Origin: Kudoa neothunni | Lineage: Eukaryota > Animalia > Cnidaria | Length of the DNA stretch: 64,000 nucleotides | Assembly: GCA_964304625.1 (NCBI GenBank) | Contig: OZ199838.1 | Span: forward strand, 6,304,144 to 6,368,143 | Direction: 5' to 3' | In this document: positions 1 through 64,000 of the stretch, piece after piece | Position numbering within the stretch: position 1 is the first letter of the stretch | Layout: every line of letters starts with the position of its first letter | Made by a program: the position numbers and the translations under genes | The notes under the pieces: generated by a model | What the model saw: only the letters and a program-made list of their open reading frames with translations | The model's database searches: none | What the model was told of the DNA's origin: nothing

Positions 1-485
1 AGCAGCTACGAATATTATCGAAGCGAGTCACAGTCACTCTAATTTAGCCGATTTTATATATTAGCAATCTATATTGCTACTCGATCTTCAAAAAACATAT
101 TTCAAATAGACGTATCGTTCACATACGACACAACATAAAGAGGGGAAAAATAATATTAATATCTTTATTTATCAATAAATTATAAAAAATATGAATATTT
201 AAATGTTAATATCTGCTAAGCTTTACCTTTTCAAATAAATAAATAAACAAACTCCAAATTAAGGATGAAGTCCATGCAGTTGATAGCTTTTAATTTATTC
301 GCAGCAACGTACCGTAGGAACCGAGTGTTACGAAATAACAAAATCACTATTAGAAATTAACCATTTTTATTTCAATCGATTCAAAAACTAATCGCACTCA
401 ACGACTGGGTGTGAAAATAGCAGCTGCCATGCTTCCTACCGTTTCCTTGGTAATCCTGTTTCCGAATTAGCACGAAAATAGAATT

Positions 486-2853
486 ATGGAGAGCCTCAAG
501 GATAAACTCATCAAAAACGCTTTCTCGGACGATATTACAATAGATTGGAATTCTATCGTCAAAGCTGATTCGAAATCGAACCTCAAGTCAGACAACTTTG
601 ATTCCAATGTGCCAGATTATTCAAGAAGAATATGGAAAGTATAATCATTGCCTTTTCAGTTGCACAGCGCAGCTGAGAATAGAATATATTTGTAAAATAA
701 TCGAATTTTAGGTGGCCGATTGGCTTTCTAGCGGAACGGACCAACTGAATAAAACTGATGATAGTGACGTAGAAAATGATGATAAAGATTTTTTGTCATT
801 AATTACACCACAATCCAATTCAACCAAATCTTCAAAGTCTCATTCTTCGAGATATCGTTTTCCCAAATATAACGTAGAAATATTTATGATGTTAGTTGTG
901 AACCGAATTTCTCGTGACTTTAGAAATTCTCAACCAACAACAACTATAACAGATATCGTGGTCAAACCAATAATACCAGCAATTGTATTTGAATTTAAAT
1001 CAATTATTATCGATTGTTTATATTTATTTTTAATAGATACAAATCAACCTAAAAAGAATACTGTTGTTTCTACCCATAGAAACAAAACGATGAATTATAA
1101 TCGATGTCAGGTAGATGTTTAATTTTTTTCCCCAGAATGTGATATTATTGATCAAATTTTTACTAACTATAATAGTACAAATGGTTCCTTAAACCATCTA
1201 TCCAACTGAAAGAAACTTGGGAAGAGGTAGTAGCATTTGACTTTGCTAAAATATCCAAAATCAAAAACACTAAATTACCCACTGTGAATGATGTGTATGG
1301 TTTCAATGGTTATGTGAATTTTTAAGCATAATTTATTTTAGGATGTGGTGTGGTAAGCTGAATCGATACAATACCAATTTCGATTCCACCAGAAGAAATC
1401 CTGCCCCATTAAAAGCTCACGAATCTACGCAATTTTCGGTTGCCGCCTCAGAAGATCCTGTTATTCGAAATGTAAACTCTCTTAAATGATCTGTAGCTAG
1501 TATAAATTAATGTCGATATGTTTTTGTATATAGCAAGTGGACAGTGCCGAGATTTTCGCTACTGACATTGTCATTTCCACGTTGATGACTTGTGTTAAGT
1601 CGTTAGCGTCGTGGCATATAGCAGTTGTGGTAATTCGAGGTAGATTTTAATGATTCTATAGTTTTTTAATGGGTAGAAAATTGGCAATTTCATTTTTCTT
1701 GATAAAAGACATGAATCCGGAGTTGGTATGTTATTGTTGTTTTTTCTTACGACTCTCTTTCGTCAACCAACACTAACCAATATTTTTTTAAAGATTTGTC
1801 GTATGTGTGTGAAAATGCTAGGGATCCACCTTTTGATATGGACATCAATTCACCACTTGAATTGGCGCTTGAAGCCACACGCACTCATCAGAAATATCTC
1901 ACTCAATGTACTATTCATTCTGATGTGCTAACTATGGACAACGCCGATCCTTTCCTATCGCAGTCTGCCATCGAAAACAGCAGTCAATCAAAAAATAAAT
2001 CATGCTCTGTTGCTTATCGATACCGATTGTTTACACTCCCAGACAACTCGAATATGTTGGTCAGATGTTGTCATGATGCATTCACTTCCGATAGCGTTGG
2101 TAATCAAGATCAATCCAACGCGGCCGAATACGTCGATATATACACTCTTCTCCAATGGTCCTCCAAAGTAAATGCTGTTCCGATGTGTTTTAACAGAGAG
2201 ATTGATTGTCTTGTTACATTAAGTTACATCGTGTGGATTGGAAAAGCAAATTTTTTGAACAATCTGGATCAATTTTGGCCTCCGAAATCAAACTCAACAA
2301 CAACAAGGTTGCTCGATGGACTGCAAAAGCTTTGCTCAGTGGCACCAATAAAATTAAAATTGGGTAGTTGTTGCTATATAAATCGCCATATTTTGTTAAA
2401 TCTAATATTTGTTTGTAGATTTATCTCCCGTGACGACCTGCGTATCAACAAATCTCATTGTATTGTTGGTTCAACCACTTGCCAGCCTGAAAATCTTGCC
2501 AGCATGATTGATTTTAATTATGGCAACGCATGGGGAATCGTCTACCATGTTCTCGATCACATCAAGTCTCTTCCCGATGGAACATTTATTCTCGCCAAAG
2601 TTCCACTTAAAGTAAAGCTCATATTTTCATTCAACCTTACAGATAGATTATGCGTAAAATTTGTTGTTTTTAGAACACTCTTCAGCTGTACAGAACCCCC
2701 GACTCGAACCTCCCCAGTGAAGATGATGTGGATGTAGATGTGGAAGTTGATGAAAGTTTCCCTCTTGGCGATGGATATGAATGTAGTTGGATCGAATTCC
2801 CGATTATTTATTGTATTAATTTTCTTCTAGATGATGATATTCTTTTTGAATGA
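486..2853 (+). CDS. eIF3d: Eukaryotic translation initiation factor 3 subunit D, about 13 exons
   Basis: Manual splicing at GT-AG sites gives eIF3d motifs in order: RIWK|VADW, CGKLNRYN, SEDPVIRN, IFATDIVISTLMTC..SWHI, FLDKR, INSPLELALEAT, YRYRLF, DWKSKF, NNNKVARW, IKIG|FISR, NAWGIV, LPDGTFIL, then an acidic tail. First intron 639-711. The last exon (stop at 2851-2853) is less certain. Confidence 0.92.
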
Positions 2854-3595
2854 TAGTTTGTACACTATAAATTCACTCATTCCATCACTTAGATTAGTTA
2901 CGGTCTTTGTAATTGTTTTTTGGTGAACATTTATTTTATCGAAAAAGCCGCTGATACAATAGTATCCTAAATTGGTTGCTATAATTTTTAGAGGAAATCT
3001 AGTTAACATTTATACTTTTCAGTTCATAAAATGGTTCGCGACGTTTTTTTTTACGAATAAATAATTTTGAACAAATTAACCTATTAGTGTTTTCAATAAC
3101 AAAAAATTCCAAGTTTTTATGCAATGTTAGTATTTAATGAGAAAATTTTAGGTTGGTTTTTGGAATTAATAATTGTTCAACAATAAAATATTAATATTAG
3201 TACGATTTAAATGTTTGTTGATAGATAGATACAATATTAACTTTTTTATGTCTGAATTTTGTTGAGGTCTGAAGATAATATATTGTGTAAATAGGTCAAT
3301 TATAACGATTTATAGAATTAAAATGTTCAAAAATTTTGTTGATCAACCATTGTCGTCAAATTATAGGTAAAAATTCAATCCCATTCTAGTGTAATATAAC
3401 CATGTAAAAATTTCAGGCCGTATTTAAAATACATTGAAGTTTTAGTTTGTATCCGATCTGTTAACAATGGTTTAGTATAATCAATATGGTTACATCAATC
3501 AATATTTTTGTACACGCGCGCCATTTTGGGAGTTTAACTTTTCAGTTTCAAAATTATTCCGTAATTAAAAATATTAAAAGCTGAATATTTTAAAA

Positions 3596-4227
3596 CGGGT
3601 TCTCAACCATTTTGTCAAATTTACCCCCTCGACCTGGCGAAAAATCCAAAATTTCCCCCTTAATTTGTAAGCCGAATTCATATTTGCTTTAAGGGTTTAT
3701 ACTTTTTCTGCTAAGGCAGAGACTGTTCGCACGGTAAATTCTAATCCTAAAAAACATGTACACCTAATTAATGATAATTTTTAATCCCGAAAACTCTTAC
3801 TCGAAAGTTTCCCACATATTTAATTTGTTGAATTCAGCTAAATTTAATTATTTCTGTTCAAGCTCTTCCTTTTTCGACGTTAGAAATAATTAAAAAATGA
3901 CAAAATTAGTGGCGCCTTAATATTATTTATCATTCAAATAGTCACTTTAAGTATTATTATTAGACTACATCATTAAGAGATAACAGAGGCATAAAAGAAA
4001 GAGACCGATAACGGCTTAATAAATAATTGGTAAATATATATTATTAAAAACACTTTAAACATTTCTGTCAACTTCTAATTGAGTTTAATAGCCTTGAATA
4101 ATATAATTCTTTAAAAATCCTTAAATACGTCACAAACCATATTATATAAAAATTGATTTCATCAAATTTTGATGTAACTTAATTTATCTCGTGTCATTTA
4201 AAATTTTCCCCTGGTTTAGAACTCCTG
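3596..4227. mobile_element. hAT (Charlie/MER5-like) non-autonomous element
   Basis: Left end CGGGTTCTCAACC; right end reverse complement CAGGAGTTCTAAACC. The 8-bp flank TTTTAAAA matches TTTTAA..AG once the adjacent piggyBac is removed. Confidence 0.55.
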
Positions 4228-4233
4228 TTTTAA

Positions 4234-7030
4234 CCCTCCAAACATGCCAAAAACGACATATACCAGGCAGTTTTGGGATCAGGAGAACCCCAGATTTTTA
4301 TTTCTTATTTGATACAAAATATTATGAAATATAGTTACGTTCTTTTAAAAAGATTTTTACTCAAGCGATAACGAAATAATTATAACTTAGTTGTGCGGCG
4401 ATTGTAGTCGATGTCTTCCGAACGCTTAGTTATTAATTTTCAATTGTTAAATATTATTGAAATTATATTTTAATATACCATATGGTCTTGTCATAACATT
4501 ATCTAGATACGAAAAGGATAGTAGATGTTAATATTGTTGCAACTATTATTCATAACACTATGATCAAAAATACAACAGTCATCTTCTTCGAGATAATAAT
4601 AGTTTATATGTATAATAAAGTAATTTACTACTATCTTGAGGATTCTAATTCTTGATAATTAAAGGTCATTATTTTGTATTAATAGAATCCCATAGGTATT
4701 CTAACAGTAGAATTTACCAAAATTCAAAGAATATCTGAAAATACCTATGTTCACATGTAACAACATGATTCTGATTTTACCGATTCTTACAGTATTTCAC
4801 GACCAAGATGCAAACATGCCGCGCGCGCTAGTTATTTTTTAAGGATTAAGATATGCCTGCTGAACCAGAAATTATTAATAAAATAAAAAGAAAAAGAAAA
4901 TACGAAATTGTTAATAAGGAAGATTGGGAAAAGATTTTCCAACAACTCCAAGTACTCATATTTTGATATAATTTCTAAAGCCATTCAGAATGGGAAGACC
5001 AACCGTTAAATATCTGAGTCTCCGGACATTCATGAATCTACGATAAGTAGAATTGTCAAAAGGATAAATGAAACAGGGTCAGAAGAAATTAACGATTAGA
5101 AATAGAAAATATATATGAATAAAATTTAATCATCCTCTGTTATTTCAGCGTTACATAGCTTTGTTTAAAGTTTAATTGACATTTTTAAAAGAAAGTTTCA
5201 CATTTTAATAGATATGCGGCATGTTTGCATCTTGGTCGTGAAATACTGTATAATTTTTTAATAAAATTTTTTAAAATTCTATAAAATAAAATATTATCTA
5301 AATGATATTCATAAAAAAATCGGGCGCATCCACCGTTGCGAGCTCACGTAGAGGCCAATCATTCATAATAAAATATGGGTTAATAATTAAAAATGTAATA
5401 TATAACTAACCTTTACTGGTCATTTTTTGTTTTCATTTCTAACAAATAATTCTCGAATGTTTGTTGTAACAATGTTCGGAGCAATAATAACATTTTTTCT
5501 TTATTTTTATATCAGAGAATAGAGCGCATAAAATACCCCTTTTTCGTAATGGATGGGATATTGTCTACCTTACCCACACACCCTTAGTTTTGTTATAATC
5601 GACAATAACTTGAGGATTTTTTGTCTGATCATGGCATAAATTAACATTGTTTGAGGACGTCCCCAATAAATGACCGCGTTGTCCTTTTTAGGAAAGCTGA
5701 ACTAAAAAACTCCCCCCCCCCTATTCCTTGGTTTTAATAATTAATGAGATATCCCGTTTATTACGCCAGATAGTCTTCAGAAAACTCAAACTCAGGTTAG
5801 AAGTTTGTTTACCAACGGAATCAAAGTGGAAAAATTATCACAAAAAATGTTTCTACTAGCTTTTTCAAGCCCGACGAAAGCTCTAAAACAACCTTTTTAC
5901 CAACACGTTTAGTAATATGGTCATTGTTTCCTCCAAGGTAGACGAAAATATTACGTTCATAATTGGTATGAGGGTCAATTAAAAGAAAAAATTTCAAGAC
6001 ATAAACCGAACGTTTAGAGGGAATACACTACGTAAAGGGAAACCTGCCTCTCAATGAAACTAATTGTTCATCAACAGTAGGATGAGCAGAGGGAATTAGA
6101 CACATCGGCAAAATACTTTTCCACCTATTGAAAACTTCGGTTGCCAGGAAAAACTTATTGACTTCTCATCGCAAACTCTTGTCTCGCAGTCATCAAAGTG
6201 AACACTTCCATTTATTTAGGTGAACCTATACAGCAGCATGATTCTACGAGGTATATGATGTCCTTTATTCAAGCTCCACAATTGCTTAAGAGATTCAATT
6301 TTAGATTTAAAGATTGACATATATTTAATAATTCCTATGTATAGTTTATATTTCACTATATTTAGATTTTCCGTCTGCATCCGTAATGATGAAAAGCACC
6401 AAATTTATTAGTGTGAGTAATCGCAGAATTGAAAAATTCATCATCAAAAAAATGGAAAACTATCCCGTAAATTGCAAATTCGGGATGTTAAAAATGCAGT
6501 CAGACCTAGAGGTTTGTTTAAGATGTATTCTTTCTTGATGTTTGTATTTGAAGGCGCAAACGAAGGCCATAACACATTGTTTTTGTCCCTATACGTGTTC
6601 TTCAGGCCCCAATCATCAGAACAATTACAACGATGTGAAGAGAAACATTCTTCAATACAACTCTTTCATTTCTAATGGCCGGTAACAATTGGCATCGCTC
6701 GACTAATATCGGAAACATAACCCTTGATTTTTCTCAATATTTAATGGATGTAACCTTTCGGAGTCAAAGTATATTATTTTTTATAATTTTATAAAAGCTT
6801 TTGTGAAATAAAAAAGTGGGGTCTACCCCGACCCCAAAACTGCTTGGTGTAAGTATTTGATATAAAATCCTAGAAAACAAAAAATCCTAATTTTAAAAAT
6901 AAATTATGAATATATAGGAACTTTTAAAAGAATAATGATTGGATCCAGTTAATTTAACACTTTCAATGAGAAGTGAATTGAGATTAAAATCGGCGTGGGG
7001 TCCACTTCGACCCCAAAAATGCTTGGAGGG
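4234..7030 (-). mobile_element. Degenerate piggyBac transposon
   Basis: Ends TTAA|CCCTCCAAAC and GCTTGGAGGG|TTAA. Minus-strand remnants RGRFPF..CIPSK..LKFFLLID..TNY..IFVYLG and NIFCDNFSTL match the piggyBac transposase core. Many stops and frameshifts. Confidence 0.8.
4790..5248. mobile_element. Tc1/mariner-type MITE nested in the piggyBac
   Basis: Perfect 33-bp TIR CAGTATTTCACGACCAAGATGCAAACATGCCGC at both ends, flanked by TA. Confidence 0.85.
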
Positions 7031-7553
7031 TTAAAGAGATTTTCAACAGATTGAACGTTAGAATATATATTTTTCCATTTGAAGCAGATATATTATATAA
7101 TTATTAATAAGGACAATAATGAGTTTTAGATAATACAGAAAAATAATTTCTGTTTAACTTTTATAAATTAATTCCTTAACTTTTCAATTATAAATAAATC
7201 TTTTGAAAATATGACATTATATTTTTAACAAAAATCTTATATGGGATATATTATGATTATGCAAAAAAATAATAAATTTTATTGTTTAAAATGTCGCTAT
7301 TCCAAATTTTTTAACGCAAACCCTAATGTTATAATTCACCAAAATTAGTTTTAATTTTTTTAAATAGATAAAAACTATTATAACATTTCATAACCATTTT
7401 GAATAAAATATTGAAAATATAGCGACACAGAGGTACAATTTTTTTGTTTTTTTAAATTTAAATGAACATTGGGAAGGAAGGTATTAAAATTCGACAAAAA
7501 ATTACCGTATATACTCGAGTATAAGTCGCAGTCATAAACCAAAAATTTATTAA

Positions 7554-9886
7554 CCCTTTCAGTCCCATTGTTCACTGTAGTGAACAAACCATTATTTTGG
7601 CTACCACGTATTGAATAGACTTATATAGAAAACCAAAAGTAAATTAAACTGAAGATTTTAGTATTGAGATTGTAAATATTTTTAATTTATATCGTATTTA
7701 AGAACGAACAAAATTTTATTAAACGATACTTTTTACTAAATCCGGATTAAAAAATTGCAATCTTATTCTGTCTATAAAAGTATGTTTTAATTTATAAATA
7801 AAACAAAAAAAATATATTATAGATAATTATGATCAGTTTATTTTGTCAAATATTCACATTGATACAAAAGTAAACAAATGTACACAGCTTTAAAAGCATG
7901 TGTTCACTACGATGAACAACGGGCTCCAACGGAACTAAAATTTTGGATTATAATGGATCGCGATTTCAGAGCAACAAGGTCAAACAGTGGAAAAATACAT
8001 GCGGAAGTTATAGTTCTTCCTGATGCTGATATTTCAGATCTGGATGTGTATTCTGATGACGAATTTTATCCAATAAAAAGCTAAAATGTTAAGGAATCCT
8101 CTACTAGCTCGTCGGATGAATCGGTTGCTGTGGAAGAGGAAACAGATTTCAAATGGACTAAAGAAGGGCCCTGGATTGAGCGACCTGAAAATGTAACCAC
8201 GGATGAAAATTTTGAATAACTTGAAGATTTTCGTGAGCCAATAGACTACTTTAATTTCTTCTTTGGCAATGAACTAATGGAACTAATAATATCACAATCA
8301 AATATTTATTCCACTCAATTTGGATCGACTTTTCGAACACATGTTGAAGAAATTCAAAAGTTCATCGGCGTTCTTATTTTGATGGGCATCGTTAGGATGC
8401 CTCGTTACCGCTGTTATTGGAGTAAATCCCTGAATTATCCTCCTGTTTCGAATACTTTCTCCAGAATTCGTTTTCAGCAAATCCTCAAATTTTTACGTTT
8501 TAATAATAACGAAACTCTTATAACGAACCAAAACTCACCCACTTTCGATCGTTTCGCGAAAATTAGACCTTTTCTTGACCATCTCAGGATGGCATGCTTA
8601 AAAATAACCCCAGAAGTACGAAAATCAATTGACGAGCAAATGATTCCGTTTAAAGGAAAATGTAAAGCAAGGCAATACCTACCGAGGAAACCTTCAAAGT
8701 GGGGCTTCAAAGTTTTCGCTAGATGCGGTGTTAGTGGCATCGTGTATGACTTTCACATATATGATGGAAAAAGACCTACGGTTGCTCAAAGCTGTGGTCT
8801 AATCTCAGGAGACTTCGTTGTTAAACTATCCGAAACTCTCTCAACTTCAAATACATATTTTCTTTATTTTGACAACTACTTTACTTCCATCCCACTTCAA
8901 GTATTTTTAAAAAACCGAAATATTTACTCAATTAGTACAATTCGAAGAAATAGAATAAAGAATTGCCCTTTAACTCCCGCAAAGATATTCGAGAAAAATG
9001 GTCGCGGAGCGTATGAAAGAGCGCAAGATCTTCATCAAGGTATTGTGTTATCTCAATGGTGTGATGGCTCAATAGTTACATTGTCCTCAACTCATTCTTC
9101 TTTGGAACCTAGTCTCAGTGTAAGGAGATTTGATAAACGTCTCAAACGAATGGTTAATGTTGAGTGTCCTAATGTTATTTCTGAATACAAACACATGGGG
9201 GGGTGTCGATCTATCAGATATGCTGATGGCATTGTATAGATTAGAGCATAAATCTTTAAAATTTTACATGAAAATTTTCATGTGGGGTCTGGTCTAAATA
9301 CGGCCATTATTAATTCATGGCTGCTATATCGCAGAAACTCCATCATACGAAAGACGCCCAGAAAGGAAATGAAAGACTTGTTGTCATTTACAGAATCCAT
9401 TAGCGAATCACTCATCTATTATAGAAATCGGGTAGTAATACCAAAGCGAGGTCGACCAAGTCTGGATGCGTGTGAAGATTATGATGTCATCTCTTGCCCC
9501 AAACGTCAAAAAAATAATGTACTATCAGATTCTATTAGATTTGACAATGTTGGTCATTACCCTACGATGAATGAATCAAAAAATAGGTGCCGTCTATGTA
9601 AAAGGAACACACAGTTCGCATGTGTAAAATGTTTGGCTACTTGTTGAATTGTTAAAGGAAGGAATTGTTTTTATGATTTCCATGTAAAAAAAACTAATTA
9701 ATTATTAATAAAATTTATTTTTTTCTCATTTAAAAATTTTGTTTTTTTACCGTTGGAACCCGTTGTTCACTGTAGTGAACAAGACAAAATGTGATGAATT
9801 GGAACTTAGAGAACTCTTTTTAAATTAAAAATTAAAATTTCTTGTTTTTAATGCTCCTTCTATATAATAATTTTTTTTCGAAAGGG
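7554..9886 (+). mobile_element. piggyBac transposon (PGBD3-like)
   Basis: Ends TTAA|CCCTTTC and GAAAGGG|TTAA. The subterminal palindrome TTGTTCACTGTAGTGAACAA occurs near both ends. Confidence 0.92.
7953..9701 (+). pseudogene. piggyBac transposase, disrupted
   Basis: Motifs SIDEQMIPFKG, KPSKWGFK, YFDNYFTS, YKHMGG(VD) and a C-terminal CRLC..CVKC..C..NCFYDFH. Premature stops near 8083, 8217 and 9645, and a frameshift near 9200. Confidence 0.9.
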
Positions 9887-9985
9887 TTAATGCTTAAACA
9901 TTTAGCGATTTACAACGTATATTTTGAATAAAATCGAATTATTTAAGACAAATAAGAAAATATTCATTATACAAAAAATAAATGG

Positions 9986-11338
9986 TTATTTTAAAAAAAT
10001 TAACAAACTATTAATATTCATTGTCGTCATCATCATCCTTAGCTGACGAACACTCATCCTCATCAAAAAGGCGTAGCTTTGTTCTAATGTTGAAGTATCG
10101 TCGTGAATCAAATCCATCTCTTCTTCCGTATTATTGTGTATTTCGTCGTCTTCCCAGAGTATATCGTCTCCAATTCCATCCATCTCATTAGAAATGCCAC
10201 ATTTTTTGAACGATTTCTTAATTATACTCGTGTCTATGGAGAGCAAAGAGTCTTTAACCCATTTAGCTACCAATGCTAATGCAGGTCTCATAAAATTTCC
10301 TGATGCTGTCTTTTTCGCCAATCCGTCTGAGATCCATTTGATCCATTGATCGCGTACTTTACATTTGAATGGAAAATTTAAAGAAACATCTAAAGGTTGT
10401 AATATTGAGGGTAAGCCCGAAGGAATAACAGTAGTATCTGTTTTATAGTAGTTTTTGATACGCTGTTTGACATCATCAACGAGATGAGCTCGGAACATAT
10501 TCCAAACTAACAGACTTAGATTTTTATCCAAATTACCACTTGGGAGACGAGACCATACTTTCTGCATCCAAATATGAAGTCCTTCCACATCCATCCATCC
10601 ATCCATCCATTGTTTCTCGTGAACATGAATAACGACTCCAAGAGGGAATTATTCTTTGGGAAACGTTTTCCGTTAAAAAATTATCATTAGAGGCAATTTA
10701 GTTCCATCTGCCATACAGGTTAAAACGATAGTAAAGTGTGTTTTTTCGTGACCAGTTGTTCTAACCGTCAGTTTTGGTTCCTATATTATCAACTTTCTGG
10801 TTACCTGGAGCACCAAAAAACATAGGTGTTTCGTCCATGTTTCCAATCCGACTAAGATCATAATTTATCTTTTTCCCTATATCTGTAACAAATTTATGAA
10901 AGTTGATAATCTTGTAATCTAAATGGGGCGGAAGTTTTTGGCGAATTTTAGTCCTTTGTCTAAGAGCTAAACCATGTCTGTTCATAAAACGCGTGCACCA
11001 TCCAGCCGATACTTTAAAGTTTGAGGCCTTTATAATATCTTTTGATTTTTATCGAATCGATCCGCGCTTCACTACGTATCCGGTTTTTCTCATTTTATTT
11101 ATCCATTAGTTTAACTATTCCTCTTCGCGGATAAATTTAGACGTCTTTCCCCTATTGACTTTTCTTGAAACTGGCATTTCTTCCAACTGTAGAACAGATT
11201 TTCTCCAATCGCGTACCTGCTTTTCGCTAACTCCATTTTTATTAGCCGCAAGTCGATTCTTGTCACATTCGATAGCATATTTTGCAACTTTTAATTTTAA
11301 TATGGCGTCATAGCAATGTCTTTTTTAATAGAACTCAT
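9986..11338 (-). pseudogene. pogo/POGK-like DDE transposase, disrupted
   Basis: Brinker-like N-terminus (LKLKVAKYA..GVSEKQVRDWRK), SAGWCTRFMNRHGL, IGNMDETP, TGHEKTHFTIVL, WMD, LQPLDVSLN. Several frameshifts. Confidence 0.88.
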
Positions 11339-11698
11339 TATCCTAACATAAGTGAAATACAAATTAAATATCAACGAAACAATTTCGTCATTTTAATTAA
11401 AACAATATTTTTTTATATATAATGATAAAACATAGAACAAACTCATTACGGATGATTTATATACTTTACTAATTACCAGCCTAATTTTTACGTCGATGTC
11501 TCGCGTAAAGTCGCAAGCGGTTTTTGAGGTATAGCTTTTTGAAAAAAAGTGCGACTTACTTATACCCGAGTATATACGGTAGTAGCTAAAGAGTTTACTT
11601 TATACTGCGTGACTTAATAGTTGATAAACTTAACATATTGTTACTCATATTACGGGAGAAAGTGGCTATTGGCTTATTAAATAATATCCAGATGTCAA

Positions 11699-11798
11699 TA
11701 GTTTTGATTATACTTAATTATTTATGACCCCTAAGAATGAAGGAATGAGCCAGAAATAATTAAATGTTACAGACTTTAAAAAATTAGATCTGTATACG
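11699..11798. repeat. Dispersed repeat of about 70-100 bp with a hairpin; other copies at about 35339-35437 and 54528-54596
   Basis: Shared consensus TAGTTTTGAYTATAYTTAATTATTWMTG..CCTAAGA..CAGAAATAATTAAAT in three places. Confidence 0.7.
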
Positions 11799-12424
11799 TT
11801 TCTGTGAATAAGATAAGCCGGACTTAAAAATTAGTATATCGCATGAACATATTGGGATGGGGTGCCCGCACCTTAGGGGATGTGAACTTTGGTCTCAGGG
11901 GGCGAGTCCAGTTTTAGTTGAAAAGCTTTGTATTAGGATTAGAATTTGTCACTTCAATAGCCTTTGTCATTATGGACTTATTTATGATCATTATAAATCC
12001 AAAAACTTCAATATTATAATTTATAATATTGATTTTCGGATTTTTAACTCGATTTAGAGGAAGTATTGATCTATTTCACGTTTATGTAATTAAAAATTAC
12101 ATTAAATAATTTAAACCATTTTTTACACGAAATAGAAAAACCTTGTATTGTCTGTTACCTCTGAGTTGATTTTGTAATAAACGTGGAATTAATATATCTA
12201 CAACATTTAAATCCTTATTTTTTGTAATTAATTCCAATAATAATAATATCGATCAAGTATATATTAGGTCGATACAGAAATTCATGCAATCAAAATTTTT
12301 TTTCACTCTTGGAGTCCAAAGGCCATGTACGTAAAAATTACTTGATATAATTTTGTTTTGAACTATTTAAAAGCTCTATAATATTCATTATGGAAAGATG
12401 ACACTAAATTATATATTTTACTAA

Positions 12425-15195
12425 CCCTTCCGGTACCAACGGGGGTATTCGAGAGACCCCACAATATTAATTTTGTTTCTAAATCCAAAAATCAGCTGCT
12501 GATAGTCTTAAAAGTTTCAGAATACCTCTATTACTATTATTTCGACATTTCGATGAAAATATTTTTTATAATATAATTAAATCTAATGAATAAATTCAAA
12601 AATCATACTAGAGTTAATTTTTAATGCATCGGATTAGTTTTCTAATGTTACATATTTGTTTTATAAAAATTAAAAATAGCTTTACCACTCCGAAAATTTG
12701 ATAATATCCGTTCTATTACATGGGCAAATGGTGCGCCTTTCTAAATATTACCGCCTTGCGGATTAACGAGTATTAATCCGATTAAGCCATGCGCCTAATA
12801 TTTCTTGCGGATATTGAGGTAGCAATTGTTAAATGACTTTTTTTGAGGCATCGGTAATATTTAGTGTGAGACTAGACCAAACCATTGATGATGTTGAAAA
12901 ACTTATTGAGGATTCTTTTTCTGTAGATAATGATAATTGCTCAGAATACGAAATATCTGATTCAAATGATTGCGGTGAAGATGATTGTGTTATTAGTGAT
13001 ATAGATAGTGATGAAGATTTTCAAAGTGACGTTTAATCTGCTCAAGTAAACCCGAATAATGATTCTATTTTTTCCCCGCCTGGTCTTGAATGGTTCAAAA
13101 GAATTTGTTCGAAAACGAAAACTAAATCACATAACATCGTTACTTCATCCTCAGGCATTTTAGAGGAAGCGAACAATATAACGTCTATTTATGATGCCTT
13201 TGAATTGTTTATGTCGGGTGATATAATTAATGAGATAGTAAAATACACCGACAAATATAGTGAAGAATCTAACCTAGAGAATCACGCAACAATATCTAAA
13301 GATGAAATATAAGCATTTATAGGCATATAAATGCTGCTGCGCATTCAAATGGTAAGATACTTGCTCATAGGAATATGTGGGATGGTTGTCAATTATTCAA
13401 ACAATTATTTTTCTCCATAGTTGTGTCCAGAACCGGGTTCACTTATATTTTTAGAAAAATCCGTTTCGACGATAAAACAAATAGAATTTATCGGTTTTGA
13501 ACTACAAATGACAAATTTGAATCTTGTTAACAATTTTTCAATCTATTTAATGAAAATTGCCTGAAGTGTTATTCACCAGGCACGCATATTACAGTCTACG
13601 AAAGGTTAGTAAGGTTTCGGGGTAAATGCCCATTTCGTGCGTATATGAAAAGCAAGCTCGGACGATTCAAAATCAAACTTTGGGTGGCCGCAGACATGGG
13701 AACGTCATACCTACTGAATATTCAGCCTTATACTGGGAAGATTAATGGAATAAGGATAAAAATTTCAGATTGAGATATTTCAAGTGTTTCAAATTTGTTT
13801 GCATAAAATATAGGAGAAAAAGAAACATTATTTATTGTTTTGATTATACCGATTCTTTGGAACTAATCTTATTAATATATTTTTTTATTGGAAATATGCT
13901 TGCAGCTTATATATTATACAAACATTTTCATTAAGAATTAAATACAATGTATGATTCATTTTACGATATCTGATACATTCAAATTTACGGTATATGCAAT
14001 TTTAATCCATTATAATGAATGAATTCTAACTAAGGCTCAGCGGATTTGTAATTTTTGAATCTATGCACATTTGTTCCATTCGGGATAAAAAATATCTGTC
14101 TGTTGAACAAACGAATAAAATTAATCCCGCTATAGAAAAAAGGATAATTTTTTACAAAATAATTCTTTACTTTAGGAAATTATACCGAGTATGCCTCATT
14201 AAATTAAGAAAATGTCTGCATAAAAATAGTTATTCTAATTTATGTTTACATTAATATTTTGCGAATTTCAAAAATAGTAAAATAATGGCGAGACAAAAAT
14301 GATTTCGTTGTACCAATAAATATTAAAAATAACTACGTAAAAATATAACAGATTTGTTGACTATTATTTTTGGTGTATTAAACGCTGATGCTCAAATAAT
14401 GCAAACTTAAGTCCCTGCGTCAGTCATTGTTTAAAAATATTGTCATTTTATGTATAATTTAATGGAAGTAGCTATTGACACGGCAAATAATATTTAGACG
14501 TCATTAATTTTGGCTATATTTAATTATTTTTAGCCCACCAATTCGCTTTTAGCGAGCAGGAGTATTTAAATAGAGCAGATTCTAAACAATTAAATCTGTA
14601 TATAGCTTTTGAGCGAGATTCGCGGAGATTAAAAATTTTTTATCGCATAAGCGTATATGCCGTTTAGGACTAAATTTTACCATGTCTATATCCTCTGCGT
14701 AATAAAATTTAGGAAATAATAAAGATCAGCATTGGAAAATAGAAGTCGTCCCTCGTATGGCGTAATAACGATTGATCAAAGCGGCTATCACATCAAACAC
14801 CCATTAATTACGGCCTCATCTACTTTTACCGAGAAGCAATGAGCATTTAGTTGTTGCGATAGTCATGATTTTGTCGAATTATTCATATTTTGATAATTAG
14901 TCTTCCAAATAGCCTGTTTTGATATAAAAATGATAATATTTGCTATTTATATTACATTTTGATGCATTTGTATCATTGTTCTTGCTATAGTTTTCGTCAT
15001 GAACAAAATGATTTACGTATAGATCAAATAATAAAAACGGATCATATTTAGCTTGAATTATCATATTTGCGTCTTTAATTTTTGGTAAAATAGTTTTGAG
15101 CAGATTGAAAAAATTTAAGGTGTATTTCGATTGGGGTACGCTAGTGACCCCAGTGGGTCACCCGCGTTTTGTTATCGTAGTTGGTACGAGGAGGG
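12425..15195 (+). mobile_element. Degenerate piggyBac (PGBD4-like) with an internally deleted transposase
   Basis: Ends CTAA|CCCTTCCGGTACCAAC and GTTGGTACGAGGAGGG|TTAA. Remnant 12833-13750 contains IRFDDKTNR and RFRGKCPFRAYMKSK..IKLWVAAD..QPYTGK. Confidence 0.82.
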
Positions 15196-17035
15196 TTAAT
15201 ATTGTCAACAAATTATACAGTTGTGAAAGAATAAAATTTACTGGGTCTGAAAGGACTCAACAAACTATAACTTAGTTAGTTACAGAATGTGTAAAATTAA
15301 TTTGGAACTTTTTAATATCTAAAGTTTTAAAGTATATTTTATTGATTTGTGCGGAAAATTAACAAGGCTTTCTTAGAAATAAAAACTTTATAATAAAAGT
15401 ATCGTCCATAGATTCAGAAGTTACTCTATTAATCGACTGTATTTTTATAATTTTTGAGTTTTTGTAATGTGGCACCCTCCCAAAATGTATGATTTCAGAT
15501 CTTTAACCTAATAAATTGCACCACGTGATTTTTTCTAGTCTGGAATGATAAATACGAAGTCATTACCAGTTATCGACTGTACAAAAACAATTCCATACTT
15601 ATCATAAAATATTATCAATGTTGTAGATAATTTGATTGACCAGAATGCGCGCATAATTTTTTTATCCTAGATAGATTCGACTTTTTCAAGAATTTTAACA
15701 ATTTTTTTAGCACCTAAAAAAATTAAAATAAGTTATATTGTATATAATTTATACACGGTCTCAAAAACCACTCTATATCATCGTAACACAAGCTTGTTCG
15801 GGATCTTTAAAAGATAACGAACATTTTCCAATTCAATATCATGTAAATTGGGTTAATTTCACCTCTATATAGTAGATCATAAACAATTGGAGTCTATTAT
15901 GAAATATATTACTATCTCTAAAGGATTGATGAGGTTGTAAGCGTGGTTGTTGGTTTTACGGAATGAAATTCAGGACAATAGTCCGAATTCCCCATACAAT
16001 TAACGGCTAACCAAAAAGATGCCAAAGTTGAACATTAATATTGGTTAGAATGGCGTAACAATTCCAGATAGATTTTCAACTATTAGAGCAATAGCGATTG
16101 GGCTAAATGGATGTTTTTGAAACCCGCATTTTGTTTTTCACATCACACGGCAAACACTATCACCATCATCGATTGTAAATCACCACAGTTGAAGAATTTA
16201 ATGATAAAACAGGGTGAATCATAATTTATTTGATATAATGGAGATTTTACGGCAGGATAAAACAATATATGCGAGATAGCTCACAATGAATGTGAAACAA
16301 TATTTCCCGTCCAATCCAAAAGTATGATAACTATATCGATAGATAGGTGCTAATAGATAGATAAAAATTGTATGAGTTGATTAGGAAAGTAATAATGAGT
16401 TGCCGATTACAGTAATGCCCGCATATTTTAGTCCTAATTCAGAAAACAAAACCCCACTATAATAGCGTTAATTTTAGAGAATCAGTTGGTAGGGAAATTA
16501 TATTGATGTTCGGTGGTAGATAGTGGTTATTTATCTGTAACGATTAAAATCGGGAATCGGTCTCAAGGTAAAAACAATTGTCTCATCTATTGCGATAAAA
16601 GACAACCACCTCCAGGACTCATCCCACTGTATCAAATTGTAACTGTGTGTCTCTCAATAAAAATTGCAATTATCGAAATTTTGGCTTATTATTATTGATT
16701 GAGATAAGGTGAAGTTGTTTTAAAGTTGGTTTTCACACAACACAATTACACTACCTACATACATTCATTGTGTAGGTAGATACAGAGAGCGAGTGTGAGT
16801 GAGAGAGACTGTGGCCGACAACCCTTAACACATTCCCTAAGGTATATACGCCATCAATAATAACAATAATAATCGTGGCATTTATAGGCTGATCCATTGT
16901 AGTGGAAGAAAATTTAAACTATAACTTTTTTTAAATTCTCTTACACAGCCAACTAACATTAAACAGTGCAAATTGGCAGACATTTTCATATAGATAACCA
17001 ACTGCTATAAGTTAAGGAAATAAAGTCCAAACCAT

Positions 17036-19346
<2,311 letters not shown>

Positions 19347-20563
19347 ACCAATTCCACGACATTTCAATTTAATGGTTTACTAACTTTCACTGGTGTGCGA
19401 GATATTTCCTTGACTTTCTTTGTGTACATATACCTGCCAAGTGATTGATGTATTTGGGTGCTACGTATTGTCAACTTCATTCCCACAAACCACTACCACT
19501 CGGTGTCATCGCGTCTTATTCGAACACAATAATAACTGTGTTTTATTACTTTTTCACATCAAATTAAAATTTTTCTATGGCTACTATGTTTTGCTATTCG
19601 AACAAGTTTAATGAATTTACATAACTGTTTTAAGTAGATGCGAAATTCCACTGATCGGCATTCCATGGATTTTGGATATATTTTTTTAATACATACCTAT
19701 GGAAGTCCTCATTATTTTTGTCATACTGGTAGTCATGCGAGTTTAATTCTTATTTATTTAAAGGAACTATTTAAACTTCCTATTTTAGCTAATTACGAGC
19801 TTAAACAAATGCATAATGTTGATAGAGTTGTCTTGGGGTGATGCCTCACCCCCAAAACAATAAACAAAATCGCTAAGCAACTGTCATTTTAAACAAAAAA
19901 TATGAACTCATCTCACATGAAACTACAACAAAGTCAGGGAAACTGTTTCTATTTTATTTCGATTATAACACCTAATGATATTCTTGAGATAATTCATAAC
20001 ATAAAATTTAATAAAACCCTCAAAATCTAGATATTCTGAATTATATAACAAATATATCTCTGACTATGTAATTATATTGGGTATTTAACAATAATAAAAA
20101 TTATGAAGATGAAATCCTCATTAAGCCCATAGATTTTTGGATCTTATTGTCATTTCATCCTCATTAAAAAAATAAATAAGCATACTCATCAAATTATATA
20201 TTCTACAGCGTATTACTTTCAATAAAAATATTTTTTTGTCTTTAGAACAAAATATTTGTAAGTTCTGTTATATGAGCTAAATAATGCTTAAGAAATTTTT
20301 TTGCAAATAATAAACCTACCTCTAAAAAAATAAATCTTAATGCGCCTTATTTATTCAAAAATAAATACAAGGCCTATCTTATATTCGAGGAAACATGCTA
20401 ACTATTTTATTAATTTTTGTAAGAACAGTTAATTTGATTCATATTATTCGTCATCGGAAAAAAGACAAAATATTACTCATAAATAATTCCTTTGAATAAA
20501 TCTTTATCAAAATATATAGGAAAGGTCGCTACAAAAAACTATAAATATCTATAGTACAAATAT

Positions 20564-23274
20564 CTATAATTGTTCAGGGAGAGCCGAGTGGCTGGCTGCA
20601 GAGACTGCAGCCAAAGGCTCGATCATCACATTGATACTTTGAAGATATTCAATGTAAGGCTTCCACGCAGATGACTAAACCAAACGAGGATCATTAATTA
20701 AAATTAAATGGAGTAAATTCTCCAAAATATACATAATACAACATCCGAGGGTTTGCCACAATGAACACACCATATCTATTAGACCAACTTTTATTATTTC
20801 TCACCAAAACAAACAATGGTTACTTGGCGCGAGTTATAGCTACGTTCAATTGTTTGACATCATTGACAAAACCAATATTCTAAGAGTGAAATAACAATCA
20901 ACAAAACTCTCACATTACAATACAATACATAGTCTTGGTTTGATCGAACACATGATATAATTATATAATCTTTCTCTCTTCCTTGAAATCCATTCACATT
21001 ATAAACCTCCAATTCCTACAATAAAAACACGTCGGTACTGAGAATTCGATATTACCAACAATTGTTCGCTACCTTTAGAATACTTCTAAAATGGTCGTTT
21101 TTGTTGTGTATGTGTTTAATGATACAATCTCTTTGAGAGTTGTAAGGAGTAATAATTCCAATATTTGAAGCAGAAATTCCTTTGCTCAAAAGTGTTTCGA
21201 GAATGACTAACAACTTTTCAACTTCCTCCCTTACAAAAAATCCATCAACTGAAAACAACTACACACACTTACAGATTGTAGTACGACGTCGAATGAGGCG
21301 GAAGACTCTCTTGACCATACACCGAATAGAACGCGATTGGATAGTTTTTGTTGGGCCAATCGATGAGACTGGTTTCAAATTGGGTTTTGAAATGAGAACG
21401 TAACGTAGGATTAAGTCTGAGTTTATTTTTGTAAAATTGTTTGGAAACATATTCAGTTAGAGCTGAATGCATTCGAAATTGCTCTTCGAGCAAAATAGAG
21501 GGGAACTTTGTGTTCAGTAGACGCTCAAATAATGACACTTGAAGAATTCTGTCCGATGTTTATTATAGTAGAATGTAAATTTAAATTATACAAGAGTTAC
21601 TTTTTCATGTCCGTCACGCGTAAAATAGGACCAAGCTGGTTTTCATCGCCAACTAATACTATCTATATATGGAATGATTCCAAATTTTTAGCTTTACTAG
21701 AAATACTTTATTTCTAGTCAGCACCAATGGAATAACAGCTTCCAACTCAATCATCTGAGCCGCTTCGTCAATAATAACACAGTCAAATTCCATAGAACTT
21801 AGTATGCGAGTGCTGGCCATTGCACAAGTACAACATATCACGTCAGCATTCTAACCGATTTAAAATACGCAGTAACTAAAGCATTTTTACGCAGAAATCA
21901 TCAACTTGTGAGCTGTCATTGCTATAGACGATGGAATCGTCAGTGGTGTCAATTTTGGAAAAAAAATGCTCACGACCACCAATATATTTAAAAGTTTTCA
22001 AGGTAGCCACTGACTTATGTTTCTCGTCAGGTTGGTCAGTAATTTTGCCTACGTACGATTTTGAATACAATTGAAAAATCTATTTATATCAACATCATTA
22101 GACCAAAGGTCAACTGGGAGAAAGATGTAATACTTTCAAAGGATAACGGCTGATTTTTGATACGAGAACTTTGTTCGCAATGTTACTTGACGAACACAAC
22201 AGCACCTTATAGTTGAATAGGTTCACCAAATGCCAAACAATACTGGCAATCGTTGTCGATTTCCCCGTTCCTGGAGGTCCCTATTTGTGATCAAATTCTC
22301 CGTCTCACATTCTTATTTTTCACAGGAGTAAATATACTTTGATTATTGTAATTTTTTGATTTAATACTGACTGTAATGCGTTAAATTGCGATTCGCTCAT
22401 ATCAGGAGGTTTATCAATGTTATATCTACAGGTGATCCATCATATACAAATATAAATACATATTTTTTGATATATATGAAGAAAAAGCTACTCCATTTTG
22501 TTAATATTTTGACGGTATTTGTTAATATTTTCAGGATTTAATGTAAGTGTAGCGTCAGCTTTAATCATTTCAATCGCATTTAACGAATCTTTCCCCCAAA
22601 ATACACCAGCATAAAACTGCACATAATGAGCCTTAAGTTTCTGCTGGCCGATATCAACACCTTTAACTGCAGTGCATTTGACCACAAAATGACCATCATC
22701 ACTCCAATCAAAACTTTCTACTGAAGCTATACACCTCAAGGTACGATCCAAAAATTGCAACTTAGATTTTTCCAAGTTAAACGAATCATAAAACATATGT
22801 TCGCCCTCATCAATTACTGCTTCGTAATTGTTGCCATAACTCTGAACCAATGTTAGGGGTTTGATACTGTACATCTATACGGATGTATTATACTAATTTG
22901 TTAAATTGAAACTCGTCATAATTAATTTACTTCTTGGCTTGAACTTTCCGCCACACGTAAATATCTATTAAGCACATTTTTCCAATAGTTATTGTATTGA
23001 TGACGGTTTTCAAAGCTAAATATCAAATAAAAAATTGATGTGAAGTGAACAAATAACTTTATTTGTGGCATTGTAAATGAGGGGATTATATGCCTGACCT
23101 TTTCATGGGATGTTATAGTTGAACAAAGTCGTATTTTGACTATGCTGCACTCAATAGGCTGCTTGAAATAACATCTATGAGTCGAAAAATTTGTGAGGTT
23201 TTCTTTTTTAGTACAAGATTTTACGTTTTGACAGTAGAAAGGTATCCGATTCTTCGGACACTCATAAATCCCAT
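20564..23274 (-). CDS. UPF1-like SF1B RNA helicase, multi-exon, with no CH zinc domain
   Basis: Motifs GPPGTGKS, IIDEAAQ, VGDENQLGP, SLFERL, LEEQFRMH, IGIITPYNSQ, NVNGFQGREKD and QLNVAITRAK are joined by small GT-AG introns. The start codon is inferred. Confidence 0.85.
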
Positions 23275-24285
23275 TCAAGTGTATTTTAGAATGCGCGCGT
23301 TTAAATAGTATGAGGTTATGTAAAATTAATATTTTTGAAATTTTTTATATATTTAAGAGATATTTTTCTTTTGTTGGTAAGTGACAATTTAGAAATTTAA
23401 TTGCCCTTCTTTGCTTCTCTGTGCACGCAGGCGCACATATTAGGAGGTTACAGTAAGTAACCGCTTTTTCGCATTTTCTATAAATAAAAAATAACTTAAA
23501 AATATTGCAGGAAAAGTATATATATTTATTTAAGGCTATTTTGTGAATTAAATGAATCAGAATTAAATGAATCAGAATTAAAATAAGATAGAAAGTATAT
23601 ATGGTAAAATTACGTGATTAATCATTTTTTTGCATTTGTAGGTGGGAATTGTCTGTTAGTTGATGCTTTTTTTTAAGTGGCTTTCAAAATTGAACTAAAA
23701 AATGGATAAAATAATTGATATAAAAATTTGATGTAATATAATAGTCTTCCACTATGAGGAGCCAAAACTACTATTCTATTATACTGCAATTTAATATGCT
23801 ATAAATCAGGAGTTGAGAACCCAGTCGGGCTGCCGGGCCGGATATTTATATTAAACTAGAAGACAGGCCAGAATAGAAATAAATCCCCAGATGTAATGAA
23901 TTTTTCATATTACAATTAAAAGTTGACTCAATAAATTAATATTGTGATATTTATAAGGATACATTCTTATTGTAGTGCGAGAAAAGTATAACTAAAGTTC
24001 GACATTTTCATAAGGATATTTCTAGTTTTATACAATTTTTTATTTCATTATTTATCTGATTTTATTGATATTTAATTTAATATTGCATATACGTAGATAA
24101 TGATTCGAAATCGTAAAGAACAATAGTTAAACATTTCTATTCGTCACAATAAGGCTAGTATCGTACGATCAATAAAAATACCTACGGAATTTGCTTGGGG
24201 AATATTTTGATCTTTATTTTTTTACATACTTGTAATTAGAAAAAAAGGGATAATATTTAACTAACTTCGTTTACATTTCCATTAA

Positions 24286-25963
24286 CCCTCTAATGTACTA
24301 AAGTCGACTGCACTCCGATTAATTTTGGGGTAAAAATTACCCGGATTTTTATTTCTCTATTCAAACCATAAAAATATTTGATTTCAGCAAGTAAAATTAG
24401 ACAAAATCCCGCGGCTAAATTCAGCTATAAAACAACTAACATCCGAGTAGTAATCCTCATAATCCTACGAAAATTGTATTCGTTAAAATCCGCAATGACA
24501 ATTTTGGATTAAAGCTTAATGTTTGATTAGGTTTCAAATTTATAGCATGTAATAAATATTTTAATTATTATTTTGGCAACGAAATAGAACTTTAATAAGA
24601 ACAATATTCGCAAACACTCAGAATGAATTTTGCAACAGTTTCACACATCTAAGACAAGCAGTAGTGGGTTTCTTATCAATTTGCCGTAAAAAATATTCAA
24701 ACCTTGAAAATATTTCTACATTTTTTGGTTAAAATCGAAATAACTTGTCGACTATTTTTCGTTTTATTGTGGCAGAAAAAGAAGCCAAATTGACAATTAT
24801 ATAGCCGAATAAACAGATTTAAATGAGGAATTGACCCAAAAATATATCAAAATTTGTTAACGTCGATCAACGAGAAATTCCACAGCAGGAGTTGTTGATA
24901 CTTTCACTCTATAGAAATGATAAAATGATAGGTCTTGGATTTTAGAGAATAAAAAAATCAAAATATTCCATACTGTCTAGATAGACTAAGATTTGGTGCG
25001 TACACCGCTATCGCTTTTAGCCGTGAAAAGATATTTCTCAAAATTATAGTATTTCCTCAAAAGTTTCAAAGTGAATCTATCGTTTGAACTAATGAGAATG
25101 CTTTAAATATTATATTCCAAAGGAAAATTTTACAAAAAATTATATTTATGTTTATTTCATTGGCATTGAGCTTGATAATAAAGTTTTATAATGCGCATTT
25201 GTTTTGAAAATAGACGTCGAATTTTTTAAAAATACTCGTTGAAAATTACAGCTTCTAGTTATAACAGAATAGATAAGGTCGAGCTCTTAGGATTTTTGGC
25301 TTCACGGATGTTTCTTTCCATTAATGGAAAGATATAACTTTGCCATATTTTAAAAAACTTTCTCCTAACCATATTATATCCCATATTTTTTTGTATATGG
25401 AAAACGCATTTATAAATAATAAATATATTAAATAGGGAAACAACACCACTGGCCGTCATTATTGATTTTTGGATTGACTCGAATTCTCAGTTTTCAATAT
25501 CGTAAGATTCCTCCGATATATGGAGCTTAAAATATTCGTAATCATTTTGAAAAGGATTTGACTAATCGTTATAACTACTATCGACCAAATCCATTTCTAT
25601 TACCACTACGAAAAAATCAAGTGGATATCCACGTGACATTTCGTAGTAGTAGTAGCAGCCACATGACTTCAAATTTATCCATCCGATAAGCCTAAAATTT
25701 GGTTTATGTAATAATTATTATTTTATCTATCCAATTATGTAAAAAAACCAGAGGTAATTTGTTACCCCAAAAATTCATTGGAGCGTAACCTTGTTATAGT
25801 TTCTCTGATTTTATATTTTTAGTCAAAATATTTTAAAATCATATATTACCCACATTTTTGAAAGATTAGAATAAAATTCGTATCCTATGAAGAGCAAACA
25901 AAACACATGTACAACCAATAACTTCTCGTTGAGGTAAAAATTTACCTCAAATTCATTGGAATG
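24286..25963. mobile_element. Possible old piggyBac-type non-autonomous element
   Basis: TTAA|CCCTCTAATG on the left and degenerate CATTGGAATG|TTAA on the right. GGGGTAAAAATTACCC-like subterminal motifs near both ends. Confidence 0.4.
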
Positions 25964-27877
25964 TTAAACTTCTTTACATGATGAAAACATCGATTATAAA
26001 AATTGGTAAAATTATACAAGTATTATCTTCTCAAAAAAAAAACAATTTAAATTTATCATTTATCTCTTCGCGGGAAGGATGAGGAAAGCTCCTCGGCCAA
26101 ATTTGGTCTGGGGGTTGGTCGTTGCCGACCCTTGTTTTAGATCAATTATTTCACGACTTAGTAGTTTTTAAATATTAACTAGGCAAGCTAACAAAAATAA
26201 ATAGATTTTTTGAAATATATAATTCAAATAAATATTTATATTCGAGTAAAAATATTAAATTACTACTTTATGCGAGAATTTAGGTAAAATTTCCGCCCAT
26301 TATTTCGAGTAACCTCGGTCAAAAAATTGTTGGCTAATTTTCACCATACCAATTGCCACTGAATATCCCTAAAGTCCGTGAAATCATTTTTTGAAGACTA
26401 TTATAAAATTTATTTATAACTTAACTGACTGATGTTTCCTTCATTTTTTTTAATTTTTCGCATTATTTATAAAGTAGTAATAATGTAAATAGCAGTAAAT
26501 TTTTCATCCAAAAATTTTTGGGATGCTCGTTATCCTTTGCACCCTGAAGTTAGCTTATAAAAGGTTTACGTCTTGTATTCGATACGCTCATAATTGTATG
26601 CTAGTTTTTTAAATTGAATTAATTTTAAATAATAATAACATTAAATCATTAAACTTTAAAATATGTATAATAGAAAATGTCATTTTACATTCTTAAATAC
26701 ATCATTGTTAGTTTTGTTACAAAATTACCTTTGAGGTAAATGCTTATTGCAGTGCTTATTGTTTGTACAAAAACCTGTTTACAATAAATATTAAAATAAT
26801 CATCATTTTTTAATTATTTAATAGACCAATACATCCTCTGATAAAATTAAGGATAGGCTTGTGGTTTTCAAAACCAGCCAAACTCATTTATTATAATATC
26901 GTTTTTGAATTTGCGTTGATCTTAAAAGTTTCAAAGACAATTATCAACATGTCAACTTCACCAATTGATTAATCGTAGTATAAAAAATCGGTTGTTGCGC
27001 TCTCCGTTCTTTATAAAAATTTTTAGATAGTATTGGTTTATCAACAAATACTTTATTTTCATAATTATTATATCAATTAGTTGTAAAGTAAAATAATATA
27101 AAAAATAATATTTTGATGTTATTATCTCTTGTACACATTTTTACTTCTTCATAAAATATTAATTAAATTAGATTAATAGACAAAAATATATTTTTGATTA
27201 AGAGGTCTGCAACTTATCCATTATTATTAATTTTACATAAAAATTAGTAAAAAATAGATTTTTACTATAATTATATTGATTTAACACACTAAATGAAAAT
27301 GTGAATTAAATTAGTCAATCAACCAAGATATAATCTATATTTATCTGTAGCAAATTAAAGTCGATAATAATAACAAGAATAATTGGGATTAGTTCCCCAA
27401 AATATTGATTATATTTAAGATTGTATAGTATGCGAAATAGCGATATGAACCGAGTAATTATATAACTGTATGGAAATATTAGGATAAATTTAATTTATTG
27501 TAGAACAATTAAACAATATTCAACATTATATTTATTTGAATTTTTCAAATTCTGTTATAAATATTTTATGGTTCAAATTTTTTAACCTAGGAAATGTATT
27601 ATTTGTTAATTACCTTAAGTTGATTCCTTGGGACTTGAAAAAATATGCATTAAAAAGTTACGTTATGCTTAACATAACGATTTATAAACACTAATATTTT
27701 CTACAAATATCATGTTTTTATTTACTATAAGAATTGCACAAATTTATTAAGCCTACACATGCGCGGAATTACGTACATGGCTTTACTGCGTTCGTGTGAG
27801 ATTATAGGTACACCCTAATTACCCACAGTCACCTACATTCTAAGTAGGTCGCTTTAAGCTTCAAGATCGCGCTAGAT

Positions 27878-30800
27878 ATGAGCAATATGCAGCATGCTAA
27901 TGATGTGGTGATGCTTGAGGAAATGAAACAACGAGCTAATCAACTTTTCAATGAGAAACAATATTTAGAAGCAGCTCAGCTGTATACCGATTGTATTAAT
28001 GGTTGTGATTCCAGTTTGGATGGTCTCCTTGTGAGCGTGCTATATTCAAATCGAGCTGCATGCAATTTAAACCTCGATCGATTAGAGGAAGCTTGCAATG
28101 ATTGTGACCTCGCAATCAAGTACAATTCCGACAACCAAAAAGCCATATACAGAAAATGTTTATCACTTAAAGCCATGGAGAGGTATGAGGCTGCATTTGT
28201 GTTGGCTGAGCAACTTCTGCAAAGCAAGCCAAAATCAGCTGTCTACATTGAATTGATGAAATCATTGACTTTGTTATTGTATCAAACCAGGGAAAGGTTG
28301 TCGGATCCACTTCGCATCGCTGAAGAGTTGTGCGAAAAAATAGAAGCTCACCGCCAACCTCTGTCAACTCAGTAGGTGATATGTTCGAAGGTGAGAATTT
28401 TCAAAAATTGTACTCATTATGCAGTGACCGCAATATCCAAAAAATTGTGGTCAATAGCGGAGGAAGTTCTCAGCGTTTCGATTTGGTAGATAAATTGGTC
28501 CAGTGGCTTCAACCCAAGTACCATTCGACTAGTTTGGTGATATTGGCTTTGAACTGCTTGCAAAAAATTATCTCGAATTTTTCTGCTGGCGATCAAATGG
28601 AATTTGTCACTTTCTTGAGCAGATACATTTCGGTGGACTGTTGTAGGAAGTTGTTTGTGTATAGTGAGATATCACCTTCTCACGATAAATTATTTAATTC
28701 GATTCTTAATTTTGTTTCTCAAATAATTATCAAATTGACTGAATTCAAACACGAGAATAATGTGATAGACATGTTGTTTGATTACTTGGAGGTGTGGATG
28801 TTTGATGATTGTCTGGATAGATGTTATTTTGATGTTGAGAAAGTGAAACGTTTCTCATCATATACTGTCAACATTGTGAAGAGTTTTGATGGTAAAGTTG
28901 AACTGATAGAGCGAGCGTGTCGTTTAAAATATCATTTGAGATATCTCAAATTCTGCATTGATTTTACCGAAATTGCTGTTCTCCAATCTACCAATGAAAA
29001 TCAGCAAGTAAATTTGAAACAGAGTATACTGTTAGTACTAGAATCATGTGCGTTGTTAATGGCCACGTTCGAATCAACATTATTCAAACATAAACCAATT
29101 GAGTCAAAATCTGAGTTTGTGGAGCAACTCAAAAATGAATTAACTGATGTGAACGGGTCGCCACTCAAAGTTATAGCTGGAAGGTTTATTGTGGTTAAAT
29201 CTATGCCAAAATTATATGAAGATTTTCTTATTGATGATGGGGCTCAACTTTTGGCCAGTATTCATAGTTATCTATTGGATAATAAAACAATTGGCGATCA
29301 GCCTATGTTTGCAGTACCAATGCATCTGATTATTGATTGTTTGATTGTGGTGATCGGAATGAAACGATTGTTTCAGGCGATTATTAAACTGCCATTATTC
29401 GACCAAGTCTACTCGCAACTCTCCCTTATATTTCAATCTAAGCGCTCCCTCGCCGATATGTTAAAATTGCGTATTTTAATAGTATTGGTAAAGTTGGACA
29501 TTGCAAAATGGCAATATTCTGATCAAGGAGTCAACGTTGATCAACTCCGTAGTTATTACAATGATTTTGTAGAAGCCACTGATTTTTTGAATGACTTCTC
29601 GGGAAATGTTCAATCTGCAAACTGTCAGTCTATAGATTTTAATACTTTATCAGACAGTGTTGAGTTTATGGCTTATGTATCGTTACAGCCCGACTTGAAA
29701 GAAGTAATTGTACGCGATAAAAACACATTCCAAAAGCTGCTACTGATCACCAAAATATGTGCCTCCACACCACTCACCCCCAAAAGCGTTGATCATCGGA
29801 ATCATTTTAGATTGGAATGTTGTTTTTTTGTTCTGAAAACACTTCAAAATCTCACCAATGCCACAATCGAGCATAAGCCCGATTCGAATGAAGGGGAGAT
29901 ATCCAAGAAAGAAATGAAAAAATTAGCCAAATCTACTGGTAGTGCTCTTCCTCAGAAACACAAATTTGATAAAAAAACTTACAAAACCGAACGTATCAGG
30001 TTGCTCTCATCTCAGCCACTTATATTCACCCTAATGTACAACATACATGAGTGCATGAAGTTGTTTGCCATTTGTACACCAACAACCAAGTAACTCATGG
30101 ACTTAAATGTTTACATTCAATTATTATTGTCTAGTGTTGTGAGCACAAACCTTCAAACATCTTCTCCACTAACCAATTCTAGCGTTTATCCAACGATGGC
30201 CAAATTATTACAAGTTTTGTTATGGAATCAAGATTGTCGAGGGGTTGCTATCCAATCTGGATGTGTACCGATTTTGTTATTTATCTGTACGAAGTATTTG
30301 CTCAACACTGGCGATATCAACAGTCGAGATAAACAACAACAACTTGCTCACCACACTGTTCTTTTTGCCGCAAACGCTCTAGCCCGAATAGTTATAACCA
30401 ACAATCCTGCATTTGTGTTCACTAATGATACAATGCATGAAGCTATACGTCCACTGTTGTATCTAACAAAAAATAGATGTGTAGATTTTTCGAATGACGG
30501 AGGACTTTGGTGCTACGAAGGTCTGCTTGCTTTGACCAATATTTTGTCTGTAAGTGATGCCACCCGAAAACATTTCTTCGCTATCGATTACAGCTACCAC
30601 ACACTTGAAACTTTGATGTTTGATGAGAATGAAAAGATAGTCACCTCAGCTATCGAATGCGCTAGCAATTTGTTTGTATTTATTGTTTCGCTGCATACGT
30701 GTTAGTTAATTGCTTTTTAGATTTCCTCTGAAATTGTTTACAGTCACTTCATCCCTGGTGGAGATAATTGTGTAGAAGATGTACTATTTATTTTGACGGT

Positions 30801-31292
30801 TGCAGTTCAATAAATTTTTGAACATAGAGAAAATCAGTGGAAGAAAGACTCCGTAAGTTTGTGGTATTTGCTGGAAATACTGATTCGTTAGCTATCTCCA
30901 TGTGATATTTGTTTACTACTGTTTGTCGGTAATGAATTGTTGATAGTGCCTCAGCATCTGCTCTTATACATTTGTGCCAATATCGAGCTATTACGCTTTT
31001 TTACCTTGGATTGGATAATTTTTTCCCTCTAATCGATCTTCTTTTAAGCTCATCAAATGGTGATCTCATGTACAGATGTGCTGTACTAGTTTATGTGATA
31101 CTGAATGTGATAACTGCTGATGAAGTGAAGAGTTTCAAAGTTACTGAAGCTCCCTTTTTTGAAATTTTATTGAAGTTAGAAGCGTTAAAAGATTCAATCA
31201 AATCAACCATACCAAACATCGATCCATTTTTGGACTATTTGGACAGAATTATGAATTATTGTCTTTCTAATAATCTTATTGAACTCCAATAA
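27878..31292 (+). CDS. unc-45: UNC-45 myosin chaperone (TPR, central and UCS domains), multi-exon
   Basis: Three N-terminal TPRs (LYSNRAAC, KAIYRK). UCS motifs MKKLAK...PQKHKFD, RGVAIQSG, AANALARI..NP, YEGLLALTNI, AIECASNL. Introns 28372-28424 and 30090-30134 join the ORF-track pieces. Confidence 0.92.
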
Positions 31293-32846
31293 TCGGCAAT
31301 TACACCCAAGTTTACATATTCGATACATCGTGTTTATAACATCTCTACGTTGGCTCTTATATTTGTTTTTATTTTCAGTGCCTAATTAAATAGAATGACG
31401 CTTATTTCTCGTTCAAGTGTAAATTTCGGCTTGTCAGGGAGTAAATTATTGAACTTCATAATTGAATGCATAAATATTATGTATTGTAAAATTCGTTTCA
31501 ACAACGAGAAACTTTTTATCCAGTCCTGCGTAATTCGATACCTAATTATACAATACGTTTTAATATAATTTTATTTTTTAAAATTGTAAGGCAGAGTATT
31601 TTTTAGAAATGTACCTGTGTGATAACGGAAACAGAACGCCTACTTACCTACCATTTTTCAAGTTATGTTATGATAAATTATTTTAATTAATTTTTATTCT
31701 TTCTTTATGTCTTTTATCATCTTGGCGCGTATGTTCTACATTACTTTTCTACAAAATGTTGCGCTACATTTTTGTCACCTTGGAATTCAGCGTAGAGAGA
31801 GGGGTGAATGGTGAGAAATATTTAGCTAAAGAGTTAAATGGCTCATATCCGGTTGAGAATTCTTGGATTATGTGGTTTGAGTCGTTCTTGTCATCTATCT
31901 ATATTTTGATAGCATTTCCTTAGAAGACAATCCATTTTAATAAGTTTTCGTTAAAATTGAAATTCTTGCTTCATATTTCAATTATTTAAATGAAAATATG
32001 AATGTTGCTTTTATTGCACTCTCTTTGCGCCGCTGACATTAAAATGTATTTAGTTTTCGACGCTGTGCATTTTTTCAATATTATTTGATATGCGGATTAT
32101 TTTTAATCTTTTATTTGTAATTAAAAGCTTAATTCAAGTTAATGAAATGACTAACTTTTCAAAATTCCTATAAGCGAATCATCGTAAGTGTTTAGATAAC
32201 CATTAATTTGCAACTATAAATTATTTACTTTAATTACATTGAGCGTAATTTTTAAAAATAGACCTGAAGGAAAAGAATTCATTTGTATGCGTAACACAAT
32301 TTGTTAAGAAAAATTTTCCTAGCATTTATAGTAGTTATATCACAAAATATTAGAATAAAACGAGTATATATCAAGTTTTCATAGCTATTCTTGATTAAAA
32401 ATTTAAAAACAAAGTATCTTGGAAAGAATTTTAATTTTTAAGTATGAATTTCTTTTAACCAATGAATTACCAGGTTCATTAAGAACCCCTCTATTTTAAC
32501 ATTCGACCAATACATATCAAAGAGTAAGTGACTACTGACATGAATCATAATGTTCTGGTATGTATAATTTTGACTGAATAACATTATTTTTGGCCCCTAT
32601 AAGGGGTAACCATGAGGAAAAAAATATTTGATACAGCAGATTCTACAAAATAAACTTTATATATAAACTGTAAATAGGAGTTGTCGGGATTAAAAATGGG
32701 CACTGTGCTATCATAGTTACCAGTTTTGATTAAAAATTTCCATGTCAATAGCAATAGCCATTGCCAATCAAAAAAACCCATGAGTCACTCTCATCTAAGT
32801 TTGGAATTATGTGCTAATTCGGTGATATATTCTGTTTATAGTTATA

Positions 32847-33546
32847 CTAGTGCAAAAGCCCCGCTTCGCATGGGCTTCCTTGCCTGGCCACGTGGACTAA
32901 AGCCTTGAGTAGACCAAGGTCATTTGAAGTTCAAAGTAAATTCAGAGTATTTAGATAAATAGTACAAAGATTACCCAATTAACTGGTGATTTATTTAACT
33001 CATTGGAGGCATGAACCTTATTTAATATTTTTAAAAACGAATAAACACTACTGAGCGTTTGAATTTCCTATTTAAAGCTCCTAAAATATCGATTTTCTCC
33101 TTGTTGTTTGCAGTAATCTCTAAATCATACCATATGAAAAGGACTAATCTTGTTAAACATCAACAGATGAATTTCATATTAATGCTTGGATACATAACCT
33201 AATATTTCCTTCCTTATTTGAACTATTTCAATTACTAAATTACTTTCCAATAATTTTAAAGTAAAATAAACAATATGGTACATTTAAAATTAATTTTTTA
33301 TAACCTTAATGAAATGACCTATATGTTTGCATAAATCCTGAAATCATACCACTCATATCACGTGAAAATGTTTTTAGTCATTTTGCAGGATGCAAACCTT
33401 TTACAATTTTTTATATATTTTTCTGTGTTAAAATAAAATTTTATCTTTCAATATATATGCTCAAATGGAGCGATATGTCTCTCTATCAAAAATGAAAAAT
33501 GCGCACACACTGACACACGAATTACCGGTTTGCTCTATATATTAGA
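32847..33546 (-). mobile_element. Non-autonomous Helitron-like element
   Basis: On the minus strand it starts A|TCTAATATATAG and ends with the hairpin GCCCATGCGAAGCGGGGC followed by CTAG|T. Confidence 0.55.
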
Positions 33547-33866
33547 TTATTTTTATTCGCAATTTTAGAAGAACATACCCCCTAAATATTAGGGGAGTAG
33601 ATAATGTTCTCGACACATTTAAAGACAAAAAATAACATTTATTTAAACCTCGTGATGGTATCATATTTAACGCCGATGTTTTTCACAATGAATGAAATTA
33701 AAATAAAATTTCCCATTATCGAATATTTATTGTAAATTAAAATGAAAACCAAACAAACACACATCAGTAACAACAATGAACCATTTTCAATATCAAAAAC
33801 AATACACTGAATTGTAGACTATGATTTTCAAAATTACAAAATTAATAACGGTTTGAAATTGGCAGA

Positions 33867-34597
33867 TCAAACAATTTGGCACTTCTTTTTCTTAGTCTTA
33901 TCATTTACCACCGATTTGGCGGTGTTTTTATTTTTCTTTTGATATATGCTGCGTACAATAGTTTCAAAACATTTGTTTATGTTTTCATTTTTCTTGGCGC
34001 TGGTTTCGATGTAAGGACAGCCCCATTTGTTGGCTAGATCTTGGCCCAGATCTGCAGAAACTTTTCGGTCAAGATCCGACTTATTGCCAACCAATATCAT
34101 TGAGACAGTTTGACCTTCTTTGACACGAAGAACTTGTCCATGGAGATCGGCGAGTGCGTTAAAGCTGTCCATTTCGGTTAATGAAAAAACAAATATAAAA
34201 CCTTCTCCATTTCTAAAATATTGATCCCTCATCGAAGCATAGTCTTCTTGGCCAGCTGTATCTAAAATATTGATGGTGTGAGAGATACCATCGATGTCGA
34301 TTTGTTTCCGATAACTATCAGCTTTGGTGGGTTCATAATCATCGACAAACTAAAACAAACAATCGCGAAAAATTAGCTAAAGATCCCCTCAAAAAAGGAT
34401 ATTAAAACTAGACTTTAAATTTTTCATTCCTACACACCCATCCATGTTATGTAGAGTTAACAAAACCCTACCATATGTCTACAATAACAGAGCATACATA
34501 CCTCGTCGTAAATATATAAAAGTGTGATAGCCGACTTTCCTACACCTCCGGGACCAACCATCAGAATTTTATGCTCGTCATCTTTTTCTTTGGACAT
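33867..34597 (-). CDS. ral: Ral-family small GTPase, 2 exons (intron 34350-34501)
   Basis: GPGGVGKS, Ral effector loop YEPTKADSYRK, DTAGQEDY, NKSD, ETSAK, a polybasic tail and CAAX box CQIV. Confidence 0.95.
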
Positions 34598-36140
34598 GGC
34601 CTTTACCACCAAGTAAGTCAATAGAACCTTTAACAGTGGATTAACTCCGGTTGACTTAGACTATTTATTTATTCTCCGGATGCAATCGACAATTTACCAT
34701 CAATCAATATTGATGTTTAAATAATCCTTGAAGTTCTCGGATGTAACTCTGAGCATCATATTTTAGGGTTAATTAATTTGTAAATAGAATATTTAGGTCA
34801 ACTTCAACATTAATCTCTATCATTAATCTACTAGCTTACTAAGATAAGATAATAGGATTAAAATTCAATAAATGTGATTTGTAAATATATTGAAGATGTA
34901 ACCGAAAACTTGAAAGAAAACGTACCTAATGCACACAATTTAATTTCTACAAAATATTTCCCCCAGACACATTTTCTAAGGAAATCACTAGCTAATCGGT
35001 ACATGAACAGTTCCATATATTAATCTTTTGATTAGTTTACAGTGCCGAATTGGGATCGATTACCCAAGGTGAAAAGCCTCCACATAAATTTTGAATTCAC
35101 AAATAATAGCTTGTTTGTTGGTTTAGAACGTAAATTTCCCTAAAAGTTGTACGATATCTATCTAAGTGCTTCTCGATTCATTTTAGCTCCCCTAGCACCT
35201 ACTATTTGAGGCCAACCTCGCACCTTTTTCAAATAAGGAATTATAAAACGGATTTCGTTTTAGGCGGGAGGCACGGTGCTGTAGGAATTGGACATTGACA
35301 CTGTAAAGTTAAAGATGTAAATAATTTTTATGCGACATTAGTTTTGATTATATTTAATTATTACTGGCCCCTAAGAGCAAAGAGACGTTCAGAAATAATT
35401 AAATATAGGTTTTTAAAAAATTAAATCTGTGTACCGCTTGTGAGTAAAAGTTGCTGGAATTTTAAAAATTTCATTGCGCTTACGTACATACCAGTTAGGA
35501 CATGGGTCACCATAGTTTTTGACCGCTCGGTGACAAGTGGCCGAGAGTGCGCAGAAGTAATAATAAAAACAAGTTTCACAACAAAATAACATTATTATTT
35601 GAAAATTATTAAAATTTTTAATTAGATTTTTTAGATATTTATCTTGTATAAAACTTAGAATAGTATTGCCATAGTTTTGCGGTATTAATTTGATATTTTC
35701 TTTTTGAAAGAGTATTCACTGGAATTGCGAGCGTTTCGTTGATAAAAATATTCTAAATTGCATTTAGTAGACCCTGCTTGTTGAATATTATACAGTTACT
35801 ACGTACTTTTTAATTATATCGTTAATAATAGCCTGATTTAATATCATAAAACATAACAGCGTGATTATGGTCTCACTTTTCTCGAAAAAAGAGACATTCG
35901 GCAATAAATAAGTGATAAGACGTCCTTTACAAGCACGTTTTTCACATCTACTATATTGATTTGAATTAGATTCGTGATCATTTACATAAAAAACTAGATA
36001 TTATTTTAGAATAAAAAGTAATCACAAGCTTGATATGAAATATAACAAGCCAAAAACCCCCAAAAAGGTTTATATACTATCGTGGCGCATGCGCGAAGTA
36101 GGCGCGAGTTGTGGTCGTGTCGTTTTTGAGTTTTCGAAAC

Positions 36141-36257
36141 TGTAACGGATGACACGCGTCAACCTGATTTAGATTAGTGATATCTAAGTAGATTACTTTT
36201 CGAGTATATTTTATCATGGCTTCTCCTATCGACAGCGCAACTAACTCCACCGTTACA
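36141..36257 (+). repeat. 5' LTR (117 bp)
   Basis: TGTAACGG...CCGTTACA; direct repeat of 39194-39310. Confidence 0.96.
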
Positions 36258-39230
36258 TCTGGTGACAGGGGTGTTGACTCTGTTAAGCCACCGCCACTCA
36301 AGAAATTTACCGGCGCCGCCGATAACTTCGCCAAGTTCCACCGCTCTTTTATGCTCCTTGCACTAGCTAGCAACTGGAATGACCTGGACAAAGCTAGGAA
36401 TTTTCCCTTGTACCTCGGAGATACCATCCTCGATTTGATCGAGACCAACGGTATAAATATGTACCGACCAACGAGGGATACATTCAACCTTATGGTGGAA
36501 CTGTTAAATAATACATATCGCCCTATCACTTCTTCCGCATTGTCCCTTCAATCGTTCTACAGTTCGACGTGGGACAATGTCACCCCCTTTGCTGAATTCT
36601 GCTTCGGAGTGAACAATTTGCTTCGCAAGGCCCTACCCTCTATCGACGAAGACACCGCTAGAACTCTAGTTATGGACCAATGCACGAAGTCGTTGCCTGA
36701 GTACATCAAACGTATTATCGTTGCTTCGAAACCCCAAGCACTTCCTGAGCTGATCCAATCGGTTGAGGAACAGCTAAATATTCCAAATCACACTGCAGCA
36801 GCCTCGTACGGCGAGAGGAAATCCAAATACAAGAAACGATCTTGCAAAAAATGTGGCTCAAATAATCACTCAACCAAAGAGTGCAAAGGTTTTGCAATAT
36901 GTAAAACCTGCCACAAGAGGGGACACCTCTCATATATATGCAATAGCAAACATACAAATAACATTAACTGTATCAATTTTAATGAATCTGTTTCGGATGA
37001 GGCCAATTATTCGTGTTTTGTTTCTTCAGCGCAGTTTGACTTGTCTAAAAATTTTACAATACCAATTGAAATCGGAACTAGAGTTGCAACTGCTCTGATT
37101 GACACTGGATCTTCCATATCAATTATAAGACACGGCTTCGATGTGGAAATGCACCCTGACAAAATTAGTCTTACATCCGCAGGCGGGAAGCAAATGGAAC
37201 CCATTGGTACTAGCATCGTCGAATTCTCTCTAAATGGAAAGGTCTTCAAATGGAAACCCAACACAAAAAAATGCATTTATAAGGTAACGTCAATCAAATA
37301 TCTCGGCTTCGTAATCTCAAAAGATGGAATCACACCTGATCCTGATAGAATCAAATCAGTAGCTGACATACCCATTCCCAATACACCCAAACGCCTCCAA
37401 TCATTCATTGGCTTCGCAAACTATTACCGCGACCTAATTCCAAACTTTGCTAGCATAGCACAGCCCCTCTACAATGCCATTTCTACAAAACCCTTTGAAT
37501 TATCCACCGAAGCTATTAATCGAATAAGTAACATCAAACATTTGTTAACATCCTCGCCACTACTCAGTCTTCCTAACCTGAATAAAAATTTCACAATTTC
37601 CACCGACGCTTCAGACACAGCCATCGCATCAGTACTCTATCAGGAAGTGAATGGCAAGAAACATGTCATACGTTATGCCAGCCGTATCCTCAATAAATCC
37701 GAAATTAATTATTCCACCTTCGAAAAAGAAGCACTAGCGCTAGTACATGCACTCAAAACATTTCACCAATATGTCTACGGCAAAAGAACCAAAGTATGGA
37801 CGGATCACAACCCCCTAACTCACCTGAAAACCATCAAAGACTCTCACGGTAGAATATCCCGTTGGCTGCTATTTCTCCAGAACTACGACCTAGAAATAGT
37901 CTACAAACGTGGCCCTGATAATGTAGACGCCGACTTTTTATCGAGAACACCGTGCGAATCAAATGCTATATCAGTCCATTTCCTATCCCTACCAGTAGAC
38001 AAGTGGATATCGGCCCAAAAAGAGGACATAACTATATCGAGCATCGCAAAATCCATTGAACAAAATAAATACAAAGGTAAGAGAGTTTACCGATTCAAAG
38101 ATGGCCTCTTGGTGAGGACTCTGAAAGCCGAAAATAGAGAAATCAATCAACTTTTCATCCCACTTCAAATGCGCGCTAAAATCTTGGACAGATTTCATGA
38201 TCAATCTGGCCATCCCGGGTTCTTCAAAACATTTTCGATGCTACGAGACAACGCATTTTGGCCCGGCTACGAAATCGAAACCCGAAATTATGTGCGTTCT
38301 TGTAAAACTTGCCAATTGAATCCATGGTCTTCCGAAAAATCCAACTTAATCCCACTAAAAGCTACCTTCCCTTTTCAATTAATGGAATGGGATATCATTG
38401 GACCTTTCAATCGCACCGATAATCTTAATAGATATATACTCTGCTGTGTGGATCTTTTCACCAAATTCGCCATAGCCATTCCACTAGCTGATTTAAGAGC
38501 AGAGACAATTTGTGACAAACTCATCCAGGAAATATTATGCAAATTCGGTAAGCCTAGACGTATACACAGCGACAATGGTAGGAACTTCGTTTCAAATATT
38601 ATCGTACAAATCTGCCGTGATCTCAACATCGAGCTATCCCATACTACACCATACCATCCTCAGGGCAATGGCGCCGTGGAGCGTTTCAACCGAACTCTTA
38701 AGCATATGCTACTGAAGCTCGACGAACCCAATTTATGGGACATCCATCTCCAAATGTTAGTGAACCATTATAATAATCATACCAATGAATCAACTGGTTT
38801 TTCTCCCTTTCAACTTATCTACGGTAAAAAACCCAACTTTGCTCTCACACCCATTCTGCCCAATGATAACATGAACAATTCTCCTACCACTCTGTCATAC
38901 CTAAAAAATCTCAAACGTGAACTTTCACGCACACATGCAATTGCACTTAAAAGCCTAACCAATTCATCATCCAAAAACTCAAGAAACTACAACAATGCAA
39001 GTCCTCCTAAACCCATCCAAGTCCAATCTAGTGTTGTTTACAAAAACCCAGCTACCAATAAGTGGTCAGGACCTTACGTAGTCCTTAAAAGACATGGACC
39101 CTCCACTTATACAATTAGTATTGACAATCTCCCAACTACTGTCCACAGAAACAACATCAAATCATATATGTCCCGATCTTCCCAAGGGGGGAATGTAACG
39201 GATGACACGCGTCAACCGGATTTAGATTAG
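36216..39230 (+). CDS. Gag-Pol polyprotein: Gag with two CCHC knuckles, protease, RT C-terminal remnant, RNase H, integrase
   Basis: Knuckles CKKCGSNNHSTKEC and CKTCHKRGHLSYIC; protease LIDTGSS; RNase H TDASD/EKE/TDH/ADFLSR; integrase HHCC and DDE (WDII, SDNG, VERFN) plus a GPY motif. No YxDD motif. Confidence 0.92.
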   Translation: MASPIDSATNSTVTSGDRGVDSVKPPPLKKFTGAADNFAKFHRSFMLLALASNWNDLDKARNFPLYLGDTILDLIETNGINMYRPTRDTFNLMVELLNNTYRPITSSALSLQSFYSSTWDNVTPFAEFCFGVNNLLRKALPSIDEDTARTLVMDQCTKSLPEYIKRIIVASKPQALPELIQSVEEQLNIPNHTAAASYGERKSKYKKRSCKKCGSNNHSTKECKGFAICKTCHKRGHLSYICNSKHTNNINCINFNESVSDEANYSCFVSSAQFDLSKNFTIPIEIGTRVATALIDTGSSISIIRHGFDVEMHPDKISLTSAGGKQMEPIGTSIVEFSLNGKVFKWKPNTKKCIYKVTSIKYLGFVISKDGITPDPDRIKSVADIPIPNTPKRLQSFIGFANYYRDLIPNFASIAQPLYNAISTKPFELSTEAINRISNIKHLLTSSPLLSLPNLNKNFTISTDASDTAIASVLYQEVNGKKHVIRYASRILNKSEINYSTFEKEALALVHALKTFHQYVYGKRTKVWTDHNPLTHLKTIKDSHGRISRWLLFLQNYDLEIVYKRGPDNVDADFLSRTPCESNAISVHFLSLPVDKWISAQKEDITISSIAKSIEQNKYKGKRVYRFKDGLLVRTLKAENREINQLFIPLQMRAKILDRFHDQSGHPGFFKTFSMLRDNAFWPGYEIETRNYVRSCKTCQLNPWSSEKSNLIPLKATFPFQLMEWDIIGPFNRTDNLNRYILCCVDLFTKFAIAIPLADLRAETICDKLIQEILCKFGKPRRIHSDNGRNFVSNIIVQICRDLNIELSHTTPYHPQGNGAVERFNRTLKHMLLKLDEPNLWDIHLQMLVNHYNNHTNESTGFSPFQLIYGKKPNFALTPILPNDNMNNSPTTLSYLKNLKRELSRTHAIALKSLTNSSSKNSRNYNNASPPKPIQVQSSVVYKNPATNKWSGPYVVLKRHGPSTYTISIDNLPTTVHRNNIKSYMSRSSQGGNVTDDTRQPDLD

Positions 39231-39310
39231 TGATATCTAGGTAGATTACTTTTCGAGTATATTTTATCATGGCTTCTCCTATCGACAGCGCAACTAACTC
39301 CACCGTTACA
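39194..39310 (+). repeat. 3' LTR (117 bp)
   Basis: Matches the 5' LTR except at two positions. Confidence 0.96.
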
Positions 39311-39352
39311 GAAACTTTGAAGGCTGGTTTTAAAATTGTTGTTGGCTATTCT

Positions 39353-41460
39353 GGTTAAAGTTCACTTTAGCCCCATACCTTTCGGTAATAATCGGAACCC
39401 GAAAAAACTTCGGATTGGGTATTATTCGCGTCAGCGATGAAGCCTTTATTTCCACGATGATTGCATTTGTTGATGGCTTATGGCCTCACAGTTCCATATC
39501 TTAATTATATGCATTCATCTACTAATTATATTAACGAGAACTATAAATATTTTGGGTTTTGTAAATTGCGCATGCTCCAAAAAATTTTAATATTAAAACA
39601 CATGTACGTAAAATGTTGGCTTAAAATTATAAAAGTAATTAATTATTACAATAAAGTTGAAAAACATAGATTAGTTACACTTTAATAATTAAATATTACA
39701 GGTTAATTTTTATTTAAATTAGATTGTAAACGAAATCATGTGACATTATTCAGTGGATGACACTTAATAATGTCTGGAGCTAGAATTTTGAATAATTGAT
39801 TTCATAAGTTGCCTTTCTTATATAATAACTTTTTCAAGCAAAAAATTATTTTGCCAAAATATATTTTTTATATTAGACTAGTAGGTTAGAGGAATCGTGA
39901 AATAATTAATCGATGATGAATATGCTTACTTAAAGACTTAAAAACCGTATATTTGCTGTCTATTACAGACGTAAATCTAAACCTTTCTCAGTTAAATTAT
40001 TATTTGATCCAACTTAATTAAACGCTTTAAGTTTCAAACAAGCTAAAATCGGACAATTGGAATATGCTAACTTTTAATATTATATCTTTAGTTAAGTTTT
40101 GAAATGGTTTTTTAACTTAATCATAAAATATTTAAAAATATCAAAATTCAGTTAATATGATAATTAATACTATTAAGATCACCTAACGTTGCGTCTTTTA
40201 TAGAGCTAAATATTCTCGCAACATCACGAAAATTTATGAGAAGACAATAATTATTAATTAAAATTATATATGCTTTTAATTTGTCTAATTAATTTAGTTA
40301 AGAGTTTGTCTTTGCTGACTCTTCGAAAGCACCATTCAGATATATATGAAGAAATCATATCTTTTTTTTTGTTGGTGAAACTTCTATACCTCCGTTTGAA
40401 GACACTCCATATACCTTCAATCCGGTTAGTGTGTACACCTGTTGAGGAGACAAATTCTTTGTCATGAATAACGATCTCATGAAGATACCCAAGTTCGTTT
40501 AATCGTGCGTAACCACGCCATCCATCGGAATGAATTATGGACCATCCTTCAACATGGTTAGTGATGATGTTTTCTAATGTAGCAGCATCCCTTTTTTCAG
40601 TCTCCACCACAAAAACATTCCCATTTTCATCAATGCCACCTACAATCCAGATACTCTGGTTTCGTAGAATTCTGCCGACGCCGAATTTCCTTTCACAAAT
40701 GAGGCTCTCATCGATCTGGACTTTAATTCCAGGACCTCCAATTTTGATCGGGTTTTCCAAAAAATAAGAAAGGCACACGTCTCTTAGAAAATTTTTCCAA
40801 TCGACCACTGTATTGGCAGACCCAATGTCACATTCTCTCATTAGAAATTCTTGGGTCGTTACACCTCTACTCCACAAATATATAAATTTTATGAGGGAAT
40901 ATAAAGAGAGGTGCGAATTCGATAAAAATGGCTCAGTTCTTAATGAGGATTCTCGGTGGCAATTTTTTCTCTTGCAACGGAAGCTATATCCATCGACAGA
41001 GGACTTCCTTAGATATAATTTCATAATATCTCCACAAGAACAAATTTTGATTTTGGGTAAAAGTCCAAGTCCTTGTAGAAATAATACTAACTCCTGTAGA
41101 TTATTTTTAAAATAAACAATATCGACGAATTTGAGGTTATCAATATTATATTCCATAATCTTAGTTTGGTTGATAAAAATAGCGCTTGTGCGTGTAAAAA
41201 TTTATAATTAAGTTATCCCATCAAATAAATAATTAAAATGGTTAGAATTATATTCATTAAATAATTAGTTATTATATACTTGGCCCAAACTCACAAGAAC
41301 GTATTAATTAGGGATAACCTCATTTCATCGAAAGTTAACGAGTGTTTCGCGGGATTACACGTAATTAATCTATAACTCGGCTGGTTACATCGTACAACGA
41401 TACCCGGATTTCGGGTTCCGATTATTACCGAAAGGTATGGGGCTAAAGTGAACTTTAACC
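39353..41460 (-). mobile_element. Merlin (IS1016/ISXO2-like) DNA transposon
   Basis: Perfect 52-bp TIRs GGTTAAAGTTCACTTTAGCCCCATACCTTTCGGTAATAATCGGAACCCGAAA. Confidence 0.92.
40254..41156 (-). CDS. Merlin transposase, 300 aa, apparently intact
   Basis: N-terminal zinc finger CSCG..CKRKNC, then VQIDES, WIVGGID, IHSDGWRGY, HTNRIEGIWS. Confidence 0.92.
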   Translation of the reverse strand: MEYNIDNLKFVDIVYFKNNLQELVLFLQGLGLLPKIKICSCGDIMKLYLRKSSVDGYSFRCKRKNCHRESSLRTEPFLSNSHLSLYSLIKFIYLWSRGVTTQEFLMRECDIGSANTVVDWKNFLRDVCLSYFLENPIKIGGPGIKVQIDESLICERKFGVGRILRNQSIWIVGGIDENGNVFVVETEKRDAATLENIITNHVEGWSIIHSDGWRGYARLNELGYLHEIVIHDKEFVSSTGVHTNRIEGIWSVFKRRYRSFTNKKKDMISSYISEWCFRRVSKDKLLTKLIRQIKSIYNFN

Positions 41461-42223
41461 GCTTCGATTTTATTTGTATGTACACCAGTACCAGAAAAAA
41501 ACGAATACATGTGACAGACTGTATTGTAAACAAATCCTAAATCGTTCAGACGATTATAACCCCTCCATTTATCTGCCCAGATAAAAAAATTCTCTTCAAC
41601 ATTATCAAGACTAATTTTTTAAAGCACATCATTGCTTCTCCTCTTCGCCAATCCAAAAAAACATTCAGCTTCCTCATCTATACCACCAAAAATCCAGTAT
41701 TGCTGGGCTTTTAGCAGTCTACCAGCATTATATTTTCTTTTAGTTACTACAGTTTCATCGATCTGGACAACGACATTTGTACTGCCATTTTTTTTCGTTC
41801 ATCCGTAATCTTCAATGTAACAATACTTCTAAACAATTCAGACCAATCATTTATTGTTTTTGAAGACAGAATTCCAACGTACTTTTGTATTTCTTCGTAG
41901 GTAACCTTGTTAAATTGAATTTTTACTAGGAAAGATGCAAATAGTTTCCATAGCGGCAGTTTGGAATGCTGAAATATTGGTCAAACTCGTAGACTTTGCT
42001 TTTGTCAACAATCAGGACATCGGAAGAAAAGCAGATCTTGGCAATTTTTAATTGATACGAGATTCACCATCGTCCCGCAAATACACTTTTTCTCTAATGA
42101 AATCAGGCCAAGATTCTGAAATGTTTTGATAATATATATTATATCTACCCGGAAAAATGCACAATCCATCATATCGACGGAAGCAATATTTTGCAAATCA
42201 AAATTTTCCCTAAAGTTTTCCAT
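41461..42223 (-). pseudogene. Second, diverged Merlin transposase truncated at the neighbouring Merlin TIR
   Basis: CICG..CPDC, VVQIDETVVTKRKY, YWIFGGID, ADKWRGYNRL, and GVHTNKIEA ending directly at the TIR. Contains stops and frameshifts. Confidence 0.85.
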
Positions 42224-43033
42224 TTTCCGAGGGCGCGGTGAAAGTTTCCGACTGCCGCCCCCTTTTATATAAATCACCTTGTTTTTCCCCCAAAAAACAG
42301 TTATAAAAATAACATAAATATAAAAAATTTATAACTTTTGTTTCGATATAAAACTTGAAACTGATTTCGGTCCGATAAGAAGTTATCTAAGTTTGGTACA
42401 ACATGTAATTCTAATCATAAGCAATGCATAAGATGTTCACCTGACAACTCATTTCATTGAAGGGATCTAGTTTGTTTTTCAGTTGTGAGGCCCGATTAAG
42501 GCTATGAATGACCCGTCGCCTATTGTATAGTTTAAAAAATCACAATATTGATAATATTTTTCATCACAATTAAGAATTATGATTTTTTCAAACATTAAAT
42601 TTATAGTTTAATAATTTAATCATATTCAAGTTGTGTAGCTCCAAAAAAGGAGATTCATTTACCGAATTTTTAATTTTTTATTATTTATTAACTACTATTT
42701 GAACACAGGTGCATAATTTTGTAAAATATATATGACGCTAACGAACATTTGAGAAACGGTGATCATTGCTTCGTCATTTTGAATTTATAGTATCAGTCCG
42801 ATTAATTTAACTTATCAATTTAATCAATTAAGAATTTTAAAGTAATAGAGACAGGAATCGATTGAACCTTGAAGCGTGAATCTTATCGATTGTTATATTT
42901 TACATTCAGGATGTTGCTATATTAGCGTGTTGATTGACTCTTATTTGAATTAAAAAATAAACACCTCACAAGGAACTAAATGAAGTGTTCAATTCAACGT
43001 TCATTTAGTGAGTTAATGTACTGATAGCTTTTA

Positions 43034-46000
43034 GGCACTGGCTATTCTTACGACAACGAATATCTTTTTTCTTACTAAAGATATTTTAAATATGAATTTA
43101 AAAACATTTTACTACATTTTTTTCCCACAAAAATTCAAGTTTTTATAAATTATTATTGCAATAAAACTAATACATATATTTTGGCCTTATTTCGCCATTA
43201 CAAGCACTAAAAATGATTAAAGCCAGATCTTCATTAACATTTACGACATTTTAAAGCATTTTTGAATCGAAAAATCATGAAAATTGTGCTAATGTAACTT
43301 CATTTGCATTGGAGACCATTAGCCCACGTGTCAACGTTACGGTCTGGTACAAATTAATTGTTTGAAATGGTATCATTTTATAAGATATTTACAGAAAAAT
43401 ACAACTAATATTAATCAAATTTATAATTTTTTTAAGCCAAATAGACGGAACTCAAAATATCATGTCATCACTTCATAATTCAAGTTATTTAACATTAAAA
43501 TATAAATCGAAAAACATAATTAGCAACCAATATTTGGGAAATGTCATAATTAATTAACTTTTATTATCAACTATCTATTGAAATTTTATTTATGTTTTTT
43601 CTTCGGAAGTCCAATAGTAGTTAATCTGCTACCCCCGGGATTTCCGACAGACTCGACTTTGGAAGGAATGGGTATATCTAAAAATTTTTTATAATTAATA
43701 AAAAATTAGTTACTTTTATATGTATCATTAATTTTTTCCTGATTCATACTTTTACTAGCAAAGCTTTCAGCTAAATACATTACCATCACTAAGTACTACG
43801 GTTAGTTTACCGTATTTTTCTTCAGTATATTCATCATCTAAGTTTAAATTATATTAATAAAATATTTTCATTTACGAAATACTTGTGTAAGACAATTCAC
43901 TTTCAGGATTGGAGGATATGATTTCAATGAAAGCGTTATCTTCTCTCAAATTTATTTTCACTAATATACTTTACACATTTGCAACAAATAGTAAATAACT
44001 TAGTTCATTTATAGTAGACATCATTTTCGTATCATGATTTTTAATCACACATTCAAGTCTTCTAAAAACTTCAATGGAAGTTTGAAAATAATCTCCGCAA
44101 AACTCTGCAGATGTAGTCGCCAACTTTTTTGTAAGCACTGAAGACAGTCTTAATCTTTGAGAAAAGGTTTGGATAGTGTCTTTAGGTTTGATTTTTACAA
44201 CTCCCTCATCATGAAAATCTTTACAATTGTTAACATTTAGAACATTTAAGAAATTATTCGCATGCTCCCTAGCCCAACGAGAATGGCACAATGATCCATC
44301 AAACAAGTTGATTAAGTTGAGTGCACGTTTTTGTAGAATATGACGACAAGGAAGCTTGAATGCTTTATGCATTGAACAATTACAGGAGTTATAACTGGAA
44401 TTTTCTTCTAAAGTGGCGTCCTTTATTTTTGATAATTCTTCCTGGATCATACTTGAAGAATAGGGCGTAAGATAATTATGATATTTTTTGAAAGTCTCAT
44501 TATCGTTGGAAGAATCGTATGGTTTTGTTAGTTCCATAGCAATGGTGCTTTGCCGCTCAATCCTTTGCGATTTCAAAAATCGGAAGAAATTGTCGAAAAA
44601 ATCACTCAAAGTTGAAAACTTTTTCACTACAGTTTTTAGTTTTGCATTAATGGATTCAATTCTGTTATTCGTTGTATTATTATAGTAATGCTCAGCCATA
44701 CTTAATCCAATTATCCATTCCTGGTAAATGGGTAGCCAATTCTTTTTGAAATAATCATTAAGTTCCTCAACTCCGAGGTCAAAAAGTTCACAACATAGGC
44801 GGTCAAAATTTTCCATGTTCTTGACATAAGTAATTTTTTCTAATATTTGAAGAATAAGTGTTTTTGTTTCAGTTGTTATACCATACTTTCCGACTTTTAT
44901 TTCCCGCTGGAACGCTTGTAATACATGGAATTTACATAGTATCAACTTTGTGGAAGGAAATACGAAACTTAAACATTTTCGTAACAAATGGTCTTTGTCA
45001 GTTATTATTGACATCGTTTTGGATTGTAACCACGGTGCAGCATCTAACAATTCGTTCAGAAATCATGTTATGGCTTCTGCTGTCTCCTCATGTAAAATAC
45101 AGGCACTAATGATATGGGTTAAACCAAAAGAGTCTTGAGATGCAGTTAAATAAAGAGGAGCTCTACAAGTACAATCATCATTTGTTATAAAATAGGGTTT
45201 TCGTACCTTGAATCCAACAGCTTATAAGTGGCATCTATGAATAATAGCTCAGGAAAACATTCAAGAACATGGAGCATTCCGTTATCCACGAAGAAAATTC
45301 CATTGACAGAATTTTAACTCTGCAATTATAATCATTTTTCAATATTGTAATAACGGAATCAATATTTTTCGGTTCGAAGGTAGAAACAGTCTTTACATTA
45401 TGGATAGATTTTAATGTAATTTTCTTTCCGGTTTCTTCGCTTAATTTACATTGAATTAACCTTTTATTTGCTCCTAATGATATTAACTCCGATATTATTG
45501 GATCATCAAGGTTAAATTTTCTTTGTGGAGGAAGGTTTTCGAATATTCTTTGATCGCAGGAATGGTTATGGATTAAATTTAGCGATTTCACCTCCAAAAA
45601 GTTACCGTCCACAGTGCTCCGGAGCGAGATACTAAATGGGCATTTCTTCTTAAATGATAATTTGTTTCTATCTCCACTGTTTTTGCGTTTGTAAGGAACA
45701 CCGAAGAAACACATGTAATTAATGTCATAATAAACCAACTGAGAATTTATGGATCTGTTTACTCTTCGTTGTGCATTTGAAATTTTTCTCGAATGTCTAA
45801 TTTTTAAGACAATAATATTAATAAAATTTATTTAATGTAATTATTATGAAATATAATTAAACTCAATATCTTTCCAGATACTTAACCTGAAAAATATATA
45901 TCATTTTGAACGAAATAATAGGCAGTTATGTCGCTATACTCACCAAGATACATGAAGTATGTTTTAAACAAATAGAACAAATTAGATTATTAATTTTAAA

Positions 46001-46383
46001 AATAAGCTTTTAAAATTGCATTTTGGATCTAAATGCAATTAAAATGTGATGTAGTTCGTGACGCAATAATCGAATGAGGTCTTAACATTGACACGTGGGC
46101 TAATGGCGTCCATTGCAAATGAAGTTACATTAACACAATTTTCATGATTTTTCGATCCAAAAATACTTTAAAATGTCGTAAATATTAATGAAGATCTGGT
46201 TTTGGTTTTAATCATTTTTAGTACTTGTAATGGCGAAATATATGTATTAGTTTTATCGAAATAATAATTTATAAAAACCTAAATTTTTGTAGGGAAAAAA
46301 TGTAATAAAATGTTTTTAAATTCATATTTAAAATATCTTTAGTAAGAAAAAAGATATTCGTTGTCGTAAGAATAGCCAGTGCC
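43034..46383 (-). mobile_element. Mutator/MULE DNA transposon
   Basis: TIRs of about 300 bp starting GGCACTGGCTATTCTTACGAC; exact 9-bp TSD TAGCTTTTA. Confidence 0.93.
43618..45904 (-). pseudogene. MULE transposase with SWIM zinc finger (ZSWIM3-like), frameshifted and probably intron-containing
   Basis: FAR1/WRKY-like KKCPF..HNH, MULE IITDKD..LCKFH, TNNRIESIN, SWIM CNC..LPCRH. The frame is broken at about 45050-45300. Boundaries are approximate. Confidence 0.8.
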
Positions 46384-46999
46384 TAGCTTTTAAGCGAAAC
46401 GATTTAGTTAAACGCACGCATGCGCGATTGAATCTTAAGGGGGATACGGCGACCCGTACTTTGGTGAACCCTGTACTAGATACTAGATGATTAACATTTG
46501 AGCCCAGATGAGTTTTATTCTTTCAAAACTATGGAAAAATAATTCCTACTGCAAAATATGAGATTGTTTTTATATTCATGTACAATTCCCACACTTTTAT
46601 CATAAATACAAAGCTAATAGCATAATTAAGGGTTTTTATTAATAAAATTAAATAGAATATTTTATTTCCCGCCTATTTAGGATTGAAAATATTACGATAG
46701 ATAATCCGATCGAATTTTAGAAAATTTTATTATTAGCTCATTTCATCAAAGTAGTTGCAATGAGAAGCTACAAGATTATTATTAAATAAATAAAAATAAA
46801 CTTGGAACACAGAAAGAAATAACATATCGATTTATTCTAACTATTTTAAAAGGTTAAATTTTACCGCTTCATTGAAAAGATTATATTTAGGAGGTTGTAA
46901 AATAGGCAAATAAAAACTGACAACAAACAGAAAACAAATAATCAAAACTAGATAGGTTGCACATGTTTTTTTTATTAATCGAATAAGTTTTTACCATAA

Positions 47000-49780
47000 G
47001 TTGATTATGTCTCGGAATTTGGATTTTGTGAATAGTTGAATCCATTTGTATTGGAATAAGTTCATGAACTGATGGTATAACTGCTCCGTTTCTCCCTGAA
47101 ATTTAATTTAAACAAATTAAATATGTATTAGTGATAGAATTATTAATTTTTTTATTCGGCCTAAATTATTATTTTTACGTAGAATTTAAGCCTGATTTTA
47201 TTTTGATTCACTTAAGATTTACCTTATTATTTCTAGTTTTTAGCATTGAGCTTTGTTGAAAGTTCTGGCGAGAATAATACTTTTCAAACTGTTTTTTGAA
47301 TCAAAGAGTATACAATAAAATACTTATCTGGACAAAATCCTATGATACTACAAAATTGTTTGGAGTGGACATAAAACGCACAACTTAAAACCATAGAGTA
47401 TAACGAAGTACACTTTATGAATTAGAAGAATGTAAATACAATTGGATACGCTTTTGGCTGATGACACCATCCTAGCCTTGATAAATTCAGAAAATATCTA
47501 AACATAATATAAAAATAAAATTAAGAGAATATTAGATAACCAAACAAATAATGCAGCCCCCAAGACGCCTTAATAAGATTATTATAGTTACCATCATTTA
47601 ATACAATCTACATTCAAACACAAATAAACAAATAAATATATATACTAGTGTTGTTTGCGTCACAAATGACTACTTTATCACACAGTACTTCGTTAGGTAA
47701 TATGAGATTAACGTATGAATCAAAAGGGACGTTATGAATGTTGGTATTTTGACATTAGATGGGGTTTATTTAAAACTATGAAATGAGAACACTTTAAATT
47801 TTTTCATTTCCTTTCAGGTGAGATGTGTCATTAGTAGAGTTATATTCAACAAACTTTCTTTTATGTTTGAAGATAGAACCAACTTTTTTTGAATCAGCTA
47901 CAACAGGGTCAGAGCAAAGTTGAACCAATGTAATGATACGTTTGCATTTTTATTATAATACGTTGAATTATTGGAAGTACCTGCATATTCTAATAATCAT
48001 AAATGATAATAGATTGGTTTGCTTTTTTTGCCTTACTCGATATAATGATGAGAACGCAGTATGATATAACTTTCTTCATTAGAAATTGAGATATTGGCGG
48101 TAAAGTGTGGCTAAATTGTCTTTAATAATTATATTTAATCTCTAGTTTTAATTGTTAACCATAGTCATATCTATAAAAAAATAAATATAAGCCTGCTAAT
48201 TATATTTTATTTAATTTATATTATATTATATTATATTATAAGAAAAAATTCAGATTAGTTTACTCACATTTGTATTATTCCAAAATAACAATTTCTGAAA
48301 GATTGAAATATATTTGCAAGCAAGGTCTAAATTTATATTTTACTAAGAGAAGATATCCGAATTATTGTAATTTTTCCATTGAATCATTTTATCAGTTAAT
48401 CAACTGGTTGAAAAATAATGATTTATTGATACACTCTAAAGATAATCGCCAATACTAGTGTATTTAATCAAGGTTCACGAAATAAGTTTTAGTTGTGCTT
48501 GTTAAATTTTAGCTTGTGGGAGAATATTAAATGAACAATATTTCATTTATAAAATTTATCTAAACTCTAAATTTTATAGAGATTTGATATGGGTTTAATA
48601 GTTGTTTTCCTGATTAAAACTATGATAAATTATGTACTTTTTTTATCATGCATAAAAACTAATCATCCATAATTGAGCAAGTTTTGGAATAACTGATAAA
48701 CCCAATCAAATCTATAGAAATAGTTATTTTTTATTTTCTTCTCTATAATAACAAAATTAAAAATATCATTTTATTAAGAAACCGTTGATACAACATGGGA
48801 TTCCATTTTTCTGAGGTGGTCTTTATCGCAACAACGTTCCACCATTGATATTCTACATTATCGGTAGATGAAAAATTACACTTATAAACATCAGTATGTA
48901 CCGAACAAGGCTTTATTTGTGATGTGTTTTATGTTGGAATAAATTCAACATTTTAACGTTCCTTATTTTTCAATTTGCTGTGATAGCAAATGAACATTTT
49001 ATAGAATAATCTATCATAGATAAAAAATACCTTTCCGAAAGACGGAATAAAATTAATAATCTGATCCGTTTTTAAGTCGATTCTTCCAAAATAATTCACT
49101 TTGCCTCAATATGTCTAATAATGAAGTTTTCTAAGGTTAAAATAGAAACTGCTATAAATAAAAACAATTAAATCCTTCTAATAAGGAGATAATTCGGATC
49201 TGATTTCACTGTTACAATTTTCGAGCCATAACTATTCATAAATTTGGTTGCCTCAAGATTTTCACAATTATTTGTTCTTCTTAGTGGAAATAAAATTATT
49301 TACATAATGTGAGACTGGGTAACTATAGGCAAATCAGTGAAACGTATATTTGAGAAAATAGGGGACTGTTTGATAGGGTCCTAACCATAAACGTTTTTTA
49401 AATAGAAGCATAACATTCGAGATAGAACGTTAGTTTCTAAGGTGTACTTCTGTCATTAAATTATTTGTAAATACACGTAGACGAATTGAATGCTTAATGC
49501 CTCATCATAAATAGCAATGTTAAATTCGAGTACTTGTAGGCGGTTCATATTACCGAGAATAACCTTTTTAAATAGGAGGATTTTGAGTTTCTCGAATCAG
49601 TAACTTAACCAGCTTTTTAACATCAACATACTTTTTAGACATTTTAAATTTTATATAAGAACAAAATCGGGTAGGAATAAATCATCCTCAAGTGAGTATA
49701 TATTGCAATATATCTTTGTTTGCATCCATTGCTTTAAGAAATAACTATATAAAATTCTTGAATCCTAAATTAAAATTATA
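47000..49780 (-). other. Possible degraded multi-exon gene of unknown identity
   Basis: Short exon-like segments alternate with GT..AG segments of about 40-50 nt (e.g. KPCSVHTDVYKCNFSSTDNVEYQWWNVVAIK). In-frame stops are present and no family is recognised. Confidence 0.25.
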
Positions 49781-50122
49781 AATCTTCTTTATTCAAAACC
49801 CGGTGAAGTACCAAAATTGCAGATGAATCGATCAGTACAGCGGTTTTTAAAATGGGCCCGACAAGAAAGTTTTAACGAAAGGTTCTGCGAAAAAGTTCCA
49901 AGTTCAAAATAAAACTTGTTTTAGCTTCTTCAATATATTGTTCATTGAGACATTTGTTTAAGGTATATTTTATCATTCATAATTATAAAAAGTAAAATAT
50001 TGAAGCTATGGTACATTAAAATTTAGACAGCCGCTATGGTTACGAGTTATAATGATCAGCTAGGACGAGTTTTGACCATATTTATTATTTCCGACCCCGT
50101 CTACAATTCTAATTATCATCAA

Positions 50123-50476
50123 CTAGCCGTAATACCCGGCTAAGCTCGGGGTGTTGAAAATATATAATTCAGGGGAAAAAATTCCAATATAACATCTATA
50201 TACAGATTTATCGACCACAACCTCCACCCCAGATGGCTCTAACCCTCTCGGTCATCCGAAGGTTGATTTAGATGAAAACTTAAAACGCTAAGAAAATACA
50301 ACTAAAAATTGTTCTATTCTTGTGAAATTATAATCATCTCTATTCGGACACAAATTCTACTATTCCTAATAAATTACCTTTAACAATCCCATAAATTTTT
50401 TGAAATTTCACCATTTCTTGAAACACACTATCTTTGGGTAATTCCGAAGTTTGTTTTGTATATATGTATAGACAGA
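50123..50476 (-). mobile_element. Short non-autonomous Helitron-like element
   Basis: On the minus strand it starts A|TCTGTCTATAC and ends with the hairpin CCCGAGCTTAGCCGGG followed by CTAG|T. Confidence 0.5.
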
Positions 50477-50799
50477 TAATATTTGACCTATTCTAACAAT
50501 CTGGCTCTGTAAATCACGTAAAAATATGAGTTTTTCGTATTAAAACTGACGGGCGTCCAAGCGTGTACATTATTTTGGCTTAAACCCCCTGACGAAAGCC
50601 CTGGTTTATAATTGATTAAAAATCGAATGTACATGGCAAAATGTATTGAAAAGCAAGTAGACTCTCAATGACGTCTAAAATATTAAAAACCATTTTTTTA
50701 GTAGAAGTAAATCAATCATGATGTGCCAACAAATCTGTATTAATAACCAATCAGGTGAACATAGAGAATACACTTGTCAGATTCAGATTTTAATGGAAA

Positions 50800-53130
50800 A
50801 ATATCGCGAGAATAAGTCGTAAAGTGATCTCCGAAGAAATATCTGTATCGTTTCACCATCGAATCATAACTTTGAAGAGTTCAAATGGCAGATAGGTAAG
50901 ATTGCCGCTTCTACACTTCGCGCCTCCATTCCACAGTGGAAATTGGGCTTAGAATGTACGCCAACTAACAAGTGTGATCCTTCTAAAATTATAGTTCGAT
51001 ATATTGAAGTGGTTTGGTAAACTTTTGAATTGCTGAAGACGTATTAGATAATACAAAGTAATAGGACCAAAAGATAGTTCATTGCAACCGAAGGACAATA
51101 TGAGTGGTTTAAGGTGAATTCTTGTGGTTATTTATTGAAGCGCTGATGTAGTAGGCTTAAGGAGCCAGATTTCCCCACAAAGCCAATAAATTACGCTTAT
51201 TTTTTTTACCTAGCGAACAACAAAAGTACAAAGATTTAATGTATAGAATTGATGTTCATAAAATAATTATAACAATTATAAAAGGTTATTTTTGCTTTAT
51301 AGCATCTAAAAAATTGATTTCATCATAAACTGGATTCATTAGTCAATGTTCATACTGCCTTGAAAATTTTTCTCCCAAATGTAAGTCAGTTAAGAAAAAC
51401 TAAAATGATATTCAAATTCTTCCCATTTTATCTCCATTTCATTTAAACAAAAAAACATTTTGTTTGAAGACTACTAAAAACTGTAATAATAGTATGGACT
51501 TATAATTTTGTCGAAAAAATCAGTATTTGAATTTTGTAAATAACGATACGATTAATGTGGCATTATAACCGTACATAATTTGATAATTGCGAAAGAACAT
51601 TGCATAAAGTCATTCTGAATAATAAAAGATTCAATCACAAAAGAAAATTCTAATAATTTTTTAATAAAGTTCCATAATTATATCGATTCAAAGCATATTT
51701 AGGATATAGACGACTTATTGGAATTTTTGAAATAGATTTTTTTAAGCATAGTTGACCAAATCTTGCGGAGTAATATTATTAAACATGCTCTTCCAAGCTT
51801 GTTCTATATTTTGCAACAGACTTCTGTCTTCATTAGGATCATCTAATTTTGAGAGTTAATAGGAATGATTAATTTAATGTTTATGCTACTTGATGAGGTT
51901 CGATTAGTACGTCTAGGATGATTCATAAATTTAGATAATAATTTAATATAAAATAATAAATTACCCTCTCATAAACCTTGATAACACAATATCCATGCCA
52001 TTGATAGTCGAGTGAAGAATTCTTTAAGCGATTTACATATCAAATTGAACATACAGAATATACCTATCAGGACAAACTCTAGAGTCATAACAATAATTTT
52101 TGCCATATGAACCCAATACATATGTAGAAAACATATTTATCATTCTTTCGCACTACAGAAACTAACTAAAATTACCAAGGATATTACATACCAATCCATT
52201 TGACGATTGGCCACAGTAACGAATGTATAAGGAAGAATTTGTTGAAGGTGTCAGTATATATTTTATTGATTCGGAGATAACCTATATTTATCGTTGATAT
52301 GTTCCAATTTCAAATATAGTAATTATCACTAAGCACGATAAACAATTTTGTTGGGATCGTAATGATACAACTAACAATACAAATCAGAATAAACCAATAT
52401 TCTCTATAATAAGATGTCCCAAATAATAATGAATTATAAACCTGTGTTGTTATCGTTACAAACCACCATATTTTCGCACATAAAATCGATTGGAAACATA
52501 TTATTCATGTATGCTTCAAAAGGGATTTGATAGTAATGATGATCTTGGCACTAAACCTTATTTATTGAACGCATACAAACTGATAAATACAACGTATTCG
52601 TTTGAATTTTGGCATCGCTGCCTGACCATATTTCGCACAGCATTCAATAAGGAATATATAACATTCACCGATAGAGTCAATCTGGTTGGTGAAACCTATA
52701 ACATTTAGACTGATAACTAAACGCCAAACACGAGTTGTACATCCTGACTATTAGTCAAAGGATTCCCGTATGCTATGGTGTAATCTAATAAAGATTGTAT
52801 TACGATAGATATAATGCACTTTTACTTGAAAAAACGATCAAGAAACAAATTTTTAGAATAGTATCTTTCATTTTATTGCTGAGCACTTTAAAGAGTTAAT
52901 AATGAACCCTTAAATAGTTAGCTGTTATCAATTAAATTCATAACTGTAGATAAAACTTTATTCTAACAGAAAACCTGACAAGCCAAGTTTAAAATTGAGC
53001 TCCACATGGAACAAATATCCATTGAATTCTCTAGACAGATATTACAATTTTCTTAACTCTATCTCATCGGCAGTCATTCACCAATAATCATAATTTCAGA
53101 CCAATTTCAACATTACCCCACATATTCAGA
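50800..53130 (-). other. Possible multi-exon gene or pseudogene, Cys-rich, unidentified
   Basis: Several splice-able exons, e.g. VSPTRLTLSVNVIYSLLNAVRNMVRQRCQ, CQDHHYYQIPFEAYMNNMFPIDF, CERMINMFSTYVLGSYGKNYCYDSRVCPD. Confidence 0.3.
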
Positions 53131-53514
53131 TGACTTTAAAATAAAAGAAAATCTGTGTAATTATTAAATTAGTCATTTTATTTTCGATGCAAAATAAAGA
53201 TAAAACTCAGTTTTTCAAGGAGATAATAATAAAGCTATATCTAATCTAAAAAACTAAGTTAATCCAATTCTTTCGGTTTTTTGTCATCATTATGATGATA
53301 ACAGTCTCCAAGGAGTCTTAAGGGAATTTCCGATAGCTTCATTTTATTTGTATTGTTTTATATATAAGCAAAGCGTTAAGTTATTTGACACCTAGTGGGC
53401 TAATAAAACGCGGAATTTTTTGCATTCGATTTCCAATTTATTGCAAGAAAAAGCGTAAAATAGAAACTCATAAAACGTTGATAAACTACAATAACAACAT
53501 TGTTAATCCAAAAA

Positions 53515-53865
53515 TTATTTTTTCGCAAGCTCATTCCTATTCAACTTTTAAAAAAAGTCATTGAAACATTACATTTACTCAAGGATCTGTAAAAACTCGT
53601 CTGCTGTGCAGTTTTCCCAACAATCCTCCCAAACATTATCTTTTGTGGATGAGTAAGCACGTTTGAGCTTTGTTAGTTCATCGTTTGAGACATCTAAATG
53701 CAAAAAAATCATTCAATTTAAGTCAACCAATAATCCACAATTGCCTCGACAAGGAAAGTCCTCAAAATCGTCTTGTTCCAAAGGTAACAATTGGAGGAGA
53801 CAATTGTAATATTCTGAGGAAGTAACGTTTTGGGGTAACTTAAACTCTTTGCTCTCTGTCACCAT
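53515..53865 (-). CDS. sem1: SEM1/DSS1 (proteasome lid subunit and BRCA2 partner), 3 exons, about 85 aa
   Basis: MVTESKEF..LLPLEQDDFEDFPCR|DVSNDEL..DNVWEDCWENCTADEFLQILE|NELAKK* matches the DSS1 motifs LEEDDEFEEFP and VWEDNWDD..DDF..L..EL. Introns about 53694-53744 and 53537-53578. Confidence 0.82.
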
Positions 53866-55383
53866 TTGTTAAAGGATGCGTGCGCGTCCATTAAGGATTT
53901 CCATGTACTTGGTCTACCTTTCCATCTTTTTAAAATAAAATTTTCATCGCATCCACATTATATGAGAATGAGTTTTATAAACTAATCTGACAAACTAATT
54001 CAAATTCATTCATTGCATAAATTAATTGATAGTGCCATTTTTAATCCTTTAAGCGTCCGTAACTTTAAAATATCGAAAAAAATTTTCAGAGTATGTTTTA
54101 AAATCAATGTAAGATAATAAAAGATTTAGAGATTAATCTTTTATATCTATTTTTTGTGAGATATTCGAATTACACAATAAATTGAGAAATATGTCGAGAT
54201 GTGCCAATGTCCCTAAAAAATATTAAGAAATTATCTGCAGAACTGAAAATTTATCAGATTTTATATTAAAATATTTTAATGATTTTTCGTTAAAATCGTA
54301 AAATTCCGCAATATTTTTCCCAAACCTTAGAATTTGATCAATTTTCAAACACTAATAAGGGCACTACAATTAGTTAAGATTTAAAATTAAAATACATCTA
54401 CTCATTTGTGTCACTGTTGAGATTAAATGGCCATTTTTACAACAATGAGAGAATATTTTTGGGATAGCATCACGAAATGTTTAAAGGAGAGTGAATCGTA
54501 GTATTGTAGATAAGATCTAGGTGGCACTAGTTTTGACTATATTTAATTATTTCTGGTACCTAAGAACAAAATTGTGGGTCAGAAATAATTAAATACATTA
54601 AACCAATATTTCTCAATGTGGGGTGTGACAAAATTTTGGTGAGATATAAAAATTTTTGAACGTTTAATGAAGCGCTCTGACGCGGAAATCGTAAGTATTC
54701 GTGCGGCATGGATAATGGTGAGACAGTAGGGCAGTATAACATACTTTGAAATTTATATCGCGATTTTGGGGCTAAAGTTTACTTTAGATCCATTTGATCC
54801 GGATTAATTTTCGTATACAAACCAAGATAAATCAGCATAAGAGAGATTAAACTTTTTAAATATGATTTACTGCATTTATGGTTTTTGCGAAGATTTGATC
54901 GCTAATTTTTTAAGTATATATTTAAAAAGGTAGTTAGGCGTCAGACGAGGTTTCTTAATTCGAATACAGCAACATTTTCATTTGCGAGCGCCCAGGATGG
55001 CTTCAATATGATTCGCCTTTACAACGCCTCTGCTCACAAATTCTTGGCTATGATTTACAACACAGTGCAAATATTCATTTTATCCAGCCGTCTGTATCAA
55101 TTCAGACAATCTGACCAAATAATGGAACTTCTCCCGACCCAACGAATTATAATACCTGTAAATGTTTCCTCATTTCACACTGTGTGGTCTCCCTAAATAC
55201 ATTTCTACGTTCCAATACCCCACCAACAATCAAATAATCTTGATTCGACAAAATCATCCCAACATTATATTTCCTCCTGCAAAGTAAGGATTTGTCTATC
55301 GGGGTGACTACTCAAATTCCTTAGATTTTGTTTGAATTCTTTACAACTTAGTTGGAATGGACATACCGGATGAAACATTAATA

Positions 55384-57259
55384 CAGTCGAGATTCGATAT
55401 TGCGTAATTTTTGGGGCCAAGGAAAAATTACGCAATAAAAAGGTTTTACGCAATATCGAGTCACGCACACGCGCACTTGTAAAAATATTCGATTTAAACT
55501 TGTTTTGTGCGTTTATCCTACTTTAAATCATTGCTAGTGAAATAAAATAAATATAAGGAATTTTATCTAAATTAACCAGACAAAATTATTATGAAAAAAT
55601 GAAGTAATTTTAGTTTGGTGCCATCTTTGAGATGATATTTTTAAAATTCGATCCATTATCGGATGAAGATCGATGAGTCCAGATGGATCTTCCTGAATAA
55701 ACACCTTCCTTAATGTACTTACGGCATGCTTTATATCTTTTGCTGGAACTTTTGGTTCTTCCTCATCAGATTTGATTTCATTCTTAATTGGATTCACTGT
55801 TGATATTAAGACATCGCCGTTATATTCTTCACAAGTAGGTAAGTTATCATCATCAAAGTTGGTCTCCCATGTTTCCTCCTCGACTATAAAAATATTAAAA
55901 TTTTATTGAATATTTATACTCTGTTCATCTTCGAAAATTTTATTATTTGTTTCCGTCTCTGTATCTCCTATGATAATGGATTAATTTTTGAAGTTCGCAT
56001 TAGCTTTTACTTTCGCTAAATATGCCCGACTTTTTAAAACAGTTGACAATAATTTCAGGTGGAATACTGTTTCATGCTTCTTGGAGTGTCAAAATTGCAT
56101 TAAGTAATGTAAATTTATTATTTAACGAATCATCACATAATGCCATATGGCTACACAATATTTTTTTATATCTACTTTTAAGACAATTAATCACTCCGAG
56201 ATCGAGTGGCTGTAAAACACTTGTAGAATTTTTCGTTGTTCTGACTCCATTTTAAAATTTAATTTTTTCATTATCTAGACAAAAAATAGCAGAGGTCATC
56301 CGAGAATTTTTTTGGGCATAATACTCATAAGGTAAATTTTTCACCCCCTTGAAGCACCTGGGGTTTTGGTATTTCCCAATTACGACTAAGGGCAACTTTT
56401 CTCCGCTTAAAGAGCACGATGCCAAAATCGTTATTCTTTTTTTCGATAGCTTTTTAACTTTAATGTCATTTTCTTCTTTTAATACATAACTACTGTTCTG
56501 TAATTGCTCATAAAACGAACCAGTTTCGTCAATATTGATTATATTTTTTGGGCTATATATGCTTATCAAATTTTTATTTTCATAGATCCACGAATCAATA
56601 AACGCGACGTTAGCGCTCGCAGCTTCACCATGAAAATACTTGAAAATGATTCCAAACCTTTTTTTAAACCCCGCTAGCCAACCCCTGCTTGCTTTAAAAT
56701 TTTGAACTACATTCTTTCTGAAAATTATGGTGGCAATTTCAAGTATTACGTCACCAAAAATAATGTGACCATTGGTGCGTTTTTTGATAAACCATTCATA
56801 AACTTCTTCGCCTATGTTGATAAATCTTCCATTTGAATGCCTCTTCCTATTTCCTGCAACATCTGAATTTTTCAGCTTGGTTTCATGAGAAAGAATTCTG
56901 TCAAGCGTTGAATGTCCTTTAAGAAATAAATTATCGATTAAAAATAATCATACCACTAAGTTTAAACTTTTCAACCGTCATTTTCTTTGCGCCCTTTATT
57001 GATTTTATTGAATTGTAATATTGTATTATTCTAATTTTCTCAGAAATTTCACGCTGCTCCCTGGACATACTGAAGATGAAATCACGCAATACTAAATCAG
57101 AGGCACATAGAACAAATATTTTTTTATTTTTATTCTATATTATTAATTTAATAAATAAAGTAATGATATAACTCTAAAATTAAGTCCCAATGTAAATATC
57201 TTCATATCGAAAATCTTAAATTACGCAATACCGAATCACGCACTATCCAATCTCGACTG
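55384..57259 (-). mobile_element. Tigger/pogo DNA transposon
   Basis: Ends TA|CAGTCGAGATTCGATATTGCGT and ACGCACTATCCAATCTCGACTG|TA. Confidence 0.88.
55567..57068 (-). pseudogene. TIGD4/6-like transposase with two small introns, internally disrupted
   Basis: HTH KFKLSG|HSTLDRIL, CENPB-type FKASRGWLAGFKKRF, HGEAAS, NIDETG, SKKRIT, GEKLPLVVIGKYQNPRCFK, VLQPLDLGVI, C-terminal QTKITSFF. Confidence 0.85.
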
Positions 57260-57802
57260 TATTCGACTATGGTTTTTCACGAGTTCCATCTCATCGAAAG
57301 TAAACTTTTGTGAGGATACATCGCGCGAATACAAGAATATGACCTTTAAAAATTTTTATACCTTCAGATGACCTCGTTTAAAGGAACTACCAATCCTAGA
57401 AGATTTTGTTTTAATATTTTGAGAAATAATGTTTATATCCAACACTCAGCTGACTTTTTGAAAGAGACAGGTGCATTACAAATATGTGGGTTACTGTCTA
57501 GAAGCCCCAGCTTTCTCCTTACTTGTATGTTATAATGATCATCGTATTTTAATAGATCTTTAAAATGAAGTTCTATTGTTTCAGCGTCAATAAACTCGGC
57601 AGATGGAACAGAAATAGTCAACTTTAATATGCTTTTTTATTAGAGTTTTAAACCTCGCGCCTACGAAAATAAATCTGGATTAAATTGATCTAAAGTAAAC
57701 ATTGACTCGATTTTTGATATCGCTTATTTTTGAGTGATGGTAAATATCACAAAAATACAAAACGCAACGACTAATTATATAAACAGTAATAATAATCTTT
57801 AA

Positions 57803-59059
57803 CCCTCCCGGGACTGCGCGGGGCCATTGGTAACCCCATTTTTGGTAAATGTTTGTTTTTATCTACTTAAACTTTTCATTTTAATTTTTTGGTTTATGTA
57901 ATCTTAGATTAACGTGTATTGTTTAGAAATACAAAATTTCAGATAAATTATAGTATTCTACGGTTCAAAAATTTTGTTTAATGTTACGTATCACTCATAT
58001 ATGTTATTTAGAACTATTTTATACGGTTGTATCAAGTGTGTTTAATTTATATGATAAGAAAAATTGCCATTTCAATATATATTATCATGACCAAACTGAG
58101 GAATATTGTAATTTGTAACCATTCTTGTTATCTGTTATAAGATTCCGAAGATGGAATAGGATTAAAGAGATTAATCCCTTTTTATTATCGTCCAGGTTAT
58201 TGCGCGTTGAAAACCGAACGGGTTGTCTGATGTGCATTTAAAATATTTTATAATATTTATTTTTTCAATAAATTAAATTCAAATTGTAGTAAATTAAAAG
58301 GTGACCATATTTTACTAAAAATTAATAGTTTAGTCATTTAATTAATAGATTAAAACTTAGTCACATTATTTCTGTCATGATATCGTCAGATTTGAAACGA
58401 TTCCCTATTCCATAAAATTAACAAGTGAACATTTATGTTATTTGTTGTATTTTTTTTAATTTTTTTAATTTTTAGTAAAATGAAACTAGACCATTTCCTT
58501 ATTACTATAGAAACGATTAAAACCAAGTTGAAAGAAATAAGCTTTGAATCATACTTATATCTTGATTAAAACTAATTTCATTCATAAAAAATAAATTCAT
58601 CCTTACTTATTTAGAATTAACATTATTGTTTATTTTTCAATATGTGTTGTAAACACATCTTTTGTTAATCAATGATGGATTACGTAACATCACCGGAGTT
58701 ACCTCCTGTTAGTGACATGGCGGGGCGGCCTGATATTGATATTAAAAGTGGCATAGAAGTTTCTATTTTGTTACATTCAATTAAACCGAAACCTAAATAG
58801 TTATACCTATTACATCTATCGTTTGAAGTTTTGTTTGGATAAGTTTAATTGGTAATGCCTCCCGATATCGTTACGATATTTTAAACGAATTCTTTCGTCG
58901 CTTTGATATTTTACGCATATATTTCAATTTTAAAAAGATTAATTAATTTATATACCAAAAGTTCGAATCATACTCAATCATTATAATAGAAAACGACTGG
59001 GGTCGCTGACCGACCCCATGGGAACACGCGTAAGTTTTTCGAGCGCGGTCCTTTGAGGG
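57803..59059. mobile_element. Non-autonomous piggyBac element
   Basis: Ends TTAA|CCCTCCCGGGACTGCGC and GCGCGGTCCTTTGAGGG|TTAA. Subterminal GGGG..ACCCC palindromes; no ORF. Confidence 0.78.
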
Positions 59060-60346
59060 TTAACGTGTCTTTCACCCAAATTGATCAGACCGGTTTGAAT
59101 CTCAATTATGTCTCATTAAGAATCATATATCCCCCCTCCGTTGGTTATACCGAATATAATATACATGACAGTCTTTCCTAATGAAGGTTGGATTACCAAG
59201 AGTTTCACTTGATGCTGTTTTCGACGGATTGAGGAAGTAAAGATGCTAATTTTTAAGGTTCGCCGATATATTAAGTTAGATCTGATCGAAAACCTTTTAA
59301 TTTTAATGAGAGATGAAATATGTATTACAGTCAGTAATCGATTTTGCACACTTTTCCCCAGACACTCTGTTGGTCAATGTAGCATTATTCGCAAAAAAAT
59401 TAGAAATTTAGCGATAAGCAAAAATAAAAATACAAAATAACAAAATACTTCGAAAATCTTCTATAAATAACCGTTAAGATAGTTACTGTGAGACATTTCA
59501 ACATATCAAATATAGCAGTTCTAAATGGCCTCCTCGAAAAAAGAACTAAATTTTCTCTTTAATTCAAAAAAGTTTAGATCGTTTCGGATCATCGTTAGAA
59601 TTGGAAATTGATTTGTATGTGTCAAAATATGACACAAACCTAAATTAGTGATTTTTTCAAAAATTGAAATTATCACTTTATTTTTGTTCTATTGTAGAAT
59701 TTATATTCGTTTATACTATTTCGACCAAAAAATATCAATTTTTCTTCTAAAATCCCCCAAAAGTGGATATATCATTATTATGTGTGTGCGCGGAAAAGTA
59801 TGTAAAATCGGTTCTGGATAGATTTTACACATTTTTTTCGTGGTCCCGGAGGTATTGTGCAAAATCGATTACATACTATATTTGCTTTCAAATGTTAATG
59901 TGGTAGGGAGCTTTTTTCCGTGTTATAAACAGTTTAAGTTGGAAAATCGATACTTTTGAATGGGATGGGGTATGGAACTTTTTTTCAAGGAAAGGTGGGG
60001 CGCGATAAAAAGAACGTTGGAAAACACTGCAATAAACTCTTGATATTTTGTAACTCGGTATTGCGTAATTCATTATATTTTAGTTTATTTTTTTTATATT
60101 TTTATCTTGATAAAGAAAAAAATAATAATATATGAAATCAAACCCCCACTTTTTATGGTATAATTTTATACAAGATGTAAAAAAGTAAAAGAAAAGCAAA
60201 AATAAATGTTATTGCTATTGCGTAACTAAAATTTTTGAATTTAATCTTCAAAATGTTTTGAAATAAAACCCGAAAATGACTCGTTCCCAAAGAAATATTA
60301 AATATAAAACCAGAATAAACAAACATTATAAATCATAATGTAAAGG

Positions 60347-60417
60347 GTAGGCGCGGATAGGGCTCGAACCTTCGTGTCATAGCTTAAAGGCGGTGGTGCC
60401 ATACTGCTCTGCTGCAG
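60347..60417 (-). other. Possible tRNA-derived (SINE or pseudo-tRNA) fragment
   Basis: The minus strand has a B-box GGTTCGAGCC and a weak A-box. No convincing cloverleaf. Confidence 0.25.
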
Positions 60418-61422
60418 ATTGCGTATATGTTAACTCTGGTTACAATCCTTATGATTAGGGATGACGGTTTCCGATATTTATTTTTAAAAATTTCGACGAC
60501 TAAAATCGACGCTACTTTAGTTGGTCCCAGGAGCGCGCGCACATTTTTGAACATTTTAAATTTAAAAATTTTGGAATAAGATCCGCCAAAAAACCTTTCT
60601 TATCCAATAGCGATAGCGGAACACACCGAGAACAATAACAGAAACCTAATTTTCCTCAATTTTGCCATTTTTTCTATTTAAAAAAATAACTGATAGGGAA
60701 GTGCCTTGGAATGATTTTTTAACGAAATATAATTCGTTGACTCTATTTTCTTATCAAGTCTATTTTGTTGTAGAAATAATTTCACTTTGCAATATTTTCA
60801 GGCTAATTCATTTCCCGACTTCTCTATGTCAATCCATTCAACAAGGAAACTATCAAATTCCCTTAGGTTACTATTAATTTCAAGCTATTTGGGAGATTTC
60901 AACTTTTTTCATAATATAAACGTTAAACCAATTTTTTTAAAATTTCTATGATTAAAATAGATTATGATCGAAAATTGCGATCCCTGCGTATAATCGATCA
61001 TTATACAATATAGTCAAAGAATCTAGGAAACTCCACAAAATTAACGAAGATTTTTTAAAAATAACTGTTTGCGCATGTGCGTGTTTTAGTATTGCGTGAT
61101 TTCTTGCTATTGTGTAACTATTCTTTTGTCCCAGAAATTTATGCAATGTCGAGAGTTTGTTGTATAACCGATTTTATAAATTTAAATCTGTAACCAACTT
61201 GCGAGTAAGAGTTTCTGAGATTAAAAATTAATAGTGCGCGTGCGTGAATGCCATTTAAGATTAAAAATAACCGTGTCAATAGACAACGCCATAAAAAAAA
61301 TATATATATATATTTTAAGAGTAATATATAGTTATTGAAAAAAATGTTTCATATATTCCAGTTTATATATTGAAACGAGTTAACACGCAAATATATAAAC
61401 ACAACTATTCAATAGGTATTAT

Positions 61423-63734
61423 TTATAATGAAGTTTTCAAAAATAGTATTTTCCATACCAGCATTCCCAATCGAATGTATATTTCCATATATCCAATCCC
61501 AGCAATTATTACACATATGAAAATACATTGGTTTAAGGTTAGATGAGTAACAGTTTTCGATCGGATTTGGGTATAATTGCCAAAAAGTACTCTATCGGTG
61601 TGGTGGGTTTCGTTCCTGCAGAAAATGGGTTTGATAAAGTTGCACTTAATATAAAATATAAGAATTCCTTAATCAAGTCAAAACAATAATATTTACTGGA
61701 CAATTACAAAAACTCGCACAATAACATGATTCAATCTGACTAAGATTAAAAAAATGCCAATCGATTATTTCCCCCTTTGAATTTTTCAACATAACTATGC
61801 AAAGGAATTTAGAAATTTTAATTTTAAGAAAGACAACCACGTTACTAGGGCAATTATTTTTTTTTGCTTCGATCTTGGGAAGAATTTCAAGTGTGTAAAC
61901 TTTTATGCTTTTGGGAAAGATTTTATGTGTCTGTTCATTTTTAGAAAATTCGTATAACGATAGGCACTTTCCTAATGAAACCTAAATAAAAATAATATAT
62001 CGGTTTAAAAAAAAGGTTGTGTTACGGTGAAAACTGCTTCAATGAGGCCATAATTTATCACAGTGACTACAATCACACGACCTTTAGAAGTGGTGTTTGT
62101 GGTGGCAGCAATTATTTTGGCTTCCGATCTAAATTATTATTTTAAAGGGTGAAAATGAATAAACACTTTGGATACATATTATATGTAACAGAAGTGAGTG
62201 ATCCCTCCACAATAATAGTAATTAAACTAGATGAAGAATAGCTTTTGGTTATTTTTAATTGAGGGGTTTTGTGATGAACCAACTCGCAACTTCCATATCT
62301 ACTGCATAAGTAGATGGGTTTATATCCTGCAGAGATACGTTTCTTAGTAAAAGTTCAAAAATTGTTTGGCATCATCTCACTCATACTGTATCTTCCTTAA
62401 TAAGATCTTTGGGTTGGTTCAGTAGGCAGCTAATAACGATTAACGTTAATTGGAGTATTAATAGAGTTAAAAATATACGATCCAGCTTTATTATAACAAC
62501 TATAACCATCTAAACCCTGATTTCTAAAAGCAGAATAGCCTGTGCCAATTTTATTGCATTCAGTCCCTAGCATCGATACCAAGTGGTTGGGTACTATCAG
62601 CATCTAGTAGGTTATTAAAATGTAGAATCTTAGAAAAAATAACTTTATTATTATGCCCATTGAGTGGAACAAGAAAAACATGACTACTGAGATTAGGTAT
62701 TTGTTCTTGAAATTCAAATTCTCCTGAATATAGAACTGACAGCTTTAAACATGTTAAATTTTGGAATCTATCACAACAACGATTTACTTTGTTACTCCGG
62801 TAGATATTATTGTGTGAGCCAACATGTACAATAATTGGTTTGCTCATATCATTTTTTGTTTTATCTATGGCTATCTTTATTGATATATTGGTGTATATTT
62901 TGTATGTGAATATCTCATACACATCGTACCTTAATAGAAGATTTGCGGTGTCAAGGAAAACCTACTGTATTCACAAGTTACCATAAATCTACAAATCGTA
63001 AACAATGAGCAGAAGCTGAATTTTTATTCGCGAGCGAACAATCGATATCACCTCTTGTAAAAACCGTCTTATTGAAGAAATATTTGTCAAATTTCTCTTT
63101 TCCAGTGCACGAACAACAAAACCCCTTTCACAACAATAAGCTTTAAAGAATCAATAAAACATTTCATCTACTTGACTGTCCCATATTGGTTGTGACTGTG
63201 CGTCTTTTTGATCTTCTGTAACAACGTTACTGTATGCATATCCACATGTAACATGTGGATCCATCCATTCGTCTCTACACGAAAAAAAGTTCTCATTTTG
63301 ATACCATTCCCCTAATTTGATAATTTCTTCGTATGGATGATGATTAACTTGAATCTATTAAATAATATTTTCTATTAAATTCACTAAGATATACTTTTGA
63401 TTTCATTAATTCGTATCTCAGTTGCGGGAGTTGTTTGACGATATCTAATTTAAGAGGGTAATCCAATGGAACTAGTTGGCCATGTTTGTTGTGAACTTTT
63501 GTGACTTTAAATGCCAATTCTGACTATGATTTAGTTAATATATTTGTTTTTTAATTATTAAGATACTTTTTGTACAAGTTCCTCAATCGATAATGTTAAA
63601 TACACCTGAGATCGACATTCAATGGGTTGGTTACTTTCGGGGCAGGATGACACTATAGAATGAGATAATACTTTTTGAGCACCAGTTCCCCAGATGTGAA
63701 CAAACGTAAAAGTCAATGTTATTAATGAATTCAT
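61423..63734 (-). CDS. hap2: HAP2/GCS1 class II gamete fusion protein (fusexin), 13 exons, 585 aa
   Basis: Exons (minus strand): 63567-63734, 63395-63523, 63172-63354, 62982-63124, 62788-62929, 62644-62742, 62479-62603, 62387-62429, 62176-62342, 62026-62128, 61846-61981, 61697-61794, 61423-61644, totalling 1758 nt with an open frame. All 12 introns are GT-AG, 40-52 nt. Motifs: signal peptide, HPYEE, C.D......TCG, IWDSQ|GFCCSC, TRGDIDC, SAHCLRF..LWY, GTECNKIGTGYSAFRNQ, C....GSCLLNQ, and a C-terminal TM segment. Confidence 0.93.
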
Positions 63735-64000
63735 TTTTTATATCTTACAAAAAATCGTTTATAATTTAACATTGTATCAACTATTATAAAATGTATCTTA
63801 TCAAACACCCCAAAGTAGCTAATTTATTGTTACAATTTTTGTTTCACATTATTTGCTATTTAACAATTTTTGTTTTGTCAATTTACTAAATAAAAGGTAA
63901 TTAAATGTTACAAATAATTGGTTTCTTAATTAAAACTTTTAATTGGCCAAATAAATATTAAGTTTCGAATAATATTTACTTTAATATTTGTTATGGTCAT

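What the first reader, a model, noticed from the sequence alone, without database searches (positions are those of the whole stretch)
61423..63734. Hidden, intact HAP2/GCS1 gamete fusogen split by 12 mini-introns
Seen: hand-splicing 13 short exons gives an uninterrupted 585-aa protein with HAP2 signatures (DSQGFCCSC, SAHCLRF..LWY, ECNKIGTGYSAF, GSCLLNQ), a signal peptide and a TM anchor. The ORF track shows only one 120-aa fragment of it. Established: HAP2/GCS1 is the ancestral eukaryotic gamete fusogen, present in plants, protists, cnidarians and arthropods and lost in vertebrates, nematodes and fungi. Inference: this divergent, compact animal genome (possibly a myxozoan-type parasite) retains molecular machinery for gamete fusion, implying possibly cryptic sex. 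In parasites HAP2 is also a candidate transmission-blocking target.
Basis: partly seen in the sequence, partly recalled or inferred. Interest (0 to 1): 0.9.

Follow-up and report, generated by a model that had tools for sequence, protein, structure and literature searches.

The report
Intact HAP2 gamete fusogen in Kudoa
The window holds an apparently intact, intron-split gene for HAP2/GCS1, the ancient sperm-egg fusion protein. It lies in the genome of the fish-muscle parasite Kudoa neothunni, whose sexual stage and invertebrate host have never been seen.

Summary
The gene is real. On the minus strand, 63734-61423, eleven exons joined by ten GT-AG introns of 38-52 nt give an open 620-codon frame.

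Exon by exon, three consecutive exons hit Pfam HAP2-GCS1 in order. Exon 6 alone passes the curated cut-off (34.2 vs 27.4 bits). Exons 4 and 6 rank only solved HAP2 structures at the top in the PDB. Exons 1-10 tile sea-anemone HAP2 residues 1-554 in order. They keep 45 of 58 highly conserved columns, all 16 conserved cysteines, and the Arg/Glu/Gln trio that organises the fusion loops.

Two more divergent HAP2-like loci lie on the same chromosome. Mnd1 and Hop2 domains are also present.

No held paper links HAP2 with Myxozoa. The scan's index holds only this same note.

Not shown: expression, splice junctions, the fold, or fusion activity.

Verdict: a new member of a known family, of moderate interest.

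The parts
63567..63734 (-). Exon 1 (56 codons): start ATG at 63734, hydrophobic signal-peptide-like N-terminus (about 63734-63678), first two conserved cysteines. Followed by intron 1, 63566-63524 (43 nt).
   Evidence: A stop lies just upstream of the ATG in frame. hhalign places it on HAP2 profile columns 16-61. C37 and C55 (Actinia numbering) are kept. The Kyte-Doolittle 12-residue peak is 1.69 at residue 3.
63395..63523 (-). Exon 2 (43 codons), domain I strands. Followed by intron 2, 63394-63355 (40 nt).
   Evidence: Open frame. It aligns to Actinia HAP2 73-118 with the conserved K105 and Y112 kept. On its own the hhalign match is not significant.
63172..63354 (-). Exon 3 (61 codons). It holds the PYE motif, whose Glu matches Chlamydomonas E126, two conserved cysteines, and it ends in DSQ. 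Followed by intron 3, 63171-63125 (47 nt).
   Evidence: hhalign probability 95.9%, E 5.6e-9, profile columns 125-171. tblastn with Actinia HAP2 gives 45 bits and with Hydra 51 bits. Glu alignment.
62982..63124 (-). Exon 4 (47 codons plus 2 nt). It holds the GFCC.C motif, the fusion-loop (cd loop) region with the conserved Arg five residues before a Cys, and SAHCLRF. Followed by intron 4, 62981-62930 (52 nt).
   Evidence: Pfam HAP2-GCS1 21.2 bits, profile positions 115-155. The top four PDB hits are HAP2 structures: 7s0k, 6e18, 6dbs, 5mf1. It is 46% identical to Actinia HAP2 at 58.5 bits. It aligns without gaps to cnidarian loop lengths.
62644..62929 (-). Exon 5 (1 nt plus 95 codons), domain II/I strands. 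It contains most of the 120-aa mechanical ORF. Followed by intron 5, 62643-62604 (40 nt).
   Evidence: Pfam HAP2-GCS1 15.4 bits, positions 158-239. hhalign probability 59.5%, columns 217-296. G281, P290, L292 and P300 are kept. A 45-nt in-frame GT..AG segment (62787-62743) cannot be ruled in or out as an extra intron.
62479..62603 (-). Exon 6 (41 codons plus 2 nt). It holds the PF10699 signature (ij loop) with CNKIG..YSAF..Q. Followed by intron 6, 62478-62430 (49 nt).
   Evidence: Pfam HAP2-GCS1 34.2 bits against a cut-off of 27.4. The six-frame genome search gave 33.5 bits here. All six PDB hits are HAP2 structures. The Gln matching the conserved ij-loop Gln is kept.
62387..62429 (-). Exon 7 (1 nt plus 14 codons): CLLNQPKD..ED motif. 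Followed by intron 7, 62386-62343 (44 nt).
   Evidence: 73% identity over 15 residues to Actinia HAP2 363-377. The invariant C364, L365, Q368 and D376 are kept.
62167..62342 (-). Exon 8 (58 codons plus 2 nt), return to domain I. Followed by intron 8, 62166-62129 (38 nt).
   Evidence: hhalign places it on columns 365-421, in order, probability 28.5%. G383 is kept.
62026..62128 (-). Exon 9 (1 nt plus 34 codons), start of domain III. Followed by intron 9, 62025-61982 (44 nt).
   Evidence: hhalign places it on columns 455-472, in order. I442, the invariant N465 and G467 are kept.
61697..61981 (-). Exon 10 (95 codons): the rest of domain III and the start of the cysteine-rich stem. Followed by intron 10, 61696-61645 (52 nt).
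   Evidence: hhalign places it on columns 514-544. tblastn with Actinia 518-551 gives 28 bits. C480, C518, C549 and C553 are kept. The C.C...C.C pattern aligns with cnidarian stems.
61423..61644 (-). Exon 11 (73 codons plus the stop at 61425-61423). The stem cysteines continue, then a hydrophobic TM-like segment (about 61527-61453), then a tail of only about 9-14 residues. This is the least certain exon.
   Evidence: The frame is open to the stop. The Kyte-Doolittle 19-residue maxima lie at aa 579-606. There is no significant similarity to HAP2 tails. A rival 29-nt intron (61696-61668) gives a frame that ends without any hydrophobic anchor.

Best explanation
This is the least-diverged of three HAP2/GCS1-family genes of the myxozoan cnidarian Kudoa neothunni.

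Shown:
- It is an 11-exon, roughly 620-aa gene with Kudoa-type mini-introns.
- Its ectodomain is collinear with cnidarian HAP2 through domains I, II and III and the cysteine-rich stem.
- It keeps the family's conserved cysteines and the Arg/Glu/Gln network that holds the fusion loops in place.

Inferred from the family:
- It is a type I membrane protein made in one gamete type during the parasite's unobserved sexual phase, presumably in an annelid host.
- It inserts the loops at the tip of domain II into the partner gamete's membrane.
- It then trimerises and folds back into a hairpin that merges the two membranes, as class II fusogens do.
For: Gene model:
- The frame is open across 10 GT-AG introns of 38-52 nt. 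None is a multiple of 3, and each brings a stop if retained.
- Exon GC is 34.0% against 22.9% in introns. The published genome-wide figures are 36.8% and 26.0%, with a 49-nt intron length.

Family membership:
- Pfam PF10699 hits on exons 4, 5 and 6 fall at profile positions 115-155, 158-239 and 254-286. Exon 6 is above the cut-off.
- PDB searches with exons 4 and 6 rank only HAP2 structures at the top.
- Profile-profile hits of all exons fall in ascending order.
- Exons 1-10 tile Actinia HAP2 1-554. They keep 45 of 58 highly conserved columns and 16 of 16 conserved cysteines.
- The residues aligned with Chlamydomonas R185, C190, E126 and the ij-loop Gln are kept. Their role is described in PMC5332557.

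Orthology and organism:
- With Actinia HAP2 as the query on the whole genome, this locus is the best hit: 42.5 bits at 46% identity, against 24.6 and 20.4 bits for the other two.
- The genome identity is supported.
- Mnd1 and Hop2 domains are present in the genome.
Against: - There is no expression or junction evidence.
- The last exon, which carries the TM segment and tail, has no detectable homology.
- The hydrophobic segment holds a Glu and an Arg.
- The cytoplasmic tail is only about 9-14 residues. Plant HAP2 needs a positively charged C-terminal domain (title and abstract of PMC2841615).
- Thirteen of 58 conserved columns differ. These include K58 to Q and several domain III positions.
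- The second fusion loop has few hydrophobic residues.
- The fold itself was not modelled.
- With three paralogues, it is not known which one, if any, acts in gamete fusion.
Confidence: 0.8

Rival explanations
1. It is a genuine HAP2-family protein that has been turned to a non-gametic membrane-fusion or cell-engulfment event in myxozoan development, for example plasmodium or sporoplasm formation. One of the other two paralogues would then be the gamete fusogen, or none would be.
For: Three HAP2-like loci are present in a genome of only about 5,300 genes. The very short tail and weakly hydrophobic second loop differ from well-studied HAP2 proteins.
Against: This copy is the closest to free-living cnidarian HAP2, with identical loop lengths. 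That makes it the likeliest to keep the ancestral role. No somatic role of HAP2 came up in the papers read here.
Confidence: 0.12
2. It is a recently inactivated or unexpressed gene relic whose frame happens still to be open.
For: There is no transcript evidence. Kudoa sequences evolve fast. The C-terminal exon has no homology.
Against: 620 codons stay open across ten precisely placed introns. All conserved cysteines and key residues are kept. GC falls from codon position 1 to 2 to 3, as in coding sequence, and the exon/intron GC contrast is clear.
Confidence: 0.06
3. It is host (tuna) or other contaminant DNA, or a viral class II fusogen gene, rather than a parasite HAP2.
For: The assembly was recovered from contaminated fish sequencing data.
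Against: The locus lies 6.3 Mb inside a 17.15-Mb Hi-C-scaffolded parasite chromosome. It has parasite-type 38-52-nt introns and about 30% GC. Vertebrates lack HAP2 (established knowledge; review PMC8784728, listed). Its best matches are cnidarian HAP2 proteins, not viral glycoproteins.
Confidence: 0.02

Closest known systems
Cnidarian HAP2 (Actinia equina 'hapless 2' A0A6C0WWB8 = P0047; Nematostella vectensis P0052; Hydra vulgaris P0059)
   Same: The domain order is the same. Exons 1-10 tile residues 1-554. Exon 4 is 46% identical, with identical fusion-loop lengths. The CL.NQPKD..EDTKR and PIWDSQGFCC motifs are shared, and so is the cysteine-rich stem pattern.
   Different: It is shorter: about 620 aa against 716-853 aa. 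The cytoplasmic tail is almost absent. Overall identity is much lower outside exons 3-7. Domain III carries an insertion of about 16 residues. There are three paralogues in the genome.
Solved HAP2 ectodomains (Chlamydomonas 5mf1/6e18/6dbs; 7s0k; 5ow3; 5ow4)
   Same: The GFCC.C...R....C...AHCL segment and the C.KIG..Y.AF..Q signature align with them. The residues equivalent to R185, C190, E126 and the ij-loop Gln are kept.
   Different: The algal long amphipathic fusion helices are replaced by short cnidarian-type loops. A structure was neither solved nor predicted for this protein.
Other fusexins: viral class II fusion glycoproteins and EFF-1/AFF-1
   Same: The expected overall mechanism is the same: a three-domain beta-rich ectodomain and a trimeric hairpin. 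This rests on family knowledge (PMC5332557).
   Different: There is no meaningful sequence match. The only hit is a chance-level one of exon 8 to Phlebo_G2_C (E 0.059, 13.5 bits against a cut-off of 25).
The two other Kudoa neothunni HAP2-like loci (G000:C1:15.608 Mb plus strand; C1:13.921 Mb minus strand)
   Same: They share the family motifs (GxCC.C, AHCL, C.KIG, CL.NQ). The intron lies at the same place before the CL.NQ motif.
   Different: Both are more diverged from free-living cnidarian HAP2 (24.6 and 20.4 bits against 42.5). Copy B has a shortened loop region and few introns in its N-terminal half. Their full gene models were not built.

Membership tests
HAP2/GCS1 (Pfam PF10699) | A match to the PF10699 profile above the curated cut-off of 27.4 bits | tested here: met
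Exon 6 alone scores 34.2 bits, and the six-frame genome search gives 33.5 bits at the same place. Exons 4 (21.2 bits) and 5 (15.4 bits) match the preceding profile positions in order.
HAP2/GCS1 | The conserved cysteine (disulfide) pattern of the ectodomain and stem | tested here: met
   All 16 cysteine columns that are conserved in at least 85% of 24 reference HAP2 proteins hold Cys. The stem pattern continues into exon 11.
HAP2/GCS1 | The Arg (Chlamydomonas R185) to Glu (E126) salt-bridge pair and the conserved ij-loop Gln, which organise the fusion loops | tested here: met
   The aligned residues are R, E and Q in exons 4, 3 and 6. Their functional role is taken from PMC5332557.
HAP2/GCS1 | Domain III (Ig-like) following domain II | tested here: inconclusive
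   Exons 9 and 10 give weak hhalign matches in the right order. They keep N465, G467, C480 and C518, but several conserved columns differ.
HAP2/GCS1 | Type I topology: a signal peptide, a large ectodomain, and a single TM segment near the C-terminus | tested here: inconclusive
   Hydropathy peaks lie at the N-terminus and at aa 579-606. No dedicated predictor was available. The TM-like segment holds E and R, and the tail is about 9-14 aa.
HAP2/GCS1 (class II fusogen, fusexin) | The three-domain class II fold and the post-fusion trimer | not testable with these tools
This needs the joined protein, which has no reference.
HAP2/GCS1 | Gamete-restricted expression and a requirement for gamete fusion | not testable with these tools
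The Kudoa sexual stage is unknown (PMC11907682).

The most novel reading that the evidence does not exclude
Kudoa, which is reported to have lost about two-thirds of ancestral cnidarian genes, has expanded the gamete fusogen into a three-gene family. The copies would be sub-functionalised: either each of the two gamete types carries its own HAP2, or the divergent copies drive the somatic cell fusions and engulfments peculiar to myxozoan development. That would be a co-option of a gamete fusogen within an animal.
Probability: 0.12. Interest if true: 0.7.

Novelty: new member of a known kind. Interest (0 to 1): 0.4.

Why it matters
HAP2 is the one widely conserved gamete fusogen, and its presence is used as a molecular sign of sex. 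No Kudoa life cycle has been resolved; the definitive host and sexual stage are only assumed (PMC11907682). An intact HAP2, together with Mnd1 and Hop2 domains, argues that this muscle parasite of tuna still goes through gamete fusion.

The gene offers a stage-specific marker for finding the sexual phase in candidate annelid hosts. In the paper library held here, no paper links HAP2 or GCS1 with Myxozoa, so the gene seems not to have been discussed for this group.

The three-copy family is unusual for a very reduced genome. The finding is not surprising in kind, because free-living cnidarians have HAP2 and other myxozoans are known to have sex.

Tried and rejected
No other route to reads was tried.
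- Close relatives of the 120-aa ORF. The search for homologous proteins found nothing, so no Kudoa orthologue of this copy was obtained and dN/dS could not be computed.
- Representative search. Run with the 207-aa open frame of paralogue B, it gave only six hits. One of them (P0002, a fish PAN-domain protein) is a false positive.
- Myxozoan HAP2 in the database. No myxozoan-named HAP2 appeared among the hits of Actinia HAP2. The length window means this is not proof of absence.
- 29-nt last intron (61696-61668). Rejected. It is shorter than all the others and leads to a frame without stem cysteines or an anchor. The 52-nt version continues the cnidarian cysteine pattern.
79 pairs totalling 105 nt keep the frame open. 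The pair 62787-62743 and 61834-61775 was rejected on homology, because it removes the segment with invariant C518. The 45-nt segment alone remains undecided.
- Global MAFFT of exon fragments (A2). It misplaced several fragments and was not used as a search profile.
- Spo11 TP6A_N. Not detected in six-frame search. This is a 62-position domain in an intron-rich genome, so no conclusion follows.
- Tree of the three paralogues. Not built, because it would have needed merged exon rows and full models of copies B and C.
- Joined protein. The exons were concatenated only inside scripts, to count stops, length, GC and hydropathy. The joined protein was never printed or sent to any search or fold tool.
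Full report
**What is in the sequence**

The region 61423-63734 is about 30% G+C, like the rest of the window. The mechanical ORF list shows only short pieces there. The longest on the minus strand is 120 aa, at 62560-62922.

Reading the minus strand, I placed ten GT-AG introns:
- 63566-63524 (43 nt)
- 63394-63355 (40 nt)
- 63171-63125 (47 nt)
- 62981-62930 (52 nt)
- 62643-62604 (40 nt)
- 62478-62430 (49 nt)
- 62386-62343 (44 nt)
- 62166-62129 (38 nt)
- 62025-61982 (44 nt)
- 61696-61645 (52 nt)

With these, the frame runs open from the ATG at 63734 to the stop at 61425-61423. That is 1863 nt, or 620 codons, in 11 exons.

Several features mark these as real introns and exons:
- No intron length is a multiple of three, and each brings an early stop if retained.
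- Exons are 34.0% G+C and introns 22.9%.
- G+C falls from codon position 1 to 3 (0.385, 0.338, 0.296).

The 105-nt difference can be removed in 79 ways that keep the frame open. The pair 62787-62743 and 61834-61775 would delete a segment with an invariant cysteine.

**What family it belongs to, tested exon by exon**

The joined-protein search and fold were left out.

Pfam:

| Exon | HAP2-GCS1 score | Profile positions |
|---|---|---|
| 4 | 21.2 bits | 115-155 |
| 5 | 15.4 bits | 158-239 |
| 6 | 34.2 bits (cut-off 27.4) | 254-286 |

- The six-frame search of the whole genome with PF10699 found the same place at 33.5 bits.
- Against all PDB sequences, the top four hits of exon 4 and all six hits of exon 6 are solved HAP2 ectodomains: 7s0k, 6e18, 6dbs, 5mf1, 5ow4, 5ow3.
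- I aligned 20 full-length HAP2 proteins (A1) and compared each exon with that profile. Every exon's best match falls in ascending order: exon 1 at columns 16-61, exon 2 at 99-111, exon 3 at 125-171 (probability 95.9%), exon 5 at 217-296, exon 8 at 365-421, exon 9 at 455-472, exon 10 at 514-544, and exon 11 at 610-615. Several of these are weak singly. The order is what carries weight.
- I added the exon translations as separate fragments to an alignment of 24 HAP2 proteins. Exons 1-10 tile Actinia equina HAP2 residues 1-554 consecutively.
- In 45 of the 58 columns that are at least 85% conserved, the window gene has the consensus residue. A 46th, the Trp of the LW motif, comes from the split codon at the exon 4/5 junction.
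- All 16 conserved cysteine columns hold Cys.

**Functional residues**

Fédry et al. (PMC5332557) showed the following for Chlamydomonas HAP2:
- R185 and C190 are the only conserved residues in the variable loop segment.
- A positive charge at position 185 is essential for fusion and for membrane insertion.
- R185 pairs with the strictly conserved E126 and with a conserved Gln of the PF10699 signature. This holds the two fusion loops in place.

In my alignment the window gene has Arg, Cys, Glu and Gln at exactly these columns. Exon 4 aligns with anthozoan and hydrozoan HAP2 without gaps, so the loops have cnidarian lengths. The second loop is poor in hydrophobic residues, while the first is rich in Phe and Tyr. 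What this means for activity is unknown.

**The ends of the protein**

- N-terminus. It is hydrophobic and aligns with the end of the signal peptide and the first conserved cysteines of other HAP2 proteins.
- Exon 10/11 boundary. Exon 10 ends, and exon 11 begins, with a run of cysteines that follows the cnidarian stem pattern. This supports the 52-nt version of intron 10. The rival 29-nt intron leads to a frame without stem cysteines or a membrane anchor.
- Exon 11. Beyond the cysteine run it has no detectable similarity to HAP2. It holds the strongest hydrophobic stretch of the protein, at aa 579-606. That stretch includes a Glu and an Arg and leaves a tail of only about 9-14 residues. This is the weakest part of the model, and an undetected 3' exon is possible.

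**Whose genome it is**

- Earlier notes of the scan named Kudoa, and I tested that.
- The window's genome has 40,260,978 bases in four contigs.
- The published Kudoa neothunni assembly spans 40.2 Mb with a scaffold N50 of 12.0 Mb. It has three chromosomes plus a circular mitochondrial genome, 30.4% G+C and a 49-bp intron length. One chromosome end carries (TAAACC)n (PMC12239612).
- A search of the genome for that repeat found a single array, at about 12.04 Mb on contig 2.
- The match is close enough to take the organism as K. neothunni, recovered from yellowfin tuna sequencing data.
- The gene lies 6.3 Mb inside the 17.15-Mb chromosome 1 and has parasite-type introns. Host or contaminant origin is therefore unlikely.
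- That paper does not mention HAP2.

**Relatives**

- The best outside matches are cnidarian HAP2 proteins. Actinia equina HAP2 aligns with exons 3, 4, 5, 6, 7 and 10 in order, at 46% identity in exon 4 and 73% in exon 7.
- With Actinia HAP2 as the query on the whole genome, the window locus is the best hit (42.5 bits). Two further loci on the same chromosome follow: about 15.608 Mb on the plus strand (24.6 bits) and about 13.921 Mb on the minus strand (20.4 bits).
- Both further loci carry the family motifs and share the intron before the CL.NQ motif.
- Copy B has a 45%-identical relative on a 19%-G+C contig from a public sequencing run (P0001, L005). The L7Ae-family ribosomal protein gene next to it there lies about 127 kb from copy B in K. 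neothunni.
- I did not build full models or a tree for copies B and C.

**How it most likely works**

Shown: the gene structure, the family membership, and the conservation of structural and loop-organising residues.

Inferred from the family (PMC5332557): it is a type I membrane protein displayed on one gamete type. Its domain II loops enter the partner membrane, it trimerises, and it folds back to merge the bilayers.

The genome also holds matches above cut-off to the meiosis-associated Mnd1 and Hop2/TBPIP domains. The Spo11 N-terminal domain was not detected, which says little.

**What is known and what is new**

- HAP2 in free-living cnidarians is well known (PMC2766252).
- Full-text searches found no paper that meaningfully links HAP2, GCS1 or fusexins with Myxozoa.
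- No myxozoan-named protein appeared among the database relatives of Actinia HAP2.
- The scan's own index holds only this same note.
- The life cycle of Kudoa species is unknown and is assumed to involve an annelid definitive host (PMC11907682).
- So this is a new member of a known family, in a lineage where it bears on an open life-cycle question. The three-copy family is a mild surprise.

**Limits**

- No orthologue of this copy was found, so there is no test of selection.
- There is no structure model. The exons were concatenated only inside scripts, for counts.

Noticed in passing
G000:C1:15608255-15609270 (+), loci L001/L003/L006: A second HAP2-like gene (copy B). It has a 207-aa uninterrupted frame that scores 60 bits on PF10699 positions 58-181, and a second piece at positions 253-349. 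The fusion-loop segment is shortened.
   Followed up: partly
G000:C1:13920988-13921727 (-), loci L002/L007: A third HAP2-like gene (copy C), 46 bits on PF10699 positions 155-306 with intron-like stops. Its exon 4 equivalent is 41% identical to that of the window gene.
   Followed up: partly
L005 (Logan contig of run SRR31175926), 707-1156: A 149-aa HAP2 frame, 45% identical to copy B, on a 19%-G+C contig beside an L7Ae-family ribosomal protein gene. The K. neothunni counterpart of that neighbouring gene is 74% identical and lies about 127 kb from copy B. The contig is probably from another myxozoan.
   Followed up: partly
G000:C1:16980977-16981069 (-) and G000:C1:8785873-8785956 (-): Matches above the cut-off to the meiosis-associated Mnd1 (36.1 bits) and Hop2/TBPIP (36.3 bits) domains. 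The Spo11 TP6A_N domain was not detected.
   Followed up: no
G000:C2:12039536-12040069: The only (TAAACC)n array in the genome, at the end of the 12.04-Mb contig. It matches the telomere-like repeat reported for Kudoa neothunni.
   Followed up: yes
window 56252-56569 (-): A 105-aa open frame whose sequence looks like part of a DDE transposase (my impression, not searched). It is the only ORF of 90 aa or more between 50000 and 61500.
   Followed up: no
window 62169-62342 (-), exon 8: A chance-level Pfam hit to Phlebo_G2_C, a viral class II fusion glycoprotein domain (E 0.059, 13.5 bits against a cut-off of 25). It is curious given the shared fold class, but it is not evidence.
   Followed up: no
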